From: Oikopleura dioica
Lineage: Eukaryota > Animalia > Chordata
Direction: 5' to 3'
Length of the DNA: 64,000 bases
Assembly: GCA_907165135.1 (NCBI GenBank)
Contig: OU015568.1
Location: 4,030,001 to 4,094,000, forward strand
Under the pieces are notes generated by a model, which saw only the letters and a list, made by a program, of their open reading frames with translations, was not told where the DNA came from and ran no database searches. Shown in pieces: positions 1 through 64,000 of the stretch (the stretch's first letter is position 1; each line of letters starts with the position of its first letter). Position numbers and translations under genes: made by a program.

Positions 1-66
1 CCACCTCCAATCGAGAAAAATTGCAAGAGCAACTGGCAAATCAAAATTAATAGAACCGGTTTAAGG

Positions 67-873
67 CACATTCCAACCGCCGATCGCGAGTGGGTCAAGG
101 AAGACAGCTTCTTGCAGTCGGACTTCCGGCTTGAAGTGCACGACTCCTCCGGCATGGACGAAAGCACTCACATTCCCCCCTCCTGGGTCGGCTCCGTCGA
201 CGCCTTCGTCATCATGTACGCCATCAACGATCGAGAGAGCTTCGAAATCGCCTGCCACATCCGCCGCAAACTCGCCGAGGCCATGGGCCAATGCGACGAA
301 AGCTGCTCCATCCCCATCACCTTAATCGGCAACAAGCGCGACAAAAAGAGCGAACGACAAATTTCAAAAGCAGAAGTCCTAAATCACATCAAGGTGAGAC
401 ATTTTACATGTCCAAAACAGCGTCATGTCTGACAGACAGCGGGACATCAGTTGTTGTTTTTGAGACGAAAAACAATACGATTTTTCGGATCTTTTTTGCA
501 TCGATTTTCTGGGTGGAAAATCCATACACTTTCGAGTCGAAATCCAAGAATTAACCGGCGCTCCTTTGATCTAGAATCTAAGAACGGGATCCCCTTAATT
601 CTTTTCCTCTCAAAAACAGCCTCGATTCTCCTTATTTTCTTGAAGATTTCCTCAGCTCATTTTCTCATCTCATTCTTTCAGGATTGGAAAAACACCAAGT
701 TCGCCGAGATCACCTGCACCTCCCTTTACGAAGTCGAGACAATCTTCGCCGAGCTGATCGAAATCCACGAGCGCAAGTACGGGCTGTACACGCCTCAGTT
801 CACCTTCTGGCAAAAAGTTCACAACTACTTCAAAAAGCCGGATATGCAGATTCACCTCAACAGCGTCCACTGA
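67..873 (+). CDS. Ras-superfamily small GTPase, RERG/RASL11/12-like (3' part; 5' exons lie outside the window)
   Basis: Exon ~67-393 (HIPTADRE...LEVHDSSGMDE...DAFVIMYAINDRESF...ITLIGNKRDKKSERQIS) has a G3-like DSSG and a G4 NKRD. GT-AG intron 394-681. Exon 682-873 (DWKNTKFAEITCTSLYEVETIFAEL...) ends in TGA. No CAAX box. Confidence 0.8.
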
Positions 874-3800
874 GAAATAAGGATCCCCCCTTCGGTTATT
901 AATTTCAAGAAAACGAACAGATGTTTCTGGTGTCACTGAAAACATTTTAAAAAATTACTTCTTCCATGAAACTCTCCAGCATTGACCTCAAAAGACCTCA
1001 AAAAAAAAATAAGTGAACCATCTTTTCTCATGTCGCACTTTTTTTTAAAAATAAGGGAATCTCATGAAATTTCCCTTTTTCGAGTTCCTGAACCGTTCAA
1101 AAAACAACAGCTTATTTGTTCATCCAAATCTATTCTCCCGAAAAAATGTGTGCTAAAAATCCAGCGCGAGGATAGAATACTCCAATAGTTCGACCCCAAA
1201 TCTTAGGGGTGGGTACCTCCTTCTTGCTTATTGAAAGTCTTTCCTCTTTCCTTTTGCAAGAATAAGGGTACCCATTCTTAAGTTATGACCCGACAAGAAT
1301 CCCATTTAATGCTCTGGTGCCCCTAAGTAAAAAAAGAAAGAAGATATACTAGAATCAAAAATCTAAAAAAATTACATCTGTTCTTAATTTTACAGGGATC
1401 GCTAGTCATTGGGATTAAGGGTCTCCACTTTTCAAACCAACAAAATCATCTCTTTTCTTTTTAAAGAAAACTCCAGTTTGCTTGTGCTCTAGGTGCTTGA
1501 TTCAATATCATACTATTATATCATTTACTATATTTCGATTCTATTTTACGGTTGTTTCATTACTGTAGTTATGTTTTGTTATAATCCAGCTTATTACTGT
1601 CTGCTTATATTTTTCAAAATCCCTGATGTTCAAGATATACTGGTGATGCTTTGCCCTCAAGCTTTAAACCCCCATTTGAAATAGCGGCCCTACGCTCCTT
1701 AGGCTAAGGAGAATAGGGCCCGCTTCCCACCCAAATGATACCCAAGTTCACTTGCTTTGCCCCTCAAAAGGCACCTGAAAATCCCTCGGTTCTATTGCGC
1801 CACCTTGTGTTCCGAAAGACGAAGTGACGCTCTGCACCAGGTTTTTCACGAGTGTGACCACTTTTTACTACTGGTTATCCCCAGTCCTTTCTTGTTACTA
1901 CTATTATTCTTGTTATACTTTACTGAAAACATTTATTTTTTCTTTATAGTCCCTCAAAGCTTTTATTTCATCACGTGATTAGCTAGCGCCAGAGAACATG
2001 AGCGATCATGATCATTTTTGGTGGCGTTGGTTGAAATCACTGTATTCATTTTTTTTCATGACTGTACATACGGAAAGCTTTCAATTAAAATTCGATAAAA
2101 TGCTTCAAATAATACTTGTTTGTCGTTTTTCTTGCAGGAAAAAAAAAGCAAAAAAGAAAGAGAGAGCCTTAATTTTGGCTTCAAAAAGCAATTCAGAGGC
2201 GGAATTATCAAATTTATAGATTTTCGGCTTAGTGGACGGTATACCCTTAATCTCAGCAGGAAAAAGGGAAGAGTCTTTCATAAATGATCTTCTTTTCTTA
2301 AGCCATAAAATCTCCTAATTTTCCAGCGTCCCAATAAAGACTGAAAAAAAAGAATAATCCAGGTGCCAGTTGGCAGGTGCATCGTTAAGGACCCTGAGCC
2401 CGCAAATATTCCGATTGTTTATTTGAACCCTTATTGTCCGAAATCTGAAAGCTTAGCCTCAATTTTCACAAAAGGCTGGAGGCACTGAGCCAAGAAAAGT
2501 ACCAACAAATAATGGGACAAACAAAAAGAAGGAGGATAGTAAAATTTACGCGTGACGACATTTGGCAAGCCCGGAAAGATGAGATCTGGTTTGGGCAGGA
2601 TTTTGGGCAATAAAAAATGCGCGAACTTTGAAAAGGCTTTTTGTGCAAAGATTCAAAAAAAAAAGATTGAAAATGATATCAAAAAATTTTTACCCAAAAA
2701 TAACGGTTGAAAAAGCATTTTTTATAGATGATCATATTTTTTTAATATTATATCATATTGTATAATATGATCATGAATTGTTATGATCATATTATGCAAC
2801 TAAAACCTAATAACTTGGCCTGAGGCTTGTGAAAATAGTTCGATGGAATCCCCAAATGAAAAATAATTTACGAGTTGTTAATGTTATGCTCGCCCGCGGG
2901 CATGTCAAAAATGATCCCCTTTTGGTTGACTGGTGACAATAAACCTCACACGCTCCTGCCGCTGATGCTCGACAGTTGACATGATTAGCCACTTCAGCTC
3001 ATGCTCAATCCAATAATCGCCAATTGACGGCACTTTCTTCGCCAAAGTCTTCGCGAAACTTAATCATCCCTACATAGCTCTTGTCTCATGTGATCAGCGA
3101 TCAGGGGCTTTTCAAGTCATTTCTAATTTGATTAATGAACATTCATGGCAAAGCTGACGTTCTTCCACTTCTCTACTTCAAGTAGTACCCTGCGGTGCTA
3201 CAACGCTAATTCTGACTACGAGACTGAGTAGAGGTTTCGATAAGCGAGCATGCTCACCGTGGCGGGCAGACAGCGCGCGCAGTTTTAATCCGGTAGAATC
3301 GTTTTATAGTTTTAGGGCGATCCAAATCTAAAACCATTCAAAGCTATAAACGAGCCTCATAGCCTGATTTTAATCGCTGAGATCAATCTCCGCTCGCCTT
3401 CCAATTATTTTATATTGTGCTCTAAACAAACGTAACTCGTGATTGTTTATGATCGAATGGAATGCTACTTGAGCTTTTCTGAAAGAGGGGCCCCTTTTTC
3501 TCATCGAAAAATGGAAAAATAGAGCGCTCATTTCCTGGTACTAAGCTTTCCTGTTTATTTTCCAGAGGAAACGGGGGAAATCTATTAATCCCTTTTTGCG
3601 ATAGTTGTTGTTTTAAGTACTTTCGTTGGAGAAATAAAATGGGTAGGGAGTAGGAGGAGCGTTTTCCAAGGGCACGAAATTCTGTTTGAATTCATGTGAA
3701 TTTTGACATTTGCTCTTTTCAAATTGACGTTGCCGCGGTATGAAGTTTTTATGCACACTTATTGCTTTATGCATAAATGCTATTCCCATGACCAGATCTT

Positions 3801-5187
3801 ATATAATCTTCATGCACGATGGAACCTAAGGTTTCTTGGCGTTTTTTAAGTGTTTTGCAGTAAACGTAGATTTCTTTGTAAATAGATTTTTTTCTACAAA
3901 GGTTAAACATTTCTTCTGTTTGCGCAATATTATCCTTTTTGGTTGGACCAGTTGTCTTGTTAATTAATTGGATTTGTTGGAGCAACAAAAAAGAAGTGGT
4001 ATTACTTTGTTTTCAAATATAACTCGAGACATGAAAAATAATGGAATGAATGAGTTGCAAAAACGGGGTAAAATTGTAGAACGAGGTCGTTTTCGAACCC
4101 AATTTTCGTGTCAAAATGGGAACAAGGCTCCTCAGAACCTGACACAGGTTTTTTTCACAGGTTGGTGAGTCAAAAAAGGACCGTTTTGGCCGAACCCTTT
4201 TTTGCGTGAGTCGAAAAGTTTGATTTATGATGGTCTTTTTTCTGCAAAGGAATGTACGCACGCTGCTGGGGATATTTAAGATCGCTAAGCTCAAAGCTGT
4301 GAACAAGTTAACTGTGTGGTCCCTTGCTTAGCACCTACTGTAGTGCGTTCATGATGACTTACTTGTAAGCTTTATGGTAGCTTCCTTAAATTTTTGGTAC
4401 CTTTGGCAGGCTTAAAGGTCAATGAGTTCATGCTTGCCTACATTTTGGGAAGGGAAAAGTTCACTCGTTTTGAATAACTTGTCGGTTAAGTGACAACTTT
4501 GAGTTTGAGCTAAACTCGATCACTGGTGAACTTTTTGTGGACAAACAAATAATAAAGACGCTTTGATCGAGGGTCCTGGTTATTAATACTCGACAAATAA
4601 AACCTTTACGGGCAAAATATCAATTTCTTTGAAAAAAATTATTTAAAAAAAAATCTTCTTTTGCAATTTCTTAATTTTCCCGAAAAGTCGATTTTCCAGA
4701 AATCACGGAAAGTCGGACATAAGGAAAATATATTTCTAAATGTAAAAAAATCGCGGAAAAAGAAAAATCATCAGATATTTTGTCTGACAGATTCTTCGAT
4801 TGTGACTTTGGCCTTGAAAAAATTATCAATTCACGTACATAGGTCAGCATCAACACTTTTCAACACAGTTTTCTTTTTCCTGAAGCAGCTGCTGTAATCC
4901 GCGTTAACAAGATTTATCTCGACGAAAAAGTGGGTTTCTTCTGATCAGCACGTACTACCAACCTTTTAGGTAAGCTTGGATCAAAGGGTATTTTATTCCG
5001 ACTTTTCTTTTCAAATGTAAAGAGGGAACTTTGCCCGGGAAGGAGGAGTAAATAGTAGCGAACGTTTGATGTGCCTCCAGGCGGGTGAATAAAGAACGGT
5101 TACGTAATACCAAGATAAAAGATAGTTGCTGAAGTCAAGTTGACTTAGTCAACTAGCTGAAATCTGGGCTCGGTTATGATTGAATAG

Positions 5188-5241
5188 CCCTAACCCAACC
5201 CTAACGCTAACCCTAACCCTAGCCCTAACCCCAATTTTAGG
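5188..5241. repeat. Degenerate interstitial (CCCTAA)n telomere-like tract
   Basis: ccctaacccaaccctaacgctaaccctaaccctagccctaacccc, followed by aattttagg. Confidence 0.75.
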
Positions 5242-8200
5242 TGTCACCTGATTTCGACGACGGGCGTGCCTAACTTCGCCCGACTCACGAGGTCTTTCGA
5301 GCGAAGCGTGCGCGCCCACCCCGAGCGTGTTTGTGCCTAATTGTGTGCCCAAATCGCACCTCTTTTGGACCGCGGGCTTGCACCTAGTAAATCAAGCGCG
5401 TTGGGCGACCATCAAAGGCTTGAATAAACGCGCTGACTCGGAGCCTTTTGCTCCATCAATCTTGATACTGTTTTAACTGGTTGAAGAAAGTACTGGGCGA
5501 TGAGAAAGAAAAGAGATGAGTGATCATGTGACTCTTTCTTTTAGAAAAAGAGAGGGAGAGGATTACTATGTTTTTGGCTTCAAGCTGTTTTTGAAGCTTT
5601 TCTGATGCTTATCAAAAAGAAGAAGACAAATTTGTCTGCTAGACGCGATCGCAGACCTTGAATGATGTTTTTTTCAATATTATTTTGATAATTTTTTTTA
5701 TTCTTGGCATTTTATTTTTGAAAAATCATCGGCGAAGAGCCTTCCCCAGACTCCCGATTGGAAAAAACAGTGATAATTTTCGGACATCATGTCACGACTA
5801 GGATGCGATAAGACCAGTTGGAGATTTCCCATTTATTGCCAGATTTTTCTTGTAATGTGATTTCGAAACGGCTTTGTTGAGTCAAACCGTTCTTTAATGC
5901 TCATGGCCCATGGTTCATCCTCTGAAGGAGCCAAGGTAAGACCGTGACGAAGCAGCGTCATAATTACGAATTTCATCAAAACAAGGCTTCGCCTCGATTT
6001 CCCAACCTTGAAAACATGTTATCGTCGGTTGAGACGGTATTTTCGAGCATCGGAAAATCGCAACTCAGCTGAATACGAGACTTTCCAATCGATTCAAAAA
6101 CGCCTCGTACCGTTTTCTTTCAACATTATTTTCAAGTCTCAATTTCCCAATTTTAAAAAACAAGTCAAAATGTTTTCGAAATAAAAATTTGAAATTGCAT
6201 AATTGCTAACTTGCTATTTTATCTTGTGCTAGAGTACCGCTTAATAAATCGCTTGATCGTCAAAAAAAAATGGTGTATCTGGGCTGAGCAGCTTTGGATT
6301 TATTGCCGAAAAGCTTGATTTTGTACGGCTGACCTGGTTATTTTTTATTCTCACTTTACGATGTTGCCATACATCTTTTTTTCACTCATTAGCGTTTCTT
6401 TCAACATCTGACTTTTTCATTCCTAATTTGATTTGAATTAAAATCTTTGTTTTCAAAGTGACTGTAAAATTTTTTTTTACATTTTTATATTTTTGATTAA
6501 TTTATAGCATCATTCAGTAAAAGGCGTGATAATTGAAAATTAAAAAAAAATCAATTAATTATTAATTTATTGAAAATTGTTGAGATCAATTTAAAGCAAA
6601 TAATAAAGTCATTTATAATCAAATAAGAAAAAACAGGGAATTATAACATTTCCATTAAATAAACCCTAACCCTAAAATGACTCCGCTAGAAAGTTCATCT
6701 GACGTCACGGATCTAATTTGGCACCCGTCCGTGAAGTGGTCACATGACCTAACGAGGCTAAACTGAAACCGAAAAAAGTGCGCAAAAATCAGCGCGCGCG
6801 GGCCTCAAAAATATTTTCGAGGTGACTTGCCAAAAATCTATCACGTGGCCTGGCCGCTCTAGCTCTCCAGCGCCACCGCCATAGTGGATATTTTTTTTCA
6901 ATAACGGAAAAGCGCGCAAAAATTTTTGCGGGAAAACGGACACACGTGGATCAACGAAAAAATTTTCTACGCTTGGCTGAAGTAAAAACTCGAACAGATC
7001 AAAAAAAATATTTAAGGTGATCGCGGTTAGAATTATAAACATATCATTTTCAAAATAATCTTCTGTTTTGTTGCTTTTTTCTTACCGAAAATTGTAAGAA
7101 GAATTTTTCTAAAAAAAAGCCATAAAAATAATTTATTAAAAAATTATTTATTTCAGTTATTTTTAAATTTTTTATTTTATATTTTCATTATTTTTTTATT
7201 TTATTAAAAAATTATTTTTTTTTATGGAAGTTTTTTTGATATTTATTGATTTTATAAAAAAAATGATTATTCGAGAAGAAAAATTTTCATAATTAGCAAA
7301 AAAATGTGAAAATAAATACTTTGAATCAAAGTTTTCAAGAAGCTCCAAAAAGCCCTTGTCAAGTGCAATCTCAACAAAGAAAAAACGACCACAATAGCAC
7401 CGTTTATTGAAATTTTAGAAGTGTTAAGAGATTTTCAAGAGGTTAGTGTTCCATCTTCCCCTCTATTCATCTCCCACACATCTTCGCCATAGCAACAGGC
7501 GTTGGCTCTTTTTTCGATTGAACTTCTGAACTTCCGCTGTAAATAAAGTTCAAAGCATTCATTTTTAATGGCGTCGGGGAAGAATGCTTTTGTTACTAAC
7601 AAGCAGTCATTTGGCTTTTTGACCGCGGGAAACGCGAGATTTATAGACCAAAAAAATCGAGCAATAAAAATGCTTCACTTTTCTAGCGACGTTAAGAGGA
7701 AAATTTCCTCAGGAAATTATGGCTGTTAAATATCTAGTCATACATTCATTTTCTGACCTTTTAATGCTCAAATTATCATATTTTGTTTGGTTTCTTTAGG
7801 TGATCTCGGAGATATTCGTGGTTGAAATTACGAGTTACATCTCCTAGACATCCTCAAAAGGTGCACTAGCTTGCTAACCCTTTCGTTGCCCTCGACCAAC
7901 TCTCCAACTAAACGCACACGCAAAAATCTTACAACTATCTTAAGGGGATCAACTCGAAATCCATGTTTTCACCAGCCAGAGGTGCCCTTAAATTGAATTG
8001 AAGTGAGTTATTCTGGCCTGAATGTAGGAATCAAAAGTTCCTGTGAATGTTTTGACTCGTAACTTATGAGAAAGTCGTAATTACTTTATTTTTCTGGCGA
8101 TGAATCTGCTTCACATTCATATTTTTACGATTTATGGAGGAAATCCGCCTCATCAGATCAATTACTATAAATGACTTATTTCTACATTCTCATCTTCCTA

Positions 8201-9509
8201 CAGTAGCTGACAGCGTCTACACGGACTTTGCCTAATCGCTGCTAATTATTATCGGAAATCTGCCATTTACCTTCGATCATTCTTTTCATTTAAACTGAAA
8301 AGATCTATAATTAACAAGTCTGTTATTTCAAACAATTTTTAATAGAAAGCTTTTTGACAGTCAGTCTTAGAGATTAATGCCTCGTATCAATATGAATGTA
8401 GGTTGAATCTTTACCCGGACAAAACGCCTTCTTTTTTTGCTCCCAAGAGACTTATAAGAAGGATCCCCTTATTTGAAAGGGGCGAAAAGGGAACGTTTTT
8501 CATTTGCACTCGGCCGAAGATGGAATTTATTCGAGCAAACAGGAGCCAAAATTTACCCAGTCCTCCGCGCATATTTGACGTGGCGATACTACCGTATCTA
8601 TTGACACAGTACGAGCAGCGTGACATTTTCCCACTGGCGATTGCTTTTTCTTTAGAAGAATTGCATACTTCATAAATGCGCCTTTTGTCAATCGCCTCAA
8701 TAAAAAAGTGTAAAAAAGCCGCTTTTGGATCATTTTTTTCCCACGAAAAAGCGATTTTTTTTCATTCCAGAATTCGCCGGAAATATAAACTTTTGTCAGA
8801 AAAATGGTCTTTTTTCATGATGATTTTTTATGTCAATATTAAAATAAAATGAAAAAGCACCTTTAATTTTTATCAGTAAATGCATTTGCCCGCGGGAGGT
8901 TTCGGAGATTTGACATGAAATAGACCCGCTCAGCCGGATTAAATGATCCTTATCACGTGAATGGATAATGGCTGTGGATAATTCTGCGAGCTGGATTAAC
9001 TTGTACTGCATTTTCTTTCTTTTTAAACATTCTTGGGGCCGAAAAAACGGTACGATTTCGTGGTATTTTGAAAAGTCTTTTTTAAAATTCCCGGATATGT
9101 CACGTGATTATGGAGGATATCGTAAAAAGGACGCCAAACAGGTTCGGTCAAAAATATTTTCGGATTTTCTTTTACAGTTTTTAGCATTTGAAATACGGAA
9201 ATTGCGTAATTTTCTCAAACAAAGCTCTTGCCTAATTCTACATCAGCTGGAATCAAGCTGGAAGTAAATATTTTTTCTTCAACAACTTCTTGCCAAATTC
9301 GTCTTTTACAAAAGCCAAAAATCAACAGTGTTCATGATTGACGTCTTTTCGGTCTTTTGTTCGGTAAAGTTTGAATTCTATTCGAATTTCAAGAATCTTC
9401 TATTCTTTTCAAATTGTCTGTCTTCAAATTCGCTCAAATTATTTACTGTAGTTATATTTCTAGTGCAAGTGCGAAGATGATAAAGACTCTTCATTGAAGC
9501 GGATTTTCG

Positions 9510-9764
9510 ATGGATATTCTTCCACTTGCATTTTTCGCCCTTTCACTACAAAATTGTCTAGCCGCCAAATTGTCGCGTAGACAGAGTCAAAGAATATATT
9601 TTCAAGAGCGAAGGAAGCATGTGGACATCAGTCTCAGCGGCAATTTGGAGCAAAGACATCATGCGAGAAATCATGCGGTAGAACTGGATGAGGAACAAAA
9701 TCCTTCGAACAAAAAATTCCGAGAATTCTCAAGTTACGGGATCACCGTAAATTATGATAGATGA
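9510..9764 (+). CDS. Putative small secreted precursor (signal peptide plus basic cleavage-like sites)
   Basis: ATG-started 84-aa ORF with hydrophobic N-terminus MDILPLAFFALSLQNCLA, followed by SRR, RRK and KK sites. No recognisable homology. Confidence 0.3.
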   Translation: MDILPLAFFALSLQNCLAAKLSRRQSQRIYFQERRKHVDISLSGNLEQRHHARNHAVELDEEQNPSNKKFREFSSYGITVNYDR

Positions 9765-12700
9765 AAGAGTGCATGACTAGATAAATTCCAGCGCGAGAGG
9801 CGACTCACACGCTGGGCATGTTTGAAAAGCGCGATCTCGGGGACACGTGATCACGTCGCTAAATAAGGAGAGAGCTCCCATTCTTTTCGCCAAACAAAGG
9901 AGAAAACGGTCGTCCCGCGCGTTCAAACTTTCGAACTTTGGCCACATGGAAAGCTACCTGACATGAGCGACGATCAAATAGGAGTGTAGGAAAACTCTTG
10001 AAAGAAAAGAATGGAGCGCCCGCGCCAAATTTAAAAATTTGAAAGCATATTCCAACTTGACTTTATGAATTTAAAAATATCAAATCTACCCGAAAAGTAT
10101 TCGAATTTATTAATTGGGGTTAGGGTTACCCTTATGATATTGGTCCCTTATCTTTACTAGAATATTTTTTTTGGTCAAATATCGATTAAAAAACTGGGTT
10201 TACGATGATCAAGAAACACATCGTTATTCAAAGAATGGGAGCAGCTGACCTGAAAACATCACGTTCTCAGGTAACGAACCTAATGGCCCGAATGGACCGA
10301 GATCACCCGGTTCTGAATTGCGAATTCCTTGTTCATCCCGCGTCGCGCCGTGATCACGCGACAACTCTCGGAACATCACTTTGACTTATCTACAAATCTT
10401 GAGATCTTTCTTCAATAAAAAAGGCTCTTTCCCGCAGATCATGAGGAAATAGAAAAGAGTATTTCAAAATTGAGAGAGCAGGCGCACCCTTTTTCAATAA
10501 AAAGGCGCTTTTCTATCAGTCAAGTCTGGTTCCGATACGCTTCTCATGATCGTCATCCACTTGTTCTCAGTTGACTTCACTGATTTGGAAATTGAATCAA
10601 AAAAAGAATATTTTCCAATCGAAAAAGAGAAGCTTCTATCCACCGAAATTTCCAACAAAGAGCGCAAATTTGAGCTTCGAAAATATTTTTGAGCCAAAAT
10701 TATTAAAATGCCCGTTTCCATGATCGTTTTTAATAAAGCAATGATTCTGAATTGAAAAGCAGCGGCTTCGATTTGAATTATTATCATTCGAATTCAAAGT
10801 CAAATCGAAAATATTGATTCGTAATTTACGAACTTCGAACTTCGGAAAGAAAAAATCGCTTATTTAAATGTTTTAAAAGTTTGTTGGCAGGATCGCCCGC
10901 GCTATTTTTTGCGCACTTTTCGGTTGAGTCGCCCAGCGACCACGTGACTCCGCCGACTGAGTGGAGCGGGCTGACTGCGCGCCAGCTGCCAAGCCAGTGG
11001 ATGCCCAACTCATGACTAAAAAATGAGGCACAATTAACCGATACTACGAGCCTTTTTTTACAAAAAAAAAATTTTAAAAGCTCGAAATTCTTACTAAATT
11101 TAAATAAAAGATTTTTTGGAATCTTGTTGAAAGAACCTTTTTGATAGAATTTATTCATTTTTACCGAAGAAAGATCGTCCATTCAGGCAATTCTTGAATC
11201 AATGGGATCTTACCACACTGCTTGCTTGGTGCGTCGATGCAGCTTCTCGCTGGTGGTGAATGGAATGCTGCTTGCAAGGATGGAGGAGAGGCTACTAGCC
11301 AAAGGCAGCGCGTAGGAGTGAAAGGAATCGAAGGGAAGATACTACACCGACGTGCTCAGCACAATCACGTGACTGATTCTCACAATTTTCGAAGAGTAAT
11401 GCTTAGGAAACTTCAAGGAAGCGTGGCCTTACTCATGTAGATTCTAGGCCACGAGGCAACGAAATTTAAATGATGACGAAGCTGAGAATTAAGGAGACCA
11501 CTGATAATCATTTCTCCTTTTTCGATGTTGAATTAAGGGTATCATCGTCTTAATTCTTGGTTTAATATAGCAGAAAAGTACAGTCTTTGGCATTAATCAA
11601 TTCTTATTTTTATCTAAATCGACTTCCGAAATCAACAATGATATTAGCCCCTAATAATTAGGGCCTAATTAAGATAAACAGCTTTGCATTTCATTTTAAA
11701 CCAGAGTTGCTCATCGATAAAATCTTGGCTGAAATGTTGAAGTTCAACAATTTTTCGTTCTTTGCCAAATATAGAAAGAACTTTTTCGCGCTCTCACGTG
11801 TTTATGGGTTGATAAATGTGCCAATAGTTGATGAGCAATCTTTAACTTTTGAAGCAGAAGATAAAACACCTTTTATGGCTGCGAAAGGTTACCGAGAACT
11901 CGACACACTTGCTAATTCATCTATCACATGAACATACCACTTTTTTCATCTCGTCAACTACTTTTTTTTTATTAGTCACGTACAATTGTGAATTGTATCC
12001 AACAATTTTGAGCGAACTTTGAGAAAAGAAAAAGGTGGATTAGGTCGGTGCAAAGTTTCCTCGCTAGACTTTTGCTTGAAACACCGGCCGTTAAGGTTTC
12101 AGGGGATTATGGAAAGACAACTTAAATCTTCCTTTTTGGAAATTTTTCAAGAAAGTTTTGGGTCACTAACGACTGGTATCAACATCAATGCTCAAGTTTC
12201 TTTCAAGCTAAAAAACTGTGAAGCCGTGGAGAATTCAGATCGAACTATTGAAGAACTATCAGAATCTCACCAAAACCTGAAAGAGCGTTGAACGTCGATA
12301 GACACCTTCTTATCGTCAGTCTGAGCTTAGCTGGATCACCAACGAGCCTGTGAACGAAATTGTTGGCCCTGAGAGAATCTAAAAGCAAAATGACGTGGCC
12401 AAATCAAACTCTGACTTTGAAAAAAAAGCAGCCAAAAAATACCAAAAAAAATTGAAAATTCTGAAAACTAGTAAATGGGGGGGGGGTATCCTTCGAGCTC
12501 CCCCCTCAGGCCTAAAAGGGGGGGGCCCTTTTCTTTTATCACAAAGATACCATTACACTTGTAAATATGATAAATTTACATCCTGAATATATTTGCTTAT
12601 TTGAGCGGAAACTTCTTCAAAACAAAAAGAGGTTGAAGAAATAGACTCAACCCTCCTCACCCTGTATCGTAATTTATGATCACATTATTGCATAACAAAT

Positions 12701-13057
12701 CGAATTCTCGACGCGTTTTTTTATCCAAAGAAAGACGGATTAATTCCGAACTGGAGCTGTTTTTGCAAACTTTGGGCCTTCTTGATTTTGTTTATGTTTA
12801 TTTTGTTAATTTGTTGATGACAAATTCAGCGAGCGGTTGAATGCGGTAACCTTTTCTGGCCGCGTTAGTTTGTCCGACGGGCTGGAATCTCTAAATCAGA
12901 AATTGAACGAGAAAAACGAACTGGGCGACGCAGGTTCGTCAAAAGTTCAGCTCGCGCCACAACCGCCGTTAAATTGCATTTATGCGCCTAGGATTATTCC
13001 ACCACCATAGCGCAAGAATCGGCAGGGAACGGGGCAAGGAACCAGGCGCAGAAGTTC

Positions 13058-13689
13058 AGATGATTTCAAAAAACTTTTTGTCGGGCCGGAAATCGTAAAA
13101 AATCTGTAAGTGCAGTTTTCTTCAGCTCGTCGAGACGAGTCGAATGATGGGTCTAACTCCTGATAACTATCAGGATTTACCGGTTTACCGGAAAATACGT
13201 TGTCACCGGCCGTTTTTGTTCTAGAAGTGGTAAACAGATGATCGACCCAGGTAATTGCTCCTTATAGTCGGTTCTACTCTAGGCTCAAAGATGAGGCTCG
13301 TATCAATACTCTGAAGAGAGTTATCACTAAAACAGTACATTTTACATGCATTTTGTTGTTGCTGCACGTTCCTGATTTTTGTCCCATTTCTGCCATAAAT
13401 AGTATTTTAGTGATAACTCTCTTCAGAGTATTGATACGAGCCTCATCTTTGAGCCTAGAGTAGAACCGATTATAAGGAGCAATTACCTGGGTCGATCATC
13501 TGTTTACCACTTCTAGAACAAAAACGGCCGGTGACAACGTATTTTCCGGTAACCAGCCGGTAAACCGGTAAATCCTGATAGTTATCAGGAGTTAGACCCA
13601 TCATTCGACTCGTCTCGACGAGCTGAAGAAAACTGCACTTACAGATTTTTACGATTTCCGGCCCCACAAAAAGTTTTTTGAAATCATCT
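13058..13689. repeat. Long near-perfect inverted repeat (arms ~13058-13332 and ~13405-13689, 72-nt spacer)
   Basis: The left arm agatgatttcaaaaaactttttg...gagagttatcactaaaa is the reverse complement of the right arm ttttagtgataactctc...aaaagttttttgaaatcatct, with a few mismatches and one ~11-nt indel. Confidence 0.95.
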
Positions 13690-15377
13690 TCATCGTTACG
13701 AGTTTTTCTAGAGCTACTTAAAGAACAAATACTTAGTTGACTTTCGAGTCGTCCTAACAAATGATTTTCTTGAAACAGCAAGACCAGGGGACTCTGGCCA
13801 AAAAAATTCTGAATGTCATCATTTAAAATTTTCAAGAGTCTTGATTCTAGAATCTTGACTCAAGAAAAAGCAATGAGAAACCATAATCTGACATTTTCGG
13901 TATTCAATATGAGTTTTTTATGTTTGCGATAATTGAAATCCTTTACACTAGCACCCCTTTAGTTGCAGTTCGCAGGTCAGCGACTACGCGGCTTGAAATA
14001 AAGACTTTAAAATCATCAATCTTCTACTTCTACTCATCTTGGTGCCGACTGCATTTATTGACTGACGAATTAAGAAGTGCTAGATGACAACCTAACATTT
14101 CACCTCTAGCGACTAGCAGACAAACGAAGAGTCTGTGCCCCATCTCTCATACAAATTGATATCGCTGATATTGATCATGGATTCATGGCAGGTACAGCAA
14201 GACATAATGTTTTAAATCAAAGGTTTAAATTAGCTTGTCAAACCAAGCTGTCGAGCTCCGATCATTCTCATTTACTCGCGGATTCGATACAACAAAATAT
14301 CTTACCTTTTTGCTTTTTCGCCAAATCTGCTAATTCTTTAATAATTTACGAAAAAATGAGCAAAGATTGTACTTCGATGAAGAGAAAATCAACAGGGACG
14401 GGTTTTGCGAGAACCATTTTGCAAGAAGAGAGCATTTTGGTAGCAAATGAGAAGGGTGAGAAAGAAGATTGCCAAGAAGTATGAAATACTACCGGTTTTG
14501 CCGGCGGATAATGAGTCGCAAAACTCGGGCAAAGTTGAGACTTTAATGGAGGTTCTAGCGGAAGTCAATATTTCAGAAGGTATAAAATGTCGACAAATTT
14601 TGAGTGGGCGGCTACTCGGCTGCTGATTGGCTGGTCGGCCGAATCAAGGCTTCTGATTGGTCGAAAATTTCCACGCAAAATTTGTCCCGACCCTAACCCT
14701 AACCCAAATTGAAACGCTATAAAAGGGATAATATAGGTAGGGGAAACCTAACCCTAGCCATCTGCCCTTGGATAATCCTCAATCCCTAACCCTAAACTCA
14801 TGCCCAAATTCAACGGTTGCTGGAAGGCTCGAAAGGAAAAATATTGCTTAGAGTAACTTCCCTTTTCCTCTCTTGACGTCAAAAATCTTGCTGTCTAAAT
14901 TTCCCCACTCTCACATGATTTATTAGCTATTATTTAAAATAGACTAGTCCTACTTTAATAACCTGGCTTCAAGTCACGTCTATTTTTTAATTCCCCATAA
15001 ATACGCGTTTTTACAACTCATTTGTATCAAAAACATCTGCTTCGATTTAATGACAAAAATCATTAAGCGAAATATTTGCGGTTTGGAACAATCTGGAGGG
15101 AAATTGCAGCGCGTGATAAATTGGCTTCGTGTAGGAAAGTTGATCAGGATAGGTTTCTTGGACTTTCGAAAACACAATCATTAAATTGGATCACAATTAA
15201 AATTAAACGACTCAGTGGTTTCAACATGAGAGCATCCCGTAAAAGATAAGTTGATTCTTTAAGAATTACATGTTGAATCTGAAGATATTTCAAAAGTTGG
15301 CTGAAAATCGTTGTTGACACCCTTAAAGAAGCTTTTTATTGAAAACCTGAATCAGTTCATTTTCTACTCGGATTTAT

Positions 15378-16062
15378 ATGATTTCGTCATCAGACTTGAT
15401 CGCTCGTGGAAGGTATATAAAATTTATATTGACTGGAAATTCGTTCAATTCAATGATGATTCAGATGGGCGAGACGAAAATTGAAGACGTCTATAACTGG
15501 GATTTTCCAGTGATGGGACTGACCACGGGACTCAAAGTTCACAGAATGGACTTTACGCTCGCCTGTATTAGGGAAACTGGTTCGATCGAATTTACGACAC
15601 AGGAGGATATAGCGATTCGGGAGGGGTAGGAAGAATGGGATGCAGATGATTTTATGGAAAAGAATTGACGAAAAAATAACCTTTTCCGTGAGCCTTTTTC
15701 ATCATCATTTTTCGCGTAAAAGCATGAACGTGATGCAGATCTCATGGGAAGACCTGTATTTGCCCTGAGTAAGCAGTGAGAATGCACCACCTTGATCAAA
15801 GTGCGACTTGTCTATTCGAAAATGCTACTATAGTATGGGCAGGTCACCATCTCGCAAGAAAATAAACAAAGACATCATCAGATTCTTTCTCAAAGTTCGA
15901 CCTTGTATCACGAGTGCACTTCGAAACCGCCTCAAAAAAGGACGTTCACCTTTAGTCCAAGTGCATGTTTTCGTGTTTTACAAGTACAAAATGAGTGTCA
16001 ATTCGTATCAGGGCAGAAGAGTTCATTTTTTGAGTTCATATTTATTGAATTTGAGTTCATGA
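15378..16062 (+). CDS. Possible spliced gene of unknown function
   Basis: Two open segments (15378-15629 and ~15808-16062) with candidate donors and acceptors between them. Exon structure unresolved; no motif recognised. Confidence 0.25.
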
Positions 16063-16671
16063 ATCTCGAATCGTTATCAGTCATTTACTCCAGAAATCGA
16101 CAGATCTTGGCGATCAAAGCAGAAGAAACTACATCAAACGAGTTCAGGATAGTAATTTAAACATTTTCAAATACTTATTTTATTGAAAATAATCTACATT
16201 GCCGGCTAAATACTAAATTTGATTGATTTGAAAATTGCTGAAAGAAACATCTTTTCGACCGTTTTCCGACTCGAGCTTGTATGGAATGCTACATTGTTGG
16301 GTAAGTTGACCATCACATGCTTATTTGAACGCGCGGATAAATTTTACAGTGCGAAGTTTATATGCATGTGACAAGTTTGAAGAGTTCAGAGATGAGTTGA
16401 AATGTGACAACTTCTATTTTTAGCTCATCTCGTGAGTTTAACAATCAATCCGAGCGTGGAAACTATGCCAAGCTCCTGGAGCTTCCAGAAGTTTGACTAC
16501 TGAAATCAACGAAGAGAACATTTCATAATTTCTTATTCTATCATAAATGTTATGAAAAACATATGAATAAATGCACATATACGACACAGGTTTATTATTG
16601 AATATATCACAGATCTTGAATTTCAGAAAGAAAAAATAATGTTAATTAATTAGTGCAACTAGCAATAGAAT

Positions 16672-17114
16672 TTAGCAGGGGTAGATTTCTGCAAATCGGC
16701 AAGCAACTCGCAATTTATGTTTGCATCTGCGTTCTATCCAGCCAGTCTTATTCAAAGAAATGCAACTGTAGGGGTGTTTTCGCGAGAAATTTTTCGAATT
16801 TATGCGTGGAAATCTTCGATTCGGAAATCGTCCTTTTACGCGGACTCCAAGCCAGACATCGTGTTGTAACGATGGCATAAACTGATCGTAATCTTCCTAG
16901 GATAAGAGGTTTTTAAAATAACTGTTCAAATGCTTTATACACTTACCGTGTTTGTAAAAAACGGAAGAGTTCCGCCCATTAGTTCGCAGATTTTGCGAGC
17001 AGATCGCCAATCCGTTCGAACATAATCATCCAATTTCATGTACCAGTACTCCGAACAAGACCCTGAAGCTACGATGACAGGTACAAAAACGAAAATCATC
17101 AAAGAAAGCTTCAT
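16672..17114 (-). CDS. Secreted C-type lectin-like domain protein (2 exons)
   Basis: Exon 1 MKLSLMIFVFVPVIVASGSC...DWRSARKICELMGGTLPFFTNT|gtaag. Exon 2 EDYDQF...DVWLGVR...SCISLNKTGWIERRCKHKLRVAC...*. Shows the CTLD pattern W..A...C...GG.L, a WIGL-like VWLG and the C-terminal C..C. Confidence 0.8.
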
Positions 17115-17402
17115 TTTCTGCCGTGGAATAGTTCTCTTTGCCGGGTTCGAGTGGAAAAATGGGGGAAGATCGGGGGGAATGAAATTTTTTATCAGATCTC
17201 CAACGGAATCGCATTTTTATCCCGGATTGTATCGCAAAGTTTGTGCTATAAAACGACATTCTATGTAATAAATTTATTAGTTGATATTCAGTAGAACGCA
17301 GTCATAAAATGCTGAGACAAATAAAACACCACAACTAGGATTCAAAATAAGTCAATCACGGAAAGTCCAATTTCTTCATCAAACGGAAGAAGAATCGGTT
17401 TT

Positions 17403-18647
<1,245 letters not shown>

Positions 18648-19256
18648 TTTTGGTGGTGAGGTTTACTTTCTCTGAGAAACAAAGAATAGGCGGTGTCTTC
18701 TGAGCGTAATGATAAGAACGCGGCCCTCGGGCGGTATCAATATCTCAGACGTTTCCTAGAGGCATACAATTGTCGACAGAGGGAAAGCTTTAGCAAGTTG
18801 GTAATATAAGAAAGGCATGTTTTCATACAGTATGAACTTAGTCTTAGTTCAGGTCTATTCGACCTTGAATACAGTTAATTTTGGCAATTCCAAATTGGCA
18901 TAGTTGACCACTTTCACCTAAAATTTAGCCAATTTTTTGTTGAACAATTTAAAAACTGTTCTAGCAGATTAAAGATCTAAGATAAATCTACTAAGAAAGC
19001 CCATGGGCCATATGATTTCCCCTATCATTAACAATTTCCGAGTTATTCAATGGTCAAGTTGCAGAAGTCGATGTTAGTACCCCTAAAAATAAGAACAATT
19101 TGCCGGCACTAAATATTAAAATAATATATATATAACTGATTTTTTTGCAAGTAAAATGGTTTTTGCTTATTATAAAATACTAGAAATACTAGATAATAGA
19201 TAAGATGATTAAGGGCCTAAATTTATGGATAAAAATCTTTACTAAATACCCTTAAA

Positions 19257-20221
19257 ATGATTGACAAGCTCAGTTCTACGAAGAAAATAGCAGAACAAGA
19301 GAACTTGTTAATCTTTATCCACGATGTCTTTCCCAAAAAAGGTCTAAAAATCAATTTAATCCAGCAATAAGATTGTTATAGCTGCACGCAAGCGTCTGTC
19401 CTTCAAAAAAGGATGAGATGTGCACGTATATAAGGATCAATGTTGACATCATTGATACGCAGAATTAAAAATTAAACGGTTTTTGCTCAAATGTAGCCAA
19501 ATTATCACCAAAGAATGCTTTTGCACATTGGCCGTCGATTTACTGAGCAGAAATGATGAAAAGAAAAGATTTCCGAAAGAGACTTTTGAGAAAAGACACG
19601 CCAAGGCGACTTTTTCAGGACGAAACAGGTGAGCCTTTTTTTCCTTTTTGAAATTCTAGAGAAAAAAAACGATTTAGGGACAAGAACATTCCAACGATCA
19701 TCAATATTTGTTATGAGTTATTAATAGATAAGGAAGGCTAGAAGACTAGGCGCTGTCCATTCAATATGAATTTGATTTGACAAAAATACAGTAGCCCGTT
19801 AATTTATAATAAAGATCTCTAACAATCAAAGACCCGACAAAAAAGGAGGAAAAACAGATGATGAAGGAAGTCCACCGAGCTTCGATCAAAAAGAAACGGT
19901 TGGAAAAAGACTGTAATCATCTGTCTTATTTTTTCATTTTCTAGAGGCCGTGCTAGAGATTCGAATGTCACGGAAGAAAGCAACACATCAACTGCTAGTT
20001 TTTGTTACCTCGGCCATATTCAAGGAAAATGACAGAGACGATGCTACTTGGTATTTTAGATCAAAAGAGTAGAAAAAATCATCATCGAAAAAGAAACGAA
20101 TGAATATTTTATCGGCGTACCAATCTACTGGCTGCTTGCGATCTATAGCTTCTTGGTGTTTCTGGTATTGCCGCTACTTGTGCAGACGTTTCTTGTCCCA
20201 TTTTTTGTTCAAAGCAAATAA
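19257..20221 (+). CDS. Multi-exon protein with a C-terminal transmembrane anchor, function unknown
   Basis: ATG 19257 (MIDKLSSTKK...), several short exon-like open segments, and a last exon ...EYFIGVPIYWLLAIYSFLVFLVLPLLVQTFLVPFFVQSK* ending at 20221. Internal junctions are only partly resolved. Confidence 0.5.
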
Positions 20222-20345
20222 ATTATTTTAACGCTGATATTGTCATTTCAATGAGTCATAAAACCAACGGAGACCGCACCATTTTTGAAATAGTTTTCTT
20301 CTTGATCAAACCGTTCCACGCCCAGATTTTGAGTTCACTGAAAAG

Positions 20346-21473
20346 ATGGTGAAGCTGAAAATAATTTGCCACGGCGGAGCTTGGAGTATCCCAGACGATG
20401 CAAAAGAGAAATCACTCGAAGGAATTCAACGAGCCGCTAGAGCTGGAATCGAAGCTCTCAAAAAAGGAGACAAGTCGGAAGACGCTGTTGTTTCAGCCGT
20501 TACAGGTATGATAAAATGATTAAGACGGAGAGTGAATTTTAAGTGATGGAGAACGATCCGATTTTCAACGCTGGACATGGCGGTTCTTTGACCAGGGATG
20601 GGACTGTCGAGCTTGATGCTATGGTCATGCGCGGGAGGGACTCTTCTATTGGTGCTGTTGCGGCTCTCAGGTAAGAGAGATCAAGAAATCAAAAAAAAAG
20701 ATAGATCTTCAGAAATGTTAAAAATGCTTGCCAAGTCGCTCGAAAAGTAATGGATTCTGAGCACACCCTGATTGTTGGCCCTGGAGCCACTGAATTCGCC
20801 AAAGAAAAGGGATTCGAAATCATTGATGATTCAACTCTGGTCACTCCCTATGAAAAAGCTGCGTTGGAGAAGATTCGTCATTACGGAACTGGAGTAGAGT
20901 CGATTTTCAAAGCTGGTGAAGCTCATGATACAGGTAAAGAAAACAATCTTGGTTGTATCTTACTATATTTTTTTCTGTAGTTGGCGCTGTCGGTTTTGAC
21001 GGAGAAGGGTTCTCCTGTTGCACAAGTACTGGTGGCGTCACATTTAAACGACCCGGACGAGTCGGCGACTCTCCACTCGCCGGAAGCGGTGGCTGGGCTG
21101 ACGGAGGAGCTGCTTGTTCAACCACTGGCCACGGGGAAGGAATAACCAAGGCACTTCTTGCTCATCGCGTCGTCTGGGGCTGCGGTGCTGATCAAAGTAG
21201 AGCTTCGGCTGCAGTCGACGATGCACTTGATTTTATGAAGACGCAGATTGGATCACAAGGTAAAGAGAAGCATACCAGCTCATAGGAAGAGTATTTTTAG
21301 GCGGTGCAATTTGCCTGACTCGAGCTAGTTTTGGCGTCGGATTTAATACGAAAAGAATGCCCTGGTGCTACATCAGCTTTGATACAGAAACTCGAGAAGA
21401 AGAATGCATCTTTGGAATCGAACCTGCGAGTCTTGATCAACGAGAAATGCCTGAAATTATAGTTTGCCAATAA
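20346..21473 (+). CDS. ASRGL1: Isoaspartyl peptidase / L-asparaginase (Ntn hydrolase, ASRGL1-like)
   Basis: MVKLKIICHGGAW, ENDPIFNAGHG, VELDAMVM, HDT|VGAV (nucleophile Thr), TSTGG...PGRVGDSP, STTGHGE, GFNT.RMPW. GT-AG introns. Confidence 0.92.
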
Positions 21474-21910
21474 TAATACCAAACATGACCGTTTTTTGTC
21501 CTATGGGTGGGGTTGCGCCAGTGGGAAAATGGACTTTTTTTGCACTTAACCTGGAGGGATGAAATTTTGTGGATATATTTCTGAGGTCCTAATCAAGAAA
21601 AAAATCAAAAAAAATTTTCGAAAAATTAAGGGTATAGGGGTTGAAAAATCGATTTTTTCATTTTTGCAAAATTAAGCCTGAGAAAACCTAGACTATCATT
21701 TAAAAAGCTCAAAAATGATTTTTTCGAGTCGAAAAAAAGTCGAAGCGAGATAATAAATCCGCAAATAAAGAAATTTAAATTATAAAAAATTTGGATAGAA
21801 ACCATAAAAAAAGGAAAAACTTGAATAATTTGTATTTTCACCTCGAATGGGTGTGGGTGGGGTTGGGGACATAACTGAGATTGATCACCTCAGAGTCCAA
21901 CGCCGATCTA

Positions 21911-22455
21911 AAGCCCCTAAAATTTAAAAATCAAGGAACGGGGCTGAGACGGCCCGAAGGGCCGTCAAGCCCTTAAATTTAAAAATCAAGGAACGGAGCT
22001 GAGACGGCCCGAAGGGCCGTCAAGCCCTTAAATTTAAAAATCAAGGAACGGAGCTGAGACGGCCCGAAGGGCCGTCAAGCCCCTTAAATTTAAAAATCAA
22101 GGAACGGGGCTGAGACGGCCCGAAGGGCCGTCAAGCCCCTTAAATTTAAAAATCAAGGAACGGGGCTGAGACGGCCCGAAGGGCCGTCAAGCCCTTAAAT
22201 TTAAAAATCAAGGAACGGGGCTGAGACGGACCGAAGGGCCGTCAAGCCCTTAAATTTAAAAATCAAGGAACGGGGCTGAGACGGCCCGAAGGGCCGTCAA
22301 GCCCCTTAAATTTAAAAATCAAGGAACGGGGCTGAGACGGCCCGAAGGGCCGTCAAGCCCTTTAAATTTAAAAATCAAGGAACGGGGCTGAGACGGCCCG
22401 AAGGGCCGTCAAGCCCCTTAAATTTAAAAATCAAGGAACGGGGCTGAGACGGCCC
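21911..22455. repeat. Tandem array of ~10 copies of a 55-56 bp unit containing a GC hairpin
   Basis: Unit aaatttaaaaatcaaggaacggggctgagacggcccgaagggccgtcaagccc(c)tt repeated head-to-tail with no unique spacers. Confidence 0.97.
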
Positions 22456-23469
22456 CTTCTATTCATTTTTAACATTATTTATTATATTTTTCAAAATTTT
22501 CGGCCAAAACGGAAATTTTCAAATCGCCCGCATTTTCGTTGCCGGGCGTTGCCGGACGAGATTTGACTTGATATGTAGACAGCATCGTCTGAGCTTTCTT
22601 TTGGTGGTGTCAGTTTGGTTGGCCAAGCTTGGCCACGTGAGAAAATCGGCAAAACGTGCGAAAAACCCGGTATTTTTTGAAAAAAATCCCAATTGACCGT
22701 CAAAAATTCAAAAATTTATAATTTTTACCATTTTTTATGAAATTTTCGCCAATTTTCACACATAGTCCCGTAGTTTCAGCCATTTTGAAAAACAAACCGT
22801 TTTCGGCCGAAATCCCACCAGCGCAACCCCACCTATGGGCCATAGGCTATGGCTTTCCTAAGTTCAAAAAATATATGCTCAAATCGGGGAAAGCCGAAGG
22901 CTCATCAAAAGAAAGACAAAAAGATGGGGGAATTGGATTTGTCAGCTGATCGGACACGTCCGTCACTACGTGCAAATGTAGTTTGTCTTTTGCCATGAAT
23001 AATTTATCGGAGAAACGATTCCGTGCCGTTTGCGAAAGTCAAATTAGCCTGATGTTGACCTGTTTGACCATGAAATGAGAAAAGAGACGAGAATAGAAGA
23101 AAAAAAAATGCTTCAAGACAAAAATATCAAGTCTTAGTTGATTTTCATAAAAAATTGTTTTGGTTTTTTTTTTGCTGTTTTAGGCGAATCACAAATTTCC
23201 TCCAAATTTGATATTAAAGCTTCCTGTATTAAGGATATACCCCATAAAATTGAACTTTTATAGCGCCGAAATGCGACGTAATCTCGAGTAAATAAAAATT
23301 TAAGTTATTTCTTCGCTGATAAGAACTAGTTTTAGGGTGCTAGAATCATTTGTTTGTGACTAGCAATATCTTTCCATATCACTGTAGCGGATAGCAAATG
23401 AGGTCTATTGAGCAAGATCAAAAACTAATTTTCGAAAATTTTCGTTTTTTTTCTTGCTTTTTAGAAAAT

Positions 23470-23570
23470 TTTTCGCTTCGCTTTCGCTTCGCTTTCGCTT
23501 CGCTTTTGCTCTAAATTTTTGAAAAATTTTCGCTTTCGCTTTTCATTTTTGGCCAATATCGAGACCCCTG
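23470..23570 (-). repeat. (TTCGC/TTTCGC)n tract next to a lone hAT-like terminus (CAGGGGTCTC on the minus strand)
   Basis: ttcgcttcgctttcgcttcgctttcgc... followed by gagacccctg at 23561-23570. No partner end was found. Confidence 0.4.
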
Positions 23571-24443
23571 GAGCCGTTGAAAGTCGACACTTTGGATTTC
23601 ACTTGTTAAAAGTACTTCTGATCGTACATTGTTGACCGAAGAACTAATTCGATAAATTTAAATTGATAATAAACGTCTTTGTGAAGCTGAATAATTAGCG
23701 TTAGTCGGGAGAAAATGTTTTTCCTTCTGGTCTCTCGAAGGTGACGTCCATCCTGCATCGAATGAATTTTTCAGCGCTTTGGATCGAAGTGGATAAATCT
23801 TTTAATGGATTTTAGATTGCGCACTATGGAAAGATATGATCGACTTTTCCCGAAGCTGAAACTTTGAGATTTCTTTTTTACGAAGAATTTTTCTGCCGAG
23901 AAAGAATGATTTTTAAGAAGTTCGCTTTGAAAGAATATTTCGAGCTTTTTTGCCAATTTTTTGTATTTTATCGATAACTCAATAATTTTCGATGTAAAAT
24001 TTTCTGAACGAAAATTCATTTGACACCCTTATCGCTTGAAAAAAGTAGCTTTTAATATGATTTTTCTATTAAAAAGAAGTTTTAATCAAAATCAATTTAG
24101 CATTGTCAGTCCCCTTAAATTTGACCCTGCCTCGGCATCATTTTTGAGCATATCTGTCAGGACTATCTAATTCAGCGAATATCTGTAGTGCGAACTAATT
24201 TATTCATTCCCAACCAAGGGCGAGAACAAATCCAGACTTCCAAAAGTAGGAGAATTATCGGAGAAAAGAAGGGAATAGACAAACTAATTGGTTTCAGGTA
24301 ATTCTCTGAATTTATGGCCTCTAAATTGGCCCGCACGCCTCCAAAATGCTTTTCAGAGGTCAAAACTGGTCCGTTTTCATCTCAGAAGGTTCACCATTTT
24401 TCAACGAAGAGAGAGATAGAATTTAAGATTGAGAGAGAAGAGT

Positions 24444-25243
24444 ATGAACAAGTCAATGAATCTTCCGGGCAATAATGTTAGTACGTCCGAAAGTCTTCAA
24501 TTCAAAGGTAAAACCATAAGAGGCCTGTTTTTCCGTTCAATAAGCCATATTTTATTGATGAAAAGATGAAATTTAAAGAATAAGTACAACATCATCGTGC
24601 TTGAAATTAATCAAAAACCGAGGTTATGATAATTTGGAATCTGATAATTTTTAGTTCTTGTGAAAAAACGAAGCCAAAAACCAAGGCGAAAAATTTATGT
24701 TATAATGACGATTGGCTCAATTTTAATGACCATTGGGTTGGTGCTTACTGTAATGCATTTCACTAAGGAGGTAGGCCCAGGGCTCGTCTTTACTGATTAG
24801 CATAATTTGGTCGGCAGGATATTTTGGGACTAGAAGAAGCGAAAAGACTGTTCAATTCTATGCCTACTGAGCCGCCGATTACATACAAGTCGGAATCGAT
24901 TAATATTTCTGAAATTATGGACAATCCAGAAGAATTGACAAAATACACAGCAGTAAGTGCTCTCCCCTTAATTGAAGGGGGAAAATAATGAAATCTTTTA
25001 TATGAAATTTTTAGCTGAAAGTTGAAGAAAGCAAAATCGCAGCCTACCCAGCTGAACTGCCGACAAAAACGATCAATCCATTGTCGCTGCCGTTCTTTAT
25101 GGCTTCGACTATTAGTAAGATTTCATTTCTTCAACCCTTTCTTGACAACTTTAGTTGTTTCATTTGGAATCGTCTTCATTCTCGTCGGAACAACTTGGTG
25201 GAAAATCGTCGTCGACAAAGAAAATGCAAAGAACAAAGGCTAG
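24444..25243 (+). CDS. Small two-transmembrane protein, function unknown
   Basis: Exons give ...KPRRKIYVIMTIGSILMTIGLVLTVMHFTKE|DILGLEE...YTA|LKVEE...PFFMASTI|IVSFGIVFILVGTTWWKIVVDKENAKNKG*. The 3' junctions are GT-AG and keep the frame; the 5' exons are less certain. Confidence 0.6.
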
Positions 25244-25473
25244 TTTTCTTCTGTTATGTAAATTTGCTCGAATAAAAATTTTGAATAAACTGTACGATTC
25301 ATCAACAAAACGGGCAAAATCAAATTCGCGCCCGTCTGATCCGTAGAAGATTAAAAGCGGACGCGCTAATAAAGTTTTGTCCAAAAAAGATTGAATTTTA
25401 ATTTGCATCTGGTCGACCCTCGATCAATACGCACCCTTCTTTCCAACCTTTTTTTCCATAAATCAAGCAAAAA

Positions 25474-27188
25474 ATGCGCTTTTGGTACGTTTTTCCCTTT
25501 TTAACATTTGGGTTTTATGAAGAAAATGTGCTGATTGAGAGGCTTTTTAATGGATACAGGCTGGATATAAAGAACAACAGTTACTGTCAGAGAAAATATC
25601 AAGGAGTCGAGGTTGAAGATGTTCCTGATTCTTGCGTTGAATACGTCAAGAAATGAGTTTCGCAGAAATTTTCTTTTTTGTCAGTTAAATCAAAAGAATC
25701 TCTCGTCTTTTCCAAGGAAAAACTCGTCAAAAGGACAAAATCGCGGCATACAACAAGTTTTCCCGGCCAGTTTTCAACATCAAGGACTCCGTCAATGTCA
25801 CCATGTCCGTAACCCTCCTTCAACTTGTCGAATTGAACGAAAGAAAGCAATTTTTAACAACGTCCGTCATGTTTAACATTCGTTGGAAAGACCAGTATCT
25901 TTCCTGGCGTCCAAGTTTGAACTCGAATATTACCTCGATAGTCGTCCCGGCGGGGAAGATGTGGAAGCCGGACATTTTGCTCTATCAGAGCATCAAGGAG
26001 CAATTTGACCAAAAACAGGACCAAGAGGGGAGCGACTACGACAACATCGTCGTCCACCATTCCGGAAACTGCACATGGCTCCCTCCTGATAAATTGAAGA
26101 GTTCCTGCTCTCTCGACATGAAATACTTTCCATACGACACGCAGGTCTGCGAGATGAAATTCGGATCGTGGAGCTACAGGAAGCACCTGCTCAGGTTGAA
26201 CATGGAAACGACTACAAGCAAACACACAGGGGAAGTCATGGCGATTCATATTGATGAGAATCAATTCATCAACTCGACCGCCTGGGAGATTTTAAAGACA
26301 GAAGGTGACGAAGATGACACTTGAGCTGATTTTAAAGAAATATTTTAGGGACTCTGAATGATACCTCCTATGACTGCTGCGAAGGAATCTATCAAGACAT
26401 CACGTACAAAATCTATCTCAAGAGATTCACTTACTTTCCATCAATGACCCTAGGTACTTATGATCCCATCCTTCTTCGAGCAATTTTAGTCCTCCCCTGT
26501 ATTCTCTGCGCCCTGCTCATCCTCTGCACTTTCTTTCTCCCAGCTCAAAGCGGTGAAAAAATCGTCCTCTCGATAACGATTCTCCTCGCGATGGTATTTT
26601 TCATGGCTCAATTGAGTTCTAAGACTCCTCGAATGCCAAATACGCTTCCAGTGATTGGCCAATTCTTCGTCTCTTCCTGCTGTCTGATCAGTATATCGAT
26701 GGCGTTTACTGTTATTAGTCTGAAATTCTACCACAATAAGGGACGAAGAGGAATGGGGAGGATTTTCCGGTTCATTTTTCTTCAGGAAATTGGTCAAAAA
26801 CACCAATTTTTTGCCCAAAAAGCTCAAATTACAACCAAATAATGAGTTTCTGCCGGCATGTTACAACATGGAACCCTTGCCAAAGGCTGACGAAGTTGTT
26901 TTCCCATCCGTTCGTGATTCTGACCCCCTTCCTATTGGAATGAAAAACGGGCCGGCAGCCCATCTTTACCGAGAAATCCGTTTCATCGCCAATAAAATCA
27001 GAAAACGAGACATGGCGCTCAAGTACGAGAGCGAATGGAAATATGCATCCGCCGTTATGGACCGGTAACAGCCAAGAAAAGAATCTCAAGAATTTCTATT
27101 TAGCCTTTCCGCGACTGTTATTGCTTCTGGACTTGTCCTTGCCTTCTTCTTAACTATCTTTTCTGCTTCTCAAAGATCAGATTATTGA
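25474..27188 (+). CDS. Nicotinic acetylcholine receptor alpha subunit (alpha7/9/10-like Cys-loop channel)
   Basis: WKPDILLY, Cys-loop SSCSLDMKYFPYDTQVCEMKFGSW, loop C YDCCEGIY (vicinal Cys define an alpha subunit), M1 LPCIL, M2 SGEKIVLSITILLAM, M4 after W...A.VMDR. Two GA-AG introns (25650-25696, 26786-26822). Confidence 0.95.
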
Positions 27189-27243
27189 TGAAAAAAATAT
27201 ACGGTATATCGGGCTTTATTTGATCGAATACTTTTATAAAAAC

Positions 27244-29585
27244 TTATGTACAGAAAAATTCGTCAACAGGAAAAACTATCGGCCGCTCAAATTTTCCAAA
27301 TATATGAGTAATGTTGATAACTTTTGCTGATGATATTTTTTCTCCATCCCATTCAAGTTTCTCCACATTATAACTAAGTTCAATAATTAAGGCATATTTT
27401 TGAGAAAACATACCCGCTGACAAGAAAGATCGTATTTCCGATTCGCTTTGGGGAAGAGTATTTATGCTTACATTTAATTGAATGATGGCTGTATAAGGAA
27501 AATTCTTACATATTCATTAAGCTGCCCAACGACGGTCCATTCTGAGTCGCGAAACAGATATATATCCTTTGAAGCGGCATTTTCGTTGCCACCTCCCATC
27601 ACCATTAACCCATCATAAATTCCGATGCAGGAATGGACGTAAATTTTTCTACAAATCATCAAATTAAAAAATATGAAAATCGATAAACTTCGGAAAATCA
27701 GACAGTTCTGTCCAAAAAGCGCCGTCAAATTTCTCCACTTTTTTGTAGCCATCAGAAAGTGCGGAGCCGACAGCAATTTTTTCGTCCTTGTAGAGCGCCA
27801 AACATGAGGCTTGGTGTGAGTATTTTGTCGCCGGTTTTATTGAAACAGAATAGCCATCAAATTCTTCGCATTATTTGTATTCTTCGGCGGGAAAGCAAAT
27901 CAATGCTGAAAAGAAGAAACATGCAAGATAAAAGCGACTTTATTATTTCTTCTTATTCTACTTATTCTATTATTATTCTACTTGTCCTTTACCTGATTGT
28001 TGATCCGCAGCCGTTACTGCAGCAGAGTTGAAGAAATAATCATTCCTGAGTTTCACATTTAATTCCTGGATTTCACAGTCGTTTATCATCGCAATCTATT
28101 TTCACAAGAAATAAAATTATTTGTAAGCTCTGTTTTACACGAAATTCATATTCTTCGTATCCACCAAAAATGTATACTTTTCCGCGAATCAAAGCAGAAA
28201 TCGAAGCGTAAAGGTAGTGACCTTCATGATTTGAAGGAGGCATTTCGATTTTGCGAGAATTCTCGCTTCCGTCTGGTTTGAGAACGTAGCTCAGGAACTC
28301 AGTTTGAGAGTTGTAACCAGAAATAACCATCAAGGAATTTTTTTCGCGTCCGAAACAGTTTTCGTTTTCGACTTGCAGCTCTTCGATCTCTGTTTTATAA
28401 ACTGACAATTTTCCTTCGAGTATTACTTTTTCACTTTCTTCTTGCTGGAGATCATTTTTCAAGTCCTAGCGATTTTTATTTATAATATGCTTTAATTTTC
28501 AATGAAACCGTTGTAGCTCTTTGGCATCGCGCCGTCTCTTCCTTGATTTCATTCCTTAAATTTTCCATGTCACTTTTGCATTGGTCGATTTCGCTTTGAA
28601 GATCAGAATTTCTTAATAAACAAATCAAATCAAGCCAAATCAAAAAACGACTATTTACCTGATTCTTTCGATATCCAAATTTTCCTGAATCGAGCTTTTC
28701 TCCCTTTTTGCTATTTCTAAATCTCCTTTCATTTCCGTCAAAGCAGCCTGTTCTTCATCTGTTTTCGATCTTATGAGCTCCTCGTTCTCAGCGATCAAGT
28801 CGGCATTCTCAGTTTTCAGCCTAACAATTTCCGCCTCTAATTTTTTATGACTTTTTTATGATTTTTCTCCAAAGAACCTTTTTCAGTTTGACCTTGAAGC
28901 CTTTTCCATATACTGTAATTTCTCGATTTGAGTCTGAATCAACAATTTGTCGTTGAAATTTGAATGAACTCTGTCTTACCGCATTTTCTCGTTGGAAAGC
29001 TTTTCATTCTCATTTTTCAAACTCGCCAAATTTTCAGAGAGACTCTTCGATTTTCGATGAAGATCTTCAATTTCAGCTTTCAAATGCTGGTTTTCGCGTT
29101 TATAACCATTTGCGTGCTCCTTAAGATCCTCAACCATTATTCTTTTATCGAGTTCCGAAAGCAAATAATATAAACAAAACATCTGTTTTGGAACCTTCCC
29201 GATATTGCTCAAGATCGAGGACCGTTGTTTTTGTGCAACCGCTTTTGGATTCTTCGTTCTGCCAGCAAGGACATGTTTCTAGCTCACGCCGAAGCTCATA
29301 CTGGCACTCCTCCATGCATTCATAAAAATGGCAATCTCGTGAGCAGCGCTCGAATTCCTCCTCAGCCGCTTTCTTGCATTTTGCGGCCCTGTTTCTGGCA
29401 ATTTTGCTGTGCCTTTGCTGCTTTTGCAAAAGGCTGGGCAAGAAAAATCAAGGCTGCAGATCTTTTTCAAGGTTTATGACTCAACGCATAAAATATTATG
29501 TCATATGATGTTTAAAACAGAAAATTTTAACCTGTTCATTTGTTGCTGAAATCAGCTCCACAAAAAGAAGAAGAAATACAATCAT
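27244..29585 (-). CDS. Secreted Cys-rich / coiled-coil / kelch-like beta-propeller protein (multi-exon)
   Basis: Signal peptide MIVFLLLFVELISA, Cys-rich CSRDCHFYECMEEC...CPC...GC, heptad-rich segments, kelch-like GKVYIFGG, GLMVMGGG and IGNTIFLVSG, and a last exon ...ERPIVFPVDEFFCT*. Some junctions are approximate. Confidence 0.65.
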
Positions 29586-29905
29586 TTCTCTCTTGAAAAA
29601 AATCTGAGGCTGGTTGCTAAGGCTATTAACGCAGTGAGTCATCTTCTGAGTACAGGTTCGCTTTAACCCACTGAGAATTTGTTGCTGCTTGATTTCAGAC
29701 AGCATCGTGGACGAATTTGGAAGAAGAGGTTTTGAGGACTTCTTTGAGCTCTTTTTGCATTTGCTCTTTTTTATGAAGTCTTTCAAGTCTTCTGACTTCT
29801 TAGTATCATGTTCGTATAATTGGTAGTGCCGTGAAGGTCAGTTTTAATGGTGCATTTCTTTTATTGTCGCAATTTTTGGATGGTGTCACAAGCGAGAACG
29901 AGAGA

Positions 29906-32158
29906 ATGATATTACGGAGCCTCCTGCTTATAAAATGTATTCAAGTTGAAGCGCAGGTACCAGAGAACCAACCGAATATTATCTTTGTGATCACGGATGA
30001 TTTGGGATGGTCCGACGTGAGTTGGAACAATAAGCAGCTGAAATCGACACCTTTTATGGCGGATTTGATTGAAACGGGCCGAGCATCGTCGTTAAGGAAC
30101 TCTTATGTAACGCACAGGATCGGCTCAAATATTTCTATCACCAGAAATGGGCCATTACTAATGGCCGGTTCTTCCAGTATGAGTTCCAGTACAAGCCTCA
30201 GAAAGATGCAGTCCGTCGCGGGCTCAATTTTTAACAGGCCGGTATGCCTTTCGATACGGACTTGGATCTGACCCGATTTCTCCTGTTAATCCGATCGGTC
30301 TAAGTACAAACGAAAAGATTCTGCCTGAGTTTTTAAAGGAAATTGGATACAGTACTCATGCTGTTGGAAAGTGGCATCTTGGATATTGCAATGATTCCTA
30401 TGTGCCCCATAATCGAGGATTCGACTCTTTTCTTGGGTTCGTAGTTCAATTACTTCACTCAAAAAATTTCGTATTTTAGCCATTACCGAGGAGGTGTCGA
30501 TTATTTCACCCACTCTAATGAAGGTGAAATTTCCATATTTTTTTTGCTTCCTTCGAATAAAAATTTAAGCACCAGGAACATACCTCAATCACTTTCTCAA
30601 CGGAGAGCCACACATCCCTGAAGGAGGTTTCGACTATGCCACCTATGCCTGGAGCAATAGAACAAACAAGATCTTGAGAGAAAGCTTGGGTCAGCCGAAT
30701 TTTGTCTATTTGGCGTTCAATGCTCCTCATGAACAAGTTGCTGCTCCCCAAAATTTAGTGGTAAGAAGCAGAAAGAAAGCTTATTGGATGAATTAAAATA
30801 GGATGAGATGAATGCTCTGTATCCCGACATGCCAGCTACTCGGCAAGTCCACCTTGCTGCCGTTAAATCCATTGATATCGCGATGCAAAGCGTCATTGAA
30901 GAAGCATCCAAACTCGATCGCGAAACCATCATTATCTTCCATTCTGACAACGGCGGCTCTATCCAAGCGTATGGGGGCGACGCTGAAGGTCCTCGAGCTT
31001 GTAACTTTCCGTACAAGGGTTACAAGAGCGTCTTGACTGAGGGAGGAACTTTGAGTCCGACTTGGGTCTACTCGACAAAAAGGGAGTTTCACTCGCGATA
31101 CATTGATGGAATGATCCATATCATGGATTTTTTCCCGACAATTCTCCATTGGGCAGGAAAAGGGCTTCAATCACTATCTGATTTTTTTCTCAAATTTTCG
31201 ATAAAAGTGTAAAAAAGCCAAGAAAAGGCTTCGACAAGCAGATGCCAAGAAATCTCGATGGAATTGATCAATATGATCTATTCGAAAATGCTTCAGTCAC
31301 CAAAATTCGAGATCGATTCATTTACGGACTCCTCCACAATTGGGATAATAATAATCTTCAATGGAAAACGAGCTATGCCGTCCGATACGGAGATTACAAG
31401 TTTATGAATTATCAAACTGAGCTGATCGGAAACACTCAGTGTCCAGAAGGCTGGTCTAATAATCGACATGAGAAGTATCTTTTTCCGTATAAGAAAAAAA
31501 GAACCACAATGATGAACAAAGGTCAGTTTTCTCATCAAAATCATGTTGGTCATTTAATTTTAGTTTGGGAAATTTCTGATGCTGAGCCAAACAAGGAAAC
31601 TGGCGAGATCAAACCCGATCCTGGCTTCTCCTTATACAACCTCAAAAACGACCCTTTTGAGACGAGAAATTTGGGCACAGGAGAAGATAGCAAAAAATAC
31701 AAAAAGATCTACATGGATCTCATGAACGATATCCAATCATATGTCGTCGAAGAAATTCAAAAAGGGGTTGAATATCCAGTCACTGGAAAGATGAACGGAA
31801 ACCTCCTCTCAAAAATTTTCAAGAAAATACCTGTTGACGAGAGATCGGAGCATTATTTCGAGACCGGTCGAATTATTCCTTTTGACAGGTAAAGATGAAG
31901 AAGCCAATTTTTCTTCATATTTAATGCTAGCGCAACCCAAGAGTCGACTGGCCTTGATGGTTATCTTGGAACCAACTGGTGCCTGAACAACCTTGATGAT
32001 GCTCTATTAACTCAAATGTACCATGATGCTGTTTTGAACGATCAAGAGGTAGTCGGCGACTACTAGTCGCTAAGAATTTTATGTCTATATTTTTTATTTT
32101 CTAGAGACTCGCTGACATGATCAACTTATATTTATGGGATGGTTACGGTCCAGAATGA
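29906..32158 (+). CDS. Arylsulfatase (ARSB/ARSI/ARSJ-like)
   Basis: Signal peptide, PNIIFVITDDLGWSDV, catalytic CSPSRAQFLTGRY (restored by GA-AG intron 30118-30205), HAVGKWHLG, PHNRGFDSF, FNAPH, FHSDNGG, NFPYKGYK...EGG, LYNLKNDPFE. Confidence 0.93.
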
Positions 32159-32609
32159 GCTACTCGATTTTCTATGCAAGAAACAACCTTATGAAATAAA
32201 TTAATAAAATTTTTTTCTCTTGATATTCGCTCATTCTCAAATTTAATTTTTGAATGACAAGGGTAAGTCTCTGCCCTTTTCGTCTATTCATTTGAAATGC
32301 TGCTGATGCTCGTAAAAAGCTCGAGCGGTCCCAATTAGTCGATTGGTAGCTGGGATCAATCTTCCATGAAATGGGCCTGTTCATGGCCGCCAGCTCATTA
32401 CCTTATTCATAAACAAGCTACCAACTAGTTTCTCCAAAACTTGAGAGAAAACCTAAATCCTTGAAAGCAGGAAAACCGCCGGAGTCATCGGATTTGCCCC
32501 TGGGCTGAGAGACCTGCTTATTTGAAGATGATTGATTGAACAGAGCCGAGGATAAGATAACACAAATATCTTCTCAGCCAGTGCAATTTGAATAAGATTA
32601 AGAGAAAAA

Positions 32610-34311
32610 ATGGATCCAGCAGGGTTTATTTCAGCATTGGGAGATGAAAGCTCGAAGAATCAACATACAGTTGTTGTTGAATTTACAGAGGTAAGATGAT
32701 TGACTGTTGAAGTTTACAATTGTATATAATTTTAAGGATACAGTGATACATTTTGTCGGCTGTTACGGCTTCCTTCTTATTGGCTTGATTCTTCAATTAT
32801 CAGGAAGCATTACAGAACAGATCAACTGTATAAACTCCCAGAGTCCAGTCGACAATGGCCTTTCTCGCGAAACAGTTGCTTACGTAAATAATTTTTGCTG
32901 GATGGCGGAAAACGAAAATGGACAGAACTTTGTCGAGTTTGAAAACCCAGGTCAGTGATTGAAAAATGAGGCTCAAGTCAAGTTTTTCTAGAGCTCGATG
33001 CGCGATGGTATGTCGACCACCTATCAAAAATCTTCTTCTTGATTTCCATTTGCTTCCACATTCCGAAAATTGCCTGGAGCTTGAGCGTCGGGGGCATCCT
33101 TAATTCGTACATGGGATACACCAGGTTGTTACTGGATATCGTCAAGCAGAAGCTGGAGTCAATTCCAAAAGATGGTATTTGGGGCGGAACTCAAAAATAT
33201 CACCCCGGACGGGCTTTTGATCCTGATTCCAAGCTTTTTAGCCAGGTAAAATTTTATTTTCAATTCTTGTTTACAATTTTTTCTAGCGCCAAAAATATGA
33301 GCCTTTGAGAATGTCAAGTTTTCTTCAAAATGTTGGGGAAGGAGCAGCATCCTTAGAAGATATGCTCGAAGGATCAGACACAAGCTCCGTCAAAGAAACT
33401 CAAACGAGCTGTTTATGCAGCAGTTCGAAAAAGAAGACTGCAAAGAGTGACGTAGAAGACCCTCTCATGGATCAATCCGAGTCATTTTGCTGCCTGGGAA
33501 ATAGATGCAAAAACGTCTGCAAGATGAACGATCGCGCGCTTGTTGGGAAACTCATGTATCGAAACTTCAGTCACATGAATGTCGTCCCGCTTATTGTCTC
33601 CATTCACAAAGTTACATACATACAAGGTACTCAATTCTTCTTCCGGCAAAAAAGTCTCAATTCTTCTTTCAGACGCAGCAACATCCCATCATCAAGTCCT
33701 CTACGACGGTAAAAACGACCCTCATCCGAACATCAATCCCTATCGCCACGGAGTTCTCTGGTGCATTTTAAAAATGTGGGCTTGCCAAGGAAATTTCAAC
33801 GGGAGCGTCTTGTACAAAAAATATCTCATTCGAACACTTTCAAATTTCGTCCTGAGTGTTGGTCTATTAGTGCCAGCAATTATTTGCGGAAAACCATTTA
33901 TACTGGGATGGAATGATATTCCGGAAGAAATGGATTGCATTATCCCGACAAAGGGGCAGCAGATTCAAGCGACTTGTATTTTACCCGTTTGTTTCACCAT
34001 CCATTTTACCGCTAAATAAACATTTTCAGACGGTTGGCGATGTCTACATCCCTCTCATCATCGCAATTCTCTTCCTTGCTATCAATACCGCTATCTCCTT
34101 TTGGGTCATTGTCACTGTTTTTATTCGCCCAAACACTTCATCAATTGGTTACAACTTTTTATCGTACATTTTCGACGATGCTCTTGGCTACTCGCTTCTT
34201 TGGCAACGGCCAAATAAAAACCCGCTGCAGAAAGAAATGATGAAGGCGTCAGTTGATCAGAGCCTTCCTGTTACTATTGAGTGTCTGTTGAAAGACAAAA
34301 AAGATAAATAA
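32610..34311 (+). CDS. Pannexin/innexin-family large-pore channel protein
   Basis: 4-TM layout. First loop INCINSQ...YVNNFCW, TM2 ...ICFHIPKIAWS, LYKKYLIRT before TM3, second loop EEMDCIIP...QATCILP. GT-AG introns. Confidence 0.75.
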
Positions 34312-35108
34312 AGCCTAAATATGATTGCTTACAGTTTTATTTCTTTTTGTTTGACGAGCAAGTAAATGAGTTTTTCACATTTTTTTTCGGCAGTTATATA
34401 TCCGTTCCATGGAGTTACCTTAGTGCTCTTTGAGTAAAGATCTGAACATCGTTTAAATGATTAGAGGACAAAGTAAGCTAACAATCAACACACTCTTCAA
34501 AGATCATGTTCAGGTCAAACATAGACAAGGCCTGGGTCGAAGCGAAGATAATGAAGAAAAAATTCATCGCTTTTCTTTTTTTAATCTCTTCTGTATGCTT
34601 TCTTATCGCGGGTCTTTTATAAGCTACACTTTATCTAAATTTTTAACAAGTAATTATCAACGATGCTGCAACTGAGAATAATTAAATCTAGCCCACTGAC
34701 AATATGGCATCATGGAAATGTTCTCATATTAGCGGACTAATGTGGCACTGAATTGAGAAAAATCGATATCGGACTCTTTTTTATGTCATTTGTAGAACAA
34801 GAATGTTCAACTGATCACTTTCATTCGAAAGGTTTTTTATATAGGCGAATTTGTTTTTAATTATAAACAAGCAATAATTGTCAAGGGTGCGGAAACAAAA
34901 ACGAGAATTATTTAATTTGAGCATTGGCAATCAGACATCATCCTTTAGGATCATCTACTTGGTCGAGACTGTCAGCCAAGCCTTATTCAATGCATATTGT
35001 ATGATTTTCGTATGAATGATCATTTTTATTACCAAATAAGAATAGTCGACTAACAAGGAAGCAGGTTTGCAGTGAAAACATGATGGCATAATGAGCTCTA
35101 AAAGTGTG

Positions 35109-35381
35109 TTACACACTGATTTTCTTGAAGCTAACAAGTAGGTTGATCATCTCATCACATTTTTCTTCAGCAGATTCGTACCCATTCCAAGGGGTTTCCT
35201 CGGAACCTTTTGTATACATGCCTGAAATCATCAATTTAATTGAAATCAAACACTTATAACTGGCTCTTTACGTTCAAATAGGGAGTAGAAATTTACCTTC
35301 AAGGCATTCCCTGTAGATTTTATTCAAATCATACATCGACAAAGCTTGGCTAAAAGCAAAAAGGAAACAGAAAAAATTCAT
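35109..35381 (-). CDS. Small secreted two-Cys peptide B (65 aa, 2 exons)
   Basis: Exon 35381-35297, GT-AG intron 35296-35222, exon 35221-35109: MNFFCFLFAFSQALSMYDLNKIYRECLE|GMYTKGSEETPWNGYESAEEKCDEMINLLVSFKKISV*. Paralogous to peptide A. Confidence 0.75.
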
Positions 35382-35672
35382 TATTTTGTTTTAGCTCTTA
35401 TTCGAATCTAGATGATGATGTCGAGTAAGATCTGTGCGATGACTTTTATAGAAAGATTGGCTTTAAATTATCCACGAACAATTATCGAGGAAGGAGCAAC
35501 TATTGACCAGCAGGTACCGATAGATATCCACCGTGAAATAATTAATCTGATACTGTACTTGATACGTGTCAATGAGACTCAATCATTCATCAGCAATCGT
35601 CCGAATCTGCACTCTTTGGAACGACGGTTTTTATTCAACACACAGTGGTATAAAAGCTTTTTGAAAATATCA

Positions 35673-35940
35673 TCAGGCGGATATTTTTGATTTATCGATG
35701 TACATTTGCAGGAGGTTTTCGCATTCGCGGTCGACGTCTTGTAGGAATCGGAAGTAATTGTCTCCATTTTCGCTCAAGTATTTTGCATACATTCCTAAAA
35801 TAAATTTAAAAAAAAAATCCGAAAAAATCAAGTGTTATTCTCTTACCATCGATACAATCTTCATAAATCGAATTCAATTCATAAAACGACATTGCCTTGG
35901 AACCAAGAACAAATAAAATTGCACAGCTTGTGACTTTCAT
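35673..35940 (-). CDS. Small secreted two-Cys peptide A (71 aa, 2 exons)
   Basis: Exon 35940-35847, GT-AG intron 35846-35795, exon 35794-35673: MKVTSCAILFVLGSKAMSFYELNSIYEDCID|GMYAKYLSENGDNYFRFLQDVDRECENLLQMYIDKSKISA*. Confidence 0.75.
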
Positions 35941-36899
35941 TTCTACCTTGAAACGTTTCTTGTCAAGAGACACTTATAAGACGCACTCTTGAATAAGAGA
36001 CGAATGATTGTCCGCAAATCGGTGCAAATTTAATTGATCTGAATCAGGTTCCTGGTACTCTGACAATTCAAAATTTATCTGGTTTTCTTATTGTCACCGC
36101 TTGGACCGGGAAATTGTTGTAATTTAATTTGACATTGTTATCAAGATCATAAAATTTAAGTTCAAGAGCTGAAGGTCGTTCTGGAATAAAGAAAAAGTAG
36201 ACAACGAAAGACGAAATCTAAAAATGTTTACAATCCAGGGCAACAGAATTGGGTCAAGATTGTCAGAAAAAATAGACAGGGACAAAGAGCGACAAGAATG
36301 ATAGTCAGTATACTCAGACCAATTTTACTTCAGAGAGTCGTCTTTTTTCTTGTTTAGCAAATCAAAAAAGGTGAGTATCACCTTCGTTTTAATTTTTGTT
36401 TGAAATGGGATTAATTACATAATAACTTCCGTTTTTGTCTAACTTTTTCTGGTCTCGTTTGACGTAACAGCTTTTTAATAATTTTCATTTTTTCCTTCTT
36501 TTTTACTTAATTTTTGAAAGAATAGAAGCAAATGAACCTACAGGAACCCTTGCGAAAAGAAAACATATTTCGGACACCTCAAGTGCCAAGAAGAATCATC
36601 CCGAGTCAATTAAAGTTTCGGCCATATTTTATGGATCAAGGTGAATTCCGCTGAAATCAAGGAAGAAAGCCATTGTGAAATATTCAGATTGGACCAGATC
36701 CAGTTCAAAAGGAAAAACAACAGAAAGAGTGCCCGAGAAAAATACGCAGCTTCCATCAACCATTACAATTCATGAGATCCAGACTCAGTCCATCAGGTAA
36801 GATTTCCACAAAAAGTCAATAATGACGACCTCAAATCAGCTCTTTTTTTAGACAGTTGCTCTAGTTTTTTTTTGGCTAAATAGAAAGAAATTCTGGGGT

Positions 36900-37362
36900 A
36901 AACCAAAATAAGTAAGTCTTAAGCTAGGACGTGACAGCGAAGGAGCGAACAAGAAAGTATCATACACAAAAGGATCAAATAAGAAAGTATCATACACGAA
37001 AGGATCAAATAAGAAAGTATCATACACCAAAGGATCAAATTATAATGTAAGATCCAAGCCAGTAACGTGCAAGATTGGATCGGGCATACATTTGAAAATG
37101 ATTGAGGATGGGTTTCTTATAGGCCGGTAGGCCTTATACGGCAATCTTATTGGTTCCAAAAAAATTTGATCCTTTAATGCTTGATCCTATTTAATTTGGT
37201 ACTTTCATGTATGATACTTTCTTATTTGATCGTTTCGTGTATGATACTTTCTTATTTGATACTTTAATGTATGATACTTTTTTATTTGATCCTTTCGTGT
37301 ATGATACTTTCTTGTTCGCTCCTTCGCTGTCACGTCCTATCTTATTACTTCCTTATTTTAGT
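36900..37362. mobile_element. Foldback/MITE-like element with long inverted arms containing 30-bp tandem repeats
   Basis: taggacgtgacagcgaaggagcgaacaagaaagtatcatacac (from 36925) is exactly inverted at the right end (to 37339). The unit aagaaagtatcatacacgaaaggatcaaat occurs 3 times on the left and ~4 times (inverted) on the right. Weaker symmetry extends ~25 bp further out. Confidence 0.85.
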
Positions 37363-37932
37363 TTGTGCCGAAATTCTTCATTAACCCAAATACTACCAGT
37401 CTTGAAGAAATTCACAATAGAATATTTTTTTCAAACACTTTATTTCGTGCAACTCAAGAATCAATTCAAAAACAGTTGAGGCGGGAGTGAGACAGAATGC
37501 AGTTAATGATTCGTTAACTGTTTCAAATTTCATCGTTGAGCATTATGCTTTCCATGTGTGTTGGCTTTAACTACCTTGTCTGACAAATAAGAAGTATACA
37601 GAGGGAGAGCCTTCTCTTTTGAAAATAATCTGGGCGAGAAAAAGGTGGATTAGGCTTAATCCGCTCCAGCTGATTTCGAGGAAGGCATCAAGTTTGTTCC
37701 AAAGATGGTTTAGGAACTCGAATTCAGCGGCGAGATGGTGAAGGGGTTTCTTGTTGTGTTGATAAAAGTAGCACAAGTAGTGGGAGAGTAGAAGTGTATG
37801 ATTTGGTGGTGGTGAAAAGTGAATGACTTCTGGTGTGTTTGTTGTTGTAGCTTGTGTTTGAATGGAAAGAGATCTAAAATTAAGATAAGATAATTTATGT
37901 TTGGGAGACTGTTACTTACGGTAATGTTCCAT

Positions 37933-38922
37933 TTATTTGCCGCCGGCTCGGACATCGAAGTGATCAAGAGTCTCTTTGGAGAGGAGATCGGCTTGCTCCA
38001 AGAGAGCTGTGCTGTCATCGTCCTTGAGTCGGAGTCGTTTCTGTTCGGTGACAGAGTTTCGACCTTCGACGGGCATTGGGTATTTGGCGACGGCAGCGCC
38101 AGAAGAATCGAGACCATTGAGCGCCGTCTTCATGAAAGCGGCGAGCGTCTGGTACTGGTACTTTGCTTTGGCGAGTGTCTGAAGGGAACCGGCTGGTTCC
38201 AGACCAGCGCAAGCGTCAGCAGCAGCTGATGGATTTGCTCCACCGTTTGAGCATCCGAAAGACAATGGAGTCCCTGCTGCTCGGTTACAGAGATCAGTAC
38301 CAGTAGTACTGATGCCAGCAACGCAACATGTTCGGCAGACGGATTCCCACTGAGAACGGTGGGTCTCGAATTTTTGCTGATCGAGCGCTGAGTTAATTCG
38401 GCACTCATCATCGATGTATTGTGGCGTTGTGCTGCTGTCGGTGTGCTTGCCAAAGAGCATGAATGGAAGAGTGTATCGCTCGTTGCGTCTCCAGTTTGCG
38501 ACGCAGGCATCGGGAGATTTGCAACCGGTGTGGACAGCGTAAATTCGGTCGTATCGGGCACGAGTCTCGGTGAAGCAAACTCGCTCTTCACCTTTGCAAT
38601 CCTGGACGACTCCATTGGCCAAGCAATCAAAGAAGACGTTCTTGCCAGCTGTTTTGCCAATGTCTACGTCAGCGGAGATACGAGCGTCACATTTCCAGCA
38701 GTGGAGACCATTTTTGTAGTCATTAAGGTCTGAGTCCAGATAGGTCTTTCCGTCGTAGCCGTACCCGCTTGGAGCAGCGTACTGGTACTGGTTCTTGTTC
38801 TTGTTCTTCTTGTTGCCGTACTGATCGTATTCGTACGCGCTGTACTGGGCGTACCCGTATGCTCCGTAGTCAGCGTATTGCCCGAAGGCTGTGCCGAGCA
38901 AAACACTGCAGAGAAGCTTCAT
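37933..38922 (-). CDS. Secreted Tyr/Gly/Gln-rich plus Cys-rich (Ly6/uPAR three-finger-like) protein, intronless CDS
   Basis: 329-aa ORF: signal peptide MKLLCSVLLGTAFG, YGAYGYAQY repeats, then HCWKCDA...C...C...C...GCK...AC...C...CRTCC...LCN. Confidence 0.85.
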   Translation of the reverse strand: MKLLCSVLLGTAFGQYADYGAYGYAQYSAYEYDQYGNKKNKNKNQYQYAAPSGYGYDGKTYLDSDLNDYKNGLHCWKCDARISADVDIGKTAGKNVFFDCLANGVVQDCKGEERVCFTETRARYDRIYAVHTGCKSPDACVANWRRNERYTLPFMLFGKHTDSSTTPQYIDDECRINSALDQQKFETHRSQWESVCRTCCVAGISTTGTDLCNRAAGTPLSFGCSNGGANPSAAADACAGLEPAGSLQTLAKAKYQYQTLAAFMKTALNGLDSSGAAVAKYPMPVEGRNSVTEQKRLRLKDDDSTALLEQADLLSKETLDHFDVRAGGK

Positions 38923-39309
38923 CCTTCTACCTAAAGCAATGAATTGATTACATGTATCTTAACATCTACATGTAGTGAGCGAAAACTAATGCCAAAAAAT
39001 TGGACCATGATTGTCGATTCTTGGACTAATAAGTAAAATTGAGGTCACAATTCAACCCATAAAATCGACAATCTTGGACCCACAAATCAAAATTATATCG
39101 AAAATCTTGTAAAATAAAGTCTCTTGTACTTACTCTGCACTACTCGCCTAACGATCCCGATTCCACTTTCGCTTTTATCAAAACTCCAGTGCTTCAAATC
39201 AGTTATGATTTGTTTCCAAACAACTCGCCAAGCACGTTGAAACGAGCACGCGTATGAGTTTATAAAAGATTTATTTGCGATTTAGAAATATTTACGGCTT
39301 TGAAAAAAA

Positions 39310-39700
39310 ATGAGCCATCAGCGATTCATCAATAAACGTTCTGCTTTTAGCGGGCGAGTGACGAAAAGAAGGGTCGCGTTTTCAAGACGATTTAAGAGAA
39401 AGGACTTGGATCCAAATTTTGTGAATTCGAAGTTCTTCGAAGCAATTCGAGCGTCAAGACAAATGACAGATGGAGAAAACGTACTTACTCCGATTCCCAA
39501 CAAGCCATTAGTAAGTCAATCGTAAGAGAACAGTTACTGTCAACATCTAGGATCCCTGCGTGTACGACAACTCAATACAGTACCCCGAAAGCTCAAGTCA
39601 AAATCCTGAAACTTCCTGTACAAAGCCCAGCGTTCAAACTGACCTCCTAACGTGCCATAAAACAAATCCAACCCAGGACGACAGAAAAAATATACAGTAG
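39310..39700 (+). CDS. Small basic protein (116 aa, 2 exons), function unknown
   Basis: Exon 39310-39510 (MSHQRFINKRSAFSGRVTKRRVAFSRRFKRK...), 40-nt GT-AG intron 39511-39550, exon 39551-39700 in frame to TAG. Confidence 0.55.
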
Positions 39701-39853
39701 AAACAGATCTTTCTTTTATATTTCATTTTATTTGTGATTTGCTAAGTGGCAGTAGTGGAGAAAAAATAGTTAAAATGATTATTTTCATATCCGTGTCTGT
39801 ACATGGGTAGCCTGGCATTTTCTGGAGTCGTGGTAGTTTTTTTTATTGCTTTT

Positions 39854-42680
39854 TTACATTTTCTGTTGCTCGTGGAATCGGACTGCTCGACCGTCAAGCT
39901 CAGCGATGTAGTTTGTTGTACCAAGTCGATACTGAAAAAAAATGATTGCAGAGGATGACCTTTGAAAAAGGGATTACCTGGACACAGTCGAGAATGGTAT
40001 TCTGAGCGCGCTCAAATCGCTGAAGAAGGTCACCGGAATGCGCATCATGGCTTAAAAAGGGTTATTTTGGGGTCGGAAAAGCTAACTCACAGTTGCAAAC
40101 TTCCGGTCTGTTGATTGGTACAAGCAGCCACAAGATGGTCGTCCAAGTTTAAAAGCTTATCCTGAAAGAAATCATCAACAAAATGCCTGAAATTCAAAAT
40201 AACGTAGACGGGAAAAGGCAATTGAGCTAATCTCCATGAGCTTGAACTTACCCTGAGCATTTTATCATGCTGATGCGAGACACTAAACGTATTCACAACA
40301 TCATTGGTAAGTCTTCTAGCGCCCTCCTGAGAATTCTGCGAAGTAAAACTGAGCTTTGATAATTTAGTTTGAGGTGGCTTGTTGCGGAATGTAGCGAGTA
40401 AGTTGTCCCCTAGCACGTGGAAAGGCATCCCATTTCCTGAATAAATGATTAATAATCTCCCAAAACTTGACTCTGGAACGAAAATCGTGTGGAAAAAGCA
40501 TGCGAAAAAGAACATAAAAGCGAGGCAAAGCTAATATTGTGCGAAATGGATTTCAAATAGCCACCTAGAAGCAGTTTCTTACCAGGCATAAAGCTTGATG
40601 GACTTTCTTAAAAGTGGATAAAATGGGAGAAAAGCATTTACATACCTTCTTCTTGAGAAAGAACAGACACGGAATTCGTATTTTCGAGTCCAATCCATTG
40701 ATACATCTTGTACTGGCCGCAAAGAAGCCCGTTGTTCTTGAAGTAAAGCGAATGGACTTGTTGGTAGTCGCCCCCGGGGACTTTGATGGTTCTGGTGGGC
40801 TTGCTGGTCTTGACCCGGACGTCGAACTCGAGGACGGATGCTTTGATGCCGCCGTAGACCAGTTGCTTTCCCCGGTTCCATGTTACAGACCAGACTGGAA
40901 CCTGAGTTTCGAAACTGCGGGTGATTCTTGAAGCTTCGAGGTCGATGACTTTCATCGACTTATCCTGAAAGAAATCGTTTTTGGGGTTCGAAAATCTATT
41001 TTGCTTACCAAGCTTCCAGTGAGCAAGTAGCCACTGTTGAACTCAATGTCCTTTATCGATTGCTTATGCGTGGCCACATATTTCTTCCTGGCCATCGTTT
41101 GAATATCCAACACGCAGATTCCATGCGAAAAGTTTGAAAACGTCGTCGTATTCTGATTCGAAATTGAAGTCGCGCAGAGCACAGTGGACCGAAAAGGATC
41201 GTCAACAGCAAGTAATCTACATGCTTCTTTCTGCCCAGGCTGGTTGGTTTCTTTGATAAGTTTTTCTTCCTTTCGAAGAATGAATTTCGGGAAATGCCTT
41301 GGCCGTCTTTCGTCCTTGCTCTGATCATTACTCGTGCGGCGGTTCATTCGCAAATGGTGGATGATGGCTTCGTTTGCTTTCAAACTTTCTTTGGTGATTT
41401 TCAGCTCCGTCTCTGAGACGTTAAGTTTGTCCCGCAGAGTTTTGTTTGCTGCTGACATTTCTTCAACTTGTTTTCTGAACGAAGACAAGGTGAAAATCAA
41501 GCAAGAGAATAAACATACCTGAGTCCTTCGATTTCGCTGGTATCTTCTGCCACAAGCGGCATCGAGCTCGGATAGATCTTCTTTATCTGCCCCTTGGTCG
41601 TCTTTTTCTTACAGTTCGGGCATTCCTTCTTCATTTTCACCCATTTCGTTATACATTCTCGGCCGAAAAGATGGCCGCAAGAACTCAACGCGCATATTTC
41701 ATGCGCTCCGTCCGTTTTCATATTCTCGAAGCAAATGTGGCACTGGGCAATTTCGTTGTCGACACTTTCTGAAAACAAGTTCAGAAAAGAAAAACAGGTT
41801 TTTATACTGACGCAAATTGGTGGAGCGTTTTTGAATACCTTCCTCTTAGCTACATTGTGCAAGTTACAAGAGATAGAGGAAGAGGCTTACCGTTGAGGGA
41901 AGGAGGTGCTTTGACGGGTGACTTTTTCTTGGGAGAAGGTTTTGGTTGAAGCGGCAGATTTTGAACTGGCTCTGGTGCCGCTGGTTCATCTTCGATAAGA
42001 ATAACGCTATCATCTGCGATGATTGTTGGATTCTCAACGACGGGCTGAGTCGGATCTGGCACGTCCGAATCCTCGCGATCGTCTTGGGTTCCATTTTCAT
42101 CGTCTACGTCATCTTCGTCCCCAAGTCCCAGATCGTATGGTGTATCTGGACGGATTCCCGGCGGTAGGCCTTCATCCATGCCTGGTTGTAACATAAAGTC
42201 GTCAAGGTTCAGTTCCGCGTCTGTCGCATCACTATCCGCCTCTGCATCTGTTTCGTCACTATCGGGGACGATTACTCCTCCATTTTCCGTGACTTGTGAC
42301 GGTAGATATTCAGCATCGCCCTCGACGTCAGTTTCATCCGAGTCGGGGCCGAAAAGAGCGGAGTCTCCTGGATCTTCTTCGGAATCGCTGGCAAGAGCTT
42401 CATTGTCTTGCTCTCTATTTTCAGCAGCATCGCTCCTACTACTGGTGCTGCTGCTGGCGACGCTTCGGCTTCGTGCGGCCCAGTGGATAGTTGGTTGGAT
42501 GTCTTGCAAACCTGAAAATAGGTTAATTAAAGGTCTTTGGGACAAAAAATGACGACAACGAGGAACCACTCTGAGTTGAAATTAACCTGTTTCACGATTT
42601 GAGTTGTGCCGCCTAGCAGGAGAATATGGCTGGGATCGATCCCTGTGGGTTAAAACCCGACTTCGAGTGGCTCTTGGCAT
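39854..42680 (-). CDS. RFWD3: E3 ubiquitin ligase RFWD3 (acidic N-terminus, RING, coiled coil, WD40)
   Basis: ATG 42680 (MPRATRSR). RING CHICFE...GAHEICALSSCGHLFGRECITKW...CPNC, a coiled coil, and WD40 HKQSIKDIEF...LLTGSL|DKSMKV...PVWSVTW. Stop ~39854. Confidence 0.88.
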
Positions 42681-43081
42681 AAATGATGCTTCTGTTATTT
42701 ACATTCTGAAGAAGATGCGCTCGCTGATTGTCAAATAAGCAATGAAAAGCTCTAGCTGGAATATTTTATTTCATTTCCTAGCACAAGAAAAGGGGCAATT
42801 GCAAGATTGCAAATTTTTGATTTTTACCAATGTTGGATGTGGACGCAAATTTTTCCTAGGGGCGGCTCTAAGCCAGTAAACGATGATGACGATGAGAAAA
42901 CAAGTTGGATTGTTGCGAACAAGTGGCAACCTGAGAAATAAGTGTGGCAGAGATTGAAAGTGGAGGGAAAACAACGGTGGAAGATAGATTACTTTTCATA
43001 TTTTTGGAGCAATTTGTATTTGACTAAAATTTGCATGATTTTTTCCAAGAGAGGTTTGCAAAAATTCCAGAGTTTTCTTTC

Positions 43082-44599
43082 TTATCGAGATCTGGAGCGG
43101 GATCGCGATCGAGAGCCACCTCGTCGGCCAGTGTCTCTACCTCTATCGCGAGAGTCTGAGCGGGATCGTCGTCGCGCCGCGGGTGATCGCGATCGGGAGC
43201 GCTTGGCGCTGCGGGAACGCGATCTTCGTCCACGAGATCGGGAGCGCGATCGTTTGGGAGCACTTCGTGATCGCGATCTACGTCCTCGAGAGCGAGAGCG
43301 CGATCGAGAGCGGGATCGGCTCTGGGAGCCATCTTCCTAAAGCGAGGAGGTCAGAGCGGAATTGGCGAGGATAAAAATACTTACAGTGATCTTCAAGCGA
43401 AGTCGTCGACCGTTGACATCTTCGCCGTCGAATTTTTTGAAAGCTTTTTAGAAGTTTTAAACTGTGAGCAAAATTAAACATGAAAAAGACCAAAAAGATA
43501 CGACGAAAAGAAACTCGAAGGCTTTTAATCTACTTTTATCTAGTATCAGTTGGGATGATGTAAAACCGTTCCTGCGTGAAGATCATCAGATGTAGCGAAG
43601 CAGACTTCTCCTCTGTTCTTACCCATTCTCTGATGGGCGTCGGTGTAGGTGACCTCGCCGGCCTTGCGCATCATGTCCTTGAGATCGGCCCAACTAAATT
43701 CCAAAAGGTGTGACCAGAGAGTTCAGAATCAGTAGTGAGAAGAAGAGTCCGAAATCACGGATAGGTTTTTAATCACGGATTGGGGGCAACCAAGAATCGG
43801 CACAAGCGACTTTGAACCAACGGACAAAACTGGATAGTTCCATAGTTTTGGGATTTGGATTTTCAAAAAGGGAACGAAACGGGCCACTGGCACCACGGGT
43901 GAATGTGTCCAACGGGGAAAACAAACACAACGGACCCAGAGGAGCAGACTCAGTCGCGACCAAAGCGCAAAAGAACGGAACACGGATTATCCACCCTGAT
44001 TGAGAAATTAACATTTGAAGCGAAATTTAGGTAGTCAAACCCGTCACAAGGCGTTAGAATTTTATAGCTGAATGGATGAAATTTTGGTGAAGAAGCTAGC
44101 TAGTTTCCTAAGCTAATATGGTGGGTACCTGATTCGGCTGGACAAGTTCTCGACTTCGAGAGTGTATCGAGTTCGGTGGGGGCGATTGGAGCCCCGTCGA
44201 TCGTCACGGCCACCTCGGTAGCCGCCTCGGTCACGTGAGCCAGATCGTCGAGATCGAGAGCGCTAGAAGTTTTGATAGAACAGGGAGAGGAATAAGCGGA
44301 CTTACGTTGGCAAGCTCAAGTCGAACTCGCTCGCCACAGAGGGAGCTTCCATCAAGATCCTTGATTGCGTCCTTTTTTATGGTTCTTTCTATGTTTTAGA
44401 AACGAAATTGTGCAAGCGATTTTCGATATATTTAGAACCGTTCCTCGGCGTCTCGTCGATCATCAAAATCAACGAATCCGTATCGATCCCGGAGACGGAT
44501 CTGCGTGACCTTTCCGTACTTGTAGAAGAAGTCTTCAATGTCTCGATCACGTGCTCGGTCGCTCAGACCTCCGATGAACACTGTTGTTCCGTCACTCAT
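43082..44599 (-). CDS. SR splicing factor, SRSF4/5/6 type (RRM, RRM2 with SWxDLKD, RS tail)
   Basis: Exons 44599-44444, 44371-44306, 44262-44129, 43693-43572, 43443-43385, 43336-43082. VFIGGL...YGFVDFDDRRDAEDA, VENLSSRIS|WADLKD, RS repeats, TAA. Confidence 0.95.
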
Positions 44600-44753
44600 T
44601 CTCTAAACACTTGTTTTTCGCCTTTTAAAAACGGTTTTCCATATGTTGAATGTCGAGTGTGAAGGTATTTGAAGAGAGACAGTGATCAAGTGTGCGTTTT
44701 TTTGAGTTGCTTGAACTTGAGGATAATTAAATAGATAAAATAATGATTAAATT

Positions 44754-47731
44754 CTAGTAGCTTCGGCCAGGCGCCATTCCGATGAACGCGCCGTAGTTAT
44801 CTTCGGCAGTGCGCATTCCCGTGACCTGATGCTGTGGGACGGACATGGGGTTGTTCAACGCTCGGTCTAGCGTTTCCAGGTTGTCTGGGTGGGTCATTTC
44901 TGCTCGTCCTCGGAGGATTGAAGGACCAAGAAGCTTTGATAAAGAGGCTAGGCACTCTTCCGCAGCGGCTAAAAATTTTTTTAAGAAGAAGAAAGTGTGA
45001 AATTCAAACCTTTCGTTAATAAAACCGGCGAGTTCGCAGCGTAGAAGAGAATGTCGAAAGATCCAACGAGGCAGTTTTTAAACGTCTTTTTGCCAACAGC
45101 TTCTGCAAACAAACTGATTTGCTTGGAAAACGTCTCGTGGAGCTGCTGATGCGCGTCAAAGTGCCTGTTCGAGCGGATCTGATCGCAGCCGAGGGCAAAT
45201 AATCGACAAATTTCGTCGGCTTGGTTTGGTTTCGAGACCTTTGCGCATTCGACGAGGAGGATGAGGGAGCCATCAGCGCGTTCCCACGGCTCTTCTTTGC
45301 GAGTAAAGCTTGTGCAGGAAGAGCAGCCGCCACCAGTGGGCTGTTTTGCTTTCATCTAAAGAATGGTAGCTTTTTTCATCGTCGTTTTCAATACCTTTGG
45401 AGCCAAAGACCCGCAAGAATACATCGTGCCGTTCTCCTGCTTATCCTCATCTTGCTGAATTCTTCGAACAACTCCGAACTGGCCGGGTCCCGGCTCAAGT
45501 CGACCAAACTTCGAGTTATTTTCCGACTGATCTTTCAAGCCCTTGAAGCTTTCTTCTAGAAACGCGACGACTTTTGGAAAGACTTCGCCGTTGACTGACA
45601 GTAGTTTCGCGACAGCTACCGCACCTCCTTGACGGACTGATGCGATCGGGTCGATGACGTTCTCCATGAATTTCTCGTAAAGAACTAAAAGAAGTTTTAA
45701 TGCATTTGAAATCAATAACGACTAACCTTGATGCTTGGAAAAGGTCTGTTCGGGCAGAGCAGAGACAAAGTTCCCCGCAGCAATGCAACATGCATCTCTA
45801 ACAGGCCAGGAGTCGTCGCCAAATGTCTTGATCAAACTGTCAAGCAAGACTTCCCATTGACCCTCCAAGGATGCTGGCGAGCATTTTGAAGCAAGTTCAG
45901 CAATACAAGCACAAGCTGCTTCCCTCACAGCGTGGTTGTCAGCTGCGATTTGAGCGCTGTAGAAAGATGTGAAGGAAGCGATGTTGGATTCAACAACCTG
46001 AATAAATGAATGATGGATATTTGACCCAGAGTCTACCTGAACACCCTTTTCCGGAAAGAGAAGGCGCCATGTTTCTTGATTATGAATTCTAACTCCAGCG
46101 GCAATGTAATATCGATTGATACAAATTGGCGGGAGAAGCAAAGAGTAATATTTTGCTCGTTCTTCTTCGTTGAGCGCTTTAAGAAAAGCTCTTGCGGCTG
46201 TAGAAGAGGCCATTCGAACTTGTGACCAGTTGTCCGAGATTCCTTTGTGGATCAACGAAGCGAAAGAGGGAACGAGATCGGAGTTTTCAAGCGTCACGGA
46301 GAGGATCGCAGAGGCGATGTAGAACGCGCTCTCGCGGATGAAACGGTTCGAGTGGCAGGTGCATTCGTTGAGCAAGTCGAAGAGCTCCTGCGAAACGACT
46401 TTTGAAGGATCGTTCTTTTCGAAGAGCAACTTCATTCCGTTCATCGACGTTTCCAAATGTCTCCATCCCGCGGACTCGTGAAAGATCTCCTGCGACGAGA
46501 GACCACGTGACTTTTGACCTTCCAAAATCTTTTGCCGGACGACTTCATTTTGCGGCAAATCGGCGGCTCCGGGATCTCGCGCTAAATCACGACGGATCAG
46601 TTCCAAAATTCGACCAAAAGCGACGAAGAACTGGGCTTCGCCGAGTTTTTTGACCAAATCCGCGAGAAGAGCCGCGGATGATGATCGGACGCGGCTTTCT
46701 TTGTGATCAATGTGGTCGAGAGTCAAGACGAAGACTTTTTTCAACTCGGCATCGGAGAAAACTGACAGGAGGTTGGAACACGCGGAGAGAAGCCCTTAAG
46801 ATTCATAAATACAAAAACAGTTAATATTCCTGCAAATTCAATTGAATTAAAGTTTATTACCTGCAACTGCTTCCCAAGAAATTTCCTCTTGGGCAAATTT
46901 TTCAAAAATCAATTTTTTGAATTCATCTTTGTTCTCCAACTTCTTCACTTGCAAAATGGCCCTTTCTCGTTGTAATCTCTGGCTGCTACATAGACGAGTC
47001 ACGCTAACTTCCCCAAGACGCTAACTTCCCCAGACGCTGACTTCCCCAGACGCTAACTTGCACAACCTTGGGGAAGTTAGCGTTTTGGGGAAGTTAGCGT
47101 CTTGGGCAAGTTAGCGTCTTAAATGCGTGGGCGATCCGTTGAGCGTTGAATGGCTCTTTCAGCATGTCTTAGTCTGGTAGACAGTCAGTCGTCTCTTAGA
47201 ATCTAACCTCAACCTCTCCTCGTGAATAGCGGTCATATTTTCAATTTCTTTTGAGCAAATTTAATTTAACGTTTTGAAATAAAATTTTGTACTCCGGGAG
47301 TACACTTATTTTGACAGTCAATGTCAAAATTTCTGAGCTCTTATTATATAAAATAAGATAACTTTGATTATTTCGAAGCGTTATTATTAGAACATTAATC
47401 CCAAAAAATGCCTGAATTCTCAAAGCTCTGTCTAAATGACTTAGAAATAATCGCTCCTACTATTACTTTCTGAATACTGTATTCAGTGTTCCGAAAATTG
47501 AGGCTTCAAAAAATTTCGAGAAAAAAATATTAATAATATAAATTAGAAGAAAATAATTTTCTCTAACAGGAAACTTTGACGCTAACTTGCCCAAGACACT
47601 AACTTCCCCAGACGCTAATTTGCACAACCTTGGGGAAGTTAGCGTTTTGGGGAAGTTAGCGTCTGGGGAAGTTAGCGTCTTGGGCAAGTTAGCGTGACTC
47701 TACATAGACCGGTGATTATCTCAGCCGCCAT
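44754..47731 (-). CDS. HEAT/ARM-repeat protein; coding exon 1 interrupted by a MITE
   Basis: ATG 47731. Removing the element and one TSD gives MAAEIITGLCSSQRLQRERAILQ...WEAVA|GLLSAC..., in frame with ORF 45722-46744 (HEAT motifs ESRVRSSSA, DNWSQVRMAS, DNHAVREAAC, DSWPVRDACC). Later exons contain YSCGSLAPKM...EPWERADG; TAG at 44754. Confidence 0.85.
46996..47700. mobile_element. 705-bp MITE with terminal inverted repeats and a 9-bp TSD (Mutator-like)
   Basis: Ends gagtcacgctaactt...aagttagcgtgactc. Perfect direct repeat tacatagac at 46987-46995 and 47701-47709. Subterminal 15-17 bp gacgctaacttcccca repeats occur in both orientations at each end. Confidence 0.95.
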
Positions 47732-50212
47732 TTCTCCCCTCGATTTGGAAAAAAAGTGAAATTGCGAATTTGAAGAAAAGAAATCGAAGTGGCGCGGCCA
47801 ATCGGAACAAGCGAGAGCTCTTTAGTGAGTCATTCTCGAAACTCGGAATTTCAATTTCTCGATGAAATCGATTTTACGCTCGAATGAATTAGCAAACAAC
47901 TTTATATTTTGCAAAGCGTAGAAATGATTTTTGCATTAAAATTATCATAAAATGATTAAGACGAAATCTCAATCGAAAAAACATCGGTCGCGCTTCGTTC
48001 TTCAGATCTTGTTACTGTAAGAATTACTGTAAGCTACAGAATAAGAATGATCAGATCCGAAACTTGATGAATATCTGTCATCCTTTATCTTTTATTTTTG
48101 GTGTTTTATCTAATTAATTATCTTTAATCTCGTGCGAAAAGATTCAGTGACAGGCTGTCACTGACAGCTTGAAAATGCTTCAGCCTCAAGCCTTTAGGGT
48201 CCTTGATGCTTACAGTATTTCATACAACGACAATGTCCAAGATCGACGTTTTTGTTAACATCATTTGAGTAGATTTTCAAAGGAAATATCACTTTGAAAA
48301 TACAAAAATTAGTGTCACTTTCATTTCCACTTTGAAAATTTCAAAGGGGTCATTTCAAATTTCAAGCATTGGCGAGCCCTGTCGCCTGCTGACAGTTTTG
48401 TGGATTCGGAACCTATTTAGACTTTGGGAGTCAAATCCGGTTCTCTTTTCATCTTGCCGCACTCTTCGTCGATTTTTCCCACGTAGTAAAGGATCATAAA
48501 AGGGTTTTTTATGTATTGGAAATCAACAAAGAAAAGAACTCATTTTTCTTCTGTTTATTGGTGTTCTCATAAGTTGCAGTATCTGCATATTTTCCTTTCC
48601 ATTAACCTTTCCCAACAGCATCCTGAATCTGCCGAGTCTGACAATATGTCTCCTGTCTGTTAGACAACTGGGAGCCCCCTGTCCCTGCTCCGGAACAGTG
48701 CTACTTCCAGCTGCAGATTCTCCTCGCTCCTCAAGCTGCACAAGTTTTGTATTTTTGTTTTCCATAGCAACTTCGTGAGATTCAGACTGAGATATTGTTT
48801 GACTTGGAAATGGAAAAAATTTCGATATCGTCAGTTGAGAGGGCACTATCGTTGCGTGAAGAGGACGCAAGCTTGAAAGCAAGGAGGAAATACAAAAGTG
48901 GAAAGAGAAACGCTTTCTAGGGACTTTCTCAGGAACCAAAAGAGGAAATATTTCGGACAAAAAGCTCGTTTGTTATTTTATAAAAAAAGATTTTCCAAAA
49001 GATTCGTCGCTTTTTTAGGCTTCAGAATCGAATATACCAAAGTTTTCTTCGAATTTTTTGTTCTGTAAACATTTATTCTTGTATAAAGAAAAAACTTATC
49101 AATCAGTATATCTGACAGTATGAAATCGAAATTACCCAAAAGGTTCAATTTTTATGACATCGCCCTAATTTCCTTCCCCCAAAGCGTAACAGGTCCCCAA
49201 TTTGTCGCAAGCAATAATTTGCATCTCGAAAACCTGCAGCAAATGATTGGATCGGTACGCGGTTCAACCGGTTTTCTGCTCGACCTGAGTTGGATAAACA
49301 CAGGCCCGTGACCTGAAATGGCTTAGAGGTCCTAAAATACAAATTGTAGAGCTTGAGAAGTGGGATGGAGCGGGAGGATCAGAGGGATCCGTGGGAGAGC
49401 GCGTGGAAACTGATCTGAAGGAGTTTCATTTCCACAAATTTCATGCTCTTTAGTTGAAGAAAAATACACTCAGTTCGGGATCAAAAAGGAAGAATTTCAA
49501 TCAACGGGAATTGATTATTGATGAGAGTCTCATCTTGTATCTTTACAATTTTAGGATGTTCGCCGACAATCCTCATCCTTCCTCTCATATTTCTCAGGGT
49601 CTTCTGCTTACCACGAAATCTTCTTGAAATATACACAGTCAGCACTATCGTCCTTTTAGAATCCTTCAATAAATATTTCATTATGAAGAATCTCCTATTT
49701 TTGTAAGGCAATGAATATTTAAAATGTACAAACAAAATTAAAACCTCAAAGGCCGGAAATATTAAGCTCAATTTTCGCTCCCCTCAATTTGGAGAGAATT
49801 TTATTAGAGCAAGGAAGTGAAAATGACAAATTGAGGCGCAATTGGCGTCAAGGGTTTCCTAGTCGACGGAAGTTGACGATTTTCATTTTTGAAACAGATT
49901 GATTTGGCCCTATTTGGCGTTTATTTTCGCGCTATGAAGTGGCCTTGTACAGTAGCGATGGCTGTAAAAAGGGATGAAAAGGAGTATTTACGCTTCTTAG
50001 TTCCGAAATTTGCATTGTTTTCTGGCTTTTGCACTTCCGAGTGAGTATCTCCTTAGATCGCCCGCACTTCCTTTTGGCGGGCTATTTAAATTTCTCAATA
50101 ATGCGCAAATTTCAAAAACATTCGAAAGCGCAAACAATAAGGCTCTAAGGTTGTACCTGCATGAATTTTTCTATTTGATGATTTAAATGCTACTTCCTCT
50201 GGCTCAAAAGAG

Positions 50213-53200
50213 GTCACGTGCATTTCCTTGAATGAGAAATTTTCAAAAAAGAACAAAGTTATTTGAACAAAAGAGCGAAAATGTTAACCGGAAAGGAAAA
50301 TTTCCGAAATTTGGCGGTGAATTCGCAAGCTTTACAAATTTCAACAAATGCTAATGGTCAGGAAATGGGGCATCTTATGGGGGTCACGTGATCGATAAAT
50401 AAATTTTCCTTGATAAAAAAGTCTTTCTCTTTTGCTTCATTTCGTTGCCATAATCCCGAAATGACCCGGATGCACTTACTCTAAAGAGCGAAAACTCGGA
50501 AAAACTCCTTCGAGAAAAACTGATTACCAGTGGTGCCGATGTCCATCATGCTCTATAATTTGGTCTCGGTTACCGACCGCTTTTGGTTTCTCACGGTCAC
50601 GTGCTCCTTCCGGAACCGCCAGAGCCGGAAATTCGCTTCCGCCTTTCGATTTTCAGCCCGTCGTCTTTTTGGCTCTAGAAAATTGTGTTTTTGACCGCTT
50701 AGATAGGCAGATAAGATGATCGGATAAATTTCACAGAAAAAAAAAGAAGATTTCAAAAACCATATTTATATTTTTTGAGTTAGCCATTCGGTTTTTCAAA
50801 GATTTCAGTAAGATGATAAAAATATTTTAGAAATATAAATATTTCCATTGATGAATTTATGGGCATAAAATAACTAAGAATCAATTATATCTAAAAAAGC
50901 CAAGTTAGCTGATTCAGGTTCAGTGGGTTAAGTTAGGTGCTTGTCAACATTAGTTGAAGTGTACTTTTGAAAGAGGCTTTCTTTCCCAGGGCTGCTCAGG
51001 TGATCGGACCGTGTATCGAGCGAGAAGGGTACTCAGTCTTACGCCTCGAGTTCAAGTATCAGCCGATTGTTTCGAGCACCTCTTGTCCGTTTCCGCTTTC
51101 CAACACTCTTTTGCTTTCCCGCGTTTTTTTTTCCGAACAATTAACATGTGTCTTTCACCATCAGCTTGATCATTTTGTGTCTCAATGTTTTTTAATTCTG
51201 TTTTTTATTTTATCATTTTTTTAATCGTCTTAAAAAAATTTTTTTTAAGAAGAAAAAAGACGTTTCGGAAAAGGTTTGTTGTTTGATTTTGATAATTTGG
51301 GGCAATTTCCGCTTCAGAAATATTTCCAAATTATCCAAAAGTGTGCTTCGCTGTGTGGTGCCGCGTCATTTTCAAATACCCCACGTGATCATCAATCAAA
51401 CTTCCTAGATTTTTGTCGACGAGAAAAAGAAGGTCGGTATCGATCTACTTTCATACCAACTTTGTTCAAATTTTTGACTGGCAATCAACAATCTTCGGTT
51501 CATTTTCCGATGTTTTCTGGACAATCTTGGTCACGTGAGAAGATTTCTAGCCGACAATCTGAGCAAAACCGTCGTCTGAGAAGCAGGAAGAGTTCGGAAA
51601 TGCTTACAAATCCATTAACAGTTATAAAAAGTGCTATCACTGGCGAGAAAGTCAAACCCAGGCGTCTTCTTGACGCCGCCAAGACTGGTTGATAAAGAAA
51701 AAACTAGCTGAAAACAATGCTCTACAAAAGCTATTTATAATTTAACACCGGCTGAGTTTTCCCCCTCGGATTTGTATTTTTTTACCTTTAGCAATTTGCG
51801 TCACGCGTTCCGGCTCTGCCCTGTCGAGTATGAAAAATTGTAGCGGAAATTGATAACTTTATATTTTTTCTTACTTTTGGGAGAATCACTTTAATAACTA
51901 ATAGTTATATCCGGCTGCGGAGCGGAAAATTAACGCCAAGAAGAATTTCAGTTTCAAAATACAGAAAATTGAATTTGAGATTGTCTATCTCAGATCGTGC
52001 ATCTGACCACTGACTAAGGGTATCCAAGGGTTACCCTTAGGCGGCCTAAGATTGGCCTTTTTGTAAAGGGTTACCCTTAAGTTCGAGTTAAGAATCGGAT
52101 TTGCAGCTTGTTTTTTATTGATTTTGACCCTGACTCAGGCTTTCTACACAGGTTTCTACACAGGTAGTTTGTATATGGAAAAGTATTAAGCCAAGAACAA
52201 CAAATCAACTTAATGGGCGTACGCTTAATCGTCCATAAAATAAAGCAAATAATTAATAAGGGCGGTGAGTGTCGGAAATTACGAGCTGCTCAATATTTTG
52301 AGCAAACTGGTGCAAGTGCCATAAGAGGCGCGGAAATCAAGCGCGCATTATTTTTTTAAAAACGCCCTTTATAGGACCGCTAAATGAGTATGTATCTTAC
52401 TTATCGTCTTTTTCTTGGCAAGAATGAGGATAGAATTATGGAGCAAAATATATTTACACTGCGTTTTCGGAACTTCCGAGTGGCCGCGCTTTGAAGCAGG
52501 AGAAAATAAGGGTACTCTCTCACGTTCCTTTACTTTCTTTAGCAGGATTTGCATTTTCCAAAATTCCTGAAAATTTACCGTTTTGTTAGTTTATTTTTCC
52601 TGCGATCATTTTGTTGAGAATTACCGGACTCGGACGCCCTTCAATTAGAATGAGTTTGGACGCATCCGCTTGCGCTTCCGATGAATTGATCAATCAACTT
52701 GACGAGTGAAAATTTATACAAATTTCGAGCAACCAATCTCCGCTTTAAATTTGCTTGATTTAGGGGGCGTCGCTTATTCAGTAGCCTTTATATTGCTATT
52801 CTCTCGTTGATTGTCATTGAGAATATTCGAGATTATATCATGGTCTATTTTCGGATAATTACCAATGTCTCCATTTCTTGAAAATAACATTCTTTTTAAG
52901 ATAAATTATTTAGATAAATGTGGCGTGATAAATTTAGTAAAACAAATTCTCATCTTCTTTTCAATGAAGTAGACAATTTGATAGAAATCGGTAAGGCGGG
53001 TTCTTTTTCCGTCAAAACTACAAAATTGCCGCTTTTTGTCGCTCGAATAATCACCAGAATGGTCTTCTCGGTCCTTAACTCGAAAGAAATCAGTGTACTA
53101 AACCTGTGTCAGGGTTCTGAAAATGATTTGATAAAAGCCGCTCTTTCCTTCGTTCAAATCCATTCCAGTATCCTGAATCAGGTTTTCTACAAAGGCACCT

Positions 53201-56200
53201 GCCGAGCTCAGGTCCTGAGTAAGGATTCCTGAGTCAGGATTCCCGACTGTATTTGTTACCTCTCAATAATTCGGGGTTTTTGATTAAAAAAAACCAAAAT
53301 AAAATTAAAAAATAAATCATGAATCGAAATTCCCTTTGAGAAATATAATTGGCAATTATTAATTGCTCTTCATCCTCCTAATCCTTCCTCACGCTCAGAA
53401 CAAGCCGTTAATTCTGTTTCTATCCCAAAGTCAAAAACGACGCAGAAGAGACGCGCGCGAGGAAGTAATGCCGTTCAGGTGCGTTTCTTTCCGCTTTGTA
53501 TTCAAAAACTTCCGGCGTCGCATCCGGCTTCGAGCGAGCGCGCGCGCTCATTGGCTCCTGCGCTCGGGGTGCGGCGCGCCATCGTGCGGCGGCGCTGAAG
53601 GGAGACTCGACGGCCGCCGCGGCCAACGGGAAGAATGAATTGAAAAAATAAAGGCTACAAAACCAAAATCTACAGAGTTTTTTTAATAACATTAAAAACG
53701 AACAAAAAGAAAAGTTTTCCATAGAAAAGCGAGTTTTTCAGAGAGTACCCCCTTCAGCAAATTGACCAGAACAAGCGTCAAGATAAAGGTAAGCCAATAA
53801 AGTAATCAAATAATTTACGATCAGGGCCATATAATCGTAATATAGGATATCCGGTTTGAAAAATTTGCTATCATTTTATTACTCGAGGAATCGTTCTTGA
53901 TAATTATGAGTCAGATTTTTGGGAAATATTTGGCAAGCTGCGGGAAAGATTGTGTTAAAAAGAGCGTTATCGGGAGATTATAAATTTGTGAATGGGGTGA
54001 TTTGTGATTGGGAAAAGATGAATAAGGAAAAAGATGAGTGAAGACAACATTCCTTAGATTCGAATCTGTGTAGTAATGAGAATTTTTGCTGACGGCGTTG
54101 AAAAATGAGTGTTCTTTTATCACTGCTGATGAAAATAAGTTTTTTCTTTTGAGGAATGAATTTTTCATCTGATTTGATAAGGGTGTCTCAATAATAAATT
54201 CTTAGAGAAAAAAGCCTGAAAAACGGCTCTTCTCCTTAAAAAATCTCAAAATAAAAAGTAAATTGAAGAAAAAAACTTTAAATGGAGCCCCTCAGGGCCT
54301 CAAAATCGAATAGGAGGATCAGCTTATCATTATAAACTTGTTTGATTATTTCCCTCGACCCCGGGCGCTGATCTATTCCGGAACTTTCACTTGTCCCCTG
54401 GGAGGCTTAGCTTGTCTTTTTTTAAAGATCCAAAGTTAATGTAAAAGTTTATTCAATGAGCTTATTCTGTATTCAGCATTAAAAAGAGCCCGCCAATCTG
54501 TCGAGGTCAATTTTCCGCAAAATCATTCGGCTGAGGCGAAATTTCTCGGTCTTTTGCTCCAAAATGGGGGCACCAAATTTGTCAATCTGAAATTAGAACA
54601 TACGAGTTTTGTAAACAGTTGACATGAAGGAAGGGCGGTAGATATTTTCTAGAGCGCAAAATCGGGTTTTGCCTGTTGTCCAGGGCTCGGCACACTGAGT
54701 CAGGGTCCTGAGACAGGGTCTCGAAATAATTTGATGAAAAGCCGCGTGGCGGCTTTTTTATGAATAAAGCCGCAAAGCGGCTTGGCAGGTTTTGAAAAAA
54801 ATATATGAATAAAATTTCTTTTTGAATATTCAAATATAATCTCGCTTATAAGCCCAAATTCTAGCGTGAAAGCATTCGGAAATACCAGTTTAGAAAACAA
54901 AAAGCACAAATTCCCAAATGTGTATGTCTAGACAAACTTATCCGCATTCCATTCTACCCCAAGAACGAAAATACACACACTCATGCGTGTGTATAAAAAA
55001 CAAGCACGTGATAACCATCGGCGCGCGTACAGTGACCCCCAAACCGGAAGCGAATCCCTTAATCGCTCCTGAAATCGCAAATCCCCTTTCGAAAGAACTC
55101 CACTAGATTTTTGGGCGGTGAGAGAATTGGATAATTGCCCACAATAAATGTTAAACTACGTGTACCCTTAATCCGAGCTTGGTTAAAAATTGTGTACTCG
55201 CAGCTTTCCGCTGGGCCCACGAGAGCCGGAAGTAGAAGAGCCCCAAGGCGCGTGCCAGCCGAAGGCTAGACATGCCAAATGTGTCTGCGGGATTAAAAGA
55301 TCATTCTATACGTACGTAAATGAATCTTCGAAAAGATCACCTCGGTAAAAAGTGCAAATAATGTTGCACCCTTAGAGTAACATGAAAATTTCATAAAATT
55401 TCCAAAGATCAACTGAAATTCTTGAATTTTTTTACGATGAAACTTGAGAAACTGCTTGCGGCTTCGAGCTGAATTGAAAAAAAAGCCGCGGGAGGCGCGG
55501 CTATTTTTATAATCTTAATCGAAATCATTTGTTTTTAAAAAATGATACCCTTATTTTTTTAAGGAGTTTTCTTAGATAAAATACTTTTCTCTGAATAATA
55601 ATTCTCTAAAAATGATTTTGTGATGTTTCTTTTACTAACAAAAAAGCGTGAAAACAGCAAAGACGTGATTTGCCTTTGCTTTTTCAAAATCAAACAGGCC
55701 ACTTCCGGCACGTCCATGCTATTAAGTGGCCAGAAAGGCCAGCGATAGCGCCAAGGCCACCGGAAGTCGTCATTATTCGTAAAATTTTTGATTTGACTCA
55801 TTCACTCGCCAAAAATTTCATTTTACTTGCATACAAAATTTTGATTTTTATAATTTCAAAAAGAGAAAATAAGAAAAGAGAGTCAGAAAATCGAGAAATC
55901 TTTGAAGAAATATATTTAAGATGAATGAATAAAGTAAGTTTATATTTAAAGGGGTACACCTCTCTATTATCAAAAACTTATTTACTGTTTATCTGCCCTA
56001 AATGTTAATCTTATATCAATACAGTTGTAAAACTTTTAATCCCCCGTGTGTTTCGTGCCCAATCTCACCGGCAAAATCGTCAGGTCCCTTCACCCCCCGC
56101 GGGGCAAGCCGACCTCGATTTGATCACCCCCTGCGGCTATTATGGCGACTTGTATACCCTTACCCGGAAACACTGCCCCAGGGTGCCCGCGTAAACAATC

Positions 56201-58064
56201 CCTCAACCCCTCTTCTGTCCCACATACTGAGACACACAGCTTCAATGTACTGTATGAGTACGACCGTCAATCGCCCCAGGGTGAGTTTTTAATTAATGAA
56301 AACAGGTCGAGTTGATGAATGGTGATTTTTCTTGACGTTCTGACAAATTTGACTCGGCAGGGGGCGGAAGCGATTTACATTATATTATTGTTAACCCGTC
56401 GACGCACTGAATGTCAAATCTGACACATTCATCAAGGGTACACTTCCCCCTGAAGAAAATAAGCGGCGATTTCTGAGCTAGGCGTAGTCAAAGATGCGTA
56501 AAAATAGAAAGGATAGAAAAGGATGCATTCTATTTTGAAGTTGTTTCGAGTATTCTTCTCTGAGAAAGTGCACCTGAAAATGAGGAGTACCGTTGCTGCG
56601 CAAAGTCAATCGAGCATGTCGGATCGATGAGACAGTTCCATCGTTCTGCTCCGCGAACGAAACTGACATCGACATTTGTCAAAATTTATTTATCTCCGCA
56701 AATAGTAGTTCACTTATTTTGGCGGTAAAATAACTTTCGCACCTTGTAACGAAATTTCAGAAAAAAAGGACAGTAAACTTGCCAATAAACAAAACTTCCT
56801 TTTTTTATTGCCTCTGGTCCTCGATTGAAGTTCGAAGGGACACTCCTTCTCGCGCGCATCTTTTTTTTTGATCATCAAAGGTACCTTCCGATCAATATTG
56901 AACATTCTCCCAGACACGGAAAAGTGAAAGAGCCCTCAGCGCAATTTCTTCCGTAAATAGCCGGGAAGATGTCTACAATGACTAGTAGTCGGGTCCATCG
57001 ATCACAAGTAGTAATGCCCTTGTCCGACGCATTTATGAGCACATATGGCAGTCGGGGGTTAATTTCCGTGCTCGTTTCCTGATATAAAATTCAAAATCCG
57101 CAGTAAATTCTACTCAACTAGGTTTTAAAATAAATTCGTCACTCAAATTTCGTGATTCAATCTTATCAGAAAGATTGATCAGTTTTCTTATCACCGTCTT
57201 TTCATTGAGTTATAGCGTCTTTTTTTCTTGAAAAAGCAAATAAAGATTTTCGCCTTCTTCAAGGAGCGAAAATTTGATCCCTTCGATCATGTACCGGTTG
57301 ATTATTTCTTCTATTTTTTCACGCATGATTTCGCGAACAAAAGAGCCCGACTTTAGGTGGCTCTGGGGTTGCATAAATTTGCGAACCTGTTTGGGAATTT
57401 TTGGAAAAATAATCCGACCTGCGTGGCCGCTGAACCGGTCCCAGAATTTCGTCACGTGAGCTCGACTTTCACTCGGCACTTGAGCAAGAAACCATACAGG
57501 CCATAAAAGAGGGTGTCCGCATTCTTGGCTTGGGGATAAATTTCGGAAATATGCCGAGAAAGCCGCCATCTTGTGGGGGATTATGATTGTGTAATTTAAA
57601 TATTTGCGCCTTTTATAATAATAGCTGGGTTGGTCCGACCCACCGGGTGGACGCCCTTAAACTTTGGACAAAGAAAAAATAGATAGATATTATTTGATTA
57701 TTTGTGGATTATTTAGCCAGGTGGGGGCGTGAAGGTTACATTCGATAGGAGAATTCGCGATCTGGTTGGGCAAAGATGACAGGAAAACGAATCATTTTCT
57801 TGTTTATAAAACATAATTAATACTCGTGTGTACATGAATTAAGGGCTGGTCTTAGCTAAAATAAAACTGGCATGAAGAAATTGCACTTGTCAATGTTCCG
57901 GACATGGCCCTCGCCATCGGACATGAAGTGGACAAATGAGTGCCCGTGAGGTACTCAATGTCAGTTTCAATAAATAAACTCGAATTAACTCCACTCGAGC
58001 CAATAACAAAATCCTGAAGGCACTTGAATGGGCTTCCAGGGGATTAAGCCACGCGAGTCACGTG
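50213..58064. promoter_or_regulatory. Non-coding region enriched in GTCACGTG E-boxes and CCGGAAG ETS-type sites
   Basis: CACGTG at 50215, 50385, 50598, 51382, 51532, 55005, 57453 and 58059 (six preceded by GT). CCGGAAG(T) at ~55044, 55226, 55701 (reverse) and 55760. Confidence 0.35.
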
Positions 58065-59587
58065 TTCTAAAAAGTGAAGGATTGTTTCTTCGATTCCTAA
58101 TCTCTTCCGACGAGAAAAGATGGAATCATGACCGTGATTTTGTTTTTATTCAAGGGATAAGCGCCCTTTTGGAAAATCAATGGATCTTGTCTACCAGACA
58201 TTTTGTCTGCAAGACAGTTTTGCCAGAATTGTCAAAAAGAAATCGTCTCTATTTGCCAATAATTGTCGATCAAACTCCGAAAATGGAGCCCAACATAGTC
58301 GACTCGATGATTTTCGAGTCGAAAATACCGATACTCTATTATCAAAGTTTAATCGACAAGCTTTGGGCCACCAAAGACGATTTCTAGTCAGCAATCTTGG
58401 AAAAACCACTAATACTAGAAATGAGTAGACGAACTTCCTCTCAATAATGCTCTTCTCGCCCCGAAAACGAGCCCATAAAGTCTGCCGCTCGCGTTGACGA
58501 TTTTCTTGAAAGCCGTTTTTTGACATTTGAAATGGTTTCAATCAGATAGTATTTCCTTTCAAATGTCAGAGATAGGAAGTCCTTCGCGGTGTGGTTCCGC
58601 CGCCCGTTTTACGGCCTTTTCCTTCCTCTTTAAAAATTAGCCATATCTTCGTTCTTACGATTTTCGGCCCACGTCAGAGCCAGTGATCATAACTTTCTCG
58701 AGACAAAAATATTATTTTATGAATGTAAATGCTTCCTGCAGGAAACGTAAAAGGGACAAAAATAAACTTGGACAGAAGAAAAATTGGCAAAATGCTAACT
58801 TTTTGGTACGATAAAAAACTTTTGGCCAGGTTGAATTAAGGGTATCTCCATGATAAAAATAAGGGATCCCCTTCTTTTTCGAGTGATGATAAATTGGAAG
58901 GGTAAAAAGTAGATTTACATATTTTTTGGTTGAATTTCGAACCGGAAGAACGCGCAAAAATTCATCGAGCGTTGCTGGGGCAGAAATGTTTTGCCGAGCG
59001 CGGCTTCCGGAAAAATAATTTCCTTTTTGCGGTTTCCCTGCGTGTTCCTCCTTTTGATTTTCTCAAACAATATTTCGGAAAACAGTACTAGTAAAACAAG
59101 AAAGGGACCACCAGTGAACCTGTGCTTCGAAATTCCTTACTTTTTTTTTGAAAGAGGAAAATATGGGAAGTGCAAATTTGGCTTCAAATTTTCGAGGCGG
59201 GAAAGTGATCTTGTAAAACTTTTTGATCAAAAATGTCTAGCAGACATTGTCTGACAGACAATATTCATTTCCCGGGTGTCGAAAAATCTTACTTCTGTTT
59301 TTTTCAAAAATTAACCTCTTTGGTCAAGAAAGGTCATTTTATGACCCGCTCTAGAATAAAATTGATGGAACTAGAATTTCCATCAATTTTCTGGGAATCC
59401 ATTTCTCCTATCTCGATTTCCCCCTTCCAAAACATCACCGACCTGCATCCGAAATTTATCACTTCCGCTCATCATCACTTGACCCTGAAATTTCCAATGA
59501 TTATCGTTTTCTTGATCGGAAATTCTTGAGATTTTCCTTTCCAAAATCTTTTCGGCTATCATAGGTTAAACTTCTTTCTGATTATTT

Positions 59588-60240
59588 GGGGGTAGGAGAA
59601 TGGCGTTCCTAAAATTAGGAACGGTTCCTAAATTAAGGAACGGTTCCTAAAATTAGGAACGCCATTCTCCGAAAATTTCTTTATCTCATAAATGAAAAAA
59701 AGCTGAAAATTAGGAACCGTTCCTAAAAAAATTTTCTAGAGCCACAATTTTCTTGTCCATTTTTCATATTTTTTTGCCTCAGAAATCAGCAAAAAACGAT
59801 TTGGGTTGTCGAAAAGTCAAAAATCTGTGTTTCTCTAACCCTTTTTTCACAAAAATCATATTAACACTGCTTTGAGAATCATAAAACTATTAAACTCTAA
59901 CATTTCTTAAAGAGAATTCAAGTTTCTTTAAGGTTTTTTTGCATAGAGTCAATTTGCTTGCCGCCAAAGACAAAATAAGCTCTTCGCGCCCGTCTTTTAG
60001 CAAATTCAAGAAATAATTTGCTTGTTTTATGAGAAAAAAAGAGACAATTGCTTCCCCCAACCCTAACCTAAATCCTAACCCCAGCCCAAATTTTAGGAAC
60101 GGTTCCTAATTTTAGGAACGCCATTCTCCACTTTTTTGTTTAAGATTTTCAGCAACGGTTCTTAAAAAATTAGGAACGGTTCCTAAAATTTAGGAACGGT
60201 TCCTAAAAAAAAATTTTAGGAATGCCATTCTCTCATCCCC
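59588..60240. mobile_element. ~650-bp MITE with imperfect TIRs and an 8-bp TSD
   Basis: Left end gggggtaggagaatggcgttcctaaaa; right end reverse complement ggggatgagagaatggcattcctaaaa. Direct repeat gattattt at 59580-59587 and 60241-60248. Multiple ttaggaacggttcctaa quasi-palindromes and a CCCTAA-like tract at ~60060. Confidence 0.9.
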
Positions 60241-60556
60241 GATTATTTCCACCTGTGTAAATACATTTCCCTGCGGCTTGAAATCGGAAATGACTCAAGT
60301 TAAGGGCTTGCAAGTTGAGTATTTGAGTTGTGCACGGATCTCATAATTCACGATCTCGCGCGCTCAAAGGAAACAGGAAACCATGTTTTATGCAGCGTTC
60401 GATATAACCGGAAACAGTCATATTTGCCCTGTGCTATTTGCTCCCGCGTTTAAATAAATTCCAACTCGGGAATTTATTTTTTTTTTTTCACCAAAAATAC
60501 GAAATTTAAAGATATTTTCAAATTTAGTCAAAAATTTTGGTCAAAACTACACACTG

Positions 60557-60878
60557 GTCAAAACGCACAATTCCGGAACTTTTTTTTCAGCGAAAATGGC
60601 AAAATCTCCGGAATTGTGCGGATTTTCGATAAAAAAATTTTTTCCTCTCAAACAAAAAAAATCTGTTTTTATGGGGTCAAGCTCAAAATGGCCTTTTTCG
60701 ACGAGCTCTAAAAATTTTAGACTAATATCGACGAATTATAACAATTACGAATGTTAATAATTAATGAAGACTCCTTTATTTTTTTTTTGTCGAAATTCTC
60801 CGGAATCCGATTCAAAATTTTTTCGGCTCACCCCGAAATCTCCGGAATTGTGCGTTCCGGAATTGTGCGTTTTGACTG
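60557..60878. mobile_element. ~320-bp MITE-like element, possibly Tc1/mariner-derived
   Basis: gtcaaaacgcacaattccggaac at the left is inverted at the right (gttccggaattgtgcgttttgac), followed by tg|ta. Extra internal ccggaattgtgcg copies; the left terminus is degenerate. Confidence 0.65.
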
Positions 60879-62188
60879 TATATTCATTTTTGGCTAAAAA
60901 ATGAGCTTTCCAACCTCGATCAAGCCATCTCCTGTGCCAAAAAAGCGCGAACAAAAAAAAACTCGCAATCTAAACCAAAAATTCGCAGGTCTACTATTCT
61001 TCCCGGGCGTCAATTCCTCCCGAGGTCATAAAGTCCTCCAGTTAGGGTCTCAACATTTTAGGGGAGGAAGTCGCAGAGCGGGGCGATCAAAGACAGACCA
61101 ATAAAGCTTTACTTTCAATTCCAGTTTGAATATTTCTCGCGAGATGGCGCATCGTGTCGCGGCGCTGTCTACCCGACGCGGGAGCAAGAAGAAGCAGCTC
61201 CCGCTGAGGGTCGCCACTAGGGGCTAACCCTCTTTGAACCCAATTTCCGAATTACTCGATCGAGAAATACACTTACTTTTAAAAAGAAAAATTCGTACAG
61301 ACATCTGACTGTAAGGATTAGCACCAAGAGCCAAAACGGAAGCAGTCAGCAGGCCACTTCCGATAACATACTTTTTCATCCTCCCGAGAGGATTAGTCGA
61401 CTCAAAAAGAGATTAAAGCTTTTAAAAATAAAGAAGAATTTGTGACTCAGAGAAATATCACCAAGGTAAAATAAGGAGTTCGCCATTTTATCCATGAAAT
61501 CAGCCTAAGTCCCTTTCACAATTAAAAAATCAATTTTTACCCAAATTTTTGAGTTTGACCAAAAATAGTAATATGACATTTCAATTCCTAAAGTTTACCC
61601 TAACAGTACGTACCTTTCTTTTTTTAACCTAACCCTACCCCTAACCGAGGGCTTTGGGAGTTTACTGAGCCATTTTTGAACTCTGATTTGTTTTCAAATT
61701 TTTGGTCAAATTTTACTTTTCTGGCCAAAAACGGGTGGACTAAAATTTATCATTTTTTCACAAGAAAATAAGAGGATTTATTGAGCGACAGGTGCAAGCG
61801 TGGTTGATTCAATCGCCACGTGTATTCATTGTATTTTACAACTTTCGGAAATGGTCATAAATCCACCTACTTTAACCCGTCCATGTAAAACTACCTGAGG
61901 AGAGGGAATAAACAAAACAGGCTATAAGTTACTTCCTCTTCTTTGTGGAGGAGATATTTTTACCCTTTTTATTGGGCTTTGTTTGAACGAGGGCTATTTC
62001 CGACTCTGAAAAGCTCAAGAATAAATTTATTTATTCCTTTTTTATCCAAAATTAGCATTTAACATCAATGAAACGAGCTTTTCTTAGCTTTAAATTGAAA
62101 AAAAAAATTTTTTCAAACCGGATATTTAAAAAGTTTCTTTCTTTTCACTTATTCACTTGAAATTGCATATTCTAACATTCAGTTCTAG

Positions 62189-62496
62189 CGCGAATCGGAA
62201 TCCGACGAGCTCGAGCGGATCCAGCTTCACGGGAGCGAGACGGACGCGCCAATGTTGGCTGACCACCAAGTCGTCCCTGGATCCGAATCGCGACTCTCTG
62301 ACCTGCTCGTTGGCCTGCCCGGGCAAGCAGTTCCCCTTGATCTTGGCAAAAGGCGTTCAAGGTACCTCCTTGTCTTTAATTCTCCTATCTCATTGCGATA
62401 TTTAGAGCGACAAACTGGATAAATTACCGCGCGGCGTGGCTGGCGAAGGTGCCGCAACGGCCAAAGCCAAAGAACATGTCGAATTCAGCACGCTAG
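62189..62496 (+). CDS. Possible terminal coding exons of an unidentified gene
   Basis: GC-richer segment with acceptor ttctag, an open frame RESESDELERIQLHG...KRRS, a 44-nt GT-AG intron 62362-62405, then ATNWINYRAAW...SAR*. A competing frame (62406-62596) is also open; unresolved. Confidence 0.35.
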
Positions 62497-64000
62497 CCGA
62501 ATCCTTTCCATGGAACGATTTTGGGATGGGCGCCTATGCTACTGGAAACAAATCGAATGATGATAATGAACAGTCTGTTCCAGAAGTCGACCCAGGTAAA
62601 AATTTGACTTTCAGGGCCGTTTTCGTGTGTTTTTGTCAGTTTTTTCTTTTACATTTTTGAAGAATTAATCTTTGGAACTTTCATTTTCGAGTCAGATTGC
62701 TCATTTTCCGAGCGAAAATGTCAACCGCCCGTAGAATCATTTTAACAGTCTGATAACTGGTTACCAAGTTATTGCCATTGCGGTTTTTCCACACCCCGAC
62801 TCGGTGCCATATGAAACTTTTGCTAACACGCTTTATCGGCAGCCGCGGCAGCCGCCGGGGTGGCACTCGTTGAATGAGCTTCGAATCCATAAATTGGGCT
62901 TGTAAAAATTCCGAGACATTGAGGGGATATTGATATGCTTATCAGAGAAGAGGGCGACATCCTCTTTTCTTCTCTTCAAATTCGTCTGACAGGATATTGC
63001 CTGGACATATCAGAAGGTGATACAAGCAGACGAGGGAAGCAGGTGTATTTGATTTTTTCACAAGACGAAATAGAGATAGAGACGCGAGTAAACAACGAAA
63101 CATGTATAAGCTGGAAAAGATTGTCTCGAATAGGGATGGGTTTTCAAGCGACGTTCCCTTAATTTTCGAGGTTTTTTTTTCGAAGGTAGTCTTCGTTGAT
63201 TTCTGTGTTGAAAATCGCTGAATTTTCGGGTAATAAATTCCTCGAAAGTTCAGAAAATCCCGTTCTCTAGTCATATCCGCTTTCGAAAGTGGAAACCCAT
63301 CACAAAGTCTTTCTTTGCTTGAAGCTCGCCGTAAGTCGCTTCCCATGGGCCGCGCTATGTTGCCCGGAAAAAAAGGTCACATGTCGCCTGTGACATGAAG
63401 AGGAAGGAAATCATAAAAAGCGCCATTTCCGGCCGCCGCGCAGTATTTTTCGTACCTTGTTAAAGAGTAAAAAGATCGAAAGAGGGGCATCGCGGTGAAA
63501 TCTCTGATCTTTAGGGTTATAAAAGCCGCGCTATGGGGCAAGATAATTGAATTATTATCTGAGAAAAATTTTTATTCTCAGATCTTTTCTACAAAACTAA
63601 TGATTTTTAAATTTTAATCCATTGGTTTTCGCAATGTACTGTTTTGCCAATACAATGATCTTGAAGACATCTATTTCTTGAACCACAATATTCTGAAATC
63701 TCTGATATTTCGGTAGCTATTCTGACTCGGCTTTTCAAGATAACTTAGACCTAACCCTAACCTAAAGCTGAACCCTTCTTGATGAAAATAAGAAGATATT
63801 TTTAATAATGGAAAGAATACCATTCATATTTCTTGAAGTCATAAAAAACTCCTTGAAAGTAGCTTTCGGGAAGTCATAAAATAGTTCCCCACTTCCGCCG
63901 CGGCACACGCACTTTGATCCATCTTCTTCCGCAATTATCGCGTCTTCTTTCTCAAATTACCGTTTTTGATTCTTATGATTTTATTGGACCCTGATTTCTT

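Follow-up and report, generated by a model that had tools for sequence, protein, structure and literature searches.

Gene g9583 of Oikopleura dioica carries a recently inserted MITE of 705 bp in codon 11, and the interrupted allele is, on balance, most likely one of lost or strongly reduced function. The window analysed here is a stretch of 64,000 nt from the PAR scaffold of O. dioica OKI2018_I69 (Okinawa; OU015568.1), in which g9583 lies on the minus strand and encodes a conserved HEAT-repeat protein of ~680 aa (Pfam HEAT, 1.5e-10), as had been recognised in the initial annotation. That annotation had also placed the element, with a perfect 9-bp TSD, after codon 10, which was confirmed at 46996-47700, and had wavered between an intron in the making and a null allele. 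A recent MITE in coding exon 1 was indeed found; the gain of an intron is not supported, its candidate splice sites scoring as weak and lying mostly in stable stems. A newborn intron is not proven, and a broken or weakened allele is the most likely state. The suggestion that g9583 heads a probable operon draws its support from spacing, the next two same-strand genes following after 154 and 401 nt.

The start codon of g9583 is located at 47731. Read without splicing, the frame gives MAAEIITGLC RVTLTCPRR and then a TAA as codon 20, and the next in-frame Met lies about 115 codons into exon 2, so that both the early stop and the lack of a nearby in-frame ATG, as claimed earlier, hold. Removal in silico of the element and one TSD restores the predicted seamless ORF, MAAEIITGLCSSQRLQRERAIL..., up to the donor 46861|46860. 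The 3′ part of exon 1 is 80–84% identical to Bergen-lineage proteins, and the insertion splits the conserved N-terminal motif GLC|SSQRLxRER. Cap-complete cDNA of the Bergen lineage has a similar 5′UTR of ~50 nt, without spliced leader and without an upstream exon; an inverted CCAAT box is present at 47802-47798. The features of the locus are listed in Table 1.

Table 1. Features of the g9583 locus and of the inserted element (positions in the window).
Feature	Positions	Strand	Basis or remarks
Exons 2-6 of the HEAT-repeat gene and four introns of 39-42 nt	44754..46794	-	from residue 8 onward identical to the annotated protein CAG5080421.1
Natural intron 1, 66 nt, GTAATA…CTTAAG	46795..46860	-	cDNA collinear across it
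True coding exon 1, 3′ part (…CSSQRLQRERAIL…WEAVA, donor G|GTAATA)	46861..46995	-	protein alignment
TSD copy, downstream, 9 bp	46987..46995	-	perfect repeat; X2 joint shares 9 letters
Non-autonomous TIR element (MITE), 705 bp	46996..47700		TIRs, TSD, exact empty site
Terminal module, 3′ end in gene sense	46996..47120	-	same subrepeat palindrome as 5′ module
AT-rich core, partly common to other copies	47121..47577		contig depth
Terminal module, 5′ end in gene sense	47578..47700	-	self-folding; subrepeats of 16-17 nt, GGGGAAGTTAGCGTC-type, in both orientations
TAA stop of the unspliced frame, codon 20	47672..47674	-	translation
TSD copy, upstream, 9 bp, GTCTATGTA (gene strand)	47701..47709	-	perfect repeat; X2 joint shares 9 letters
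True coding exon 1, 5′ part: ATG, codons 1-10, base 1 of codon 11	47701..47731	-	matches orthologue start MASEIIAGLC
Inferred ancestral 5′UTR and proximal promoter	47732..47803	-	Bergen-lineage cDNA; promoter role inferred
First coding exon of published g9583 model, 22 nt (MMDIGTT, donor CTG|GTAATC)	50528..50549	-	predicted annotation

Orthologue mRNAs and proteins run collinear and uninterrupted over the insertion point (…GLC|SSQRL…). Since the first 254 aa are encoded within one ORF in a more distant appendicularian, no older intron existed at this site, and the element entered coding sequence free of an ancestral intron, as a transposon-derived intron would. In the Bergen genome, exon 1 falls into an N gap of the OdB3 scaffold, and an ENA contig begins inside intron 1.

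Both the filled and the empty site were found in DNA. Contigs of run X1 cross the two junctions with 0 mismatches and with a depth unchanged from that of the flanks, and this run gave no sign of an empty allele or of flank SNPs. A contig of run X2, from a different sample, joins 46985 to 47700, skipping exactly 714 nt with 9 letters shared at the joint, and this empty-site haplotype shows 0 differences over the ~550 nt compared on the gene side (46379-46928). With one DNA run filled and another exactly empty, the insertion is young and still polymorphic.

The element is bounded by TIR arms of 53 nt each (46996-47048 and 47648-47700), which are 96% complementary. The direct repeat appears to be 10 nt long because the next base, a G, is also the first base of the TIR. 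No coding capacity was detected within the element, the longest internal ORFs of 74 and 60 aa belonging to no Pfam family. Each terminal module folds into a very stable RNA hairpin (−80.7 kcal/mol, z = −13.9, for 47578..47700; −87.3 kcal/mol, z = −11.2, for 46996..47120), and when the whole element is folded these modules pair with each other end to end. In Rfam the hairpin drew sub-threshold hits only (MIR4374, at 46.9 bits, where the gathering score is 105), which were rejected as a family match. The element is multi-copy in the genome, with a contig depth, to be taken as a rough guide only, of roughly 10–20 times that of the flanks in two DNA runs; over the core it ranges between about 2 and 25 times flank depth. 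Contigs from further insertion sites, which carry different flanks, break off precisely at 46995/46996 and 47700/47701; one copy lies within the window. Neither the element terminus nor the subrepeat pair had a match in two metagenome scans. TIRs, a TSD with its matching empty site, a small non-coding body and multiple genomic copies together identify the element as a MITE.

The element is non-autonomous, belongs to a DNA transposon family present in many copies and has Foldback/Mutator-like termini. A TSD of 9 bp is within the 9–11-bp range of Mutator/Foldback, a length not unique to that superfamily. In Drosophila, FB (Foldback) elements have a 9-bp TSD and inverted termini built from short tandem subrepeats. 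The g9583 element shares with Foldback/Mutator elements the 9-bp TSD, the tandem subrepeats of 16–17 nt at its termini and a strong fold-back potential, but differs in that each terminus is itself a palindrome. Merlin and other superfamilies also give TSDs near 9 bp, and because of these similar lengths the superfamily stays a guess.

We regard it as unlikely that the spliceosome removes the element through cryptic sites supplied by TSD, TIR or flank, leaving a small in-frame indel near residue 10 and a working protein. Stop-free routes that restore the frame do exist, and the two GT-AG routes proposed earlier are as described, 47703 to 47008 adding 18 nt (FSVTRL) and 47698 to 47021 adding 36 nt. 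They are not special, being two of 14 such GT-AG routes, or two of 92 when the accepted non-canonical pairs of O. dioica are counted, and the sites of all 92 are weak. In a splice-site matrix trained in the window on 16 inferred introns, which is rough and indicative only, the donors of the two routes score −1.0 and −3.3 (natural intron 1: 11.5) and the acceptors −8.6 and −5.5 (natural intron 1: 9.2); by this rough 16-intron measure none of the four sites rises above the median for random GT/AG. Of these sites, three (47698, 47021 and 47008) are located in the very stable stems of hairpins of −81 to −87 kcal/mol, and the top-scoring cryptic pair, 47709 to 46986, is out of frame. The looseness of O. 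dioica donor signals favours splicing, natural intron 2 of g9583 using the donor CAG|GTAGAC, close to the proposed GTAGAG. On their own account, the degenerate donors of O. dioica also count against a loss-of-function reading.

Introns in this region are typically 36–66 nt long with T-rich acceptors, whereas an intron made of the element would measure ~700 nt and have G-rich acceptors. The splitting of the conserved motif GLC|SSQRLxRER likewise speaks against a newborn intron. The RNA-hint-based annotation of g9583 contains no splice around the element, which also argues against its removal. Two oligo-dT RNA runs, X11 and X12, yielded 0 and 1 reads over 46300-47950, the latter 90–95% alike; this scarcity is probably due to another O. 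dioica lineage or to a gene too weakly expressed. Runs X3 and X4, which belong to the study that produced the DNA runs, have 31–38 Mb of contigs and word shares of 0.54 and 0.46, near the exonic fraction of the query, and may be RNA. Three protein searches returned no Okinawa-lineage transcript-derived proteins, the matches being the annotated model and Bergen-lineage proteins only. In favour of splicing, run X1 shows no empty allele, and MITE-derived non-canonical introns have been documented in Fritillaria borealis (Henriet et al. 2019, as reviewed in PMC11282704).

End-to-end pairing of the termini would also draw both junctions together. A version in which a stem of ~120 bp joins the TSD copies in this way, and a tolerant U2 spliceosome removes the element in frame or exactly, seems doubtful to us. 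Exact removal of the element and one TSD can occur in 11 registers, with ends GT-TC, GT-AT, GA-TA, AG-AG and so on. By sequence rules, none of the 11 is among the pairs listed as accepted in O. dioica (GT/GA/GC/GG-AG, GT-CG and GT-AA; PMC11067885).

Improbable, too, is a bypass of the broken exon, either from a start at ~50.6 kb (50528 to 46795) or from the phase-1 donors 47709 or 47703 to the exon-2 acceptor, with a product that would miss about 47–54 N-terminal residues. The published model CAG5080421.1 has exactly such a structure, in frame. Its first exon (50549-50528) lies 2.8 kb upstream and connects with exon 2 over a distance of 3.7 kb, so that true exon 1 and the element are skipped and 54 conserved residues are missing. 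Intron hints from RNA-seq went into the annotation (PMC8008620), motifs resembling those of promoters (CACGTGAC and clusters of GGAA) are present near 50.6 kb, and the donors 47709 and 47703 have the same phase as the natural exon-1 donor. However, the cap-complete Bergen-lineage cDNA begins ~50 nt before the true ATG and lacks such an upstream exon, an intron of 3.7 kb would be most unusual in a genome with a median of 49 nt (PMC8008620), and the 54 lost residues are conserved across appendicularians. The natural donor 46860, with its score of 11.5, should moreover prevail over donors far upstream in pairing with the exon-2 acceptor. A predictor unable to bridge a non-canonical gap of 714 nt must invent a start, and the far-upstream first exon is probably a work-around of this kind for the broken exon. 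As a result of the element, the N-terminus of CAG5080421.1 is probably wrong in the reference annotation, the true start being 47731.

Misplacement of the element by the long-read assembly, conceivable for a multi-copy repeat, is very improbable in view of the X1 contigs that span both junctions at flank-level depth and of the perfect TSD and exact X2 empty site, which are what a genuine transposition leaves behind.

A broken or weakened allele accounts for the locus as follows. A non-autonomous transposon inserted recently in codon 11 on one Okinawa haplotype. With the gene's own promoter placed ~50 nt before the ATG, transcripts of the filled allele would reach the element after 80 nt and run into the stop at codon 20. 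The filled allele segregates beside an intact empty allele, the haploid reference having happened to pick the filled one. Strong or accessible splice sites that would keep a usable frame are lacking around the element, and loss or strong reduction of function is therefore the most likely outcome. From the lack of an empty allele or flank SNPs in run X1, the sequenced animal may be homozygous and viable, which would mean that the insertion is tolerated and counts against a loss of function.

The element resembles the MITE introns of Fritillaria in that it is a miniature TIR and TSD element in appendicularian coding sequence, at a lineage-specific position, whose terminal pairing could draw the ends together. 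In Fritillaria splicing has been demonstrated, mostly with AG-AC or AG-AT ends, and needs a modified U2AF/snRNA machinery (PMC13326754), whereas the g9583 element is known from DNA and its exact removal fits no accepted O. dioica pair. Introners have been described in Micromonas, dinoflagellates, Styela clava and others (Huff 2016, Gozashti 2022/2025, PMC12130899). The likeness to these lies in a DNA transposon in an exon, where the TSD and element end could supply splice sites. In introners, however, each copy carries, or co-opts by design, good splice sites, and many spliced copies are found in genes, unlike the g9583 element with its single exonic copy in the window and weak, buried sites.

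The young exonic insertion, the premature stop and the empty allele in the same population are those of ordinary segregating loss-of-function alleles caused by transposable elements, and the only distinction so far is the known high intron turnover of O. dioica. Rapid intron turnover has made this species a textbook example. The locus offers a clean natural experiment, with a young exonic MITE in a conserved gene and filled and empty alleles in the same lineage, on haplotypes otherwise identical over the gene-side stretch compared. If the element were spliced out, the polymorphic locus would show an intron at the moment of its birth, one population holding filled alleles beside empty ones. The g9583 locus bears on how new introns arise in O. 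dioica, and on intron birth versus simple gene breakage.

The minus-strand ATG at 47731 starts the sequence MAAEIITGLC, after which the reading frame enters a 705-bp non-autonomous TIR element (MITE) extending from 47700 down to 46996. The element termini are 53-nt inverted repeats, 96% complementary and beginning GAGTCACGCTAACTT, and the element is bracketed by two perfectly matching 9-bp direct repeat copies, reading GTCTATGTA in gene sense (47709-47701 and 46995-46987). The read-through frame terminates at a TAA (47674-47672), codon 20. In silico removal of the element and one repeat copy gave the open frame MAAEIITGLCSSQRLQRERAILQVKKLENKDEF…WEAVA, in which exon 1 extends to a good donor (CAG/GTAATA, 46861/46860), followed by a 66-nt intron and exon 2. 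Every sequence statement of the initial annotation was thus correct, since the element with its TIRs and target site duplication (TSD), the stop in the unspliced frame, the seamless ORF upon excision and two GT-AG routes restoring the frame without stops (47703 to 47008, adding 18 nt or FSVTRL, and 47698 to 47021, adding 36 nt) were all found again.

A 17.8-kb stretch of OU015568.1 (OKI2018_I69, PAR scaffold, GCA_907165135.1) matched the reverse complement of the window without any difference. The gene carrying the element is annotated as g9583 (CAG5080421.1, 633 aa). It encodes HEAT repeats, as had been proposed, and was assigned to a conserved family of HEAT-repeat proteins of about 650-700 aa that extends from the choanoflagellates and sponges through to amphioxus and the ascidians; most members are named ‘uncharacterized’ or ‘DNAAF5 TPR-repeat domain-containing’. 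The length of its intron 2 is divisible by three without an in-frame stop; retention would add 13 residues, which are absent from the orthologues. An acceptor-like TTTAG lies 3 nt ahead of the ATG of the neighbouring SR-type RRM gene (within GTGTTTAG, window 44599-44625, minus) and, together with the 154-nt gap, would fit spliced-leader trans-splicing of an operon-internal gene. By the distance-only definition of operons applied to the O. dioica genome (PMC11067885), the spacing of these genes supports the suggestion that g9583 heads a probable operon.

Features at the g9583 locus, with splice-site scores from the 16-intron matrix
Feature	Window position	Strand	Particulars
Ets gene	start 52918, upstream of g9583	opposite to g9583	
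Donor, first proposed route	47703		score −1.0; 56th percentile of all GT
Donor, second proposed route	47698		score −3.3
Acceptor, second proposed route	47021		score −5.5
Acceptor, first proposed route	47008		score −8.6
g9583 intron 2	45998-46036	minus	39 nt; CAG/GTAGAC…TATTCAG
SR-type RRM gene	154 nt after the HEAT gene stop	minus, same as g9583	
RING-WD40 gene	another 401 nt past the SR-type RRM gene	minus, same as g9583	

Each end of the element is a module of ~125 nt built of 16-17-nt subrepeats (unit about GGGGAAGTTAGCGTC), three to four units one way and then three to four the other way; the 457-nt core is AT-rich and has no coding capacity. As RNA, the terminal modules are predicted to fold into hairpins of −80.7 and −87.3 kcal/mol (z −13.9 and −11.2), and in the predicted fold of the whole element they pair mutually over more than 100 bp. 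The 9-bp TSD and subrepeat-built termini recall Foldback/Mutator-group elements, a candidate superfamily for the element. A near-perfect terminal hairpin of ~50 bp in the pre-mRNA could be an input to small-RNA pathways. The similarity of the terminal hairpin at 47005-47114 (minus) to Rfam MIR4374, a MITE-type plant microRNA precursor, was discarded as a meaningless sub-threshold match (46.9 bits; gathering score 105).

In the Tara metatranscriptomes, mRNAs of the Bergen lineage (L002-L004, proteins P0190 and P0313) start MASEIIAGLCSSQRLKRERAIL…, and both exon-1 halves of the window match this cDNA end to end, the 9-bp repeat being their sole overlap. The motif GLCAxQRLxRER is kept in more distant appendicularians, one of which (L007) has residues 1-254 in one uninterrupted ORF. 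With collinear orthologues and this single ORF, the insertion site is, judged by these alignments, conserved coding sequence that never bore an intron. The 5′ end of the L002 cDNA shows a template-switch G run and a 5′UTR of 50 nt resembling window 47732-47790, and neither a spliced leader nor an upstream exon was found in it. From this 5′ end we infer an ancestral promoter directly upstream of 47731. In the Bergen reference (OdB3 scaffold FN653334.1, L006:5915-6303), intron 1 of the orthologue is 390 nt long or more, with palindromic MITE-like sequences nested inside it, so small elements would have hit the head of the same gene independently in another lineage; the annotated start (MAER) falls within one such palindrome, exon 1 being lost to an N gap.

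The element inserted recently, and its presence at this site is still polymorphic. Contigs of DNA run X1 span both element junctions without mismatch at a depth of about 8, equal to that of the flanks. The exact empty site occurs in X2, which comes from a different sample but the same study as X1: one contig (depth 83.6) connects 46985 directly with 47700, skipping 714 nt with nine letters common to both sides. Gene-side contigs of X2 (46379-46928), of about the same depth, showed no differences from the window, and the empty-site haplotype differed at about 12 positions in the ~100 nt upstream of the insertion (47739-47797), a stretch comprising the putative promoter and 5′UTR. Recombination with a breakpoint here, or high polymorphism of a promoter adjoining the insertion, could account for this divergence. 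Depth across the element was roughly 10-20 times that of the flanks in both runs, and contigs with unrelated flanks stop exactly at 46995/46996 and 47700/47701. The element is thus one of a multi-copy family, with boundaries confirmed independently; the window holds one copy. On balance, we favour a recent, still-segregating insertion allele whose protein is truncated at codon 20, a null or hypomorph.

Productive splicing of the element out of g9583 transcripts appears unlikely. All donor/acceptor pairs from the ATG to the end of exon 1 were enumerated for restoration of the frame without a stop, giving 14 GT-AG routes and 92 once all splice-site pairs accepted in annotating O. dioica are admitted (GT/GA/GC/GG-AG, GT-CG and GT-AA; PMC11067885); the two proposed routes are therefore expected by chance. 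On a rough position matrix trained on a small set, only 16 inferred short introns of the window, the natural intron 1 of g9583 scored 11.5 (donor) and 9.2 (acceptor). The sites of the two routes score low, from −8.6 to −1.0, and 47698, 47021 and 47008 are buried in stable stems of the predicted RNA fold. The top cryptic sites, donor 47709 (2.8) and acceptor 46986 at the downstream TSD (4.8), form a pair that removes 10 nt in excess and shifts the frame, and none of the 11 registers of exact 714-nt removal (GT-TC, GT-AT, GA-TA, AG-AG etc.) ends in an accepted pair. In favour of splicing, O. dioica donors are loose, as in g9583 intron 2 (CAG/GTAGAC). Two oligo-dT RNA runs, X11 and X12, gave 0 and 1 reads over the element region (46300-47950), the single read being 90-95% alike; these runs probably stem from another O. 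dioica lineage, or the gene is too weakly expressed, so the counts speak neither for nor against splicing. Protein searches found no Okinawa-lineage transcript-derived sequences. Two further runs of the X1/X2 study, X3 and X4, comprise just 31-38 Mb of contigs; they contain 0.54 and 0.46 of the query words, close to the exonic fraction, and may be RNA libraries made from the Okinawa culture.

The published model (gene 44754-50549) lacks 54 conserved residues at the N-terminus, for which 47731-47701 and 46995-46861 code. It starts with the seven residues MMDIGTT in a mini-exon (50549-50528, minus) that lies 2.8 kb upstream of the true start codon and is joined over 3.7 kb to the exon-2 acceptor. 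The model derives from AUGUSTUS with RNA-seq hints from a laboratory culture (PMC8008620), and the fact that it includes intron 2, 39 nt long, in frame and free of stops, suggests that g9583 had hint coverage. The hint-based model contains no canonical junction around the element, which counts weakly against efficient GT-AG removal. Empty-allele transcripts would map with a non-canonical 714-nt gap, unusable by the predictor, so that an invented or opportunistic upstream start would be expected; a real alternative first exon is the less likely reading. Bypass of the broken exon, through a different first exon or a cryptic donor, is rated slightly below splicing in probability. The annotated N-terminus is probably an error caused by the MITE. 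Two copies of CACGTGAC (50381-50390 and about 50594-50603, minus) and GGAA/TTCC clusters bracket the mini-exon; by these motifs the patch looks like a promoter and may be part of the Ets gene regulatory region. An assembly artefact is hardly credible, given the X1 contigs across both junctions.

Exonic MITE insertions are a known kind of event, to which g9583 adds a fresh example; the value of this segregating allele is that it offers, ready to use, a locus at which intron birth in O. dioica can be put to the test.
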